Source of the DNA: a virus
Lineage: Duplodnaviria > Caudoviricetes
Direction: 5' to 3' (one strand)
Virus record (IMG/VR): IMGVR_UViG_3300027994_000011
Coordinates: 1-39,370 of that record
Length of the DNA: 39,370 nucleotides
The notes beneath the pieces were generated by a model. The model was given only the letters and a program-made list of their open reading frames with translations, did not search any database and was not told the origin of the DNA. The number at the start of each line of letters is the position of its first letter. Positions within the stretch are counted from its first letter, which is position 1. Made by a program: the position numbers and the translations under genes. Shown one piece after another: positions 1-39,370 of this stretch.

Positions 1-253
1 CTTCTACAACCTGAACCGGTGTGTAGACTGTACCGTTATCTAGAACCATTACTGGTGTTTCAAACTCAGGCACGACCAATTGAACTTCTTCCTCTGGCTC
101 TGGGTCTACAAAATCAGGCTCTGATTGCTTGTCCAGAATGCGGGCGATAATCGTATCTTCACTAGGATTACCTTGGATCTCTGCACCAATCTCCTTGGCA
201 TAGGCTTTTTGTTCAGCCTTGTTCATGGCTTTGAGTTGTAATTCTGTTTTCAT
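1..253 (-). CDS. 5' part of a 178-aa acidic protein with N-terminal HeH/Rho_N-like motif (continues at 39370-39087)
   Basis: ATG at 253 after RBS AGGAG; MKTELQLKAMNKAEQKAYAKEIGAEIQGNPSEDTIIARILDKQ; open to base 1 and joins 39370 in frame. Confidence 0.8.
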   Translation of the reverse strand, partial: MKTELQLKAMNKAEQKAYAKEIGAEIQGNPSEDTIIARILDKQSEPDFVDPEPEEEVQLVVPEFETPVMVLDNGTVYTPVQVVE

Positions 254-275
254 AGGGCTTCTCCTGTTGGGATGA

Positions 276-303
276 ATAATACATTAACTAATGGTTATTT
301 CAA
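276..303 (-). promoter_or_regulatory. Putative late-operon sigma70 promoter with overlapping CtrA-like box
   Basis: Minus strand TTGAAA-16nt-TATTAT; ATAA-CCATTAG-TTAA at 284-298 is 1 mismatch from TTAA-N7-TTAA. Confidence 0.55.
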
Positions 304-529
304 GCTTTTGTTACCAATGATTCTGTTACGCGGAAGTCTAAATGCTTTCCATAGTTTGGTTATGAAATCAATCAAAGCCATGGTCCTTTGCTCTCTCCTT
401 GTATTTCAAAGGATTTAATCATAAGCCAATTGTAAGGTGTGTAAAGCCAGTACATGCACTCAAATCGGCACATTGGGATAGAAATTATGTGTCCGGTCCA
501 GTATAGGATGTTAACGGCTATGAACTCAA

Positions 530-736
530 TCATTTTCTTACAAGCCAATAGTCTTTAGCTATGGCGCGTACAGCAGAATTATACCCCCACTGAAAATCAT
601 CTTTGCTAGCATTGTCTTCTAGCTTCTCAATCTCATCTTCACTAAGCGCGCCGTCAGGTCGGTATAAAAGGTTATACTTTCTATAATAATCTTCAGTTAC
701 TTGAACACCATTAACTTCATAGATTTTCTTATCCAT
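530..736 (-). CDS. hypothetical phage protein
   Basis: 68-aa ORF packed in the minus-strand operon. Confidence 0.65.
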   Translation of the reverse strand: MDKKIYEVNGVQVTEDYYRKYNLLYRPDGALSEDEIEKLEDNASKDDFQWGYNSAVRAIAKDYWLVRK

Positions 737-740
737 TCCC

Positions 741-1016
741 TTACCCTTTCTTTTGGCTAGCGGTGATCATGGCCTCATAAACTGTTCTTGCGTCTTCCCA
801 ATCAAAACAGCCTGAATTAGTATCGGGTCCGACCTCGCACATAGCGTCTAATATTTCCTCCGTTGGCTCAATTGGCACAAGGACATGACCAGCAGGAATT
901 CGAGTGTATTTGGCTCCATCTTTTATAGTATACGGCTTACTGCATATAATCTGGTCGTCCTTATCATAATAATAAGCCCAAATCTCACTTGGCAAAACCT
1001 CGGTCTGGTTATTCAT
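741..1016 (-). CDS. hypothetical phage protein (VPIEPTEE...YEAMI motif)
   Basis: Start re-set to ATG 1016 (ATGA overlap with upstream ORF); motif common in small phage early proteins. Confidence 0.7.
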   Translation of the reverse strand: MNNQTEVLPSEIWAYYYDKDDQIICSKPYTIKDGAKYTRIPAGHVLVPIEPTEEILDAMCEVGPDTNSGCFDWEDARTVYEAMITASQKKG

Positions 1017-1204
1017 AAAATACCCTTCTTCTCGTTCAATTTGGCTTGCTGCACTGCTTCCATTTGTCTCTCGTTTAAAACTGTTCCAATTGGCGCAAGT
1101 TCCTTCGTTGGCACGTTTTCCCAATCAGCATAAGGATCAAGCTCTTTCGCTGCATTGAACAATCTTATCTGTCTTGTTATTCTACGTATGACATTACCCA
1201 TCAT
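1013..1204 (-). CDS. hypothetical phage protein
   Basis: Start/stop overlaps at both ends. Confidence 0.65.
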   Translation of the reverse strand: MMGNVIRRITRQIRLFNAAKELDPYADWENVPTKELAPIGTVLNERQMEAVQQAKLNEKKGIL

Positions 1205-1611
1205 ATCTCGCTCTCCTTCTCAACTTCGGGAAGGGACGCTGGCATCCAAACCTGAGGCTCATAAGACCATGTTTCTTCATAACCGAAAGATTTAACGGCA
1301 TGATCTGTCCATGCGCCCTTGTATTCAGGACAATCATTCTCGTCATCCCAACCTGAATGAAATTCATGGTCCCAATAAACTGACCTGACACAAAACTCGC
1401 CCTTCATTCCAACTGTGCCGTCAGAAACAAAGCCTATAAGAATCCTGCCGGGTGCATTCTTGATTTCATCGGTAATTTCAGAAACATCTCTCCACCTTGG
1501 CAACGCCTCCACGAGGCGGGAGAGGGCGGTGTGGGCAGCATCCAGTTCTCTATCGGTGCATTGAATACCAATAACTGATTTAACTAATTCTATATCTTGA
1601 TTAATTGCCAT
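1201..1611 (-). CDS. DUF551-like phage protein
   Basis: PRWRDVSE...YEPQVWMPASLPE resembles the W-x-P-I-E...P-T-H-W-M-P-L-P pattern; start at 1611 or 1668. Confidence 0.6.
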   Translation of the reverse strand: MAINQDIELVKSVIGIQCTDRELDAAHTALSRLVEALPRWRDVSEITDEIKNAPGRILIGFVSDGTVGMKGEFCVRSVYWDHEFHSGWDDENDCPEYKGAWTDHAVKSFGYEETWSYEPQVWMPASLPEVEKESEI

Positions 1612-1921
1612 ATGTAAAAATCCTTTTGAACATGGATTTAATCCTATCAAACACAGAAACTTTATCATTAACCAGCCACGGGCGGCGCGGAGCCTGACTA
1701 ACCAAGAATGTTAATTCGTTAAGAGCGCGGTTATATTCACGCTGGGCGACTGACAAATCGGCAATGTATTTATCACCTTGAGAAACTCTGCGCTCGATAT
1801 CCCGTTTCGGCGAGCCAATCGGATAACTGTAATCAATATCCGGCCACAGACCGCATCGGCAACAAATATCAAAGCCTTTAGCGTTAGGAAACTCGCAGTA
1901 ATAACATTTTTCCGTTTCCAT
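1601..1921 (-). CDS. hypothetical protein with N-terminal CxxC-CxxC zinc ribbon
   Basis: METEKCYYC...CCRCG; TAATG coupling at 1921. Confidence 0.65.
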   Translation of the reverse strand: METEKCYYCEFPNAKGFDICCRCGLWPDIDYSYPIGSPKRDIERRVSQGDKYIADLSVAQREYNRALNELTFLVSQAPRRPWLVNDKVSVFDRIKSMFKRIFTYGN

Positions 1922-2466
1922 TATTCTCCCCTCTCCCCTTTGAGTATGGCAAGGCACTGGTCTATGGCGGCGTTGAATTGCCACACCTCATTATAGAAAT
2001 CGGCGTCTCTTTGAAAATGTTCACTCAATATATTCGGCATTGGTGGAAGTTTACGCTTTAGGGCGGTCATCCGCTTCACCATCGCATTATCGGGCTTTTC
2101 GGTTAGGGGGCGCAGTTTATCGGAAATAGTCTTTAATCTCTGCGCCATACTCCCCATTCTTTCATTCTGCTTTTTGATCTGATGCAAAACAGAAGCAGGA
2201 ACTTTAACATTCCAATCTTCCTGATATTCGGATACCAGTTCGGCACGGCTTGCTAATCGTGCGGCCTCCTTCACAACGCCGGAAACACATTCTGAAATGG
2301 TAGCCTCTCCCTTATCAGCGGCGGGTTGAGCAAGCGTTAAATGCTTCTCGATCTCGGTAGCAAACCAGTACCGCTCATCCGTCTGGATTGGGTCAGGGCT
2401 TAATCGCAAAAGCTTTACGATATGCGCTAGGCTTCTGGTGTCTGGCATATCCATCTCATTGTCCAT
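1921..2466 (-). CDS. hypothetical phage protein
   Basis: 181-aa ORF coupled to its neighbours. Confidence 0.7.
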   Translation of the reverse strand: MDNEMDMPDTRSLAHIVKLLRLSPDPIQTDERYWFATEIEKHLTLAQPAADKGEATISECVSGVVKEAARLASRAELVSEYQEDWNVKVPASVLHQIKKQNERMGSMAQRLKTISDKLRPLTEKPDNAMVKRMTALKRKLPPMPNILSEHFQRDADFYNEVWQFNAAIDQCLAILKGERGE

Positions 2467-2704
2467 CGGGCTTGCTTTCGGTTGCTTTGCGATAATTGTC
2501 TATAGCTTTATCAAGATCGCCCCACATATCCGGGCGCAATCCATGTTCCTTAATCCTACCAAGCATTACACACAACTCATCCGCAAGGGATTTGGGAACG
2601 TATGCAATGTCATCTGGGTTAATTTTATTTCCCTCATACCAAACATCACCGCCATAAGCAGAATCTTTCATTGCCCAGATTAAATTAGGCATTTCTCTAC
2701 TCAT
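2456..2704 (-). CDS. hypothetical phage protein
   Basis: Start re-set to ATG 2704 (ATGA overlap). Confidence 0.65.
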   Translation of the reverse strand: MSREMPNLIWAMKDSAYGGDVWYEGNKINPDDIAYVPKSLADELCVMLGRIKEHGLRPDMWGDLDKAIDNYRKATESKPDGQ

Positions 2705-2913
2705 GACTCGGCTCCGTCCTTGGCAAGCGAGCGGGGACTCCAATCGCCGATACGATCTTTAAAGCAATATTTACGCAGCTGATCGACCTGTAAACCAGAT
2801 AGATAAATCGGATGCATAACCTGATAATAATTTACACTTGTTGGATAAGGTAAAGCCTTAAGGACGCTATCTTTTAACATTGCTTCACGGATATCAATTT
2901 CTTTGTCCATCAT
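2701..2913 (-). CDS. hypothetical phage protein
   Basis: Overlapping operon packing. Confidence 0.6.
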   Translation of the reverse strand: MMDKEIDIREAMLKDSVLKALPYPTSVNYYQVMHPIYLSGLQVDQLRKYCFKDRIGDWSPRSLAKDGAES

Positions 2914-3094
2914 TCAACTCCAGTCTTTTTAATTTTGCTTTCTCGACAGGGGACTTTGGGTTCAAAATATCGGGATGGTGACCTATATAGAATGCCAAAC
3001 TCGCCATTTCAGACTTGGCGTCTATTGCATCAGAATTACAAACCAGAGAACATAGCCTTTTGATTTCTTCTAAAGTTTCTTTATCAATTGTCAT
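2894..3094 (-). CDS. hypothetical phage protein
   Basis: ATGA overlap with upstream gene. Confidence 0.6.
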   Translation of the reverse strand: MTIDKETLEEIKRLCSLVCNSDAIDAKSEMASLAFYIGHHPDILNPKSPVEKAKLKRLELNDGQRN

Positions 3095-3378
3095 TCGCCT
3101 TTGTCCTTTTCAATCGGGCGGGATGCGTATTCGGAACAAATCAGGTCGTATTCCTCCTCATCCTCAACGCTGCACCATTCATCGTCAACCGGGCATAGAT
3201 AATCAATTCCACTGGCATTGCAGTAATCCGGCTTAATATTGTTATCAAACTGGAAACAATCGTAGTCTGCCAGAATATCCACCAATCTTTGACCTTCTTT
3301 TAAATCAGCGACCGGAACTATAAACGGTTTTCCCGGCACTTGCGGAATATGCCAAACCCTTAATTCTAGTTTATTCAC
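3091..3378 (-). CDS. P22 gp17-like superinfection-exclusion-related protein
   Basis: LRVWHIPQVPGKPFIVPV...LADYDCFQFDNNIKPDYCNASG closely follows the P22 gp17 signature. Confidence 0.85.
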   Translation of the reverse strand: MNKLELRVWHIPQVPGKPFIVPVADLKEGQRLVDILADYDCFQFDNNIKPDYCNASGIDYLCPVDDEWCSVEDEEEYDLICSEYASRPIEKDKGE

Positions 3379-3536
3379 TTCCCACCCTCCCCCGGTTGTA
3401 ATTTACCCTCGGTCGATTGGATAAAATCTACAACGACCCAATAAAATCTAGTTTGCGGCAAAAACAGGATTAATAACGCAGCAATTAACCATAATGAAAT
3501 CTTTATTGAAAACTTACCATTTTGAAATTCAAACAT
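3375..3536 (-). CDS. small single-TM protein
   Basis: ISLWLIAALLILFLP hydrophobic segment; coupled to neighbours. Confidence 0.5.
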   Translation of the reverse strand: MFEFQNGKFSIKISLWLIAALLILFLPQTRFYWVVVDFIQSTEGKLQPGEGGK

Positions 3537-3897
3537 TTTGTTTATCCTTTGGTTGTAATTTACCATTATGCAACCTGTCCATGGCTTCTTCAAAGGCTTC
3601 ACGCAGTGGACACCCGCCATTATAGAACCTTAGGGCAATTTCTATGCTTCCATCAGAATTAAGACTTGCTTGTGTTAGATAACCGTCATCTTCAATGTCT
3701 TTTGTGCCTGAATAATCATAAAGCTCACCATTATACGACAAATAGGTTTTGTAATGCTTATCGGTTAATTTCTCTAAAAATGTATCGCCATAAGATTTCT
3801 CATCCCCAAGCATACGCTCACACATCTGCTCGACTGTTTCATTTTCTTTGGGTTGAACCTTGACTACCTTGCCGACCCAGAATTCCATTTCAGACAT
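3529..3897 (-). CDS. hypothetical acidic phage protein, first gene of operon
   Basis: 122-aa ORF with RBS GGAG upstream. Confidence 0.75.
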   Translation of the reverse strand: MSEMEFWVGKVVKVQPKENETVEQMCERMLGDEKSYGDTFLEKLTDKHYKTYLSYNGELYDYSGTKDIEDDGYLTQASLNSDGSIEIALRFYNGGCPLREAFEEAMDRLHNGKLQPKDKQNV

Positions 3898-3975
3898 AAA
3901 AAAACTCCATAAAAGTTAGCTCGCCTTCGGGGACAAACTAACGTCTATAGAGTTTCAACTGCCCGAACAGTCAAG
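3898..3975 (-). promoter_or_regulatory. Structured 5' leader: two hairpins with complementary loops, RBS sequestered
   Basis: Loops UUCGGG and CCCGAA; long stem AAACUCUAUA..GUUAGUUUGUC/GGCGAGCUAAC..UAUGGAGUUU with G-U pairs on minus strand. Confidence 0.7.
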
Positions 3976-3979
3976 AACT

Positions 3980-4007
3980 ACAATACACCATTCCCTCACC
4001 GGGTCAA
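3980..4007 (-). promoter_or_regulatory. Putative sigma70 promoter
   Basis: TTGACC-16nt-TATTGT directly upstream of the structured leader. Confidence 0.55.
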
Positions 4008-4019
4008 GCGGGAAATGAG

Positions 4020-4586
4020 AAAAAAGTTACAGGGTGAGGTGCGGCCTACTTTCGTAGCTGTTGCCCTTGAAGGTTTTTAAACCAAACCGCAGTTCTTTCG
4101 GCAACCCTGATAACTTCCTTGTGCCAGATGTTCACCCCGATCAGGTTTTCCGTACTGGCATTCCTATCCTGCCTTATTTGTTGGGGAGGTGTCAACTAGG
4201 CAATATTCCGCTTTCCGCAAGACCCGATATACTTGATATCAATGCGGTTCGGTCAGGTCGTATTACGTTAGTAAATCCTACAAGATGACATTTTATCGAG
4301 TGCCGCTCGCCGATACCCACTATACCAGCCATGGGGAGCAATTACATCGTACAGGTCTTGTATTCTGTTCTTCGGGCAAACCCTACCCTAGAACGCCCCG
4401 GAAATTCCCTTTCGGGATAAAGAAGGCTACCAACAACTAGATTTTTGGCTTTACACCATACGGAACCTAGAAAACGCTGAGAAGCTATCGGGGAAATTAG
4501 TTGACCTTATCGGTCGGATGCACTATATATAGTGTCAAGGTACTAAATTCATCCCTCGAAGAAAGCTTCCGGCGCTTCGGGGGATT
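4020..4586 (-). ncRNA. Putative ~560-nt structured non-coding RNA of unknown family
   Basis: No credible ORF in a gene-dense genome; nested helices with G-U polarity and GAAA tetraloops (UCCC-GAAA-GGGA, CUAC-GAAA-GUAG) on minus strand; ends in a closing stem plus U-run. Confidence 0.65.
4501..4529 (+). promoter_or_regulatory. Putative sigma70 promoter for antisense sRNA
   Basis: TTGACC-17nt-TATATA; -10 lies inside the perfect palindrome CACTATATATAGTG (4521-4534). Confidence 0.6.
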
Positions 4587-4592
4587 TCTTTA
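4536..4592 (+). ncRNA. Putative ~55-nt antisense sRNA ending in an intrinsic terminator
   Basis: 11-bp stem ATCCCTCGAAG/CTTCGGGGGAT (one G-U pair, valid only on plus strand) followed by TTCTTT; promoter immediately upstream. Confidence 0.55.
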
Positions 4593-4619
4593 TCTTAATG
4601 ATAAATTTGTTTTGGTCAA
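4592..4619 (-). promoter_or_regulatory. Putative sigma70 promoter of the large ncRNA
   Basis: TTGACC-16nt-TAAGAT on minus strand just after the 4626 stop codon. Confidence 0.55.
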
Positions 4620-4625
4620 GAAAAA

Positions 4626-5069
4626 TTACGGCATCTTCTGAAAGAAGTTTCCAGAGTTTGATTCTATCTCTTTAGATATATCTAATATAATTCGGTAAAC
4701 TTTTCGACCTTCCTCAACAGAAATGATATTTGCTGTATGGTAATCGTATTTTGAGCCAAGTCGCTCTTTTATAATATTGTACAGGAATGTCCTTTTACGC
4801 TTAGCGTTGTCCCTGTTCTTCCACATAGGGTCTAATAGAGCATGAATATGCTTACGTGCATTCTTTATGGCTGGCGTGGGTATGATACCTAACGGTCTAG
4901 TTCTGTCTTTTGTTTTCCAATGGCAACCAACAAAATTATCGCATCGGTCACATATCCAAAACGGAAGTTTATATAAATCTTCCCTATGCGGGTAAATTTC
5001 CTTACCATCCGTCAATCTGGCCTTGACCTTAAAACCACAATCGCAGCACCAAATTTCTCTTACTTGCAT
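4626..5069 (-). CDS. DUF3268-family zinc-finger protein
   Basis: CCDCG..ARLTDGKEIYPHREDL...FWICDRCDNFVGCH...PLG...RKHIHALLDPMW pattern; ATG 5069. Confidence 0.8.
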   Translation of the reverse strand: MQVREIWCCDCGFKVKARLTDGKEIYPHREDLYKLPFWICDRCDNFVGCHWKTKDRTRPLGIIPTPAIKNARKHIHALLDPMWKNRDNAKRKRTFLYNIIKERLGSKYDYHTANIISVEEGRKVYRIILDISKEIESNSGNFFQKMP

Positions 5070-5197
5070 TTTTGACAAGGCTCTATAACTATTTCATTAA
5101 CAGCCTTATCTACAGGCATAATAAGCTTACCTTTGAGTTCTGAGTTACACACAGAACACACGGCCCTCGCAGGGATAGAAATATTTATATGAGCCAT
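5060..5197 (-). CDS. 45-aa CxxC...CxxC zinc-ribbon miniprotein
   Basis: Manual translation MAHINISIPARAVCSVCNSELKGKLIMPVDKAVNEIVIEPCQKCK; TAATG coupling to upstream gene. Confidence 0.65.
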   Translation of the reverse strand: MAHINISIPARAVCSVCNSELKGKLIMPVDKAVNEIVIEPCQKCK

Positions 5198-5790
5198 TAT
5201 TTCATCCTCAATTCTAAATTTCCAAATATCTTGTTCAACTCAATTAAATAACGGTCTTTTACCCACTGGTAAGCTGATTTAGTAACCGTTAAATAGTTTT
5301 CATGCTGATATCCGTATTCAGGATCATATCTCGCATCCTTAAACCATGTATTAACAACCGCTACCCCGTAAACCTTTGCTATCTTATGTTTCCATTCAGG
5401 CCAGTCTTGTGTGTCAATCGGTAGAGCGGCAGTCTCTAATGCTGCCTGACCATCGTTCCATCTCTTTTGATTGAGCCAACTTGAGGCGTGGGCAAAGGCC
5501 GCAAACTCTTCTTTATTCAGGCAATAATACCGCAGACCCTTCATTATAGTTTCGTGGTCTGTTTCCTTTAGGGCTTTAATATAAGCACGTTCGGCGGGTT
5601 CTTTTGCCACCTTAAGCGGATAGGCTGTCCAGAACTCCAAGAAAGTTGTTGGTTTGATTCTCTTAGGCTTGGCGGTGGGATTGCGGACAATATGGAGCGC
5701 GTTCTCGTAATATAGCTTACGGTCTTCTGGCGAAGTTTCTTTATTCGCCATTAATACAACTAGGTCATATACGCGCTGTTGGTCGTTCAT
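5197..5790 (-). CDS. Replication initiator/replisome-organiser-like protein with C-terminal DnaA domain I-like segment
   Basis: FLEFWTAYPLKVAKEPAERAY...HASSWLNQKRWND initiator C-terminal motif; then W..KIAKVYGVAVVNTWF...YQWVKDRYLIEL resembling DnaA_N. Confidence 0.75.
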   Translation of the reverse strand: MNDQQRVYDLVVLMANKETSPEDRKLYYENALHIVRNPTAKPKRIKPTTFLEFWTAYPLKVAKEPAERAYIKALKETDHETIMKGLRYYCLNKEEFAAFAHASSWLNQKRWNDGQAALETAALPIDTQDWPEWKHKIAKVYGVAVVNTWFKDARYDPEYGYQHENYLTVTKSAYQWVKDRYLIELNKIFGNLELRMK

Positions 5791-5796
5791 TCCTAA

Positions 5797-5868
5797 AATC
5801 TAGTACAAAATAAAATGTACCGCAAGTGAAATTTAATCCTTGACGTGAATTAAATAAAATCCTAGGTT
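5797..5868. promoter_or_regulatory. Divergent promoter pair 1
   Basis: Minus TTGCGG-17-TAGATT (5825-5797), 6 nt before ATG 5790; plus TTGACG-17-TAGGTT (5840-5868). Confidence 0.65.
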
Positions 5869-5925
5869 GGTCTGGCTAATCCAGATTCGAAACGAAAAGG
5901 AATAGCAATTTAAACAGGAGATATA

Positions 5926-6096
5926 ATGAACAACTTAGCAAAAATGCTGGCAGCATACAGACAAAAGAATGATATGAGCCAGCGCGAACTTGGTAAGTCT
6001 ATAGGGCTTCCACACTCGACAATGTGCCGAGTTGAGCAAGGCAAAGATTTTGACCTAAACACTTTTGCCAAACTTTTAGCATGGATGATAAAATGA
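5926..6096 (+). CDS. Cro/XRE-family HTH regulator (56 aa)
   Basis: Manual translation MNNLAKMLAAYRQKNDMSQRELGKSIGLPHSTMCRVEQGKDFDLNTFAKLLAWMIK; RBS AGGAG. Confidence 0.88.
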   Translation: MNNLAKMLAAYRQKNDMSQRELGKSIGLPHSTMCRVEQGKDFDLNTFAKLLAWMIK

Positions 6097-6245
6097 CAGA
6101 CATAACAGCAAGACTAAGCCTTTATGACCTGAATAGGCTTTTCATCAGAGTTACCCGCAAGAAATGGGCTCAGGGTGATTGGTCAATTCGTAAATACAAC
6201 AAAATGCAAGATAGAATTGTTAAGGCCATAAAGGAAAAATCATGA
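6093..6245 (+). CDS. 50-aa basic hypothetical protein
   Basis: ATGA overlaps at both ends. Confidence 0.6.
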   Translation: MTDITARLSLYDLNRLFIRVTRKKWAQGDWSIRKYNKMQDRIVKAIKEKS

Positions 6246-6889
6246 CAATTGAAAAAGTAATCCAAGCAATGGAAGCTGTTCAAGCCCTCCATGATAGCCA
6301 CGGTATTCAAGTTAAGGGGGGTAAGAAATACTCCCAAGTATCTCACCGCGTCGAAACATTTAGAAAAACATTCGGTTACGAATATGGTATGGAAACTGAA
6401 ATTAAGGAATTTGCTGGCGGGTTTCTTTGTAAATGCCGGATTTCCTCTAAAGAGGGACAAGTAATTGCTTCTGGTCTAGCTTTTGGTAAGGGGATTGGTA
6501 ATGAAAAGGCTCTTGAGAAAATTGAAACTACAGCTGTAGGGAGAGCGCTAGCTAATGCAGGTCTTGGCGGCGGCGAATACGCCTCACTGAATGAGATGGA
6601 AACATTTGAGGAACGTTATGAACCACCTAAAGCCGAAAGCAATGGCAAGGGAACTATGGGCAGATTAGCCGATGACCCCACCATTAAAGCAGATATGGCT
6701 TTGCTGGGCTATGACGCAGATAAAGTCTATAAAGATGCAAACGCTGAATTAGACCATGCTCAAGATTCAGAAGATCTTGCTAAATGGTCCTCTAAATGGA
6801 GTGACCAGCTTAAGGGACTACCCAAAGACAAACGGGATAGCCTAAGAGAAGACTATAAACGAATTAAAACATACTTGGAGACAAAATAA
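6242..6889 (+). CDS. Rad52/Sak-like single-strand annealing protein
   Basis: KYSQVSHRVETFR...ALEKIETTAVGRALANAGLGGGEYASLNEM motif; directly upstream of SSB. Confidence 0.75.
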   Translation: MTIEKVIQAMEAVQALHDSHGIQVKGGKKYSQVSHRVETFRKTFGYEYGMETEIKEFAGGFLCKCRISSKEGQVIASGLAFGKGIGNEKALEKIETTAVGRALANAGLGGGEYASLNEMETFEERYEPPKAESNGKGTMGRLADDPTIKADMALLGYDADKVYKDANAELDHAQDSEDLAKWSSKWSDQLKGLPKDKRDSLREDYKRIKTYLETK

Positions 6890-7149
6890 TGGCCTATGAA
6901 AAAAGAAACGGAGATATTTCTATATTTCCAAACGACAAAGCAACAGGAAAGCAACCTACTCATAGGGGGGAATTTCTTCTCGATGGCGTGACTTATGAAA
7001 TCGCGCTATGGGAGAAAGAAAGCGCAAGAGGAAAGTTTCTAGCTGGCAGCGGTAAGGTTAAGGACGGTAAATATGAGAAGAAAGAAAAGCCAGTTGCAGA
7101 CAATAGCCGAAACCTGAATGACGGATTTGACTCGGAAATACCATTTTAG
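6889..7149 (+). CDS. ssb: Small phage single-stranded DNA-binding protein
   Basis: IFPNDK...QPTHRG...YEIALW core and acidic C-terminal DSEIPF tail. Confidence 0.8.
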   Translation: MAYEKRNGDISIFPNDKATGKQPTHRGEFLLDGVTYEIALWEKESARGKFLAGSGKVKDGKYEKKEKPVADNSRNLNDGFDSEIPF

Positions 7150-7185
7150 TGTATAAATACCTTTCTATATATGGTATAAATATTC

Positions 7186-7710
7186 ATGAAAACTTGCACA
7201 AAATGTCTTATCCAAAAGTCGATTACGGATTTTTATCCGCTAGTCCATATGAAGGATGGGCATTTTTCTGCCTGCAAAGAATGTGTGAAAGCAAGGGTAA
7301 AGAAGCGTAGAGAAGAAAACATTGAATATGTAAGGGAATATGATAGGCGGCGTGGCGCTCTAGAGCATAGAAAAGAAAACAATCGAAAGGTTGCAGCTTT
7401 AAGAAAGCTAAATCCAGATAATGCAGAAAAAGACCGGGTAAGAACTTTAAAATGGAAAGAAAATAACCAAAAGAAAAGAGCTTGCCACGTTTTAGTTGGT
7501 CATGCGATCCGCTCCGGAAAGCTTATACAAAAAGACTGCGAAAAATGTGGGGAGAAAAAAGAGAAATATAAAATACATGCTCACCACGAGGACTATGACT
7601 ATCCGTTAGATGTTGTTTGGTTGTGTAGAAAATGTCATGGCGCTAGGCACAAAGAAATAAACGAGGAAAAAAGAAAAAATGAAGCCCTGCAAAACCTGTC
7701 ACACCGATAA
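7186..7710 (+). CDS. HNH-type endonuclease with N-terminal zinc finger
   Basis: CTKC..CKEC, then CEKCG...HAHHEDYDYPLDVVWLCRKCHGARH. Confidence 0.85.
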   Translation: MKTCTKCLIQKSITDFYPLVHMKDGHFSACKECVKARVKKRREENIEYVREYDRRRGALEHRKENNRKVAALRKLNPDNAEKDRVRTLKWKENNQKKRACHVLVGHAIRSGKLIQKDCEKCGEKKEKYKIHAHHEDYDYPLDVVWLCRKCHGARHKEINEEKRKNEALQNLSHR

Positions 7711-7790
7711 GAAGTTAAACGACTATTACGATGGTACGGGGAAATTCGGCAAAATGGGTGATTGTATTGACTGCTATAAGTTTAAAGTAA

Positions 7791-8156
7791 ATGCCAGACA
7801 TAAGAAAAACCGAAATGCTTCTGCCAAAGACTAAATACATCCGAGATAAACGACATCTGAAATTCATCAGCACATTGCCTTGTGTGGTAACGGGATCGAA
7901 TGAAGTTCAGGCTTCACATATCCGCTCTGGTATGGGTGGCATGGGCTTAAAAAGTGGTGACAACTGCGTTCTGCCCCTGAATTGGGAAGTTCATCAGCGC
8001 CAACACGCTATGGGATCAGAAGCGGCGTTTTGGGCAAAGTATGGCGGTATTGAGAAAGCTAAAGAGTTAGCTAATGCTCTATGGCTTCGTACTGGTCAGC
8101 GCGAAGAATGTTTAAAACTTATAACAAGGTTCCGCCGTGGCTTCATTCATTCTTAA
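7791..8156 (+). CDS. DUF968/Ref-like putative HNH nuclease
   Basis: RDKRHLKFISTLPCVVTG...ASHIR...GMGLKSGDNCVLPL...HQRQH. Confidence 0.8.
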   Translation: MPDIRKTEMLLPKTKYIRDKRHLKFISTLPCVVTGSNEVQASHIRSGMGGMGLKSGDNCVLPLNWEVHQRQHAMGSEAAFWAKYGGIEKAKELANALWLRTGQREECLKLITRFRRGFIHS

Positions 8157-8502
8157 ATCACCTGACGTTTTAAAGAACTGCATGATAGCCATTAGTAATT
8201 CTATGGGTCTTGTGGTGACAATCTCAAAGCCGACCAGAAGCAACACACAGAATGCTTACTACTGGAACATCCTAGAGATTATCAGCAAGGATCAGGGTGA
8301 CGATAAGGAGTCGCTTCATGACCAGCTAAAATGGTCAGTATTCGGCCCGGTCTACAAGGAATACAAAAACGAAACAATCGCCACGGTGAGAAGTTCTAGA
8401 GATTTGAGTAAGGAGGATTTCGGCAAACTTATAGAAGCTGCCATGACATTAGCTGCGTACCTGAATATTAAAATTCCAGCCAAGAGTTATTATGAAGGAT
8501 AA
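8137..8502 (+). CDS. ninB: NinB/Orf-family recombination mediator
   Basis: VTISKPTRSNTQNAYYW...LHDQLK...SSRDLSKEDFGKLIE. Confidence 0.85.
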   Translation: MASFILKSPDVLKNCMIAISNSMGLVVTISKPTRSNTQNAYYWNILEIISKDQGDDKESLHDQLKWSVFGPVYKEYKNETIATVRSSRDLSKEDFGKLIEAAMTLAAYLNIKIPAKSYYEG

Positions 8503-8507
8503 CTGAT

Positions 8508-8750
8508 ATGTTTATGCTTAAATCGACTCACAACAAGTACGTAAGAGAATTAGATTTTGCTCACGAGAGGCGCAGAATGGATCTGCTAATCGCTAAAGTT
8601 GACATCACTAATGTTATGAGGGAAAACAGGTTGCTACACAGCCAGATAGATAATCTAGAAAAGCAACTCAAAGAAGCCAAGCGCAGAGATAATAAAGGAC
8701 GATTCGTAACCCATAAGGACGTCATGGATGACTTTTTGACTAGATCATGA
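8508..8750 (+). CDS. hypothetical coiled-coil protein
   Basis: In operon; RRDNKGRFV motif. Confidence 0.65.
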   Translation: MFMLKSTHNKYVRELDFAHERRRMDLLIAKVDITNVMRENRLLHSQIDNLEKQLKEAKRRDNKGRFVTHKDVMDDFLTRS

Positions 8751-9100
8751 CCAGCACAATATATAATATTACCCCCTGCCCAGCGCCCCGAATGACTAAA
8801 AGCGACAAGTGGAAGCAACGGCCCAGAGTTATGCGTTATTTTGCATTCAGAGACCATGTAAAGGTTTTACGAATACATATACCAGAATACTGCCTAATTC
8901 GTTTTTGGGTTCCTATGCCAGCCTCTTGGAGCGCAAAGAAGAAAGCTCTTCATGTTGGTAAGCCTCACTTAGTCAAGCCTGATGTGGATAACTTATCTAA
9001 AGCATTATTCGATAGCGTATATCAATCAGACGCACATATTTGGAAACTCAACGCAGAAAAGGTTTGGAGCTATGAAGGAGCAATCGAAATTGAATATTAA
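8747..9100 (+). CDS. rusA: RusA-family Holliday junction resolvase
   Basis: PCPAPRMT...PMPASWS..KK...KPDVDNLSKALFDS...DAHIW...K. Confidence 0.92.
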   Translation: MTSTIYNITPCPAPRMTKSDKWKQRPRVMRYFAFRDHVKVLRIHIPEYCLIRFWVPMPASWSAKKKALHVGKPHLVKPDVDNLSKALFDSVYQSDAHIWKLNAEKVWSYEGAIEIEY

Positions 9101-9225
9101 ATGGGATAACGTTAAACCCTTGAAGAAAAAAGAGATCGACCGCTTAGCTGTTACGCTAAGCAAAATTGTATCCTTGGATAAGATCAAGAAATAATCCCCG
9201 GTAGTCGTGTAACGGTGGAGATAGC

Positions 9226-9432
9226 TTAAATACCCTCTTTATCAGGTAAATATTTCACTTGTGAACGAAGTAAAACCCTAAAGCGAGAAACACAATATTC
9301 TAAATCTGCCAATTCGTGTGGATGGAACGAGTATAAAATTTCTTCATCGTTGTATTTCAATTTTACCCATTGCGGGCTTCCATCTGTATATGCTTGTAAA
9401 GCAAACCTGCCTCCAGTTATTTCTACTCTCAC
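9226..9432 (-). CDS. hypothetical protein
   Basis: GTG start overlapping upstream stop. Confidence 0.55.
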   Translation of the reverse strand: MRVEITGGRFALQAYTDGSPQWVKLKYNDEEILYSFHPHELADLEYCVSRFRVLLRSQVKYLPDKEGI

Positions 9433-9551
9433 TTATCCCACTCCATATAAATAGCATCAATCAAATTATCATTCGCAGCCATTGGCCTAATCAACCTCAC
9501 AACCGGAGGCGTGAATAACTTGGCTAGGCGGGACATTGAGGATTCTATCAT
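9429..9551 (-). CDS. 40-aa peptide containing AANDN
   Basis: Manual translation MIESSMSRLAKLFTPPVVRLIRPMAANDNLIDAIYMEWDK; ATGA/GTGA coupling at both ends. Confidence 0.6.
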   Translation of the reverse strand: MIESSMSRLAKLFTPPVVRLIRPMAANDNLIDAIYMEWDK

Positions 9552-9805
9552 GCGAACACCATTATTAAAACGCCCGTTAATATTAAATAAATGAAAGCGG
9601 CGATTAGTGGCGCACCAGTATATTCAAACCAATCAATTGATTTTATCACTAATGCCGCGATACCACCCATCCAAAGAACAGTTATTATAATAGTCATGCC
9701 AAGTTCATTGCCGGAAATATCAGAGGTTTCGCAAAACTTTTTACCTTCTTGAACAATGCACTCGATTGTTCTTGTGGTTTGTACTGGTATAATCATAGTT
9801 GTCAT
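9548..9805 (-). CDS. two-TM membrane protein
   Basis: Two hydrophobic segments; RBS GAGG. Confidence 0.65.
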   Translation of the reverse strand: MTTMIIPVQTTRTIECIVQEGKKFCETSDISGNELGMTIIITVLWMGGIAALVIKSIDWFEYTGAPLIAAFIYLILTGVLIMVFA

Positions 9806-10094
9806 CTATTCCTCCACTATCGGCACGTCTTTCCAAACGTGTCCGCTGAATTGTTGTAATACGTAAGATTTGTTATCCGCTGGGTTGCGCATGATTAAGC
9901 CCTCATGGGCTGGGAGAACAGTAACTTTCCATCTCAAGTCACCTTTTTGTGGTGCGTGTTCGGTCATTTCAACCACCAGTTCATAGCCAGCAATAAAAAG
10001 TTTATGATTGTAAAGGCCATGTTCATGGCAATTCTTTCCTCAATCCAATTAAGGTGACTTGGCAGCCTCATTAGGTCGTAGCTTTCAAACAGTT

Positions 10095-10244
10095 TCATTT
10101 CTTCGCCTTTCTATTCATTAAGACAAATCTAATATGAGAAGATAAAGACCTGTCGGCGGACTTGGCCTCTAGCTCTAGTTTCTTCTTTTCTGCCTTATTA
10201 TATCGCGTTGTAGGCAAAACCGCGTCTAGTTTAATTTCATCCAT
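10095..10244 (-). CDS. Arc/MobC-like ribbon-helix-helix regulator (49 aa)
   Basis: Manual translation ...TTRYNKAEKKKLELEAKSADRSLSSHIRFVL...; RBS AGGAG; first gene after promoter. Confidence 0.7.
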   Translation of the reverse strand: MDEIKLDAVLPTTRYNKAEKKKLELEAKSADRSLSSHIRFVLMNRKAKK

Positions 10245-10266
10245 TTATTAATCTCCTATTATGGTC

Positions 10267-10339
10267 AATTTAACTTGTAAATATTTTATTGTCAACATGT
10301 AATTTATTTGTTGACACTCGTTTTACCCTGTGGCACTGT
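10267..10339. promoter_or_regulatory. Divergent promoter pair 2 with back-to-back -35 boxes
   Basis: TGTCAACA-N11-TGTTGACA (10290-10316); minus TTGACA-17-TAAATT; plus TTGACA-17-CACTGT with extended TG. Confidence 0.7.
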
Positions 10340-10361
10340 AAATTCATAGGAGCAACAAACC

Positions 10362-10625
10362 ATGCCACGTAGATTTGACGACCTGATATTAGAGAGCAAC
10401 GAAAAATACCAAATAACCATTACGCTCAATGAGAATAATGAGCTTGCATCGGTTGCTTATGAAGATGACGATATAAGCATGTTTGATGATTGCGGTCAGA
10501 CTACATGGGGCGGTGGCGGCAAGGTAACTCCAGACAACACATGGAATAACGATTACTTGGTTGATGGTCGCCGGGCTGGTGACATCGTTGATGAACTACT
10601 GAAGATGGAGAATATTAATGGATAA
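10362..10625 (+). CDS. acidic hypothetical protein
   Basis: RBS AGGAG; first gene of plus-strand early operon. Confidence 0.7.
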   Translation: MPRRFDDLILESNEKYQITITLNENNELASVAYEDDDISMFDDCGQTTWGGGGKVTPDNTWNNDYLVDGRRAGDIVDELLKMENING

Positions 10626-10857
10626 ATCAGGAAGCGCTTTTCCGATAAAGGAAAGAATGCCTTACTCACAAATGAGTGGAGGAAGTTGTGTTCAATACTG
10701 TTATAAGGCCGGTGAACCGGGATTAACCAAGCGTGAATATTTTGCAGCGGCTGCTCTACAGGGGATTTTGGCTAAAGATGGATGGTACCCCGGTGTCGCC
10801 GACGAAGTTTATGCTATCGCAGATGCAATGATAGCCGCAGGAGAAAACAATGACTGA
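10618..10857 (+). CDS. conserved small phage protein
   Basis: GSAFP...GLTKREYFAAAALQGILA...YAIADAMIAA, a widespread phage motif. Confidence 0.8.
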   Translation: MDKSGSAFPIKERMPYSQMSGGSCVQYCYKAGEPGLTKREYFAAAALQGILAKDGWYPGVADEVYAIADAMIAAGENND

Positions 10858-10899
10858 CTTCGACCTAACCGACTGGATAACCCGTAGAGGAATGATGAG

Positions 10900-11127
10900 A
10901 TGAAAATAAGATCGTGGAAACCGCCAGAGGAAAATCACTTAGGGTCGTACGAAATATTTCATCAGGATGGCGAATATATTGCCACGGCTTTAAATAAAAC
11001 TGATGCTGATCTGATAGCGGCTGCACCTGATTTGCTTGAGGCACTAAAGAATCTTCATGCTTTTAACAGCGTTAAAAACTTAACGCGAGCTTATGAAGTT
11101 ATCGCCAAAGCCGAAGGTAAATCATGA
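10900..11127 (+). CDS. conserved small phage protein
   Basis: ADLIAAAPDLLEALK...IAKAEG motif. Confidence 0.8.
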   Translation: MKIRSWKPPEENHLGSYEIFHQDGEYIATALNKTDADLIAAAPDLLEALKNLHAFNSVKNLTRAYEVIAKAEGKS

Positions 11128-11237
11128 CCCATTTCAAACAACACAAAGACACCGTGATATTCGGCATCGTGGTTATCGTCGCATTAGTGGCTTCTATCCG
11201 TTTGGTTTTAACTCTGGTTTGGGAATGGGTGAATTGA
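11124..11237 (+). CDS. 37-aa single-TM peptide
   Basis: MTHFKQHKDTVIFGIVVIVALVASIRLVLTLVWEWVN; coupled at both ends. Confidence 0.55.
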   Translation: MTHFKQHKDTVIFGIVVIVALVASIRLVLTLVWEWVN

Positions 11238-11425
11238 TGGAAAAGATAATTGAATTTATTATAAGGTTTTTCTTATCAGGTATTCTAATATTGACAGCTG
11301 TGGGAATTTTCGCATTTCTTCAAATGGTTGTTGAGAAGGCTTGGGGCAAAAAGGCGAATTATATATTTACTGTAATAGTTTTTCTGAGTGTATTGGCTTA
11401 TTCAGTTATAGGAGACATGAAATGA
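11237..11425 (+). CDS. two-TM small membrane protein
   Basis: Start re-set to ATG 11237 (TGATG overlap). Confidence 0.6.
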   Translation: MEKIIEFIIRFFLSGILILTAVGIFAFLQMVVEKAWGKKANYIFTVIVFLSVLAYSVIGDMK

Positions 11426-11559
11426 AAACAACAATCACAATCGCCCTCGTTGCATCGGTGTTATCAGGTGTGATGGGTTGGTATACCAGAGAGTATATCA
11501 TGTACAAACACTATTACGAAACAACACAGAACGCGGCGATTAGGCCGATACCACAATAG
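11422..11559 (+). CDS. single-TM peptide
   Basis: ATGA overlap, RBS AGGAG, MKTTITIALVASVLSGVMGW. Confidence 0.55.
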   Translation: MKTTITIALVASVLSGVMGWYTREYIMYKHYYETTQNAAIRPIPQ

Positions 11560-11572
11560 TTGAAGGGATTAA

Positions 11573-11755
11573 GTGATGAAAATAGTAACAGATTATTGGA
11601 TGAAACCTATTCCGGTTAGAGACTTTGACTGGTCTGCAACTGTAGATAATTATGAAGCCGGAGACCCTATTGGATATGGGGAGACAGAATCAAAAGCAAA
11701 AGCAGATTTAATGTCAATGATTGTGACCCCGATAGAAACGATGGAGGAGAGATAG
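11573..11755 (+). CDS. hypothetical phage protein
   Basis: PIPVRDFDWSA...GYGETE..A motif. Confidence 0.7.
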   Translation: MMKIVTDYWMKPIPVRDFDWSATVDNYEAGDPIGYGETESKAKADLMSMIVTPIETMEER

Positions 11756-12085
11756 ATGAGTGATTTTATTAAGAAGCCCTGCGCTCAATGCCCGTATAGA
11801 AAAGATGTAAAGCCTTTTCTCACTCCAGAAAGAGGCGAGGACTTAGCTTATGCCGCTCAAAATCCTTACAATAATTTTTACTGCCATAAAACATTGGAAG
11901 ATTCAGACGATGATGACGGTGGTCTTGAAATTAGCAACGGTTCAAAAGTTTGCGCTGGATTTTTGACTTTGCAGCATAACGAGAATGGGAAAACATTTTA
12001 TGATTCTGAAGGTTTCCAACCTAGTGAAAATGTTTATTCAGATGCTTATGAGATGTCAGATGCATATGCAGGAGATGAAGCATGA
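11756..12085 (+). CDS. Cys/His metal-binding protein (DUF6283-like)
   Basis: PCAQCPYRKD...FYCHKT...VCAGFL. Confidence 0.65.
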   Translation: MSDFIKKPCAQCPYRKDVKPFLTPERGEDLAYAAQNPYNNFYCHKTLEDSDDDDGGLEISNGSKVCAGFLTLQHNENGKTFYDSEGFQPSENVYSDAYEMSDAYAGDEA

Positions 12086-12372
12086 CCCCGCTCAAAGATT
12101 TACTCGCGCTGGCGGAGGCCGCTCTTGACTCTTCAATTGGCGGGTTGGAATATACCTCCCGTAATCATTCATTCCGCGCCGCCGCAAATCCCGCGCAGAT
12201 CATCGCCATGTGCAAGGCATTGGATTTGGCAAGGGAGGCTTTGGAGTTTTATGCAGGAAATTCAAAAGGCCCATACGTACAGCAAAGCCCATCAGAAGTT
12301 TGGTATGGAAATGATAGCGGGAATAAAGCTAGATCAACCATCGCCGCTATAAATGCGATTGGTGGCGAGTGA
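12082..12372 (+). CDS. Ead/Ea22-like protein
   Basis: LLALAEAA...FRAAANPAQIIAM...REALEFYA. Confidence 0.6.
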   Translation: MTPLKDLLALAEAALDSSIGGLEYTSRNHSFRAAANPAQIIAMCKALDLAREALEFYAGNSKGPYVQQSPSEVWYGNDSGNKARSTIAAINAIGGE

Positions 12373-12632
12373 TGCCTTATCCTCAATACAAAGGTCCAAA
12401 TAAACCAGACAAAGGACATGAAAGCGGAAGTTGCAACCGCACACATTGTCAGGACAGTCCGGCAAGGTGGTGGAACCACGGAAGCCGTTCATGGTATTGC
12501 GACAATTGCCGCAAAGAGATTGAATTTGATGAAGTCAATTATCGTGACTGGCTTTTGAATTTCCGTCCAAAACACGGACACCCAATGTTTGAAACACGCG
12601 AAATGATGAACAAGAGAGGCGAAACCGAATGA
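12369..12632 (+). CDS. zinc-binding hypothetical protein
   Basis: DKG...GSCNRTHCQ...WWNHG...YCDNC. Confidence 0.7.
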   Translation: MMPYPQYKGPNKPDKGHESGSCNRTHCQDSPARWWNHGSRSWYCDNCRKEIEFDEVNYRDWLLNFRPKHGHPMFETREMMNKRGETE

Positions 12633-12877
12633 CCCATTTGACCAGAGAGCGCGTGAAGGCAGCAATTGATGAACTGCCAGAAAAATATCAAGGCAATGCG
12701 TCTTGGTATTTAGACCGCAATAACGAAACAATCCGCCAAGCCCTATCAGAGCGCGGCAAGCTTTTGGAGTGCATACGGGATTTGGCGCAGGAAATTAAAT
12801 GGCTTTCAGAGACATCCATATTCCCTGAAAAACACGCTGACGCCATCGCCCTCGCGCGGGAAAGCGGGGAAAAATGA
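12629..12877 (+). CDS. hypothetical phage protein
   Basis: ATGA overlaps. Confidence 0.65.
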   Translation: MTHLTRERVKAAIDELPEKYQGNASWYLDRNNETIRQALSERGKLLECIRDLAQEIKWLSETSIFPEKHADAIALARESGEK

Positions 12878-13032
12878 CCGAAGAATTTGACGATTACGAC
12901 GACGATGAGCCGGGATATTGCCATAGATGCAGCAACACCAGATGGGTTACTTGTCACTGCGGCGGCGATCTTTGCTTCTGTGAAAACCACGGTGCCGCGC
13001 CATGCCCTTTATGTAACCCATGCGGAGATTGA
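12874..13032 (+). CDS. 52-aa Cys-rich miniprotein
   Basis: Manual translation MTEEFDDYDDDEPGYCHRCSNTRWVTCHCGGDLCFCENHGAAPCPLCNPCGD; ATGA overlap. Confidence 0.7.
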   Translation: MTEEFDDYDDDEPGYCHRCSNTRWVTCHCGGDLCFCENHGAAPCPLCNPCGD

Positions 13033-13033
13033 A

Positions 13034-13714
13034 ATGACACAAGACAAGCCTGATGCCGTGATGCCGGATAAATTCCTAACGCCGTTCTGCGGAAGATGTG
13101 ACGAACATTTGGTAAATTGTATTTGCCCGAAGAAAAAATCAACACCAAAATATGAAAGCCCTATCCCGCCGCAAGCCGATCAAAGCGCGTTGGAAGAATT
13201 TGACTGGCTCTGTAAAAATGGAAGCTGGCCCAACGGATCAGCCGAACGAATGGCTCAGGCTGATAAGATTATAACTGCCGCCCTTGCCGTTGCGCCTGTC
13301 GATGTTGAGACTTTGAAACGGGAAATCGTTGAAATCCTGAAAACCGAACATTGTATGATTGAAGAATATCAGGCCGAGAAAATTGCTGACTACCTTGCCA
13401 AGCGCAGACTAATCACCTCGCAGAGTGCGGAGGTGAGCGGGGATGCAGAAGAGTGTTCAGGGTATAGCGAAGAATATGTGCCAGATGTCGATGCTTATTA
13501 TTTAAACAAGCATTACAGTAATGGATGGAGACTATTTGCACTATCTCCTCACACACATAAGAAAATTCAGACGGCATTATCAGCCCCGGCGGTTTCGGAT
13601 GAGGAACGGGCGGCGGCTAAGATATGCTTTGAAGAAATTATAAATGATTTACCGTCACCGACCAAGCATTACGCAAATATTGAAACAATCCGCAAATTAT
13701 TAGAGGCGAAATAA
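13034..13714 (+). CDS. mosaic hypothetical phage protein
   Basis: Start re-set to ATG 13034 after GGAG; CGRC..C.C motif. Confidence 0.7.
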   Translation: MTQDKPDAVMPDKFLTPFCGRCDEHLVNCICPKKKSTPKYESPIPPQADQSALEEFDWLCKNGSWPNGSAERMAQADKIITAALAVAPVDVETLKREIVEILKTEHCMIEEYQAEKIADYLAKRRLITSQSAEVSGDAEECSGYSEEYVPDVDAYYLNKHYSNGWRLFALSPHTHKKIQTALSAPAVSDEERAAAKICFEEIINDLPSPTKHYANIETIRKLLEAK

Positions 13715-13848
13715 TGAACTTAAACATAATCCTATTATTCATTGGAATAAGCCTGATTATAGCTTGCTTGCCATCGTGTGAGCAACACCATGCGGGAACC
13801 TACATTCCTGAAGGAAATGGCAGCTTTATGGAGGAAGAATACGAATGA
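13714..13848 (+). CDS. small putative lipoprotein/TM peptide
   Basis: MNLNIILLFIGISLIIACLPSC...; TAATG and ATGA coupling. Confidence 0.5.
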   Translation: MNLNIILLFIGISLIIACLPSCEQHHAGTYIPEGNGSFMEEEYE

Positions 13849-14042
13849 GCGATAAAGTAGAATTTACACAATGCGAGCCCTTAAATAAAGAAGGTTATTT
13901 GTTTTATACCCCGCCTGAGAAATCGGCCTATACGTGGGAAATAATGAATTTCGGGTACAACCCTCTAAAGAAAGACGAGCCAAACTGGTTCCGCCGCAAG
14001 ATGATGGAATTGTTCTTTGGTGGCAAGTGGGTGAAGAAATGA
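13845..14042 (+). CDS. hypothetical phage protein
   Basis: PNWFRRKMMELFFGGKW motif; coupled at both ends. Confidence 0.7.
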   Translation: MSDKVEFTQCEPLNKEGYLFYTPPEKSAYTWEIMNFGYNPLKKDEPNWFRRKMMELFFGGKWVKK

Positions 14043-14482
14043 TCCCCTATACAGAAGCAGAAGACAACCTGATTAAGCTACTACGCTCCCAAGGCGTTCC
14101 GGCAGTGGAAATTGCCCAAAGGCTCAACGTACAATTCCACAACAGGAGAACCAAGCTAAGCGTTCTCGGTCGCGCCAGAAGAATAGGATGTGCGCCTATA
14201 ACCAGAGATGAACAGGGGTTGAACGGCAAAATACAAACCCGATACCACAATGACGGGAATTACACGAAACCAGTGGCGATCCCGGTTAATACGGGCGAGG
14301 GTATTAGTATATTATCTCTTACTGAAAATACCTGTAGATACATCACGGATGACGAGAAGAGGTTATATTGCGGCTGCAAAATATACAGGCCGGATAATAT
14401 TAAAACCCGCCAGAGCTATTGCAAGAAGCACAGAGAAGCTTGCTTTCAGAAAAATAGTGGGGTAAAATTGCATTCTGTTTGA
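14039..14482 (+). CDS. gcrA: GcrA cell-cycle regulator homologue
   Basis: N-term YTEAEDNLIKLLRSQG..AVEIAQRL...TKLSVLGRARRIG and C-term ILSLTENTCRY...YCG...SYCKKH...FQ match both GcrA domains; ATG 14039. Confidence 0.88.
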   Translation: MIPYTEAEDNLIKLLRSQGVPAVEIAQRLNVQFHNRRTKLSVLGRARRIGCAPITRDEQGLNGKIQTRYHNDGNYTKPVAIPVNTGEGISILSLTENTCRYITDDEKRLYCGCKIYRPDNIKTRQSYCKKHREACFQKNSGVKLHSV

Positions 14483-14488
14483 GTACAT

Positions 14489-14891
14489 TTTCTGTTCCCC
14501 CAGAAATCCCAGTCATTGAATCAACGGTTAGTGAGATTTCCGGGTAGTTTGGTGACTGGGAACCTTTCTTGCGATATTGTGTTGCTCGGCACAATATCGT
14601 TGGACAGGATAAAAAGCATTATTATAGTAATGCGGTTCGGGTTCGATTCCCGACTCGACGATTTATTCGGCTATAACCGGGTTAATCATAATTGAGATTT
14701 TAGGAAACCAAATCCTGTCCAACCTTTCTTTATGTAACCAGTTAGCATTCCCCTGCCAGGCTGGTTACTTATGGACAGGCAGACGGACAAGGCTTTGGCA
14801 TGTAAGCCGGTAGATTGTGAAAAATGAGAGGTACGCCTCTAAGCATTTGAAAGCGATAAATCGTGGGTAGCGAGTGGTCTAGCCCTGTCTA
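14489..14891 (+). ncRNA. Array of structured RNA modules including a T-arm-bearing tRNA-like element
   Basis: Back-to-back stems with plus-strand G-U polarity; T-arm TCGGG-TTCGATT-CCCGA (14637-14653); repeated TGGACAGG..CCTGTCYAAC and AACCTTTCTT. Confidence 0.7.
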
Positions 14892-14893
14892 AC

Positions 14894-15304
14894 TTATAAA
14901 TACGGAATTACAAAAGCCAATCCCAAGGCCATTCCAAATATCAATTCACCAATGATCCATCCCTCAGGCCATAGCTTCAATCCCATGCGATAATAAAACG
15001 GCATGGGCGCTGATAAGGGTATGAACCAAATATTAGCCCCTCCGGTTAATCCTGTGGCAAAGGTTAGGCAAGCACCGAGAAACATTCCACGTTGCACGGC
15101 AAGTTTCCAATCGGGTCCGGCGGGATCGTTCATTTTCGGTCGATTTGCCAATCCCCATGAGATTCCAAAGATGGGATTCACGAATGTGGCGAGGATTAAA
15201 CCGGAGAAATAGGAACCTTCAATAATGGCATACTTGCCTGTCATTCCCCCCTTAACCAGCATTGCAAAGCCGAATAGGAATATCCAGCCTGCTATTGCGA
15301 GCAT
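14894..15304 (-). CDS. multi-pass membrane protein
   Basis: Several hydrophobic helices; last gene of late operon. Confidence 0.7.
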   Translation of the reverse strand: MLAIAGWIFLFGFAMLVKGGMTGKYAIIEGSYFSGLILATFVNPIFGISWGLANRPKMNDPAGPDWKLAVQRGMFLGACLTFATGLTGGANIWFIPLSAPMPFYYRMGLKLWPEGWIIGELIFGMALGLAFVIPYL

Positions 15305-15504
15305 TGGTCACTATGCGTTTGATTGTGAGCTAGGATTTGCGTCAATGTCTCAGGCGTATCTAAACGGCTTGCGTAGATATATGAATCCCACGTACACCCG
15401 TTATCCAGAAATACGTCTTTAATCGGCGCGCAACCAGCCGCCAGCATCAAGTTCGCCAATAACAGCGGCAGGAGCCAGTGTCCTGGCTTTCTTGATATTA
15501 ACAT
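15292..15504 (-). CDS. o-spanin (Rz1-like lipoprotein)
   Basis: Signal peptide with lipobox LAAG-C; C...IYAS.LDTPET..QILAHN...C; overlaps i-spanin. Confidence 0.8.
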   Translation of the reverse strand: MLISRKPGHWLLPLLLANLMLAAGCAPIKDVFLDNGCTWDSYIYASRLDTPETLTQILAHNQTHSDQCSQ

Positions 15505-15718
15505 CTTTAGACTTTTGTGCATTACTGATGATCTGTTTTTGCGCTTCAAGCCGCTCATTCTCTTTAAGCTGCCACTCAGCGTTAACAATTGCACGTTCAT
15601 CCTTACGTATGGCTTCATTGTGCTTCTTCACCATCGTGTAGACGATCACAACAGATATCAGTGCAGTCACAGAGATAGCCGCAAGCTTCCAATATTTTAA
15701 TAAAAATGTTAGCCACAT
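15419..15718 (-). CDS. i-spanin (Rz-like)
   Basis: N-terminal TM plus coiled coil, overlapping the lipoprotein gene, downstream of endolysin. Confidence 0.75.
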   Translation of the reverse strand: MWLTFLLKYWKLAAISVTALISVVIVYTMVKKHNEAIRKDERAIVNAEWQLKENERLEAQKQIISNAQKSKDVNIKKARTLAPAAVIGELDAGGWLRAD

Positions 15719-15948
15719 TACTCGCCCTCAAGGTTAAGAAGCATTTGTTTCATCTTTTCCAGCTTCCATAAAGATTGTGCTGGATCGGCAATGTTTGACG
15801 CATAATAAGGCTCTCCGTCTTTAGTGGTGCCGCATATAACAATATCTGTTAATCCTTCAGACATGGCGGCATGAAGAACCCTAGAAACCGGAATATCTAA
15901 GCAAGTCATCCCGCCAAGTATTTCTACGTTGGTTTTGTTATCGTTCAT
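15718..15948 (-). CDS. hypothetical soluble protein in lysis cassette
   Basis: 76 aa, TAATG coupling at both ends. Confidence 0.7.
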   Translation of the reverse strand: MNDNKTNVEILGGMTCLDIPVSRVLHAAMSEGLTDIVICGTTKDGEPYYASNIADPAQSLWKLEKMKQMLLNLEGE

Positions 15949-16112
15949 TACACCAACGCTAAAAGCTTGATAACGATAAACACAACTCCGAAAACAATTA
16001 CAGCAACAGATGCAATGCGCTTGAATGGGTTTTCAGGAAGAAATTGTATCGCATACCAAAGGATACCGCAGACCAAACAGATGATTAGGACAGATACTAA
16101 TAGGGCTTCCAT
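15948..16112 (-). CDS. two-TM small membrane protein (holin candidate)
   Basis: MEALLVSVLIICLVCGILWYAIQFLPENPFKRIASVAVIVFGVVFIVIKLL. Confidence 0.65.
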   Translation of the reverse strand: MEALLVSVLIICLVCGILWYAIQFLPENPFKRIASVAVIVFGVVFIVIKLLALV

Positions 16113-16160
16113 TACGTTGACTTTCTCAGGCTGAAGTTTAATAGCGGTAGTTTCGATATC

Positions 16161-16190
16161 ATTATACGCCCTGTTGGGGAGTATTTGCAC
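16161..16190 (-). promoter_or_regulatory. Possible internal promoter in lysis cassette
   Basis: GTGCAA-18nt-TATAAT in the ~97-bp gap after the endolysin. Confidence 0.4.
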
Positions 16191-16209
16191 TCAAAAAGAT
16201 TTGGAAGGT

Positions 16210-16629
16210 TTAGGCTTTTCGGATCATAGAAATAACTCTTTTGGCACGTGCTGGGGTCTGTTTGAACCATTTGCTTTGCTCCATATTTGATCTAGCTTTA
16301 TCGTATTCTCCTGCCTTGATGAAGGCAAGCGAGTTTTTGAAGCCCAGTAGCCCGTCAATTCCCATCTGGAACGCCATATTGACCAAGCCCCTTTGAACGG
16401 TCTCGGGCTGGTCTGTAATCCACGGAATAGCCTTTTTGACCTGTTCCCATGCCTTGGCAACGTCATTCGAAAGAAGGTAGTCAGCCTCATCTTCTGTAAG
16501 TCCGCCTCCTTTTCGTTTGTCGATCAACCGTCCATAACCGATAGTCGAATAACCCAGTGAATCTTTGTATTCGTGAGGCACGAAGCCTTCATCGCCTTTT
16601 AGTTCTCGGATAAGCTGGGATGTTATCAT
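16210..16629 (-). CDS. Endolysin, T4-type (GH24) lysozyme
   Basis: DEG...YKDSLGYSTIGYG (E-x8-D-x5-T) and NMAFQMG...SKWFKQTPARA. Confidence 0.93.
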   Translation of the reverse strand: MITSQLIRELKGDEGFVPHEYKDSLGYSTIGYGRLIDKRKGGGLTEDEADYLLSNDVAKAWEQVKKAIPWITDQPETVQRGLVNMAFQMGIDGLLGFKNSLAFIKAGEYDKARSNMEQSKWFKQTPARAKRVISMIRKA

Positions 16630-17018
16630 AAAAGCACTTTCAAAAAGAGATAAACTAACGCCGCAGAGCATATGCCCCAAATGGTTAACAAACGATTAGC
16701 ATGAGTAAGAGAAAGTGACAATGTGTCAAAGAATTTCATCAGTCCCATAATACCGAATACACGGCCTATCAAGCTTATTTTGTATTGCTCGCCCCTTGTA
16801 ATGATGTCGAGGTCTTTATCTCCCAAAAGGTAAGATGTGCTTTGGAACAGTGCCCACATACATATGAATGTAATGCCCACAACAAAAGACCTTAATTGAC
16901 GCTCTTTTGGGTCGTTTTCATCGTAATCGTGGTTCTTCTGTATTAGGAAAGCGAAATATAAGCAAACAGCCGATAGTAAGATCATTGCAAAGCAAAGAGC
17001 GGAAATAAAATCGTACAT
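16626..17018 (-). CDS. four-TM membrane protein
   Basis: Four hydrophobic segments; adjacent to endolysin. Confidence 0.7.
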   Translation of the reverse strand: MYDFISALCFAMILLSAVCLYFAFLIQKNHDYDENDPKERQLRSFVVGITFICMWALFQSTSYLLGDKDLDIITRGEQYKISLIGRVFGIMGLMKFFDTLSLSLTHANRLLTIWGICSAALVYLFLKVLL

Positions 17019-17206
17019 TATTTTTTACCTCGTTTTTCGGCTAGCACGATGTAAGCGCCTATGATCTCTCCGGCAGTTGTAGCCATAACCTTATGATGTT
17101 CCTTGCGGTTTTCGGATAATGCGTTGAGACTTTTACGAAGCATAGAGTCGGCCTCGTTCTGCTTTATTTCTTTGTCAAAATGATCTTTCTTCTTCCACCA
17201 ACTCAT
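17018..17206 (-). CDS. small hypothetical protein
   Basis: Start re-set to ATG 17206 (MSWWKK, ATGA overlap). Confidence 0.6.
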   Translation of the reverse strand: MSWWKKKDHFDKEIKQNEADSMLRKSLNALSENRKEHHKVMATTAGEIIGAYIVLAEKRGKK

Positions 17207-17505
17207 TTGATTTCTCTTATCATTTGGCGGACTTCCGATATAATCTTGTCCTGTGAAGTAACTATAGCGGTAGCGAAAACTTGCGGGATCTCTTTTTGCC
17301 ATTCGTTTGATGCCTCGATATGCTTGTTGGCGATATTAGCGATATCCGCTGCTTGTTTGGTCAAGATAAGTTTATCATCCTGAAGTTTATCGTTCTTATC
17401 TTCAAGCGACTTATTCCTTGAATAAAGCACGTAAATAACCGCCCCCATAATGGCAAATACAGGTCCAAGTTTCCACAGATCTCCCCAAACAGAAGTAAGA
17501 TCCAT
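17203..17505 (-). CDS. N-terminal TM plus coiled-coil protein (holin-like candidate)
   Basis: LGPVFAIMGAVIYVLY followed by heptad-rich segment. Confidence 0.65.
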   Translation of the reverse strand: MDLTSVWGDLWKLGPVFAIMGAVIYVLYSRNKSLEDKNDKLQDDKLILTKQAADIANIANKHIEASNEWQKEIPQVFATAIVTSQDKIISEVRQMIREIK

Positions 17506-17533
17506 TATGCCAACCTATGAGAGGGAGAAAGGT

Positions 17534-17686
17534 TCATTTTCTATTTATAAAATCTATGGTTGCTGTTTGAACCTTGGAAATAACATCAAGCTTCTGAAGG
17601 ATTTTCTTCAATCCATATCCCATTAAAGCGCCAAGACTTGACCACTCCAAGAAGATCATCCACTTGATGTTAATCCAATCCCACAT
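17534..17686 (-). CDS. 50-aa hydrophobic peptide
   Basis: MWDWINIKWMIFLEWSSLGALMGYGLKKILQKLDVISKVQTATIDFINRK; TAATG coupling. Confidence 0.5.
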   Translation of the reverse strand: MWDWINIKWMIFLEWSSLGALMGYGLKKILQKLDVISKVQTATIDFINRK

Positions 17687-18489
17687 TAGGCAGCTACTTG
17701 CAGTGGTTCATCAAGAGTTTCCTGACCGCCGTTAAAGGTAAACGTTGGGGTTCCTGCTACATTAATGGTCCTTAGACGCGCGTACCAGCCAGCAGGGACA
17801 ATCCCTGACAGATTGCCTCCTCCTGCCTGATTAAGCGTCAATCCAACAACAAGTCCGCCTGACTGACCGCTTGGAATACGGGAGATAGTCTTCCAGTCTG
17901 AGGCGGTTGTCGAATTGGTCGCTGCCACCTCAAGGACTACAACTCCACTTGAATTGCCTGACAGGCTGATAGTTGTATCAATAGATACGCTATAACTTAC
18001 TTCCGCATCGCGAAAAGTAGACAGTCTGAAACCATTTGCAGCTGCGGCTGTGGTTACAAATGATCTTGTTGGAGCGTTATCAAAGGATTTGGCAGCTGGT
18101 TTGGTTGTTAGGTCATAATAACTTCCCGCTGGAACGCTACCAATAGTACCATCTCCTCTTACCACTTGAGAGCTTGTTCCCGTAGGATTTTTGAAGAACG
18201 TTTCAATCATAGAAACATCAAGGTAGTATCTTTCTCCAAGGTGATAGATGACACCTCCTGAGTTAAGTGTGGTTAGAATACCATCCGAATAGTTATTATA
18301 AAAATAGTCATAAGCCATCTGCATAAACGGGAATGTTAATGTACCCGGATTATATGTTCCGATAGTGCATGTGCCTGAAGTCCATGTAGCAAGAGCTTTT
18401 AGTGAATTCAGAGCGGGCTCTACGGTAACAGTATATTGTGTTGTACTAATAACGTTTGGGTAGACTTTAATGTCTAAAGGGATGGTCAT
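17686..18489 (-). CDS. putative virion/tail-associated beta-rich protein
   Basis: Thr/Ser/Gly-rich; follows the tail fibre gene. Confidence 0.6.
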   Translation of the reverse strand: MTIPLDIKVYPNVISTTQYTVTVEPALNSLKALATWTSGTCTIGTYNPGTLTFPFMQMAYDYFYNNYSDGILTTLNSGGVIYHLGERYYLDVSMIETFFKNPTGTSSQVVRGDGTIGSVPAGSYYDLTTKPAAKSFDNAPTRSFVTTAAAANGFRLSTFRDAEVSYSVSIDTTISLSGNSSGVVVLEVAATNSTTASDWKTISRIPSGQSGGLVVGLTLNQAGGGNLSGIVPAGWYARLRTINVAGTPTFTFNGGQETLDEPLQVAA

Positions 18490-18502
18490 AGTGATTTCCT
18501 TT

Positions 18503-21500
18503 CTATGCGGCGGCGTAAACGGTTACAGTCCAGTTGGCACTTACCAAAGCGGTCGCCCCGCCGGTAGTTGCATTTTCGTAGTATAATACACCAGATGCTG
18601 AGAATCTGCCGCTAATATTTGTAGTGTCGGCCTTAAAACCTACACCAAACGCGCCCGTCCCAGCTCCCGCATACATCATACCACTGTGAACAGGTATAAC
18701 TTGTCCCGCCGTATATCCGGCATCCGCCGTTACGCATACAAGCCATACAGACCATACTTTTGGAACTCTGCCCAATCCGTGTGCAACGGGAGTAATCGCT
18801 CCCGCTGCTGAAATGGCGATACCTGTTATTTCAATTTCTTTTGTAAGAACCGGTGAAGCGTACTGAGGTATGTTAATGACCCCTGTGCCTGTATTGAAGG
18901 TAGCGGCGCCCGAAGTTCCCGTTGTCGTAAGAGAGATGGGAATTTGATAATCAGTACCAGCTACAGCTGCCGTGAACGCGGACGTTCCATTACCCTTGAC
19001 CAGTCCGGTTAAAGTAACAGCACCCGTGCCGCCCCTAGCAACAGAAAGCGTTCCTGTCGTTCCGGCAATGATTGGCAAACCAGTGGCATTCGTAAGCGTG
19101 GCTGAGGAAGGTGTTCCAAGGGCGGGTGTTACAAGCGTTGGTGAGGTGGCGAATACGGCTGACCCTGTCCCAGTTTCATCTGTTAGAGCTCCAGAAAGTT
19201 GGGCGGAAGTGAAAGATCCAAGTGATGTGGCGTTACCAACTGAGGTAACAGCGCCAGTTAGATTTGCGTTAGTTGTAACGGTTCCAGCGGTTAACCCTGC
19301 GGCGGTGCCGGTAATATTAGTCCCCACAAGCGCCGATGGTGTACCGAGAGCCGGTGTCACCAAGGTGGGAGAATTTGCGAAAACCGCAGCGCCTGTGCCG
19401 GTTTCGTCTGTCAGATATGCGGCTAATTGAGCCGAAGTTAAGGTGCCGGTTAGGGCGTTGGCGGGTGCAGAACCAGCGGAGCCAGTCGTATTGACATTTA
19501 TGGTCGATGGCAGAGAAGCTGTAATAGTGTTGGCGGTATTTGTAATGGTAACTTGGCTTGCGGTTCCAACAATGGATTTAACTTCTTGAGCCGTTCCAGC
19601 ATTATTCATGCCAAAAACTTGGTTAGCGCTACCGTTACCTAGGGAAGCAGTAGAAGGCGTGACATGAATTGTGCCGACAGTGGCACTAGAAACACCGACA
19701 ATACCAACACGGTAGCGAAAGTTAGGGGCAAGCGGAGCGGTGGCGGTCAATCCACCAGCTACTGTTGACGAAAGATAAACTGTTTGTCCGGCGGTGAAGG
19801 CAGACGTGTCAATTCCATTTACATTACCAATACAGGTAACAAAACCTGTCGCACCATTGGCGATACTTTCTGTTGCCAGTCCACAACAAACCGTGGTGGC
19901 GCCAGCGTTAGATTGAGCGAGAGCAATAGTCGGCAGACCTCCAGACGCTCCATTTAGGTAAACCGCCGCGCCATTCGCTATTGTCGAGCCAGTATTATTA
20001 ACAACCCTGATCCAATCTTCCTGTCCAATTTGTAAGGAAACGTTTGAATCTGAATTGTAGTAGGTCAAAGAGTCGGTAGTCGAATCGGCAAAAAGTTTAT
20101 TAGCAGTATACCCCGGTGGAGTAATAGGTGTCAGACGGACCGTATTCGGCGTAATATCTCCGAGTGTCAATGTAATCGCCGGAGTAGTTGTCGCCGTTGC
20201 TACAGATCCTGAAACACCGTTTGCTGTGGTGACGGAAACCGATGTGACCGTTCCGGTTCCGGGGGCATATGCCGGAATATTTAACGTATTACCAATAAAT
20301 GTAGCCGCGCCGGATGTGCCGGTTGTCGTGAGGGTAATAGGAGCCTGATAATCAGTTCCTGCAGTGGCGTTTGAAAGCGTACCTGAGGTGGATTTTACTA
20401 ATCCGTTTGTTAGGGACGAAGCTGTGATGCTTCCGGTGGAGGCGATTCTAAGGCGTTCTGTATTATTCGTTCCTAGTACTACGTCTGCGGCATTTACTGT
20501 ACCGACAGCAAGCACTCGGTTGCTTGGCCCATTACTGAAAAGAGTGCTTAAAGTAGAGCGCACCATGCCAAATAAGCTGCTGGTATTACCTGTTCCGGGC
20601 ATATTGAATGCGATGTAATTAGAGGCTGTATCACTAATTCCAAAACGGAATTCAGCAGCATTACCTGTGCTGGTATTACGCATTTCAACGCCAGTTGAGT
20701 TATTAACTGCGTTAGAAATTAACGCAGCAGGTGTAGTAATACCAGCACTTGGAGATGAAATTAAGCCGCCAACATCAAGGGGGGCCAGAGGAGCCGCTGT
20801 TCCAAAACCTACGGGTCCCATAAACGTATTTAAATCTGTCGCACCGGCCTGATAAAATCCCCAACGGTTTGTGCCGCCGACCATATCATCGACATAAAAA
20901 CCATAACGATTTGTGAGGCCTGTAACCGCACCGCCCCTTGCCCTAAACCCGTGAAAATTAGTCATGGTGTTTGTGGCCCCGAGAACGGGGGTTTCAGCAT
21001 TATACACATGAGCGGTAACGGTATTATTCGTTCCGGAGGCGGACGATATAGCGCCTGTTAAAGCGCTCATCTCGGTTACGGAGAAGTTACTTAAGTTACC
21101 GGCGGTGTATCTATTTCTACAGCTGCCACCGTTCGCGGCAGATGTTCCGTTAGATGTGGCTCCAGATCCCCAATATACGAACGCGTTAATACCGTTCGCA
21201 AGTGCGCTTGTCGAAGCTCCGTTGCACATGGAAACAACCGTCAGTGCACGCCGAGTGACCGTGCTTGTAACGCCTACACAAAGGTTATCCGTTCCGACAA
21301 CGCCCGCACCGGTGTTAAAAAGGTTCTGTCCGACATAAGAAAGGGTTGTTAGTCCATCGTTACCGACCGAAAGGTTTCCTGCATTTCCTATTGTGCTGTC
21401 GGGAGTGTTTGTTTTGAAGCCTACGCGGTTGTTTGTAGCGTCCCTGAAAAGATTAGAGTTATCTTCTGTGAGGGTTCCAGATACGCCAGCGAAAGGTATA

Positions 21501-22564
21501 CTACCCGTTGTAAATCCGCTAATACTTCCGCCTGTTAAAGTGGTGTAGGTAGCCTGTGCGTTTGGCCCTCCAGAAGTGATAACTTGACCTGATGTTCCTT
21601 GTGAACCGTTAAGAGCAACCGCACCAACAAGGTTAATTGCTGAGTTATTTGTTCCCCCTGTCTGGGCGTTGAGGGTCATTGCATAAGAGTTTGTAACCGC
21701 CCCTGTGCCTGAAACCACTGACGTTGATGGAACGTAAAGGCCATGAAAGTTGGTAACTGTGGCGTTGTTGCCAGCAGCTCCGGTGTTAAGGGCAAACCCT
21801 GCAAGGTTTGTTATAGTACTCGCTGTTACAAAAGCATGATTAGTCCCCGTAACGACAAAATCTGTCTGAAGAGCTAACGCTCCGGCAGCGTGTGTTCTAA
21901 TACTGCTCCCGAGGTTAAAATGCGTATGAATAGCATTCGCACTTGCAGTCAATGCTGTGTCTGCAGCATTTGTGACAGAGTATCGAATTATGGAAGCTGT
22001 GTTTGTCGGGCCTATAAGGGTGAAGTTGGCTGATGTCGCATTGAAGGTTGCTCTAGTATTGCCATTGTTTCTAATAACTACGGAACCGCCAGAATCTGAA
22101 TCCAAGAAGAGGGCTGATGTTCCTTTTGCTTTGATAATACCAAACTCATTTGTTCCTGAAGATGTAACTTGTAATAATGAGCCATTACCAACATCATTAC
22201 TTTTGACATTCCATCCAGTAACTGATGAGCCAGTTGATGAATCAACTTGAAAAGCGGGATTGGTTTTTCCATTTTGTCCAACAGATAAAGCTTGTCCGTC
22301 CGATGAAGTAATGGTGAACTCTTTCATGGAATTGTCCCATGTCAGGCCAGCATCTCCTGAAAGAACTCCGCCCGTACCGGGGAATACAATTTGACCGGGA
22401 GTTAGCCCGGTAACCGTCAAGCTGGAAACGCTTGACATATACGCCTTAATTAAGGCTGCTGTAATCGATTTATCGACCGTATCAGCACCCTGACGCGTGA
22501 TGAATAAATCACTATCCGCAACAGAACCGCCAGAAGCTAAAAGTCGTATCGTGGTATCTGGCAT
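18503..22564 (-). CDS. Long tail fibre/adhesin (1353 aa)
   Basis: G/T/A/S-rich; VGFGTAAP, LGTNNTERLRI and GTLSVARGGTG fibre motifs; internal repeats. Confidence 0.85.
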   Translation of the reverse strand: MPDTTIRLLASGGSVADSDLFITRQGADTVDKSITAALIKAYMSSVSSLTVTGLTPGQIVFPGTGGVLSGDAGLTWDNSMKEFTITSSDGQALSVGQNGKTNPAFQVDSSTGSSVTGWNVKSNDVGNGSLLQVTSSGTNEFGIIKAKGTSALFLDSDSGGSVVIRNNGNTRATFNATSANFTLIGPTNTASIIRYSVTNAADTALTASANAIHTHFNLGSSIRTHAAGALALQTDFVVTGTNHAFVTASTITNLAGFALNTGAAGNNATVTNFHGLYVPSTSVVSGTGAVTNSYAMTLNAQTGGTNNSAINLVGAVALNGSQGTSGQVITSGGPNAQATYTTLTGGSISGFTTGSIPFAGVSGTLTEDNSNLFRDATNNRVGFKTNTPDSTIGNAGNLSVGNDGLTTLSYVGQNLFNTGAGVVGTDNLCVGVTSTVTRRALTVVSMCNGASTSALANGINAFVYWGSGATSNGTSAANGGSCRNRYTAGNLSNFSVTEMSALTGAISSASGTNNTVTAHVYNAETPVLGATNTMTNFHGFRARGGAVTGLTNRYGFYVDDMVGGTNRWGFYQAGATDLNTFMGPVGFGTAAPLAPLDVGGLISSPSAGITTPAALISNAVNNSTGVEMRNTSTGNAAEFRFGISDTASNYIAFNMPGTGNTSSLFGMVRSTLSTLFSNGPSNRVLAVGTVNAADVVLGTNNTERLRIASTGSITASSLTNGLVKSTSGTLSNATAGTDYQAPITLTTTGTSGAATFIGNTLNIPAYAPGTGTVTSVSVTTANGVSGSVATATTTPAITLTLGDITPNTVRLTPITPPGYTANKLFADSTTDSLTYYNSDSNVSLQIGQEDWIRVVNNTGSTIANGAAVYLNGASGGLPTIALAQSNAGATTVCCGLATESIANGATGFVTCIGNVNGIDTSAFTAGQTVYLSSTVAGGLTATAPLAPNFRYRVGIVGVSSATVGTIHVTPSTASLGNGSANQVFGMNNAGTAQEVKSIVGTASQVTITNTANTITASLPSTINVNTTGSAGSAPANALTGTLTSAQLAAYLTDETGTGAAVFANSPTLVTPALGTPSALVGTNITGTAAGLTAGTVTTNANLTGAVTSVGNATSLGSFTSAQLSGALTDETGTGSAVFATSPTLVTPALGTPSSATLTNATGLPIIAGTTGTLSVARGGTGAVTLTGLVKGNGTSAFTAAVAGTDYQIPISLTTTGTSGAATFNTGTGVINIPQYASPVLTKEIEITGIAISAAGAITPVAHGLGRVPKVWSVWLVCVTADAGYTAGQVIPVHSGMMYAGAGTGAFGVGFKADTTNISGRFSASGVLYYENATTGGATALVSANWTVTVYAAA

Positions 22565-22713
22565 TAATCAGCAGTCACATATTTAAGGGTTATGGCATCG
22601 TCAAAATAATAGGCGAAAGTCTTGGCATCGTCATTGTAGTATTGCTGCGCTACCGGGTTGAAGTTAGAGGCAAGCCCGTAAGGATGGCACCTCCTCCTTC
22701 TGAATACAGGCAT
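22564..22713 (-). CDS. 49-aa hypothetical protein
   Basis: MPVFRRRRCHPYGLASNFNPVAQQYYNDDAKTFAYYFDDAITLKYVTAD fills the gap exactly; TAATG coupling. Confidence 0.55.
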   Translation of the reverse strand: MPVFRRRRCHPYGLASNFNPVAQQYYNDDAKTFAYYFDDAITLKYVTAD

Positions 22714-23166
22714 CTAGGCAAACTTTTTAAGCAAATTATTAGTTTCAAGAGTGATTCTATCCAGTTTGGCTTGTCTCTCTTCAATTACTTTATCCATTGA
22801 ATCGAGAACCTTTTGCTTATCGGCAATCTGGGCAATCTTTTTGTCATACTCTTTAGAATCCCGTTTGGCTTCTTCAATAATCTGAACCGATTTTTTATTG
22901 GCATCAAAAACGATTTTTTCAGCATCGTCTTTCGCTTTTGCTTTAATCGTATCGGCCTGTGCTAAAGCAGCGACAACAGCGGATTTAGCTTCATCGGCAG
23001 ATTTTTTCGCTTTATCTTCTTCCTTCTTGATCTCTTCTAGTCTTTTTTCAGATTCTCGAATAAGCTGACCTCTGCTTTCAAGGTTAGTCAGTTCATCAAG
23101 TGCCGAATTTACATCCTTCAAGTGATTTCTTTGCTTTTCAAGCTCTTTTCTCAGGTTTGCAAACAT
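22714..23166 (-). CDS. coiled-coil protein
   Basis: Start re-set to ATG 23166; K/E/A heptads. Confidence 0.75.
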   Translation of the reverse strand: MFANLRKELEKQRNHLKDVNSALDELTNLESRGQLIRESEKRLEEIKKEEDKAKKSADEAKSAVVAALAQADTIKAKAKDDAEKIVFDANKKSVQIIEEAKRDSKEYDKKIAQIADKQKVLDSMDKVIEERQAKLDRITLETNNLLKKFA

Positions 23167-23549
23167 TAGATCATTCCCTTCGCTGCGATAGTAACTGTAA
23201 TGGCTGTAGTTCCGTCCCCTGCCGTAACCTTTGGACAAATCAAAAGCGGGTTCTCAAGGATCTGCTCAATGGCCAAGGCCGTCTTTGTAATCGCGTTGGC
23301 TTGTGGATCTGTGAGAACAACCCAATTGCCTGAAACGCCCGGTTCTGTATTTAGGTCATTAGGATCATTAGAGCCGTAAATCGTAACTGATCCGCCTAGG
23401 CCGAACGTTCCAAAGATATGAACAGATTTATCTGAAAACATGGTGCTTTCATAAGGCTTCCCGGCATTACCATTGGTAAGCCCCGCCCATTGAAAGACAA
23501 CCATTCTTTTGTCTACGCGTAAGTTTGTTGGTGATGCCGTGACTGCCAT
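23166..23549 (-). CDS. putative virion beta-sandwich protein
   Basis: SVHIFGTFG.GGSVTIYGSND...W..L.D motif; RBS GGAG. Confidence 0.7.
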   Translation of the reverse strand: MAVTASPTNLRVDKRMVVFQWAGLTNGNAGKPYESTMFSDKSVHIFGTFGLGGSVTIYGSNDPNDLNTEPGVSGNWVVLTDPQANAITKTALAIEQILENPLLICPKVTAGDGTTAITVTIAAKGMI

Positions 23550-23559
23550 TTAATTTCTC

Positions 23560-25779
23560 CTAATTTCCACGTTTGAGCGGCGTTACTGTTACTTTTAAGC
23601 TTGTGTCTGGCGCTTCAGTATTTTTCGTTAGAAATTTACTTACTTCTTCAATGCGGCCCTTAAGGTCTTTTTGCGAAACATTTTTCAAAAAATTATACCC
23701 CTCTTTAGTAAATATTAATTCAGCAAATCTTTTTGATTCATTAGGATCATTAGACACAAGCTTAAACAAACTCGGGTTGACCTTAGAAGCAATTTTATTC
23801 ACTAAGCCAGCGGCAGATGTGGGAACATCTCCCATATTGTTAAGTCCTGCCGCAACCAGATTTCCAGATGTCTGAGAACCTTCAGCAGAACGCGCAGATT
23901 GTACCATAACATCTAGGGTATCTGCCACCTTCAATAGCTCGTTATATCTTTTCTCGCCAGCCAGCGCTTTTAGATTGTTACGGGCTTTTTCTGTTCCTAA
24001 AATAGCTTGGCGGTAGGTTGTTTCGTTACCTCTTGTTTCCAAAGAGCGCTGTAAATATGCTCCAACCAAGGAGTCTTTAATCTGTTGAGGATTTTCAGCT
24101 CCTGTTGCATCAATCTTTGATATGAATTTTTTAATATAACCCGCATCTCTTTCCATTAGGTTAGATGAAACTTTGCTAAGGTTCCCATCCGCTAAAGTGG
24201 ATATCTGCCCTAACGGGCTGTCTTTTAATGTTTTCAACGCTCCTGCATCTTCACTGTAAATGGCCCTAGCCGTTTTATACTGAGGATATGTTGATTCAAT
24301 TGCATCATCAATTTTACGCATAGCAGATTTAATTGCTGTTCTTTCTGTTGCACTTATATTTCCCTCTGCCTGTTTTCTTAATGAAACTCGGGCAGCATGA
24401 AGGGCAACAGTCGAGTTATTTGGGGCTTGTTTTAAGGGGCCTATATCAAGCTGTAAGTCATTTTGTAATGTCTCCAGAACATCAACGTCTTTAGTCCATT
24501 CGGCTAGTGCTTGGCTTGCTTTGGGGCTTTTAAGAACTTCCGTAACATTTGCCTCTGGAATGAACTTATCCGCACCAATGCTTGCCTCATAATAAGGCTT
24601 AGCTCTTGTTCTTAGAACTTCCTGTTTCTGGTCAATAATACTTTTAGCAGCTTGACTTGCCGCCTGTCCGTACTCCTCTGCCGTTTTAATAGGTCCACCA
24701 GCCGCCGTTTCAATAAGTTTTCTATTTAACTTAGGAATTTGATTTGTGCGGATATCGCTTAAGGCTTCTTTTGCCACTTTAGAACCAGAAGCAGTTCCTT
24801 TTCCAATATTAAGCGAGTCGGCTCTAAATATATCAATATTATTAACAGCCGAAGGATTAGGGGTTAAGTTTTGAGAAGCAAAGGGGCGCATTTCAGTAAC
24901 AGCTTGAGTAGGCGTCACTCCGGCATCTTTATAACGCTCCAAAAATAAAAGCTCGGCATCAGATAATGATTTCTGGCCCTCTGGAACACCAGCCCGAGCA
25001 ATAGATCGACTAATATCTGCTGCTTTATCATCAACAAAGGTATTTACTCTTTGCCCTACATTAAATGCGGCAGAACCAGCACCATTGGCAAAGTTTCCTA
25101 AGGCAGAGCCTCCGCCAGAGCCGCCTCTAAATAGATTTATTGCAGAATCGGATATATTCCCCGCATTAGCAGCAATACCACCAGTAAGAGCGCCAAGCGC
25201 CCCGCCCGTGAGCGCATTAATTCCGCGATCTTCCAACCCTTGACCTTCTCCGGCACCGTATAAGGCTCCTGTTGACCCACCGAGGCCAATCCCTGCCAAA
25301 GTACGCCCTGCCGTCCCAAGATTTGCAATCCTAGCCGTAGTCTGAAGCCCTGCATTTGATAATCCCACTCCTAAACCAGTTGTTACGCCCCCGCTTATTT
25401 GAGAAAGAGCAGAAGTTATAGGGTTAATTTCCTGCTGTGCAGTCAAGTCCCTTGCTGATATTTGCCTAGCATCTTGTGATAAGTCACGAAAATTCTGTAA
25501 TGCCCCTTTATTTTGGTAATCTGTAAACGGAGCCAATACAGCGGCAGTTCCATAATCAATTAACTCATCGGCAAAAGGTACCGCGCCTTGTAATCCTTGG
25601 TCGAGAATAGTCCTGCCTATTCCAGTATTTGCTTGAGAGGAATCAAACCCAGCCTGTTTATCAAACTCTTCTCGGGTTAATTTATCCGCATAAAATTTAG
25701 AATACAGCCCGTCAGCGAGTTGCTTGTCAGGTACATCTTTATATTGAGGATATTGTTCTCTAACTTGCTGTAAGATCAT
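23560..25779 (-). CDS. Internal virion/DNA ejection protein
   Basis: REQYPQYKDVPDKQLADGLY N-terminus; Gly/Ala-rich membrane-active segment; third of three. Confidence 0.75.
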   Translation of the reverse strand: MILQQVREQYPQYKDVPDKQLADGLYSKFYADKLTREEFDKQAGFDSSQANTGIGRTILDQGLQGAVPFADELIDYGTAAVLAPFTDYQNKGALQNFRDLSQDARQISARDLTAQQEINPITSALSQISGGVTTGLGVGLSNAGLQTTARIANLGTAGRTLAGIGLGGSTGALYGAGEGQGLEDRGINALTGGALGALTGGIAANAGNISDSAINLFRGGSGGGSALGNFANGAGSAAFNVGQRVNTFVDDKAADISRSIARAGVPEGQKSLSDAELLFLERYKDAGVTPTQAVTEMRPFASQNLTPNPSAVNNIDIFRADSLNIGKGTASGSKVAKEALSDIRTNQIPKLNRKLIETAAGGPIKTAEEYGQAASQAAKSIIDQKQEVLRTRAKPYYEASIGADKFIPEANVTEVLKSPKASQALAEWTKDVDVLETLQNDLQLDIGPLKQAPNNSTVALHAARVSLRKQAEGNISATERTAIKSAMRKIDDAIESTYPQYKTARAIYSEDAGALKTLKDSPLGQISTLADGNLSKVSSNLMERDAGYIKKFISKIDATGAENPQQIKDSLVGAYLQRSLETRGNETTYRQAILGTEKARNNLKALAGEKRYNELLKVADTLDVMVQSARSAEGSQTSGNLVAAGLNNMGDVPTSAAGLVNKIASKVNPSLFKLVSNDPNESKRFAELIFTKEGYNFLKNVSQKDLKGRIEEVSKFLTKNTEAPDTSLKVTVTPLKRGN

Positions 25780-26942
25780 TTAAGTAATCCTAGCGGATCT
25801 TTAGATAATTCAGAACCTTCAGGAAGTTGATAGCCACGTGTTTTTAACGTAGCGTCAAAGGAACGATTCAGGAATTTCTGATAATCTGCAATCCCCGCCA
25901 AAGCAGACGATTTACGCCCAGCCGCTTGGTAAGGATTTTTCAAAGCATATGGAATGACATCATTTGGAACAACGGGCGTTTGCAATAATCCGCTTAAATA
26001 TTCAATATCAGCAGCCTGAAGAGCACCAGCTTCATTTAGAACTCTGGTAATGCCGATGATTTCTTTCTGTTTTTGTTCAAGTTTATTAGCGTCGTTAGTC
26101 CCTTGAACCTCCAACCCGTATTCATTGACCAAGTCCTTATACTCAGCCAAGGCGGGTATAAGTTCTCTTTGTGCCTTAACAACATCCTTAACACTTTTAG
26201 CATCATCGGCTGTAGGAATAACCCCCGGCTGCAAATTTAATCCCGGGACTTGTACGGCTTGCAGCTCTTGCTGGCGCTTAAGCGCTAACTCGCTAGCCTT
26301 GTCTTGTCTAGATTGTATTGAATTGCCGTAGTTAACAAGTGCGCTATTACCTGTTAAAAGCCCTATTTTAGACAACATATCTGGGCTGGGACCAGATGGC
26401 ACTGACATACCAGTAACGGGCGCGTCAAGTTGCGCCAAGCTAATAGGTTGAACACTCCCAAAATCGGGAGCTATATTTCCCGGAGTTGACATGCCCCCTA
26501 GTTGTGGAACTACTGGTGCAGATTCTCCGCTTCCAAATAATAGATTTTTAAGCTGGTCCCTTTGCTCCTTCTCAGCAGCAACCTTTTGTCTCTCAATTCC
26601 AAGTTGAGCCGCTTGATAAGGTGTCAATTGCTGGCTAGCTTGATAATTAGCCAATGCGCTTCCATCACCTGTAATCTGTGCTTGGCGAAGTAGTTGCTGT
26701 TCAAGAGGCAACGAAAGGAACGCTGGATCTTGATAAAGTTGACCAAGGGCGCTTTGCTGGTCGAGTTGCGTTTGTCTCGCCTGATTAACCAAGTTTTGTT
26801 GTGTCTGTTGATTCAATGCTTGTTGATATTGCGGCAGCGTGCTTGGATCTGCAACGTTTTGAAGCACAAGGCCAATCTTTCCCAAAGCCCCAAGCTGTGA
26901 GAAATCAGGTATTCCGGTCGTGTTGGTGTTAAATATCGGCAT
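25776..26942 (-). CDS. Internal virion/DNA ejection protein
   Basis: Gln-rich, LTPYQAAQL and C-terminal DPLGL motifs; position in operon. Confidence 0.7.
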   Translation of the reverse strand: MPIFNTNTTGIPDFSQLGALGKIGLVLQNVADPSTLPQYQQALNQQTQQNLVNQARQTQLDQQSALGQLYQDPAFLSLPLEQQLLRQAQITGDGSALANYQASQQLTPYQAAQLGIERQKVAAEKEQRDQLKNLLFGSGESAPVVPQLGGMSTPGNIAPDFGSVQPISLAQLDAPVTGMSVPSGPSPDMLSKIGLLTGNSALVNYGNSIQSRQDKASELALKRQQELQAVQVPGLNLQPGVIPTADDAKSVKDVVKAQRELIPALAEYKDLVNEYGLEVQGTNDANKLEQKQKEIIGITRVLNEAGALQAADIEYLSGLLQTPVVPNDVIPYALKNPYQAAGRKSSALAGIADYQKFLNRSFDATLKTRGYQLPEGSELSKDPLGLLK

Positions 26943-27969
26943 TTCTAAATTTCACCCCGATCTTATCGTAATCAACTGCATAATATCCTGCATCAGTCTC
27001 AATAACTGCATCAGGATTCGTTTCTAATAGGTCCTGTGCCATTACGCCAATATATCTATTGTTGTCTTGTCCTATATAACGGAATGAGTAAATCTTGTGA
27101 CCGTTTTCGGTGCCTATTTCTGTAATATCTTTTTTAAGACGTGCATCTGATGCGGCTAGTGCAGCGAAGCCTGCGTTAACTCCAGCACTTCCAGCACCAG
27201 CGATACCAGCTCCTCCACCAAAGAATGAAGCCAATCCGCCTCCGCCGCCGAGAGATCCCGCTCCTGACAACAACCCGCCAGCGCCGCCCAGTAAACTTCC
27301 CAATCCGCCTCCACCGCCGGTTTGCTGTGTCGAGAATTGATAAGGGAAGGTGGAAAGAATGCCGCTTTGGGCCTGAAGAGCGTTAACAGGAGCTTGTGCT
27401 TGTTGATAAGCAAGGGCACGCTGATCCGCGCCGATACCCGCAAGACCAGTGGCGTCTGCCGCTCTTAGGGCCGGAAGTACATTAAGCGCGTAGTTTAGGT
27501 TGGTATTATAGTTATCCGACAACAATCCGCCTATTTGATTTTGACGTGATAGATCAATATCATTGGCACCTAATATTGTACGGTTTGACCCAAACTGTCC
27601 TGCTTGGTTCAAGTTCTGCTGCAATACACTATTTTGGCCCTGACCTTGACGGTTAACTTCTGCAATTACAGAACTTAAATAAGGATTTTGTAGTGCCGTT
27701 AAATCTTGCTGCAAGCCTTCTGCTGTAGGCGTGAAACCTTGACGAATTAGATCATACGCCGCACTTTCATCTGCCGTTTGGTCTATGGGCGTAAAACGGG
27801 AAATGTTATCAAAGTTGGTAGTTCCGTCCGCATTTAATGGATTTAGAAAAGACTGTACGCCCGCAGTCTGACTAGCCAACGCTTGTTGCTGGAATTTTGG
27901 AGCAGCAGAATAGGCGCTTGTCGTAGTAGTTTTAGCCTTACCGCCAGTAAGTGAACTTAGAAAACCCAT
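26929..27969 (-). CDS. Ejection (pilot) protein with C-terminal peptidase S74 chaperone domain
   Basis: MGFLSSLTGG, NPY, GQFGSNR motifs; SDARLKKDI...IYSFRY...GVMAQDL...VDYDKI. Confidence 0.8.
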   Translation of the reverse strand: MGFLSSLTGGKAKTTTTSAYSAAPKFQQQALASQTAGVQSFLNPLNADGTTNFDNISRFTPIDQTADESAAYDLIRQGFTPTAEGLQQDLTALQNPYLSSVIAEVNRQGQGQNSVLQQNLNQAGQFGSNRTILGANDIDLSRQNQIGGLLSDNYNTNLNYALNVLPALRAADATGLAGIGADQRALAYQQAQAPVNALQAQSGILSTFPYQFSTQQTGGGGGLGSLLGGAGGLLSGAGSLGGGGGLASFFGGGAGIAGAGSAGVNAGFAALAASDARLKKDITEIGTENGHKIYSFRYIGQDNNRYIGVMAQDLLETNPDAVIETDAGYYAVDYDKIGVKFRNADI

Positions 27970-27981
27970 AATAAACCTCGC

Positions 27982-28239
27982 TTAAAAGTCACTCAAAGCG
28001 ACACGCTGCCACTTTAAAGTACCACCATTATTAACAATAATATACAGAAAACCGTTCAGAAATATGCCGTCTCCGTATGTTTCTCCCGCCAGAATATCTG
28101 TGCTGGAAGAGGGAGCGGTGGTTCTGTTTGATTTCCTGACATAGAGTTTCGGAAGGTTGTTCCAGTCCTCGATATCGTCCTCACGTTTCTGCGCTACATC
28201 CTTTTCCCAAGGATTATTACCATCACCATAACTATCCAT
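27982..28239 (-). CDS. small virion-associated protein
   Basis: TAPSSSTD...G...FLYI...WQRVALS motif. Confidence 0.65.
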   Translation of the reverse strand: MDSYGDGNNPWEKDVAQKREDDIEDWNNLPKLYVRKSNRTTAPSSSTDILAGETYGDGIFLNGFLYIIVNNGGTLKWQRVALSDF

Positions 28240-30293
28240 TATTTACCCGGACCTTCCCCTAATTGTTCCTGCCATACGCCCATTTTAAACTCTTGATCGA
28301 TCACGTCTCCGGACAATTCATACGACCAGAACCGTCCATTAATACTATCTTGCATTTCTTCTGATTCAGGCGTGACGACAAACGGGCTATTATACATTGC
28401 CTTAACGGACTGAGGCCATAGCTGAGAGCGCAATTGCACATTGATATTTCCTGACTGCGTGCTATCCGGGACAAAGCTGGCAAGATTCATGGTTTTTTGA
28501 CTTCCTGTCATCAGGCAAGTTTTAGCTAGCCACGGAAGGGATAATTCATCTGCATCATGACCGACTTCGTGGAGATAGATATTGCCGTCAAAGTCTGCCA
28601 ATCGAGGGTAAGATGTTCCCAGAGTTGGTGCCTCCGCTGCTGTTCGATCAATTACATCAATTGTCCACACGAAAGTAGTTAGATTGACACTAATCGTACG
28701 ATCTGGCTCAAGACTACCGGCAGAAGGGTAATGCCATGTCAATTCATCGAATTTAGGATCATATCTTGCGAAGCATTTTGACTTCTGGGCCGTGTTTAGG
28801 TTGCCGAATACGTACTTTAACGCTGTGCAATGGGGAATTTGAGGATTATTACTTGGGATAATCTCAAGATTTGCCCCGCGATACATGTAAAAGTTGTCTT
28901 TTGACATGAAATAACCGATACCGCGTACGGTTGCGCGGGCATTTTGAGCTATAAGACCGATATTTGGATCAACAATTTTAATCTCCCAAACGCCAGCCTC
29001 TAGGGATATTTTCCTAAAAGAATAAGTTTGCTGCTCTGTAAAAAGGAGGTTCTTCGCACCCAATGAGAGGTGAGAAATTAGCCTTCCTGCTCCCTCTATA
29101 TCATCCCTGAATACCTGATTCGTGGAACTTGATACCCACTGGTTTATGTTGCCCTGATCCGAGGCAATAATGCGGTTCTCGACACCTTCACCGCCTAAAG
29201 TGACAAGAGTATTATCAGAAACAAATATATAATTAACGGCAGTGGGTGCGCCTGTAACTAAAGTAGGTGCTATAATGGATTGACCGTTCCATCTATAAAC
29301 ACCCGTTCCGTTGCCGGGACTACCTACCCAATCTTCCCCATAACGGTCATTAGACCACATTCTTGGATAGACCCTACCAGATTCAGAAGCGTGGGCAGTA
29401 CCGTAAAGCCCGACACCATAAAGACCGGCACCATAACCCTGCAGAGACACTTCATCAATAGATCCGGCTGGGATTTGAACATAATAAACAGTAGCCGCAC
29501 CGCCTCCGGTTGTCACGCTGGACGTAGCGCTTCCATCGGTCATTACTTCAAAATATGTCGCAGTAACGTTTCTTTCAACGAATTCAGAATTAATTTGCAA
29601 AGCTGTGATGCCGCCTGTAGCCGCTGCGCCGCCTATTTTAACACGGTCTCCCTCACTTGTTGTATTAGCGACAGTGACGCGGATTAACCCAGAGGCTCTA
29701 TTAATCGCTGCTCCTCCACCGGTTCCGCTAGAAGTCGCGTTTGTCGCCACACGAATGGCATATCCCGTAGGGAATATTTCGCGGATCACATGCTGGGCGT
29801 TTAGCTGAGCCGATGGAATGCCACGAATCGTGCCGACTGCCCCTGATAAGGTAACCTTTTCTCCCAGTCTCAAACGAGAAGCTTGTGCATCGGCGACTAC
29901 AATACGATTCATACCGTTGGTGAATGTAAAAGGATCGTTCGCCAACAACCCGTATTGGGTTGAAAGGCTGTTCGCGGCTGGTGTTGTTGTAGTTACAAGC
30001 GGGCTGATATTATAAAGCTTGCCGCCGTTTACATCATAAAGACGGGTGTTGGTTCCTATAATAAGATTTGGTCTTTGCAATAACTCGATATTAAAAAGAG
30101 ATCGGGGGACACCGGTGACTACTTCGCCTCTATAGAAAACGATCTTTAGCCACCCGCCTATTTTCTGTAAAAAGCCATCAACAAAACGGCAGTGGAGTGT
30201 ATTCACCCAATGCTTGATGCTAAGCGGCGTACCGTCCGTTAGAGGCTGTACACCCGGCAAGACGCTGAATGGTCGGTATATTGTGTTTGCCAT
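28239..30293 (-). CDS. Tail nozzle / packaged-DNA stabilisation protein (P22 gp10-like position)
   Basis: LPGV, RFVDG..QKIGGW, GYGAGLYG, W.YPSAGS.EPDR motifs; beta-propeller-like; upstream of ejection genes. Confidence 0.75.
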   Translation of the reverse strand: MANTIYRPFSVLPGVQPLTDGTPLSIKHWVNTLHCRFVDGFLQKIGGWLKIVFYRGEVVTGVPRSLFNIELLQRPNLIIGTNTRLYDVNGGKLYNISPLVTTTTPAANSLSTQYGLLANDPFTFTNGMNRIVVADAQASRLRLGEKVTLSGAVGTIRGIPSAQLNAQHVIREIFPTGYAIRVATNATSSGTGGGAAINRASGLIRVTVANTTSEGDRVKIGGAAATGGITALQINSEFVERNVTATYFEVMTDGSATSSVTTGGGAATVYYVQIPAGSIDEVSLQGYGAGLYGVGLYGTAHASESGRVYPRMWSNDRYGEDWVGSPGNGTGVYRWNGQSIIAPTLVTGAPTAVNYIFVSDNTLVTLGGEGVENRIIASDQGNINQWVSSSTNQVFRDDIEGAGRLISHLSLGAKNLLFTEQQTYSFRKISLEAGVWEIKIVDPNIGLIAQNARATVRGIGYFMSKDNFYMYRGANLEIIPSNNPQIPHCTALKYVFGNLNTAQKSKCFARYDPKFDELTWHYPSAGSLEPDRTISVNLTTFVWTIDVIDRTAAEAPTLGTSYPRLADFDGNIYLHEVGHDADELSLPWLAKTCLMTGSQKTMNLASFVPDSTQSGNINVQLRSQLWPQSVKAMYNSPFVVTPESEEMQDSINGRFWSYELSGDVIDQEFKMGVWQEQLGEGPGK

Positions 30294-31186
30294 TAGACCG
30301 CATATTCAAAAATTGCATAACCTGCCGTACCAGCTCCGGAAGCACTGCCGGGCGAAGATGCGGCTGCGGCAGTTCCCCCAGCCCCAACAGAATAGGCTAC
30401 GTTAGCTCCCGGTGTTACCGTTAAGTCTTTTATAAATAAACCTCCATTACCGCCCGGCTTGTAAGAAATAAAACCAGATTGAGGGTTTGAGATGGTCCCA
30501 GGAACTCCGCCGCTTCCGCCGCCACCTTTAATGTTTATATCCCCGCCAGAGGCTGTGCCGTGATCTTCAACAGTTAAGGAATAAAGGCCCGCTTTGCCAC
30601 CATTGGCAGTACATGTATCTATGGTGGTGTTTCCACCATCTGTTCCGGCGGAATTGTAGGTGCCGCCAGCACCGCCTCCCGCTGCTCCCGTGATCCTGAC
30701 TTTTGTCACACCTGCAGGGACAACAAAGTTTCCGGATCCGGAGGCGTAATAAGTTCTTGTGCTTAACCCTTGTTTAGTGGTCTGGGAAATAACTCTCCAT
30801 GTCGTGCCATCGGATATTAAAACTACCGTATCGTATTGACGCGTGAATGAGACCGCGCTTTCGATCGTGCCTGATAGTGTCACAGCGTTAGAAGATGAGT
30901 CAGTTTTCTTGACCATCATCGTGAATCCATCACCAGCCGTTGCAGGGGCTAGAAGCGTAACTGTCAACGTACCGCTTGTGGCATCGGCAAGAATAACCTT
31001 ATTGCGGTCTGTCAGGGCTGTATTGTAACTTGCGGTCTGAACGTTCTTAACGTTGTCGGTAGCTGTTTTTAGCAGCGTATCAAGGAGAGAGAAGTTTGAG
31101 TTAAGTAAACCGCCCCACTGATCTTCATCTGTCGGGTCGTTCACTAAAGGGAGATAAAACCCGTAATTACTGGTCTGGGTTGGCAT
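30293..31186 (-). CDS. Short tail fibre/minor tail protein with glycine-rich domain
   Basis: T.NYG..LP...D.WG..LN.N...LD N-terminus; SGNFVVPAGVTKVRI..AGGGAGG; VTPG..VAYSVGAGG. Confidence 0.75.
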   Translation of the reverse strand: MPTQTSNYGFYLPLVNDPTDEDQWGGLLNSNFSLLDTLLKTATDNVKNVQTASYNTALTDRNKVILADATSGTLTVTLLAPATAGDGFTMMVKKTDSSSNAVTLSGTIESAVSFTRQYDTVVLISDGTTWRVISQTTKQGLSTRTYYASGSGNFVVPAGVTKVRITGAAGGGAGGTYNSAGTDGGNTTIDTCTANGGKAGLYSLTVEDHGTASGGDINIKGGGGSGGVPGTISNPQSGFISYKPGGNGGLFIKDLTVTPGANVAYSVGAGGTAAAASSPGSASGAGTAGYAIFEYAV

Positions 31187-31391
31187 TATCTTTTACTTTC
31201 TGCCAGTGATTAAACACCGCAATAGTTGATGCTTGAGGTGCTTTTCCTTGTGCTTCTATATCTGCTGGGTTCGCCAAAAGCTTACCCTCTAACGTATAAC
31301 GCAAACTTCCATCTGGCATTACGCGATGGTATTTACCATCCTCATAATACCATTTAGATGGCCCGTTAATGTCGTTGCAGATGAAATCCAT
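31167..31391 (-). CDS. hypothetical protein
   Basis: Coupled in structural operon. Confidence 0.6.
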   Translation of the reverse strand: MDFICNDINGPSKWYYEDGKYHRVMPDGSLRYTLEGKLLANPADIEAQGKAPQASTIAVFNHWQKVKDNANPDQ

Positions 31392-31648
31392 TAGGTCACG
31401 CGGAAAATGTACTGACTTGTATCAGATGCACCTGCGCGGAAACCAAAGCCTACACCGGGCGTTTTTGTAAACAGATAAGGCGCACCTGCAATCGTTCCGC
31501 CTACTGTCAATAGGGAGAAGTCAACAAAACTACCTGCTGTAATGGATGGATATGCAACGTTAACAGTTGTCGCCCCCGTAGCGGTGACTGTATGTGTTGC
31601 AGTGGGAGCCGCAAAACGTCTTAAGTCTCCTTTAGATACAATAGCCAT
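31391..31648 (-). CDS. small virion protein
   Basis: RBS AGGAG; beta-rich. Confidence 0.65.
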   Translation of the reverse strand: MAIVSKGDLRRFAAPTATHTVTATGATTVNVAYPSITAGSFVDFSLLTVGGTIAGAPYLFTKTPGVGFGFRAGASDTSQYIFRVT

Positions 31649-31659
31649 AGAAATCTCCT

Positions 31660-32322
31660 TTAATAGTAGTAGTTATCGTAAAACTGGTTAAAATTCGGAA
31701 CATCAACACGCATCGTGCCTGTTGACATCATTCTTGCCGTACGCTTGCGAAGCAATGAGGCTTCGGATGAGGCTCCATTAGCGAAATAATCCGCTTTAGC
31801 TATATCGTCTCGGTTCTGATACAATCGAGATAGCGCTTCATAAACAATCAAGCTATCCGCGTACACAGTCCAATCATTCGTATCTGTCGGGTTGACTAGA
31901 TCCGCATAATCCTTGGCCCCTGATAAGCTCACAACATAAGCCTGATCTGGTATCCAATATAAATAATATCCGCCATCGCGGAATGTGTAAGAGTAGGGAA
32001 TTCCTCTTGAATTCAAATCTCCCCAGTCGTAATAGTCAGGTGCTACGGGATAAAGAACGTACTTGCAGTTCTGGTAGTTGATTACCATTCCCGCTTCAGG
32101 ATCCAGCCACAGAATATTGGCGGCAGAAGTGTCAAGCAGGGCAGTTCCAGCTACCGTGGTGGTGGTTGTACCCAGTTGGTTAAACCAAAACAATTCTTCC
32201 TGTTTCCAGTATCGAATTGCCTCGTTTATACCATCAACAACCTCGGAGACACTCACAGCCGTATTACCCGCATCGAGCAATTTGCGAGAAACTTTTGTGG
32301 TGATGTCTCCGAGTGTTGCCAT
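31660..32322 (-). CDS. Head-tail adaptor protein
   Basis: MATLGDI...INEAI...G.P..Y....YLY.IPDQAY.V...TNDW...LIVYEAL pattern; position after capsid genes. Confidence 0.8.
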   Translation of the reverse strand: MATLGDITTKVSRKLLDAGNTAVSVSEVVDGINEAIRYWKQEELFWFNQLGTTTTTVAGTALLDTSAANILWLDPEAGMVINYQNCKYVLYPVAPDYYDWGDLNSRGIPYSYTFRDGGYYLYWIPDQAYVVSLSGAKDYADLVNPTDTNDWTVYADSLIVYEALSRLYQNRDDIAKADYFANGASSEASLLRKRTARMMSTGTMRVDVPNFNQFYDNYYY

Positions 32323-32323
32323 C

Positions 32324-32809
32324 TTATGGTTGGTCGTACACTACTTTAGCGTGTCCATAGATAGAAGCTGTTGTACCCGTGGTAGCACCACCGATAACTG
32401 CTACAATCCACCCGTTAGCCAGAGCGCCTGTACCTACAAATGAGTCAATCGCTTTCCAAGCAAGACCAGCATCAACGTTAGGTGTCAATTTCAAGTCTGT
32501 CGTGTTAGCGGCTGTCAATGCGAGAAAGCCGGCAGGAGCGTTGGTGAAGGTCACGTTATCGTCATAGATGTAACCAAGTGACACCGTTACCGATGCACCA
32601 AGGGCATCGACAAAGATATCGGAACCATAATCAAAGGTTGCGCCTGTTTGGAAAGGCACAAGACCGATAATTTGTCCAACGGTTGTTCCAGAAGGAATTG
32701 ATACTGTGAAGTACTCTTTCCTTACAGAACCTGAACGGTCAACTTTCGCTGCACGGTATGCTGAAGAATCAGCCAAGTAGTTAGTGTTTACAATGTTAGG
32801 AACGGTCAT
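32324..32809 (-). CDS. putative capsid decoration/cement protein
   Basis: Beta-rich 161 aa directly after MCP, RBS AAGGAG. Confidence 0.6.
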   Translation of the reverse strand: MTVPNIVNTNYLADSSAYRAAKVDRSGSVRKEYFTVSIPSGTTVGQIIGLVPFQTGATFDYGSDIFVDALGASVTVSLGYIYDDNVTFTNAPAGFLALTAANTTDLKLTPNVDAGLAWKAIDSFVGTGALANGWIVAVIGGATTGTTASIYGHAKVVYDQP

Positions 32810-32820
32810 GTCATGTCTCC

Positions 32821-33957
32821 TTAAACGTGAGCTGCTGCGTAAGTTGGGATAACAACGACACCGATATCGATACCATTAGAAGGCGTATTCTTCTTAATAC
32901 CCAAGATACGGCGACCTTCGATACCCTTGTAGTAAGCGTAATCTTGGAGCTGTTCTTTGAATACAATCGGAACGTTCTGATCTGTCGAGCGGCCTGTGCC
33001 TGTTTTAGAAGCATAAGACAAAGCATCGCGACCGATAAGAACTGCACGGCGTACTGTAGTGATTTGGGCGTTGTTAGAAGAGTTGACACCGTAAGAAATG
33101 TAAGGTGTTACGTAGATCTCAACACCAGCATACCAGCCAACAGGCTTCATGACAGGTGAAGTCGAATACATTCCCTTACCTGTCAGCATGCTATCGTCAC
33201 CACCAGCTGCAATAGCTTGGGCATTGATATACCACTGAATAGGAGAGTCGGTATCCTGCTTAAGATCTGTGTACTGTTCTTGTGAAATCCACAATTGACC
33301 CAGTGAACCGTTATTCAAAGTTCCAATTTGTTGTGGAGAGTTACGCAAGAGTTCAACTGCATAATCGATCATTTGCAGAGACATACGGTTAGCTGCTGTC
33401 AAAGATTGATCGTTAGCAACTGAACCGGGACGAATGATACGGGAAGCCGAAGGGGCTACGATATCATTAGAACCGGTGACCTGAGCAAGCGTAGAGCCTG
33501 TGTAGGTTGTGCCGTCGAGCGTCATCGTAGTGGCGTTGTTACCCGCCAACTGGTTAAAGATCGACCAGCCGATTTGGCGATTATGCCAATCTGTCAGAGC
33601 TAGGCGTGATTCCATCTCGAAGTCATAATCCGTTTCAGCTACTTCAACAGTATCCTCATTCGGGTTATTTACCGCTTGGCGGACCACATCGAAACGCATT
33701 TGGAAAGAGCCGATATCAAGGGCTTTTTCGTTACCAACCATAGTACCGCCGCGACCTACGCCGGGGCCTGTGATACGACCTGTATAAGCGTAAACTAGGT
33801 TTTGACCCGGTTGATTAAGGCCTTGGAATTCTTTAGGACGGAAAACCGCGCCTGAGTTCAGGAGCGTACCGATTGGGTTTTGGTATGTGATTTGTCTCCA
33901 AGATTGCTTCGCCCAGATCGTAGGACGCAAGCCAACTGGAACTTGTGTATATGCCAT
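32821..33957 (-). CDS. Major capsid protein (DUF4043/N4-gp56-like)
   Basis: 378 aa after scaffold; G.GV....TMVGNEKAL, QYTDLK.D, VRRAVLIG..A, GIKK...DIGVVVI motifs. Confidence 0.9.
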   Translation of the reverse strand: MAYTQVPVGLRPTIWAKQSWRQITYQNPIGTLLNSGAVFRPKEFQGLNQPGQNLVYAYTGRITGPGVGRGGTMVGNEKALDIGSFQMRFDVVRQAVNNPNEDTVEVAETDYDFEMESRLALTDWHNRQIGWSIFNQLAGNNATTMTLDGTTYTGSTLAQVTGSNDIVAPSASRIIRPGSVANDQSLTAANRMSLQMIDYAVELLRNSPQQIGTLNNGSLGQLWISQEQYTDLKQDTDSPIQWYINAQAIAAGGDDSMLTGKGMYSTSPVMKPVGWYAGVEIYVTPYISYGVNSSNNAQITTVRRAVLIGRDALSYASKTGTGRSTDQNVPIVFKEQLQDYAYYKGIEGRRILGIKKNTPSNGIDIGVVVIPTYAAAHV

Positions 33958-34116
33958 GAGTATTCCTCAATAAAGTTGTGATTGATTAAGATTTTCAAAC
34001 AACCGTCTTGAGATACACGAGCGATTAAAGCCCTCGGTAGGCATCGTATAGAACCGCGTCCGGTTTGTGACAGTAGGTAGTTTTAAGCCCTACTTGGCCT
34101 CGCTATTACTAGCGGT
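33958..34116 (-). promoter_or_regulatory. Structured capsid mRNA leader with tandem pseudoknots
   Basis: CGCUA-GUAA-UAGCG hairpin; two GCC-loop-GGC-UU(A/U)AA units with loop-tail complementarity; long hairpin over the RBS. Confidence 0.6.
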
Positions 34117-34122
34117 ATTATG

Positions 34123-34151
34123 AAACTAACAAAAAAAATCCCCTCTTGCAA
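34123..34151 (-). promoter_or_regulatory. Putative capsid promoter overlapping terminator
   Basis: TTGCAA-17nt-TAGTTT with extended TG. Confidence 0.5.
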
Positions 34152-34156
34152 GGGGA
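34131..34156 (-). terminator. Intrinsic terminator after scaffold gene
   Basis: TCCCCT-TGCAAG-AGGGGA-TTTTTTTT. Confidence 0.8.
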
Positions 34157-34166
34157 AGTTTAATTC

Positions 34167-35054
34167 TTACCGGAAACCCATTAGGCTTGCAGCCTCTTCG
34201 TCCTCTTCCATCTCGGCGATGGACATGGTTTCTAAATCCTTGATTGATGTTCCTGTCTTGCCTGAAGCACCTGACAAACCATTAGCAGATTTGCGGCGGT
34301 TCTTATCCACGACCTTAAGGTCTGGCTTCTCGCCCGCTTTGGGCTTAGGAGCCTCAGGTTCTTTTGGTTTGTATTCGAATTCTGTTGTGCCTACGTGGTA
34401 TAGGTAGGCGGCAGGATCAATACCAGCATTCACGGCCTTACTCGCCATTAAAAGCACTCTCTGGTCAACTGCCTTGGTGAGATCAGCTGAGGAAATTCCG
34501 GGATTATCTGCGCGAATTACTTTGGCTAGAGTCTTCTCGACATGAACGGCTACATCCTGAAAGTCGGGTTTTGTAGCGGCAAAGCGCTGGATATAACCAC
34601 CCAATTCTTGTGTTGCGGCAGTAAGTTGGTTTTGCGACTGCTTCTCACGCTCTTGGGATTGTCTCCATGCGTCAAGATCAGCGGTTTTTCTTTCAAGCTC
34701 GGCGGTTTTGAATGCCACATAGCCAACAGGATCTTCATTTGGATCAGGTGCAATTGCTTTAGGTTCTGGTTTCGGGGCCATGAGTTCGGCAATCTTCGCA
34801 TCCTTCTCCGCTTCTCTGCGCTTAGCATCACGCAGCTGAAAAGCTGTTTCGGGGTCAATAGACGGCTTTACAGGCTCGGGCTTTGGTTCTTCTTTGACAG
34901 GTTCTTCCTTAACCTCAGGCTTTTCTTCCTCCTCGGTTTCTTCTTCCGTCTCATCTACAATTTCTTCTTCATCTTGATCCGGCTTATCAGCGGCCTCTTC
35001 AAGCTTCTTGGTATCTTCGATAATCTGTTCGTCAAGTGTTAGTGTTTTAGCCAT
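34167..35054 (-). CDS. Capsid scaffolding protein
   Basis: Acidic N-terminus, DP.EDP motif, coiled coil; between portal and MCP. Confidence 0.85.
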   Translation of the reverse strand: MAKTLTLDEQIIEDTKKLEEAADKPDQDEEEIVDETEEETEEEEKPEVKEEPVKEEPKPEPVKPSIDPETAFQLRDAKRREAEKDAKIAELMAPKPEPKAIAPDPNEDPVGYVAFKTAELERKTADLDAWRQSQEREKQSQNQLTAATQELGGYIQRFAATKPDFQDVAVHVEKTLAKVIRADNPGISSADLTKAVDQRVLLMASKAVNAGIDPAAYLYHVGTTEFEYKPKEPEAPKPKAGEKPDLKVVDKNRRKSANGLSGASGKTGTSIKDLETMSIAEMEEDEEAASLMGFR

Positions 35055-35071
35055 AATTGCTCCTTATGGGT

Positions 35072-37153
35072 TTAGATTGAAACGCTTGCTTTAACATCAG
35101 GCGTGCTGGATATAATAGCATTCTCTAATGTTTTCTGGTCGATGTCGGTTGCGGTCTCGGCTGTCTGTGCCGCTTTGTATTGTGTATTGGCTTGAGCTTC
35201 TGTAGCTTTCGCTAATGTGTACTTAGTTGTGGCTTGTATATTAGCAGCCTGTAGCTTGGCTTGTTCGCTTGTGAGCGCAGCAATCTGCTGTTTAAGCTGT
35301 TCGATAACAGGGTCTTGTTGCGGAACAAGAACATCTGACAGTTCTCGTTTGTCTTCATCATCAAGCGGCATGTATTTAATAGCTTTGAGGTAGAATTGCT
35401 TGCCGGTCGGGTCTTGAATAGCAAGTAGTTTATCGCCCATTGTTGTGAGGATTTGAGCCTGTTCGGTCTTCTCTTCATCGCTTTGAGGCGCTTCTTCAAT
35501 CTTAACATCATACTCAGCCGCGAATGGATCTTGGCTAATTTGCATGAACTCTTCTGATCCCTTGTCACCAAGGATACGAATGGTACCGCCTACGTTGTTC
35601 TCGGCATAAATGGCAAGAAAGTCTAGCAATAACCGCGCCTGTTCCTCTTGATACGCCTCACGTGCATCGAAATACGGTGCCAGTGTAGATGTGACTTGCT
35701 TAACCAACTGTCTATGGAGCTGAGCGGTCATATTACCCGACCCGCTTTGCTGCATGATAAAGTTCTTATCTACACCTGACGAATCACTAACGGCATTGTC
35801 TGCCATTGCGATGACTTGGTCATAACCTTGAGGAGAGAACGGAGTCGATTTCTCTTTGATCTTGGCAAGGCCGCCAGCATTCAATTTAATAACCGCATTA
35901 GTTCGAGCGATATTATTCTCGAACGACCTGACATCATCGGTTGCGTCATCCTCGATAAACCAACCACCTTTAGAATTCTTGGCAATCAGGAACATCAACT
36001 CTGTGAGTCCTTTATTATAATACTTGGTCGGTTCCATCATGGCGTTAACCATGCCTACCCAAATCTTGCGGGTGTTATTCCATATACCTGTCTTAAACTT
36101 AACGCTGAATCCTTGCTGACAGGCGGAACGATAGGACGTGAATACCTTGTTCTTGGACAATACGGCTGTATAAAATACCTTACGATTATATGGGAAGCAC
36201 TCGATTAAATCCTCAAACGCTTCTTCTAAACGCTTCTTGGTTTCCTCATCAAACACAAGGTCTTCAGCCGTTGCCTCAAATCTGAACATAGAATCTTCTT
36301 GCTCGGCAAGGGCTTCAATCTCATCCATCTTGAGCATGGCGGCTTGAATGGCTAAAGGATTAGTTAACGCATAAACGGGGTTCTTGGCGCGGTAGAATTT
36401 CTCAGTCTCTGACCATTGGTAGAAGTAAACCCAGACGGTTTTATTAGTCTTACTGTCCCATTCCACATCAGGCATAAGACGTGAGCGGTCGTAGGGCTGT
36501 CCTAGTGTCGGGTCGTACTGATATCCTGTTTCATTATCGATATAACATCCCTCATCATAGTCCTCTTCGTCTTTGTCATCGAACAATACCTTGGCATCAT
36601 CCCATGGGAATGAACGGCGATAATAAACCCAGCGCGAATCAAGGATGTTCTTCTTCCTTGCCATTGGATCCCAACGGACATCATTGGTAATGTCATCCAT
36701 GATGATCTCGCCATTAGGGTCAGTGGTCGAGTACCCCATGCCGTAGGTCATGGCAGTTTCAGTAGCAGCATAACCTTTGATGATTAATTGTGTGTCACCC
36801 TGTGACTCGACCTGCTCCGCTCTTGTGTTGCGGCGCACATAATCCTTGAGTGAGTTGGCCTGACGCGCATAATCATTGCGCTGTGCAGGATCTTGAATGA
36901 GCGGGTAGTATTTGACCTCGCGTCTGGTCTGGATCATGAAGCCGGAGACTGCGTTAATGTATGGCTGAACCTTATTGAATTGAACGCCACGAATACGATT
37001 GCGCTCGATTAGAACATCGCTCGTGTATTCCATCATATCTCCGTCATAGAACGCATCACACTTGACGGAGTTATCTAACTGCTGACGTAACCCGCGCTCT
37101 GATATGCCTTTGCGCTTTTTAAACTCTTCAATGATTTTCTGATCGGATTTCAC
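35072..37153 (-). CDS. Portal protein (P22-like, with C-terminal barrel)
   Basis: 693 aa after TerL; FYDG, FNKVQPYINAVSG, WDP.A, SGV, EYDV.IEEAP motifs. Confidence 0.92.
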   Translation of the reverse strand: MKSDQKIIEEFKKRKGISERGLRQQLDNSVKCDAFYDGDMMEYTSDVLIERNRIRGVQFNKVQPYINAVSGFMIQTRREVKYYPLIQDPAQRNDYARQANSLKDYVRRNTRAEQVESQGDTQLIIKGYAATETAMTYGMGYSTTDPNGEIIMDDITNDVRWDPMARKKNILDSRWVYYRRSFPWDDAKVLFDDKDEEDYDEGCYIDNETGYQYDPTLGQPYDRSRLMPDVEWDSKTNKTVWVYFYQWSETEKFYRAKNPVYALTNPLAIQAAMLKMDEIEALAEQEDSMFRFEATAEDLVFDEETKKRLEEAFEDLIECFPYNRKVFYTAVLSKNKVFTSYRSACQQGFSVKFKTGIWNNTRKIWVGMVNAMMEPTKYYNKGLTELMFLIAKNSKGGWFIEDDATDDVRSFENNIARTNAVIKLNAGGLAKIKEKSTPFSPQGYDQVIAMADNAVSDSSGVDKNFIMQQSGSGNMTAQLHRQLVKQVTSTLAPYFDAREAYQEEQARLLLDFLAIYAENNVGGTIRILGDKGSEEFMQISQDPFAAEYDVKIEEAPQSDEEKTEQAQILTTMGDKLLAIQDPTGKQFYLKAIKYMPLDDEDKRELSDVLVPQQDPVIEQLKQQIAALTSEQAKLQAANIQATTKYTLAKATEAQANTQYKAAQTAETATDIDQKTLENAIISSTPDVKASVSI

Positions 37154-37308
37154 CCTGCATGCACTCCAGTAATATCAATAACCTCAATCAATGCATTCGG
37201 ATAGGTAACTGAAAGGTAGGCCATGAAGCCAGCATCGGCGTGTTCTTCTGGGGTCAGTCTTAATAGGCGCACACAGTAGGGGGCGATTGTGTCGTAGTTA
37301 CATATCAT
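37150..37308 (-). CDS. small hypothetical protein
   Basis: ATG 37308 after GAGG; stop overlaps portal GTG. Confidence 0.5.
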   Translation of the reverse strand: MICNYDTIAPYCVRLLRLTPEEHADAGFMAYLSVTYPNALIEVIDITGVHAG

Positions 37309-38830
37309 AAATAGAATCCTCGCGCTCCCTGCCAAGGTTGATGGGACTATCCTGTTTCTCTTTAGGCCAAATCAATGACAAATCAGGCTCCATTAGGCGT
37401 GCAAGCGCGTCCATCATATCATCATGTTCCGACACAGGGAAGGCTTTATATTCAAACTCTACAAACTCGGAAACCAGCTCGCGCATGGTTCCTTCATAAT
37501 CTGTATAATATAGAAACTCCGGCAAGTAAATTTGTTTATTAGCAAAATAAGGAATTAGTCGGCGTATTCTGTCGTTCTTTGAAACACTCGACCCCACTTC
37601 TTCAATCTCGAACCGGTAATTCTCTGCGCCCTGCAACGTCTTGATATACTCTATATCCGCTTGCATGGAATACTTCTCATACCGCACTTGCTTTGGTTTA
37701 TACTTACGGTGCCATCTCATAACCAGTTCGGCACGTTGCTGCAAGTTCAGCCTGTCGCGAACCATGTCCAGTACATAAATATTCTTATCAGACCCAAGAC
37801 CCACAGCCCAAGCCGCCGTGTAATCATTACCTTTCTTCTTGCCGCTTGCCGGATCGAACAGGAGATAGACATTCAATCCTGTAGGTTCACGCCTTGGTGC
37901 ATACCGCAGCCATTCAGTGAGGAAGCCCTGCGTTTCATCGGCTTTAGGATTCTGAAGCATCTGCGTTGCGAATGTATATGGCCCCATATCCCGGCGCTTA
38001 TTGTTCAAGCTCTCCTGACTAAGCATCACCGCTTTCCCCTCCACGGTGCCGTCATCCGTTGCCGGGTAAATGCGCGGTATAGCAGTCTTGCGCTTCATGA
38101 TTGTGTTGTAGCTATCGTTAAAATGATAGCGCGTGCCAATGAATCGACGCTTTGTGTGTTCGGTTCCCAAGTTATAGGAGAGTTCCAGTGCTTCCGTTGT
38201 ATTGGCAATCATCTCAGGCGTGTTGACAGAGGCCCTTGTGACAACGTCATCATAAATCAATACGTCAAAATGCTTTCCAATCGGTTGACCATCGACAACA
38301 CCCCACGCCTCGACTGTTGCCTCCTTGGGGTTTCCTTCTCGCTTAACGATGATACCATCATCCTCTGACCACTTAAGAGACTGAGCTGATGGGTTTTCAT
38401 ATAGAATGTCATCAAAGGTTTCTTTCAAAACCTCATTGTTCTCAAGCTCCCGCTTAATCTGGCGCATAAATGATTTAGCGATAGGTCGAGTGTGGGAAAA
38501 TATTCCAAAAGTTAACTCACGCTCGGTAATCCTACCCTCTCCGTGTGAACAGAGAATGTCCTGAATGGTCTTGCCATATGTTATGATTGTACTCTTGCGG
38601 TGATCCCGTGCCCAAAGGTCTAGGTGATCGTCTGGGTCCGCCTGAACTTCCCTGCACCTGTCAAACAACCACGGATGATCGAAGTCCTTACGATTGAATA
38701 CATACCTGATTAGGAAATAGAGGTCAGTGCGACACAGGCTTCTTAGATACGATTTCTTTTGCTGTTCCGAGCATTCCGCCAAGCCAGCTATCAATTGAGG
38801 GTATTGATGTTGTAATAATTGCACCGCCAT
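37298..38830 (-). CDS. terL: Terminase large subunit
   Basis: ARDHRKS Walker A variant, GKHFDVLIYDD Walker B, IGTRYH, nuclease FDPA...DYTA...HDDMMDAL. Confidence 0.95.
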   Translation of the reverse strand: MAVQLLQHQYPQLIAGLAECSEQQKKSYLRSLCRTDLYFLIRYVFNRKDFDHPWLFDRCREVQADPDDHLDLWARDHRKSTIITYGKTIQDILCSHGEGRITERELTFGIFSHTRPIAKSFMRQIKRELENNEVLKETFDDILYENPSAQSLKWSEDDGIIVKREGNPKEATVEAWGVVDGQPIGKHFDVLIYDDVVTRASVNTPEMIANTTEALELSYNLGTEHTKRRFIGTRYHFNDSYNTIMKRKTAIPRIYPATDDGTVEGKAVMLSQESLNNKRRDMGPYTFATQMLQNPKADETQGFLTEWLRYAPRREPTGLNVYLLFDPASGKKKGNDYTAAWAVGLGSDKNIYVLDMVRDRLNLQQRAELVMRWHRKYKPKQVRYEKYSMQADIEYIKTLQGAENYRFEIEEVGSSVSKNDRIRRLIPYFANKQIYLPEFLYYTDYEGTMRELVSEFVEFEYKAFPVSEHDDMMDALARLMEPDLSLIWPKEKQDSPINLGREREDSIYDM

Positions 38831-39047
38831 CAGCACCTGTATGCTCTATTTGTTCTTTGGGCTTGCCCCAAGCTCTATCTAATATACTGTTAGCCGATTT
38901 TACTCTAATGTTTTCGTCCGGGCTTTTAAGAGATTGAGACAAAACAAGAATAGCTTCTTCAGCGTGTTTTCTAGCTTCTAAAACACCGCTATTTAGCTTA
39001 CTTGACTTTCCTCCCGGATTGCCTGAACTGCCCTTTACGAAAACCAT
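38724..39047 (-). CDS. terS: Terminase small subunit
   Basis: FVKGSSGNPGG, ILDRAWGKPK, EHTGADGGAI motifs; upstream of TerL. Confidence 0.88.
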   Translation of the reverse strand: MVFVKGSSGNPGGKSSKLNSGVLEARKHAEEAILVLSQSLKSPDENIRVKSANSILDRAWGKPKEQIEHTGADGGAIITTSIPSIDSWLGGMLGTAKEIVSKKPVSH

Positions 39048-39086
39048 TGCAATGAATGTTAACCTATTGATTTGTTATAATCAACA

Positions 39087-39370
39087 CTATTCGTACTGCG
39101 TCATAACATTTAAGCGATTACGAAAAACATTATCCGATAAACCTAAGTTACCTGACTCTACCTGTCTGCCGTATGTGATGGTGAAATAGTTGTCCCTTAC
39201 TTCAAATCCTACTTCCGGGAACTCATTGGCAATCTTCTCTAGACGAGCTTTATCGTATGTATTGGTTTTCACTGGTTCTGGCTCTTCCATAGGGATAAAG
39301 TTGGTATGGTCTACGAATTCTTGAACCTCTTCCTCAAGCTTATTCTCAGATAGTCCGTTCCACTGCCCGG
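39087..39370 (-). CDS. 3' part of the junction-spanning 178-aa protein (starts at 253)
   Basis: Open frame from 39370 into MEEPEP...; in frame with 253..1. Confidence 0.8.
   Translation of the reverse strand, partial: GQWNGLSENKLEEEVQEFVDHTNFIPMEEPEPVKTNTYDKARLEKIANEFPEVGFEVRDNYFTITYGRQVESGNLGLSDNVFRNRLNVMTQYE

Follow-up and report, generated by a model that had tools for sequence, protein, structure and literature searches.

Between a promoter-like site and the first gene of a minus-strand operon, positions 3,898 to 4,007 of the DNA studied here encode a short leader RNA with two hairpins, and the question raised by this locus is whether the leader acts as a switch and which of its conformations would turn the operon on. 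The window, meaning the whole stretch of DNA that was analyzed (39,370 nucleotides), is a complete 39.4-kb virus record from a phage whose portal, terminase, and capsid are P22-like according to family matches. The host is probably alphaproteobacterial, as suggested by a GcrA-like gene in the window, which scores slightly below the Pfam cut-off, and by the nearest annotated capsids to the window capsid, which are those of Rhizobium and Paracoccus phages. The phage may be lytic; no integrase is evident among the listed window ORFs, part of which were covered by the family scan. The leader lies downstream of a replication module and ~600 nt of noncoding DNA, and small minus-strand genes run from position 3897 to the end of the record (Table 1). 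The P22 gp17-like gene is among them, and its PF17420 match bears out the initial annotation, which had placed the leader at the head of an operon that includes this gene.

Table 1. Features of the leader and its neighborhood, in window positions.
Feature	Position	Strand	Remarks
Replication initiator	5197-5790		upstream replication module
DUF3268 gene	4626-5078		replication module; followed by ~600 nt of noncoding DNA
Upstream UGCCCGAA	4371..4378	-	present; judged outside the switch
Sigma70-type promoter-like site	3980..4007	-	-35 TTGACC (4007-4002), 16-bp spacer, -10 TATTGT (3985-3980)
Hairpin 1	3957..3972	-	5-6 bp, located at the inferred transcript start
Loop 1, UUCGGG	3962..3967	-	invariant in 3/3 leaders
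Hairpin 2	3901-3956	-	24 bp: 13-bp lower stem, C·U mismatch, 11-bp upper stem
Lower stem, 5' strand with C mismatch	3943..3956	-	anti-SD arm in the predicted OFF fold
Upper stem (11 bp) including loop 2	3915..3942	-	3 pairs change on both sides
Loop 2, CCCGAA	3926..3931	-	exact complement of loop 1; invariant in 3/3 leaders
Lower stem, 3' strand with SD GGAG (3908-3905)	3901..3913	-	base of the predicted intrinsic terminator
U7 tract	3898..3904	-	predicted termination site, immediately 5' of the AUG at 3897
Start context AUGUCUGA	3890..3897	-	in read-through RNA, second sequence predicted to pair with loop 1
First gene of the operon	3529..3897	-	122 aa, phrog_6035
P22 gp17-like gene	3091..3378	-	PF17420, E 1e-27; same operon as the first gene

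Everything that had been stated about the sequence itself, namely the two hairpins, the 6-nt complementary loops, the lower stem that pairs with the ribosome-binding site, and the U-run, was verified. Transcription would start near position 3973, giving a leader of 76 nt that contains no AUG. Hairpin 1 adjoins hairpin 2 with zero linker, and both hairpins are unbranched. The promoter match alone is weak because a scan returned 10 such sites as compared with 6.9 ± 2.9 in shuffles. The segment from 3895 to 3975 folds into the two-hairpin structure at -33.0 kcal/mol (z -6.1), and none of 200 shuffles was as stable. In this predicted closed form, both loops are unpaired and the SD GGAG is paired with a predicted probability of 1.00, as it is in two homologous leaders. 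In the minimum-energy fold that includes the start codon, hairpin 1 is lost and loop 1 pairs with AUGUCUGA. An 8-nt palindrome is also observed within the invariant 5' arm of the lower stem (3951-3944, minus strand), and could bind a protein as DNA or mediate dimer contact when the RNA is open.

The two homologs are contigs of P22-like podophages that carry the same leader before unrelated genes; all three phages are uncultured and distantly related. The leader of G001 (L003; L264:2637-2719) is 94% identical to that of the window over 89 nt, and elsewhere the two records have only gp17 and a lysozyme stretch in common at the DNA level. A model built from the window and G001 leaders gives the leader of G007 (L289; L333:5277-5195) a score of 97.5 bits. 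Both contigs are incomplete (59% and 70% complete). A TTGCAA box, followed after 16 nt by TATAAT or TATTAT, is found in both homologs at the same distance from the leader as the promoter-like site of the window, and only 11-19 of the 40 nt upstream are identical among the three. The first genes behind the three leaders encode unrelated phage proteins with no Pfam match, and protein atlas look-ups returned no function for two of them. The first gene of G007 (L333 4857-5201, minus strand) belongs to a large phage protein family with 1479 relatives, and its protein is also encoded on a contig of 39,556 nt. The start context AUGUCUGA begins all three of these unrelated genes, and of the 88 ORFs that have an SD-like site only these 3 carry it. 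In each phage, the leader heads a cluster of small accessory genes between the replication and terminase genes; in the window, the link to the terminase genes probably crosses the ends of the record. The gene for gp17 is present in two of the three phages and is not on the G007 contig.

Comparison of the three leaders shows variation in 14 of 84 scored columns. Both sides change at 5 of 35 pairs with 99% of cells paired, which 4 of 500 shuffles reach, a figure that rests on three related sequences and is not a probability. A sixth double-sided change, from A-U to U-A at the stem base, is masked by an alignment gap. The stems are thus well supported. In the stem of hairpin 1, 6 of 10 columns vary and 2 pairs change on both sides. 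Variable columns number 6 of 22 in the upper stem, 2 of 28 in the lower stem (1 of 14 in its 5' strand with the mismatch), and 0 of 12 in the loops. Covariation of the loops had been proposed as a check on the kissing interaction, and it was not observed: the 12 loop bases are invariant in all three leaders, with no compensatory change. The kiss is therefore backed, at the level of sequence, by complementarity and loop invariance rather than by covariation, and at this divergence the invariance of 12 bases is weak evidence.

Within one genome, the 6-nt loop match alone would fall within chance. A scan of 1579 neighboring hairpin pairs elsewhere in the window, which did not detect the leader element itself, found 1 pair with 6 complementary loop bases and 8 with at least 5. 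It is through its conservation in two further phages that the match exceeds chance. Among 31 two-hairpin leaders that bury an SD, drawn from 24 phage stretches, at least 5 complementary loop bases were found in only 3, all of them members of this family. Two of the scans that found the homologs required the loop sequences, but both homologs, and no leader with different loops, were also recovered by a loop-blind scan (33 matches), which shows that the identity of the loops does not come from the search patterns alone. No RNA sequencing run was listed as containing the sequence, and two DNA runs, possibly its source, showed no variants. The leader is a real, portable, and uncatalogued phage leader RNA.

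These comparisons also bear on whether the leader is simply a static lock, with a stabilizing 5' hairpin and a long stem that silence the first gene until a nuclease or protein opens the stem, the loop match being incidental. A lock opened by a nuclease has a model in the lambda N leader, which RNase III activates. The 24-bp stem with its fully paired SD fits this description, as does the nearly invariant lower stem, which would be equally expected from a static lock or a protein site, and one chance 6-nt loop match per genome is to be expected. However, the loops are invariant although the pairs closing both of them are among the five that change on both sides, at least 5 complementary loop bases occur in 0 of the 28 other SD-burying leaders, and the seven U residues are retained in all three leaders despite a one-base insertion. 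A static lock is unlikely.

The initial annotation envisaged a kissing structure that buries the ribosome-binding site. According to a simple A-form estimate rather than a 3D model, closure of the lower stem would place the end of loop 2 53-56 Å past loop 1, a gap that makes an intramolecular kiss implausible. When the lower stem is open, the strand at 3943..3956 becomes a 14-nt linker in the predicted kissing fold and would span 54-64 Å, or 3.6-4.3 Å per step, which is feasible by the same estimate. Kissing and burial of the ribosome-binding site are thus predicted on geometric grounds to be mutually exclusive, rather than parts of one structure, with the kiss belonging to the open state, and the kiss is therefore likely to be ON. 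Our preferred reading, to which we assign a probability of roughly 0.6, is that the leader would act as a kissing-loop attenuator in which the kiss is the antiterminator, or ON, state.

The closed lower stem, worth -14.6 to -15.6 kcal/mol, is favored at equilibrium over the isolated loop duplex (-7.8 kcal/mol), and an ON state would therefore have to rely entirely on the kinetics of folding. All three leaders are alike in what a kiss-ready fold costs: 1.1-1.4 kcal/mol with as many as 63 nt exposed, 2-3 kcal/mol at 65 nt, 5-6 kcal/mol at 67 nt, and ~16 kcal/mol at full length. In the guanidine-IV riboswitch, ~12 nt are hidden in the polymerase at the U pause (bioRxiv 10.1101/2020.10.21.349134). 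With ~64 nt exposed at the U-run pause and a cost of 1-3 kcal/mol, the kiss could form just before the terminator would, and could win when termination is decided.

In the attenuator, pairing between the two loops during RNA synthesis would keep the lower stem open, and the polymerase would read through the U-run with the ribosome site left free. If the kiss did not form, the 24-bp stem would close, transcription would end at about base 76, and the ribosome site would be buried. After read-through, the RNA would relax to the closed stem and loop 1 would re-pair with AUGUCUGA, locking translation off and making expression of the first gene brief. Pairing of loop 1 with the AUG region is predicted at probabilities of 0.91, 0.81, and 0.35 in the three leaders; the lowest, weak value is that of G007, and it drops to 0.12 when 30 nt of the gene are included. 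The ON share would be set as a kinetic throttle, with ON as the default and lowered by anything that captures loop 1, the simplest captor being the terminated RNA itself. This throttle is favored because a perfect 6-bp kiss should form without a ligand. Tug-of-war antitermination, in which a terminator is weakened by the structure immediately preceding it (bioRxiv 10.64898/2026.06.17.733018), could by analogy add to the role of hairpin 1.

The closest known system, judged by analogy of design, is the guanidine-IV riboswitch (mepA or GGAM-1 motif). In guanidine-IV RNAs, the P1 loop pairs with the terminator loop and the riboswitch is ON when kissed; for steric reasons, a complete terminator and the kiss do not coexist, and the outcome is decided during transcription (PMC11611296, PMC7736828, bioRxiv 10.1101/2020.10.21.349134). 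Similar to guanidine-IV, the phage leader has a 5' hairpin loop that is complementary to the loop of a predicted intrinsic terminator, and a linker that is, by geometric estimate only, too short for a kiss with the full terminator. The main differences are that the phage leader is shorter (76 nt as compared with ~95-105 nt), that its closed form has no unpaired linker, that its 6-nt loops are fully paired with no bases left over, that its SD lies inside the terminator arm, which predicts two levels of control, and that it precedes phage accessory genes rather than sugE or mepA. No match to a guanidine-IV-class model was obtained at E ≤ 10, provided that Rfam 15 holds one. Although predicted to work in a like manner, the leader is not assigned to the class, because its genes are not guanidine-related and its loops leave no bases over.

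The resemblance does raise the question of whether the leader is an orphan riboswitch or a protein-sensing switch, in which the kiss would form only when stabilized by a small molecule or by a phage or host protein. The architecture is that of guanidine-IV, whose discoverers expect further classes in terminator loops (bioRxiv 10.1101/2020.10.21.349134), and the linker bases and four G·U or U·G pairs are invariant. Yet Watson-Crick pairing takes up every one of the 12 loop bases, so that no conserved loop base is left over, and such kisses generally form unaided, the ligand dependence of the cobalamin system requiring a bulge (PMC10907184). Moreover, no theme unites the downstream genes, and a blastp comparison, which could miss diverged proteins and covered two contigs that are 59% and 70% complete, detected no protein shared by all three phages. 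A ligand- or protein-dependent kiss is decidedly unlikely. So far, the kiss-versus-terminator design has been characterized in a bacterial riboswitch gated by its ligand; the 76-nt phage leader, which would also hide the SD, is portable, and has no evident ligand, would present this design as a stand-alone timing or throttle device and could serve synthetic control as a compact part.

A sub-case of the kissing-loop attenuator is that the terminated 76-nt RNA would capture loop 1 of new transcripts in trans and shut off its own operon. In the first transcripts, the intramolecular kiss would win and the accessory operon would be expressed. In the terminated RNA, a self-kiss would be impossible, and loop 2 would be free to capture nascent loop 1; captured transcripts would be forced to terminate, yielding more 76-nt RNA in a positive feedback, and the operon would be shut as genome copies rise. 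The same operon of a co-infecting phage with this leader would also be silenced, which would explain the identical, noncovarying loops in distant phages. Such a self-counting switch would need neither a protein nor a separate antisense gene, and if the terminated RNA is the trigger, one RNA would act as sensor, switch, and signal. Self-silencing in trans is a tentative proposal that we consider somewhat unlikely.

Elements of both the attenuator and this sub-case have precedents. As in ColIb-P9 repZ and IncL/M repBA, predicted pairing of a loop with a downstream complement would free the SD, and in those plasmids a competing RNA can capture the loop by kissing (PMC4705826). Unlike these systems, the phage leader has no leader peptide and no antisense promoter conserved in the three leaders, its genes are not rep genes, the partner is a hairpin loop, and a predicted terminator is built in. 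Matches to PK-repBA on the opposite strand of the two homologs were weak (16.9 and 14.5 bits, as compared with a cut-off of 45). Similar to IsrK of prophage Gifsy-1 and to P4 seqA/CI, one promoter would give a short terminated RNA and a read-through mRNA with a silent fold, and in those systems the long transcript is a trans target of its own short form (PMC4825925). IsrK activates by extended pairing, whereas the predicted trans effect of the phage leader is loop capture and repression, and no sequence or Rfam link connects them.

The terminated RNA might also be the product itself, which would assemble head to tail like phi29 pRNA or act in trans on other mRNAs as an sRNA. In the predicted closed form neither loop is paired, and terminase genes lie downstream of the unit in all three phages; pRNA likewise has two complementary loops, which pair between molecules and through which it multimerizes (PMC4201828). 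In contrast to pRNA, the leader has no three-way junction and has a conserved SD and AUG context, which points to control in cis. The packaging system is also different, with P22-like portals and a putative small terminase gene, assigned by position only, and a scan for trans partners in all three records found no outstanding target for either loop. This reading is very unlikely.

The initial annotation further suggested that the switch is coupled to a large RNA encoded upstream, whose UGCCCGAA would pair with loop 1 as C4 or CI RNA pairs with its leader target. The 8-mer is present, its chance of occurring within 600 nt on that strand is ~0.007, and 3 of 10 minus-strand CCCGAA sites fall in the upstream region. 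However, 5 of its 8 bases are in a local hairpin (unpaired probability ≤0.07), and it ranks only 38th among the partners of hairpin 1. In G007, an upstream RNA is missing: a terminator-like hairpin and ~60 nt are all that separates the HNH gene from the promoter. The noncoding stretch upstream of the G001 leader contains no CCCGAA and shows no blastn similarity. The proposed kinship with C4 and c4-a1b1 was not seen either: at E ≤ 10, positions 3800-4700 gave only chance-level Rfam matches (mir-186), none of them to C4 or c4-a1b1. Unlike those systems, the leader has no neighboring antisense RNA with exposed complementary loops, as far as the incomplete homolog contigs extend. Coupling to the upstream RNA is highly improbable. 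Of the earlier proposal, a conserved structured leader that is likely a conformational switch and attenuator is supported, and coupling to the upstream large RNA is not.

The upstream region (4020-4600, minus strand) comprises ~580 nt of noncoding DNA with a promoter-like site of its own (4619-4592), several GAAA-type hairpins, and a 3' domain that ends in a U-run at ~4021-4026; near 4095-4050, visual inspection alone points to a possible pseudoknot. Its overall fold is no better than that of shuffles (z -1.0), and no Rfam or phage blastn match was found for it. In G001, a 190-nt noncoding stretch (L264 2408-2600, plus strand; z -1.6), also with its own promoter-like site, lies just upstream of the leader promoter. 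The two stretches were seen manually to resemble each other, which was not confirmed by alignment.

It was also considered whether the leader is a put-like RNA that binds RNA polymerase and renders it resistant to termination. The put RNA of HK022 suppresses terminators at a distance and binds the zinc domain of beta-prime, and, as in putL, the leader has ~70 nt with two adjacent stem-loops just downstream of a promoter (PMC9378689). The phage leader, though, is predicted to form a terminator of its own with the SD inside it, no loop-loop pairing is described for put in the available text of that report (PMC9378689), and no Rfam family matched anywhere in the window at the gathering score. A put-like role is barely credible.

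Searches for further members covered viral, metagenomic, and genomic sequences. Viral pattern scans returned 69, 1, 6, 15, 29, and 33 loci, which yielded the two homologs in total; the remaining loci were judged to be chance after folding, blastn, or CM scoring, with blastn covering all 69 loci of the first scan. Among 58 loci from a metagenome pattern scan, only the contigs of the window (L130) and of G001 (L128) carried the leader. A genome pattern scan gave 0 members among 33 loci with a pattern that would have missed a variant of the G007 type. CM searches found no further member in 79 loci neighboring gp17 and 5 whole phage records, in two annotated alphaproteobacterial phages, or, with model R2, in 88 sources. 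Neither 401 genomes searched by pattern nor 151 searched by CM, sampled from the class to which two alphaproteobacterial genomes belong, yielded the leader. Searches of the region or the leader by blastn against annotated phages and plasmids gave short chance matches only, and Rfam searches of the homologs at E ≤ 10 gave chance-level matches, PK-repBA on the opposite strand and others. No account of this phage leader was found in a search of the open-access literature. Five loci with other loops (L321, L325, L326, L331, and L302; 23-28 bits) were not counted as members. These come from an unrelated phage family, and have a 5' hairpin, a long stem that buries GGAGG, a U-run, and an AUG (L321 1507-1596, minus strand); their loops are not complementary, and the L321-type leader precedes a 168-aa ORF that is holin-like by appearance, which is a guess.

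Elsewhere in the window, the DNA after the GcrA-like gene (14594-14722, plus strand) is noncoding and is closed by a long inverted repeat, with a hairpin resembling a tRNA T arm at 14640-14652. ARAGORN found no tRNA in this stretch, and Rfam gave only a subthreshold match to a tRNA-like sRNA (E 0.19).

The leader is probably not the sole governor of the late genes, because the window and G001 have separate promoter-like sites close to their terminase genes, and a similar intergenic stretch occurs in both the window and G007. This stretch of 56 nt (window 259-314 and L333 816-870, both on the minus strand) is 79% identical in the two phages and contains a promoter-like site and an SD before genes that lead to the terminase; it is likely a late promoter. 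Many of the best promoter-like sites (window 4007-3980, 4619-4592, and near 300, as well as those in L264 and L333) have a spacer of 16 rather than 17 bp.

Follow-up and report, generated by a model that had tools for sequence, protein, structure and literature searches.

The 728 nt gap at positions 3898-4625 of the phage genome analyzed here is a real non-coding control element. Our best reading of it, to which we give about even chances, is that it would serve as an RNA-primed, antisense-controlled replication origin that works in the manner of the ColE1 and MRB plasmid origins and has replaced an iteron origin. A more far-reaching version is tentative and rather doubtful, namely that a new family of primer RNAs defines the origin in a P22-like phage lineage, with a truncated initiator acting as a helicase adaptor only, and that this is a hybrid replicon belonging to neither the ColE1 nor the MRB family and probably not confined to the Gammaproteobacteria, in which the primer RNA, under antisense control, forms the R-loop.

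A non-coding element in the replication region of a podovirus-type genome

The window, that is, the whole stretch of DNA that was analyzed, is the entire 39,370-bp genome of a virus from leaf litter (CheckV 100%). It is of the podovirus type, with genes for a terminase, a portal, a capsid and ejection proteins. A GcrA-like gene and the occurrence of relatives of the initiator in Alphaproteobacteria suggest that the host is an alphaproteobacterium; the gene for the GcrA-like cell-cycle regulator lies at 13934-14482 on the plus strand (Pfam E 1.4e-5, just below the cut-off). Leftward from a divergent control region at about 5800-6240, the initiator-like gene (5197-5790), a DUF3268 gene, the gap and the early genes follow each other.

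4626 to 5078, minus strand: gene for a DUF3268 zinc-finger protein (E 6e-13), the stop codon of which adjoins the promoter of the long RNA described below

The initial annotation had called 3898-4625 the largest ORF-free gap of the genome. This is true of the internal gaps when ORFs of at least 80 aa are counted, but not at a cut-off of 60 aa, at which a mechanical 75-aa ORF on the plus strand divides the gap and the gap at 9806-10361 is larger; the stretch 1-740 at the record end, with 740 nt, also exceeds it. The gap at 9806-10361 (556 nt) holds the best sigma-70 site of the genome, TTGACA-17-TAAATT at 10295 on the minus strand, which faces two small minus-strand ORFs within a plus-strand block.

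No frame of the region 4020-4590 has a coding signal (scores of −0.07 to −0.09), compared with scores of +0.03 to +0.14 for six of seven held-out genes; the seventh, the DUF3268 gene, scored −0.045. Small proteins in the gap were rejected because every frame scored as non-coding, and recoded stops were rejected because the genes are readable with table 11, the one code that was applied. It is highly improbable that the gap has no functional long RNA and represents just a decayed gene or the spacer separating a terminator from a promoter. Such a view would fit the lack of a detected homologue and the near-chance single-sequence statistics of the middle region, both described below. However, no frame carries a coding trace, and the gap brings together three of the five TTGAC-type promoters of the 39-kb genome, its two strongest terminators and its sole quadruplex motif.

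Among 72 ORFs scanned against PHROGs, which were chosen from the 173 listed ORFs and one shorter ORF, no gene for a helicase, a primase, a polymerase or an integrase was found. A repressor-like HTH gene lies at 5926-6096, and its occurrence without an integrase among the 72 scanned ORFs is compatible with a plasmid-like prophage or with a lytic life. The early genes include a gene for a P22 gp17-like superinfection-exclusion protein (3091-3378, minus strand; Pfam E 1e-27). No tRNA or tmRNA was found in the genome with ARAGORN, and the cumulative GC skew tracks the gene direction and shows no mark at the gap element.

Of the phages whose genomes could be compared, G001 and G002 are the closest; they are syntenic with the window and have capsid proteins that are 58 and 56% identical to its capsid protein. 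Both encode full-length initiators, and in both the replication genes are followed by the early genes without a comparable gap. The portal and capsid proteins are 48-58% identical to those of the two phages, unlike the large terminase (37298-38836, minus strand), for which blastp gave no match to the ORFs that occupy the corresponding position in either phage. A terminase swap relative to these phages is likely, judging from the sequences. More similar capsid proteins, over 90% identical, belong to two relatives of about 40 kb (P0242, P0243).

Signals and folding of the predicted long RNA

The following features were located on the minus strand of the gap:

4592 to 4619, minus strand: promoter TTGACC-16-TAAGAT of the long RNA, with a predicted +1 near 4585
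4020 to 4586, minus strand: predicted long RNA of about 565 nt, non-coding, an RNA II-like pre-primer candidate, with a closing helix and U6 at its end
4381 to 4409, minus strand: quadruplex-type motif G3-N7-G4-N7-G3-N2-G3, the sole canonical one in the genome
4022 to 4120, minus strand: 3' domain with the closing helix, folding weakly above shuffles (z −1.9)

The minus-strand promoter, which had already been proposed in the initial annotation, was confirmed at 4619-4592. The genome has five TTGAC-type sites that score 9/12 or better, three of which lie inside 4007-4619; all promoter-like sites in 3400-6500 number 10, compared with 7.5 ± 3.1 in shuffled sequences. A long non-coding minus-strand transcript with its own promoter is plausible from the sequence signals, as had been claimed, but the ornate single structure that had been ascribed to it finds no support in the folding statistics.

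The minus-strand fold of the whole RNA has a z of −1.45, and 9 of 100 shuffles were equally good (the plus strand of the same stretch has a z of −1.99). The number of helices of −10 kcal/mol or better equals that of shuffles (113 versus 116 ± 11 in 150 shuffles; best helix, p 0.08). The comparison with shuffled sequences lends no support to the claim of one discrete multi-domain RNA. Only the 5' domain at 4490-4590 folds clearly above shuffles (z −3.5) and the 3' domain does so weakly, while the z values of four middle segments range from −1.3 to +0.5. All 12 helices that had been named exist at the sequence level, but several of the middle ones do not reach p>0.5 in the full-length ensemble, i.e., UACAAGA/UCUUGUA, CCCAU/GUGGG, CGAG/CUCG and GACCUGA/UCGGGUC. 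Values of p>0.5 were found for the UCCC-GAAA-GGGA hairpin, for GCCU/AGGC and for three helices of the 3' domain; the closing helix has a p of 0.93-1.0.

The minus strand had also been favored on account of its G-U pairs and GNRA loops. Indeed, GNRA hairpins of at least 4 bp occur twice on the minus strand and not at all on the plus strand, but 40 of the 388 minus-strand windows of the genome likewise have at least two of them, and the first hairpin (4536-4593) is stronger on the plus strand (−18.9 versus −16.0 kcal/mol), where a U.G pair corresponds to C.A on the minus strand.

By analogy, the 3' domain is a candidate RNA-DNA transition zone. It offers a possible alternative or pseudoknot pairing, GUUGCC/GGCAAC, with a p of 0.03 in nested folding. 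Its closing strand has alternative partners elsewhere, including an 8-bp helix and a 12-bp long-range helix; the latter (4254-4243/4091-4080) was rejected (p 0.08 versus shuffles, ensemble probability 0.00). When the RNA's 5' end was blocked in silico, a G-run at 4138 switched its partner, and the 3' domain stayed the same, with a p of at least 0.96 for the closing helix.

The quadruplex-type motif was carried by 76 of 5,000 shuffles, and it is absent from G001, G002 and ColE1. Two perfect palindromes, of 14 nt (4521-4534) and 10 nt (4242-4233), lie in the long RNA and are possible operators or self-pairing loops. Clustered direct repeats were not found in the gap element. The GC content of the element is 0.43-0.53, and an AT-rich unwinding tract is absent save at the promoter.

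Searches for relatives of the long RNA

The statement that the RNA cannot be assigned to a family was upheld, since the Rfam search yielded no match at the gathering score or at the E<=10 threshold beyond chance hits (E 3-8). RNase P and group I and II introns were rejected for lack of an Rfam match. The search for homologues, which had been proposed for related phages together with the original claim, covered phages, plasmids, metagenomes and genomes and revealed no relative of the long RNA. Comparison by blastn gave only chance matches in phages (E 0.6-9) and no match in plasmids, and motif scans of viral contigs gave 13, 4 and 58 loci, all of which were chance on inspection. Scans with the flanking proteins did not uncover a homologue, and neither did the DNA at 80 initiator loci (whole records, 0 of 50). 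In 401 genomes of Alphaproteobacteria, 49 had matches of 18-38 nt with E 0.002-0.1, which is chance level, and there were no matches in 400 genomes of one order. Altogether, about 850 further genomes and records were searched at the DNA level; most of the homologue scans required exact words, so that a diverged family could escape.

A metagenome scan with the mechanical ORF 4061-4288 was blank and missed even the contig of the window itself (L245) in that collection. A scan with a motif of the initiator found 117 loci, with a useful yield of L245, which is identical to the window, and L249. The latter contig encodes a full-length initiator, and the approximately 270 nt of DNA downstream of it are coding.

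These results bear on the view that the gap encodes a large ornate RNA that stands by itself, similar in kind to GOLLD and ROOL. It would be the product of an accessory gene that has a promoter and a U-rich end of its own, and it might oligomerize via palindromic loops. We consider this view unlikely. Several features would suit it: the closing helix followed by U6, the two minus-strand GNRA hairpins, the 14-nt and 10-nt palindromes and several possible long-range pairings. The absence from G001 and G002 would also befit an accessory gene. Pseudoknotted RNAs, moreover, can score weakly in nested folding. The length of about 565 nt is within the size range of ROOL and OLE RNAs as given in the accessible part of PMC12990946. 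However, there is no Rfam match even at E<=10, the helix content equals that of shuffles, and the genome is devoid of tRNA genes, although ROOL and GOLLD are often located near tRNAs according to the accessible parts of PMC12286853 and PMC12990946. An ornate RNA would account neither for the antisense unit nor for the headless initiator described below; the plus-strand hairpin would then merely insulate the RNA or damp its level.

An antisense unit on the plus strand

The earlier reading missed a plus-strand antisense unit opposite the 5' end of the long RNA, and it did not set apart a second promoter and leader (4007-3898). The features of the antisense unit are as follows:

4501 to 4529, plus strand: antisense promoter TTGACC-17-TATATA, 9/12, the −10 element lacking the final T; overlaps two short palindromes
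4536 to 4593, plus strand: predicted antisense RNA of about 57 nt, RNA I-like; its sequence is the complement of the long RNA's 5' end (fold z −2.6)
4551 to 4593, plus strand: terminator-like hairpin (4551-4585), followed by a U-rich tail that coincides with the +1 of the long RNA
4445 to 4473, plus strand: weaker alternative antisense promoter TTGGCT-17-TAGAAA, 8/12, which would yield an RNA of about 113 nt

The hairpin ending at 4585 (−18.3 kcal/mol) ranks first among the 18 terminator-like sites of the plus strand and second among the 40 of both strands, and the predicted start of the antisense RNA lies 49 nt ahead of the U-rich tail. Genome-wide, 3 of 27 promoter-like sites (at least 9/12) have a terminator 40-150 nt downstream, with thresholds that were chosen after the site had been seen, and two of these three pairs are in the gap, i.e., the antisense unit and the 4007 leader. 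Sites with a score of 8/12, such as the alternative promoter, occur 1.17 times per 600 nt, which is chance level. The 18 nt at 4534-4551, beside the antisense promoter, are 72% alike to 5827-5844 in the divergent control region, possibly reflecting a shared operator or promoter element.

The perfect palindromes overlapping the plus-strand promoter, together with the weak folding of the middle region and the headless initiator, might also point to an origin or control region that acts at the level of DNA, at which palindromes and promoters bind proteins, transcription just opens the DNA and the shape of the RNA is irrelevant. We regard this as very unlikely: the element has neither clustered direct repeats nor an AT-rich tract other than that at the promoter, and a strong antisense terminator would be superfluous.

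The separate downstream leader

Two further features lie between the long RNA and the early genes:

3980 to 4007, minus strand: second promoter TTGACC-16-TATTGT, the start of a separate downstream unit
3898 to 3975, minus strand: strongly folded leader or attenuator (z −6.3), within which the ribosome site belonging to the 3897 gene is buried

With −20.0 kcal/mol, the leader ranks first among the terminator-like sites of the genome. Run X3 contains a 112-nt copy of it with two differences and another downstream flank; this copy comprises the leader only, not the long RNA. For the long RNA, no RNA data set containing it was listed, which does not bear on its expression. One of the changes turns a U.G into a C-G pair and the other breaks a U-A pair. 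From this comparison, 3898-4007 may be a mobile attenuator cassette. The leader has no Rfam match, and its core has no exact match in viral contigs.

The second promoter is pertinent to another explanation, which we judge to be quite unlikely, that the element is an antisense-controlled switch. The long RNA would then be an attenuator or antiterminator leader, and the short RNA would decide on read-through into the leftward early genes, for the control of lysis versus lysogeny or of superinfection. CI of P4 and C4 of P1 are antisense-controlled switches to which the element can be likened, and it shares their sense/antisense anatomy. The alternative partners of the 3' closing strand (8-bp and 12-bp helices) and the vicinity of the repressor-like HTH gene (5926-6096) and of the superinfection-exclusion gene (3091-3378) would also be in line with a switch. 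However, the downstream genes are served by their own promoter and leader (4007-3898), and the explanation is weakened because this promoter is separate. Furthermore, the closing helix keeps its p of at least 0.96 with a blocked 5' end, a self-search detected no exact complement of at least 12 nt between RNA and leader, and a switch would leave the phage without a recognizable origin.

A truncated replication initiator

The initiator encoded upstream of the gap lacks parts that are present in its full-length relatives, and we refer to it as headless:

5197 to 5790, minus strand: gene for a 197-aa initiator with a helical N-terminus, an initiator middle domain and a DnaA-domain-I-like tail, without DUF1376 and without a repeat linker

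The protein matches the inner part of phage initiators alone (PHROG 270, profile positions 178-253 of 383). Six relatives of 182-205 aa (P0253-P0258), encoded on contigs of 2.7-39.8 kb, align along its full length, and as judged by these alignments the short form is a family, characterized by an N-terminal helical hairpin, a DnaA_N tail and the lack of a DUF1376 head. Four of the five short relatives tested have a match to Pfam DnaA_N. Among 48,161 chains, the two top structural matches of the tail are DnaA domain I (Z 8.0, rmsd 2.4, 66 aligned; and Z 7.7), values that on their own are moderate only, with a Foldseek E of 0.08 for the tail. In the ESM Atlas, only unnamed or DnaA_N viral clusters were retrieved for the initiator. 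None of 801 genome searches revealed a short initiator, the matches all being full-length or partial.

The N-terminal DUF1376 domain is present in G001 (E 2e-19), G002 (E 1e-15) and L249 (E 8e-6), and it is absent throughout the window. Clustered repeats ahead of the middle domain were found in the genes of all three of these full-length relatives and of all 11 prophage initiators examined (14 were fetched); these are raw counts. The gene of the 197-aa initiator has no 8-mer repeat cluster and only one 7-mer pair. In lambda O, the head is the origin-binding domain, and the repeats within the gene are the origin. By analogy with lambda O, the loss of both head and repeats would mean that the phage needs another origin. 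The replication role that had been suggested as a possibility for the RNA thus gains support from the antisense cassette and from the headless initiator.

A proposed mechanism of RNA-primed initiation

If the element is an RNA-primed, antisense-controlled origin, host sigma-70 polymerase would transcribe it leftwards from about 4585, and the long RNA would stay hybridized to its template as an R-loop, possibly aided by the G-rich tract, which would lie on the RNA and on the displaced strand. The mitochondrial heavy-strand origin is a known case of a G-quadruplex that stabilizes an R-loop. Either RNase H or termination at the U-run would leave a 3' end near 4075-4020, and this end would prime the leading strand leftwards, which is the direction of most of the phage genes. 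The middle domain of the headless initiator would bind the displaced strand, and its DnaA-domain-I-like tail would bring the host helicase DnaB; binding of DnaB by DnaA domain I is described in the accessible part of PMC6127211. The RNA would supply the site specificity that is given by head and iterons in the relatives, a link between initiator and RNA that is drawn from one genome. The antisense RNA would alter the folding of the nascent RNA and thereby set the copy number, so that priming is damped as copies rise. Copy-number control would suit a plasmid-like prophage state.

What sets this case apart is the apparent loss of a protein-recognized origin. If the reading is true, a tailed phage would have this element as its sole recognizable origin, together with an initiator that lost its origin-binding head, which would illustrate how origin specificity can shift from protein to RNA. 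The element would also point to an antisense RNA that controls the copy number of a plasmid-like prophage, and it would offer a compact replicon of about 1.9 kb for Alphaproteobacteria. Should the gap instead encode a free-standing ornate RNA, it would add another uncatalogued large phage RNA.

Comparison with known systems

ColE1 has an RNA II of about 550 nt and an antisense RNA I of about 100 nt, and ColE1-like origins are placed in gammaproteobacterial orders (PMC8683028, accessible part). Priming involves a persistent RNA-DNA hybrid, processing by RNase H and extension by Pol I (PMC12966454, accessible part). The element in the window is likewise ORF-free over about 550-570 nt behind a sigma-70-type promoter, as far as sequence signals alone can tell, and it too has an inner antisense promoter and an antisense terminator with a U-tail at the start of the long RNA. 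RNA II has a similar folding profile, with its maximum at the 5' end and values close to zero in the middle. However, RNA II has the better overall fold (z −3.8 versus −1.45) and a much better one at the 3' end, and it has G6 runs at +288 and +535, whereas the element reaches no more than G4, at +188 and +449. The quadruplex motif is not common to both, being absent from ColE1, and the predicted antisense RNA of the element is only about 57 nt long with one hairpin, compared with two or three in RNA I. In addition, the element sits in a P22-like phage with a probable alphaproteobacterial host and has a truncated initiator upstream.

Homology with ColE1 was tested in five ways and was not established. 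In the reference NC_001371, the Rfam RNA I match lies at 645-749, and we take RNA II to start next to it at 641, a position assigned by us from the sequence. A pairwise alignment to RNA II is colinear from both 5' ends (98.5 versus 73.7 ± 8.9, p 0.015) and convincing by eye; it was not counted as evidence of homology, the genome-wide controls being negative. An nhmmer profile of eight origins, which were enterobacterial only and at least 70% alike, had no match on the minus-strand element, and the element was outside the top 10 of 1,934 windows in three scorings. With an anchored profile, three settings led to p values of 0.07, 0.008 and 0.43. A covariance model built on the 3' domain of ColE1 listed 16 matches at E<=10, none of which was the element, so that the block that is conserved ahead of the A-run in ColE1 origins had no match in it with this 3' model. 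The Rfam RNAI model (RF00106) also had no match at E<=10, while the positive control ColE1 scored 73.8 bits. We therefore propose that the element works like a ColE1 origin and do not claim membership in that group. Searches of the openly accessible literature listed no paper that, by its title or abstract beginning, deals with a ColE1-like origin in a phage.

The lambdoid phage initiators of the O type and with DUF1376 (YdaU), the genes of which contain iterons, have a homologous middle domain and, in some cases, a homologous DnaA_N tail; the protein of the window differs from them in lacking the DUF1376 head and the repeat linker. The element resembles GOLLD (RF02032) and ROOL (RF03087) in its large size, its location in a phage, its GNRA loops and its possible long-range pairings, but it differs in having no Rfam match and no tRNA neighbors and in the presence of an antisense unit.

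The accessible part of PMC3035462 names only two plasmid families as starting replication with RNA. MRB (pB1067), as described there, comprises about 500 bp without an ORF and without iterons and includes a terminator-type inverted repeat; its RNA I of 68 nt is fully complementary to a longer RNA II, which measures at least 465 nt and for which the 3' end has been mapped. It is reported there to be unrelated to ColE1 in sequence and restricted to the Vibrionaceae (PMC3035462). MRB was compared by description, and a blastn search of the whole plasmid collection gave no match. In MRB, RNA I has two stem-loops rather than one hairpin, RNA II starts 37 nt beyond RNA I, and there is no Rep protein, whereas the window encodes a truncated initiator. 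Common to MRB and the element are the lack of an ORF, the lack of iterons and, as predicted for the element, the opposition of a long and a short RNA.

Follow-up and report, generated by a model that had tools for sequence, protein, structure and literature searches.

A covarying non-coding element with a nested antisense unit lies beside a short, HTH-less phage initiator and may act as an RNA-based replication origin

To our knowledge, many small phages have no recognisable origin-binding protein, helicase or primase. In the Inc RNA and ctRNA systems, a structured RNA stands upstream of the rep gene as its translational leader, and in ColE1 the short RNA I is built of three stem-loops and measures 108 nt. 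In the RNA II/RNA I pair of ColE1, as outlined in PMC11012335, a short counter-transcript made from a convergent promoter covers the 5' end of a long, structured transcript. RNA-based origins are also reported from phages: in the prophages of cluster A mycobacteriophages, which lack repA, a non-coding transcript is implicated in replication initiation, and this RNA is described as serving plasmid-prophage maintenance beside parABS and as dispensable for lytic growth (Wetzel et al., 2020, PMC7157519). Regarding proteins, DnaA domain I and the KH domain of DciA are presented as DnaB partners, DciA binding DnaB via a helix hairpin (PMC9912922), and folds like the N-terminal domain of G39P are said to mark phage-derived loaders (PMC11087808).

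The window analysed here is the whole of a phage record of 39,370 nt, rated complete, with virion genes for terminase, portal, major head protein and endolysin and, in the early region, SSB-like, NinB, RusA and HNH genes (PHROGs scan). A leftward unit runs from a 197-aa initiator gene through a 45-aa ORF and a DUF3268 gene into 725 nt (4625-3900) in which no gene with a family match was found (Table 1). As had been claimed from the sequence, no helicase, loader or primase was seen, nor a polymerase, among 53 ORFs scanned with PHROGs, which take in a minority of the virion-region ORFs; parABS and integrase were likewise not seen among the scanned ORFs. A Cro-like HTH gene at 5926-6096 could be a separate supplier of DNA recognition, and the GC skew turns at ~5500-5900, i.e., in the divergent promoter region and away from the RNA. 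Since the closest long relatives of the initiator with a matching tail sit in prophages of the Micavibrio order, an alphaproteobacterial host is hinted at. The main comparison is with the viral contig L001, whose initiator is 51% identical to that of the window.

Table 1. Coordinates of the features in the window, with strand and basis of assignment
Feature	Position	Strand	Basis or remark
Candidate next promoter, TTGACA	4190..4195	-	directly behind the core in the window and L001; end of conservation
Structured RNA core, ~290 nt, multi-way junctions	4198..4486	-	covariation, alignment with L001
Conserved 13-nt box between antisense promoter and core	4487..4499	-	12/13 identical with L001
Antisense-RNA promoter, TTGAC (4501-4505), 17 nt, CTATAT (4523-4528)	4501..4528	+	L001 counterpart
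Predicted 5' leader of the long RNA, wholly antisense-covered	4535..4585	-	37/59 columns identical
Predicted ~58-nt antisense RNA	4535..4592	+	single-stranded 5' tail, terminator hairpin 4551-4583, U-rich tail
Candidate long-RNA promoter, TTGACC-16-TAAGAT	4592..4619	-	9/12 match; -35 context conserved in L001
DUF3268 zinc-finger gene	4626..5078	-	PF11672, E 5.9e-13
45-aa Cys-containing ORF	5060..5197	-	no family match; not between initiator and RNA in L001
197-aa short replication initiator, predicted helicase-loader adaptor	5197..5790	-	PHROG 270, structure model

Regarding the initiator, the original prediction of only ~45 aa ahead of the conserved motif, no winged HTH and a DnaA domain I-like tail was borne out in each part. 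The protein comprises a two-helix hairpin (residues 3-36), a basic linker, an initiator C-terminal motif domain (47-119) and a DnaA domain I-like domain (129-197). The motif, at residues 49-118, is matched best by PHROG 270 (E 4e-14), with PHROG 270, 9327 and 9474 together spanning E 4e-14 to 9e-11. In the structure model (pLDDT 82; 74-87 for residues 1-40), residues 1-45 form two helices and no strand, and the structure search lists no HTH fold for them, which excludes nothing by itself; an HTH or DUF1376 match to Pfam at E 0.1 was found in none of 12 members. The middle domain has a single listed match, 1no1_A, the N-terminal domain of SPP1 G39P (Z 5.5, 60 of 67 residues, rmsd 2.2), and the tail adopts a KH-type fold with the DnaA domain I structures 4tps and 2wp0 as top matches (Z 7.7, rmsd 2.5, 66 residues aligned; prob 0.99 and rmsd 2.3 against 4tps_B, Z 7.7 against 4tps_D). 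Both C-terminal domains therefore match helicase-loading folds in the structure search, at middling Z values (5.5-7.7) with which Pfam DnaA_N (PF11638) agrees, being present in 7 of the 12 members (best E 1.9e-7) and below the cut-off in the window protein (E 0.067). Modelling the protein (17-row alignment) together with a pair of DnaB chains taken from a stand-in Micavibrio-order genome gave a score of 0.00, which speaks neither for nor against binding.

The 17 sequences of the short clade (182-205 aa) align over their full length, so that their shortness is no artefact of truncation. The N-terminal hairpin was sought in longer proteins, none of which carries it by what is a weak test, and the Atlas provided no lead (0.77); the Atlas does list two viral clusters (163-169 aa), in which 12% and 56% of the members have DnaA_N. 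Among the other motif ORFs examined, 32 of 33 have 87-265 residues ahead of the motif match. Iterons, of which none had been seen by eye, were not found by counting either: in the genes and non-coding regions of the window and L001 repeats reach a maximum of 2 copies, as in shuffles, a count that degenerate or widely spaced sites could escape. Of the 11 long genes tested, 6 contain between 4 and 6 iteron-like copies. One relative from a Micavibrio prophage (L200) combines the common tail with a longer N-terminus and internal repeats.

Directly behind the stop codon of the L001 initiator, with neither of the two genes that come in between in the window, lies DNA that aligns with window positions 4625-4198. 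The DUF3268 gene, missing at the corresponding position, is therefore outside the conserved module. RNA and initiator are thus adjacent in 2 of 2 readable short-clade loci, the surrounding genes being different; DNA context was readable for 2 of the 17 short-clade proteins, namely these two. This adjacency in L001 speaks for a link between RNA and initiator, as do the long relatives, in which an N-terminal domain is present, iterons are frequent and the RNA is lacking nearby, although neighbour linkage in two related phages is expected from common descent and cannot prove co-dependence, and the absence of the RNA beside distant initiators is expected from distance alone. A model of the RNA matched 2 of 57 sources, the two used to build it, and the initiator motif was found in 52 of the 55 others; this search took in flanks of 1.5-5 kb at 14 of the 19 loci beyond L001, near-duplicates being omitted, and nhmmer covered all 19. 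In pattern scans of viral contigs (1, 56 and at least 119 loci), the RNA profile matched only the L001 contig and the window's own copies among the matches listed, a metagenome scan returned the window's own contig only, and viral scans with the short-clade members P0009 and P0159 gave no short-clade locus. A genome scan gave 5 long initiators. The 320 genomes of the Micavibrio order held 14 long initiators and three chance DNA matches of 22-25 nt, and the RNA model had 0 matches in 151 of them, a run made without a positive control.

The proposed co-occurrence of the RNA with HTH-less initiators stood for the short initiators with readable loci, but not for HTH-less relatives at large, some of which have no neighbouring RNA. 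In the Rhizobium phages RHph_N3_2 and RHph_Y25, a 112-aa gene consisting of the motif alone follows immediately on an annotated methyltransferase gene and leaves no space for an RNA, so that loss of the HTH does not require one next door; an RNA hidden in the methyltransferase ORF was ruled out by its NPPW motif and methylase relatives. In another locus (L206), a 112-aa motif-only gene lies behind a gap of ~300 nt that folds modestly (5 of 100 shuffles as good) and has no match to the RNA model.

The long structured minus-strand element that had been predicted is supported by covariation between the two RNA sequences available, those of the window and L001. In the core, 216 of 281 ungapped columns are identical, and the alignment gaps of 1, 1, 2, 3 and 5 nt exclude a common reading frame and with it a coding role. 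The two-sequence consensus fold of the minus strand reaches -61.9 kcal/mol, as compared with -41.5 and -45.5 for two types of column shuffle (0 of 150 as good in each), and contains 12 two-sided changes against ~3.3 in shuffles (maximum 8; 0 of 150). The consensus energy of the opposite strand is no better than that of shuffles (32 and 33 of 150 as good); that strand likewise carries 9 two-sided changes, which leave room for a DNA structure rather than an RNA. The best covarying helices are 4362-4356/4285-4279 (7 bp, with 3 two-sided changes that may alternatively be mirrored one-base shifts), 4435-4427/4274-4266 and 4349-4344/4316-4311, and 4464-4459 form the closing helix by pairing with the 3' end of the core. 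In two hairpins the fold is preserved between the phages although the sequence is entirely different, and the single-stranded junctions are invariant. Taken singly, the core sequences do not exceed their shuffles in stability (z 0.06 and 0.2 in the two phages), and the z of -2.8 for 3905-4625 is due to terminal hairpins rather than to the core. Taken together, the element is conserved and folded in a strand-specific manner, and it is likely transcribed as RNA.

The element had been taken for an RNA of ~560 nt, a length that did not hold. Past ~4198 the identity between window and L001 drops to 37% and TTGACA follows in both phages, so that the conserved unit, counted from a predicted start near 4585, is ~390 nt (4585-4198); the stretch 4020-4191 folds no better than shuffles (z -0.8). 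Its candidate promoter is of a class found at chance level in the window (10 sites against 9.3 expected), and the L001 counterpart has a poor -10; read-through from the initiator operon is an alternative source of the long RNA. The G-tract string noted earlier is present at 4399-4381, but its first tract is GAGG in L001. With just two tracts conserved, a G-quadruplex was ruled out, and these two are predicted to pair with a CCC.

No Rfam family matched the element at the gathering threshold or with a meaningful E, the covariance models for ROOL, GOLLD, group I/II introns, RNase P and the other families of Rfam 15 included. A by-eye likeness to group I/II introns, RNase P, SRP and HDV-like ribozymes, judged by motifs that we take to be typical of them, had no support from Rfam. 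No DNA match was found in the annotated phages, and blastn at E 1 gave none in 72,556 plasmids, in line with the original statement that there is no sequence homology to ColE1. A search of the open-access literature returned no description of the RNA or of RNA-linked HTH-less initiators, Rfam being the catalogue of RNAs consulted. None of the sequencing runs listed as containing this DNA is an RNA run; two, which may be its source, have full coverage and a third covers just 3892-4003. Being in no Rfam family and supported by covariation, the folded non-coding element behind the initiator is, by sequence comparison, a real and new structured element whatever its role.

The antisense unit predicted over the 5' end of the long RNA stood up in outline. 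In alphaproteobacteria, TTGAC-17-CTATAT is the promoter consensus. The predicted plus-strand promoter (4501-4529) is the sole zero-mismatch site for it on both strands of the window, with 4 others at one mismatch, and L001 has TTGACA-18-TATAAT, with a different spacer, at the matching place; a scan for E. coli-type promoters did not list the site. The predicted terminator (4551-4592) is likewise well founded: none of 200 dinucleotide shuffles folds as well as the unit 4535-4595 (z -2.8), its L001 counterpart has the same z with 4 of 200 shuffles as good, 4 of 13 consensus pairs show two-sided changes from one phage to the other, and the plus strand is marked by a U-G pair common to both. The antisense RNA, first put at ~55 nt, remains a prediction at ~58 nt, and its overlap with the 5' end of the long RNA (~ the first 50 nt) assumes a start near 4585 or read-through. 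On sequence grounds, this unit is tied to the RNA rather than to the DUF3268 gene.

Whether the antisense RNA could redirect folding was approached through the leader. Leader positions 4563-4557 can pair with core positions 4374-4368 in both phages (7 Watson-Crick bp, one two-sided change; 5 of 1000 and 2 of 1000 shuffles, for a helix picked post hoc), in switch-like competition with the leader hairpin. This helix has an ensemble probability of about 0, costs 6-16 kcal/mol and never formed in equilibrium folding, and blocking the leader in silico left the core fold and the G-tract unchanged. Neither a pairing between leader and G-tract (30 of 500) nor a self-matching repeat downstream (23 of 400) was significant.

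A role of the element in replication is plausible. The reading that we favour, tentatively, is that it acts in cis to mark or open the origin, forming an R-loop or pre-primer that the antisense RNA controls, and that the protein loads host DnaB. It is favoured because the protein has kept its loader-type folds and lost its DNA-reading part, the sites having gone as well, and because a folded transcript with a 5' counter-transcript that travels with this protein is the control layout of ColE1. Lying downstream of the initiator gene, the RNA cannot be the translational leader of that gene. As it is made, the RNA would keep its own template DNA unwound close to the 3' end of the core (about 4200), and the antisense RNA would bind the 5' leader and set how often the long RNA reaches its active fold. 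Helicase would be loaded via the G39P-like and DnaA domain I-like domains, and since none were found in the phage, primase and polymerases would be those of the host. Here we infer transcription of both RNAs, the R-loop and helicase loading. Against this reading stand the turn of the GC skew away from the RNA, the Cro-like HTH gene as another possible source of DNA recognition, the HTH-less relatives that have no RNA beside them, and the unremarkable stability of the core by itself. Slightly less probable is the evolutionary form of this proposal, by which a phage lineage would have swapped the DNA-binding domain and iterons of its initiator for a ~390-nt antisense-gated RNA that selects and opens the origin, leaving a minimal three-domain adaptor to load the host helicase.

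Unlikely, if the most serious of the competing readings, is a phage non-coding RNA whose function is not the firing of an origin, be it an ornate RNA like ROOL or GOLLD, an antiterminator or a ribozyme, with the antisense RNA as an OOP-like regulator of the early operon and the protein loading helicase either onto recombination intermediates or where some other factor has bound. The invariant junctions and many-branched fold do resemble RNAs with tertiary structure, the phage encodes the SSB-like protein, NinB and RusA, motif proteins without an HTH occur with no RNA next to them, and 0 hybrid features of the ColE1 type passed a test. However, the RNA stays beside the initiator while its remaining neighbours change; the downstream genes differ between the two phages, leaving an antiterminator no common target, and the antisense unit is tied to the RNA rather than to the DUF3268 gene.

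That the RNA acts in trans is quite improbable. As specificity subunit of a ribonucleoprotein initiator, it would bind the hairpin and basic linker in place of the DNA-binding domain that was lost, and the amount of it would be set by the antisense RNA. This would suit the near-invariant R24 and Y28 and the Lys/Arg-rich linker in the 17 sequences, the long invariant unpaired stretches of the RNA, and the gap in L206, which sits on the other side of the motif gene. Against it, no guide-like genome match was found for the 110 nt behind the core that were tested, and helical hairpins are generic and match many proteins. Least probable is an element working as ssDNA exposed by transcription, be it a single-strand origin or a signal for primosome/primase assembly, as in ssoA, the G4 origin or GEBRO, since, although covariation cannot tell RNA from ssDNA and plasmid motifs of 223-349 nt have been flagged as possibly ssDNA in the account of PMC5737381, the many G-U pairs, the one-strand G-U to Watson-Crick changes (6 one-sided changes), the loops GAAA and UCCG and the nested antisense unit all fit RNA better.

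Should the module be the answer for phages lacking recognisable initiation proteins, the choice of origin can move from a protein domain to an RNA. If the cis-acting reading is true, RNA and protein would share initiation in a hybrid system distinct from both ColE1 and lambda O/P, possibly recurring among phages with HTH-less initiators, and DnaA domain I, DciA and G39P-type loaders would be linked in one small phage protein. The cassette of 1.6 kb makes a minireplicon test direct.

With regard to known proteins, lambda O-type initiators with a DUF1376 or HTH_36 N-terminus (PHROG 270; L200, P0007) have the C-terminal motif domain in common with the window protein, and the closest long ones its DnaA_N tail as well; here, a 40-residue hairpin stands in place of the N-terminal DNA-binding domain, and internal iterons are lacking. 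The protein resembles DciA in combining a KH-type DnaA domain I fold with a helix hairpin, going by the description in PMC9912922, and SPP1 G39P and VdhL in its middle domain, which has the G39P N-terminal fold as outlined in PMC11087808 and PMC6316719. It differs from both groups in domain order and in having no sequence-level match, and its DnaB binding is predicted.

With regard to known RNAs, the locus parts from the Inc RNA and ctRNA arrangement in that the initiator gene precedes the RNA in both loci. ARRPOF, GEBRO and PAGEV, like the present element, were found by covariation, and are tied to replication regions at 223-349 nt; they are plasmid-borne, and the text of Weinberg et al. (2017, PMC5737381), as far as available, describes no nested antisense unit or HTH-less partner for them, while the element here is without an Rfam match. 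The prophage origins of cluster A mycobacteriophages likewise involve a phage non-coding transcript, but here there is an initiator-derived protein, no parABS or integrase in the scanned ORFs and no DNA match in the phage collection. Of the ColE1 layout originally proposed, the counter-transcript at the 5' end of a long structured transcript stood, as a prediction, and with it the lack of a helicase, primase or polymerase in the scanned ORFs, whereas the likeness in length is a coincidence (~390 nt conserved here versus 555), the antisense RNA consists of a single ~58-nt hairpin, conservation of the G-tract is partial and neither plasmids nor Rfam give a sequence match. An initiator-derived gene linked to the RNA (2 of 2 loci) and a lytic-type phage context further set the locus apart. 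By analogy, the system may work like ColE1 or like the RNA origins of mycobacterial prophages, yet with no homology, other sizes and a linked protein it is a member of neither.

A distinct small unit, separate from the long structured RNA element, lies on the minus strand of the window at 3898-4007 (promoter-like sites in the table). Its hairpin, followed by a U tail, is highly stable (z -6.4), none of 200 shuffles folding as well. An ORF begins at 3897, and its ribosome-binding site is buried in this hairpin. In the sequencing run X3, whose kind is guessed to be RNA, a 175-nt contig (depth 3.3) matches window positions 3892-4003 with two differences, while its flank differs from that of the window. 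Since nearly the same stretch is thus found in a different flank, the unit may be a mobile module.

Features and their coordinates in the window and at related loci
Feature	Position	Strand	Evidence
Superinfection exclusion gene, P22 gp17-like	window 3091-3378	-	PF17420, E 1e-27
Promoter-like site TTGACC-16-TATTGT	window 4007-3980	-	
Second site, TTGAC-17-CTCTAT	starts at window 3974		pattern match
Divergent promoter region, initiator vs lone Cro-like HTH gene	window 5790-5926		
112-aa motif-only initiators, RHph_N3_2 and RHph_Y25	L244 2540-2878; L245 1983-2321		

A folded domain at 4018-4125 (minus strand), present in the window only, has a closing helix of about 12 bp with a U run at its end. 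It comprises a hairpin with a GAAA loop and, by eye, a possible pseudoknot, and its fold beats 98 of 100 mononucleotide shuffles; sequence and model searches gave no match in Rfam or among phages. The domain could be a third small RNA, started from TTGACA at 4195.

The -10 of the antisense promoter is overlain by a perfect 14-bp palindrome (4521-4534), flanked by facing TTGAC words at 4501 (plus) and 4538 (minus). This is a possible repressor site; it is not kept in the related viral contig L001 when the two are compared. The GC skew turns at the divergent promoter region. The Cro-like HTH gene there stands alone: those ORFs of the window that were scanned included neither a second repressor nor an integrase.

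Among other initiators, that of a Micavibrio prophage (L200), of HTH-motif-DnaA_N make-up, carries a clear iteron array within its gene (3980-4060). Cultured Rhizobium phages RHph_N3_2 and RHph_Y25 each encode an unannotated motif-only initiator. Another, also of 112 aa, is found at locus L206 (3670-4312), after a gap of about 300 nt without genes and rich in hairpins. L206 is a candidate second family pairing an RNA with a headless initiator.
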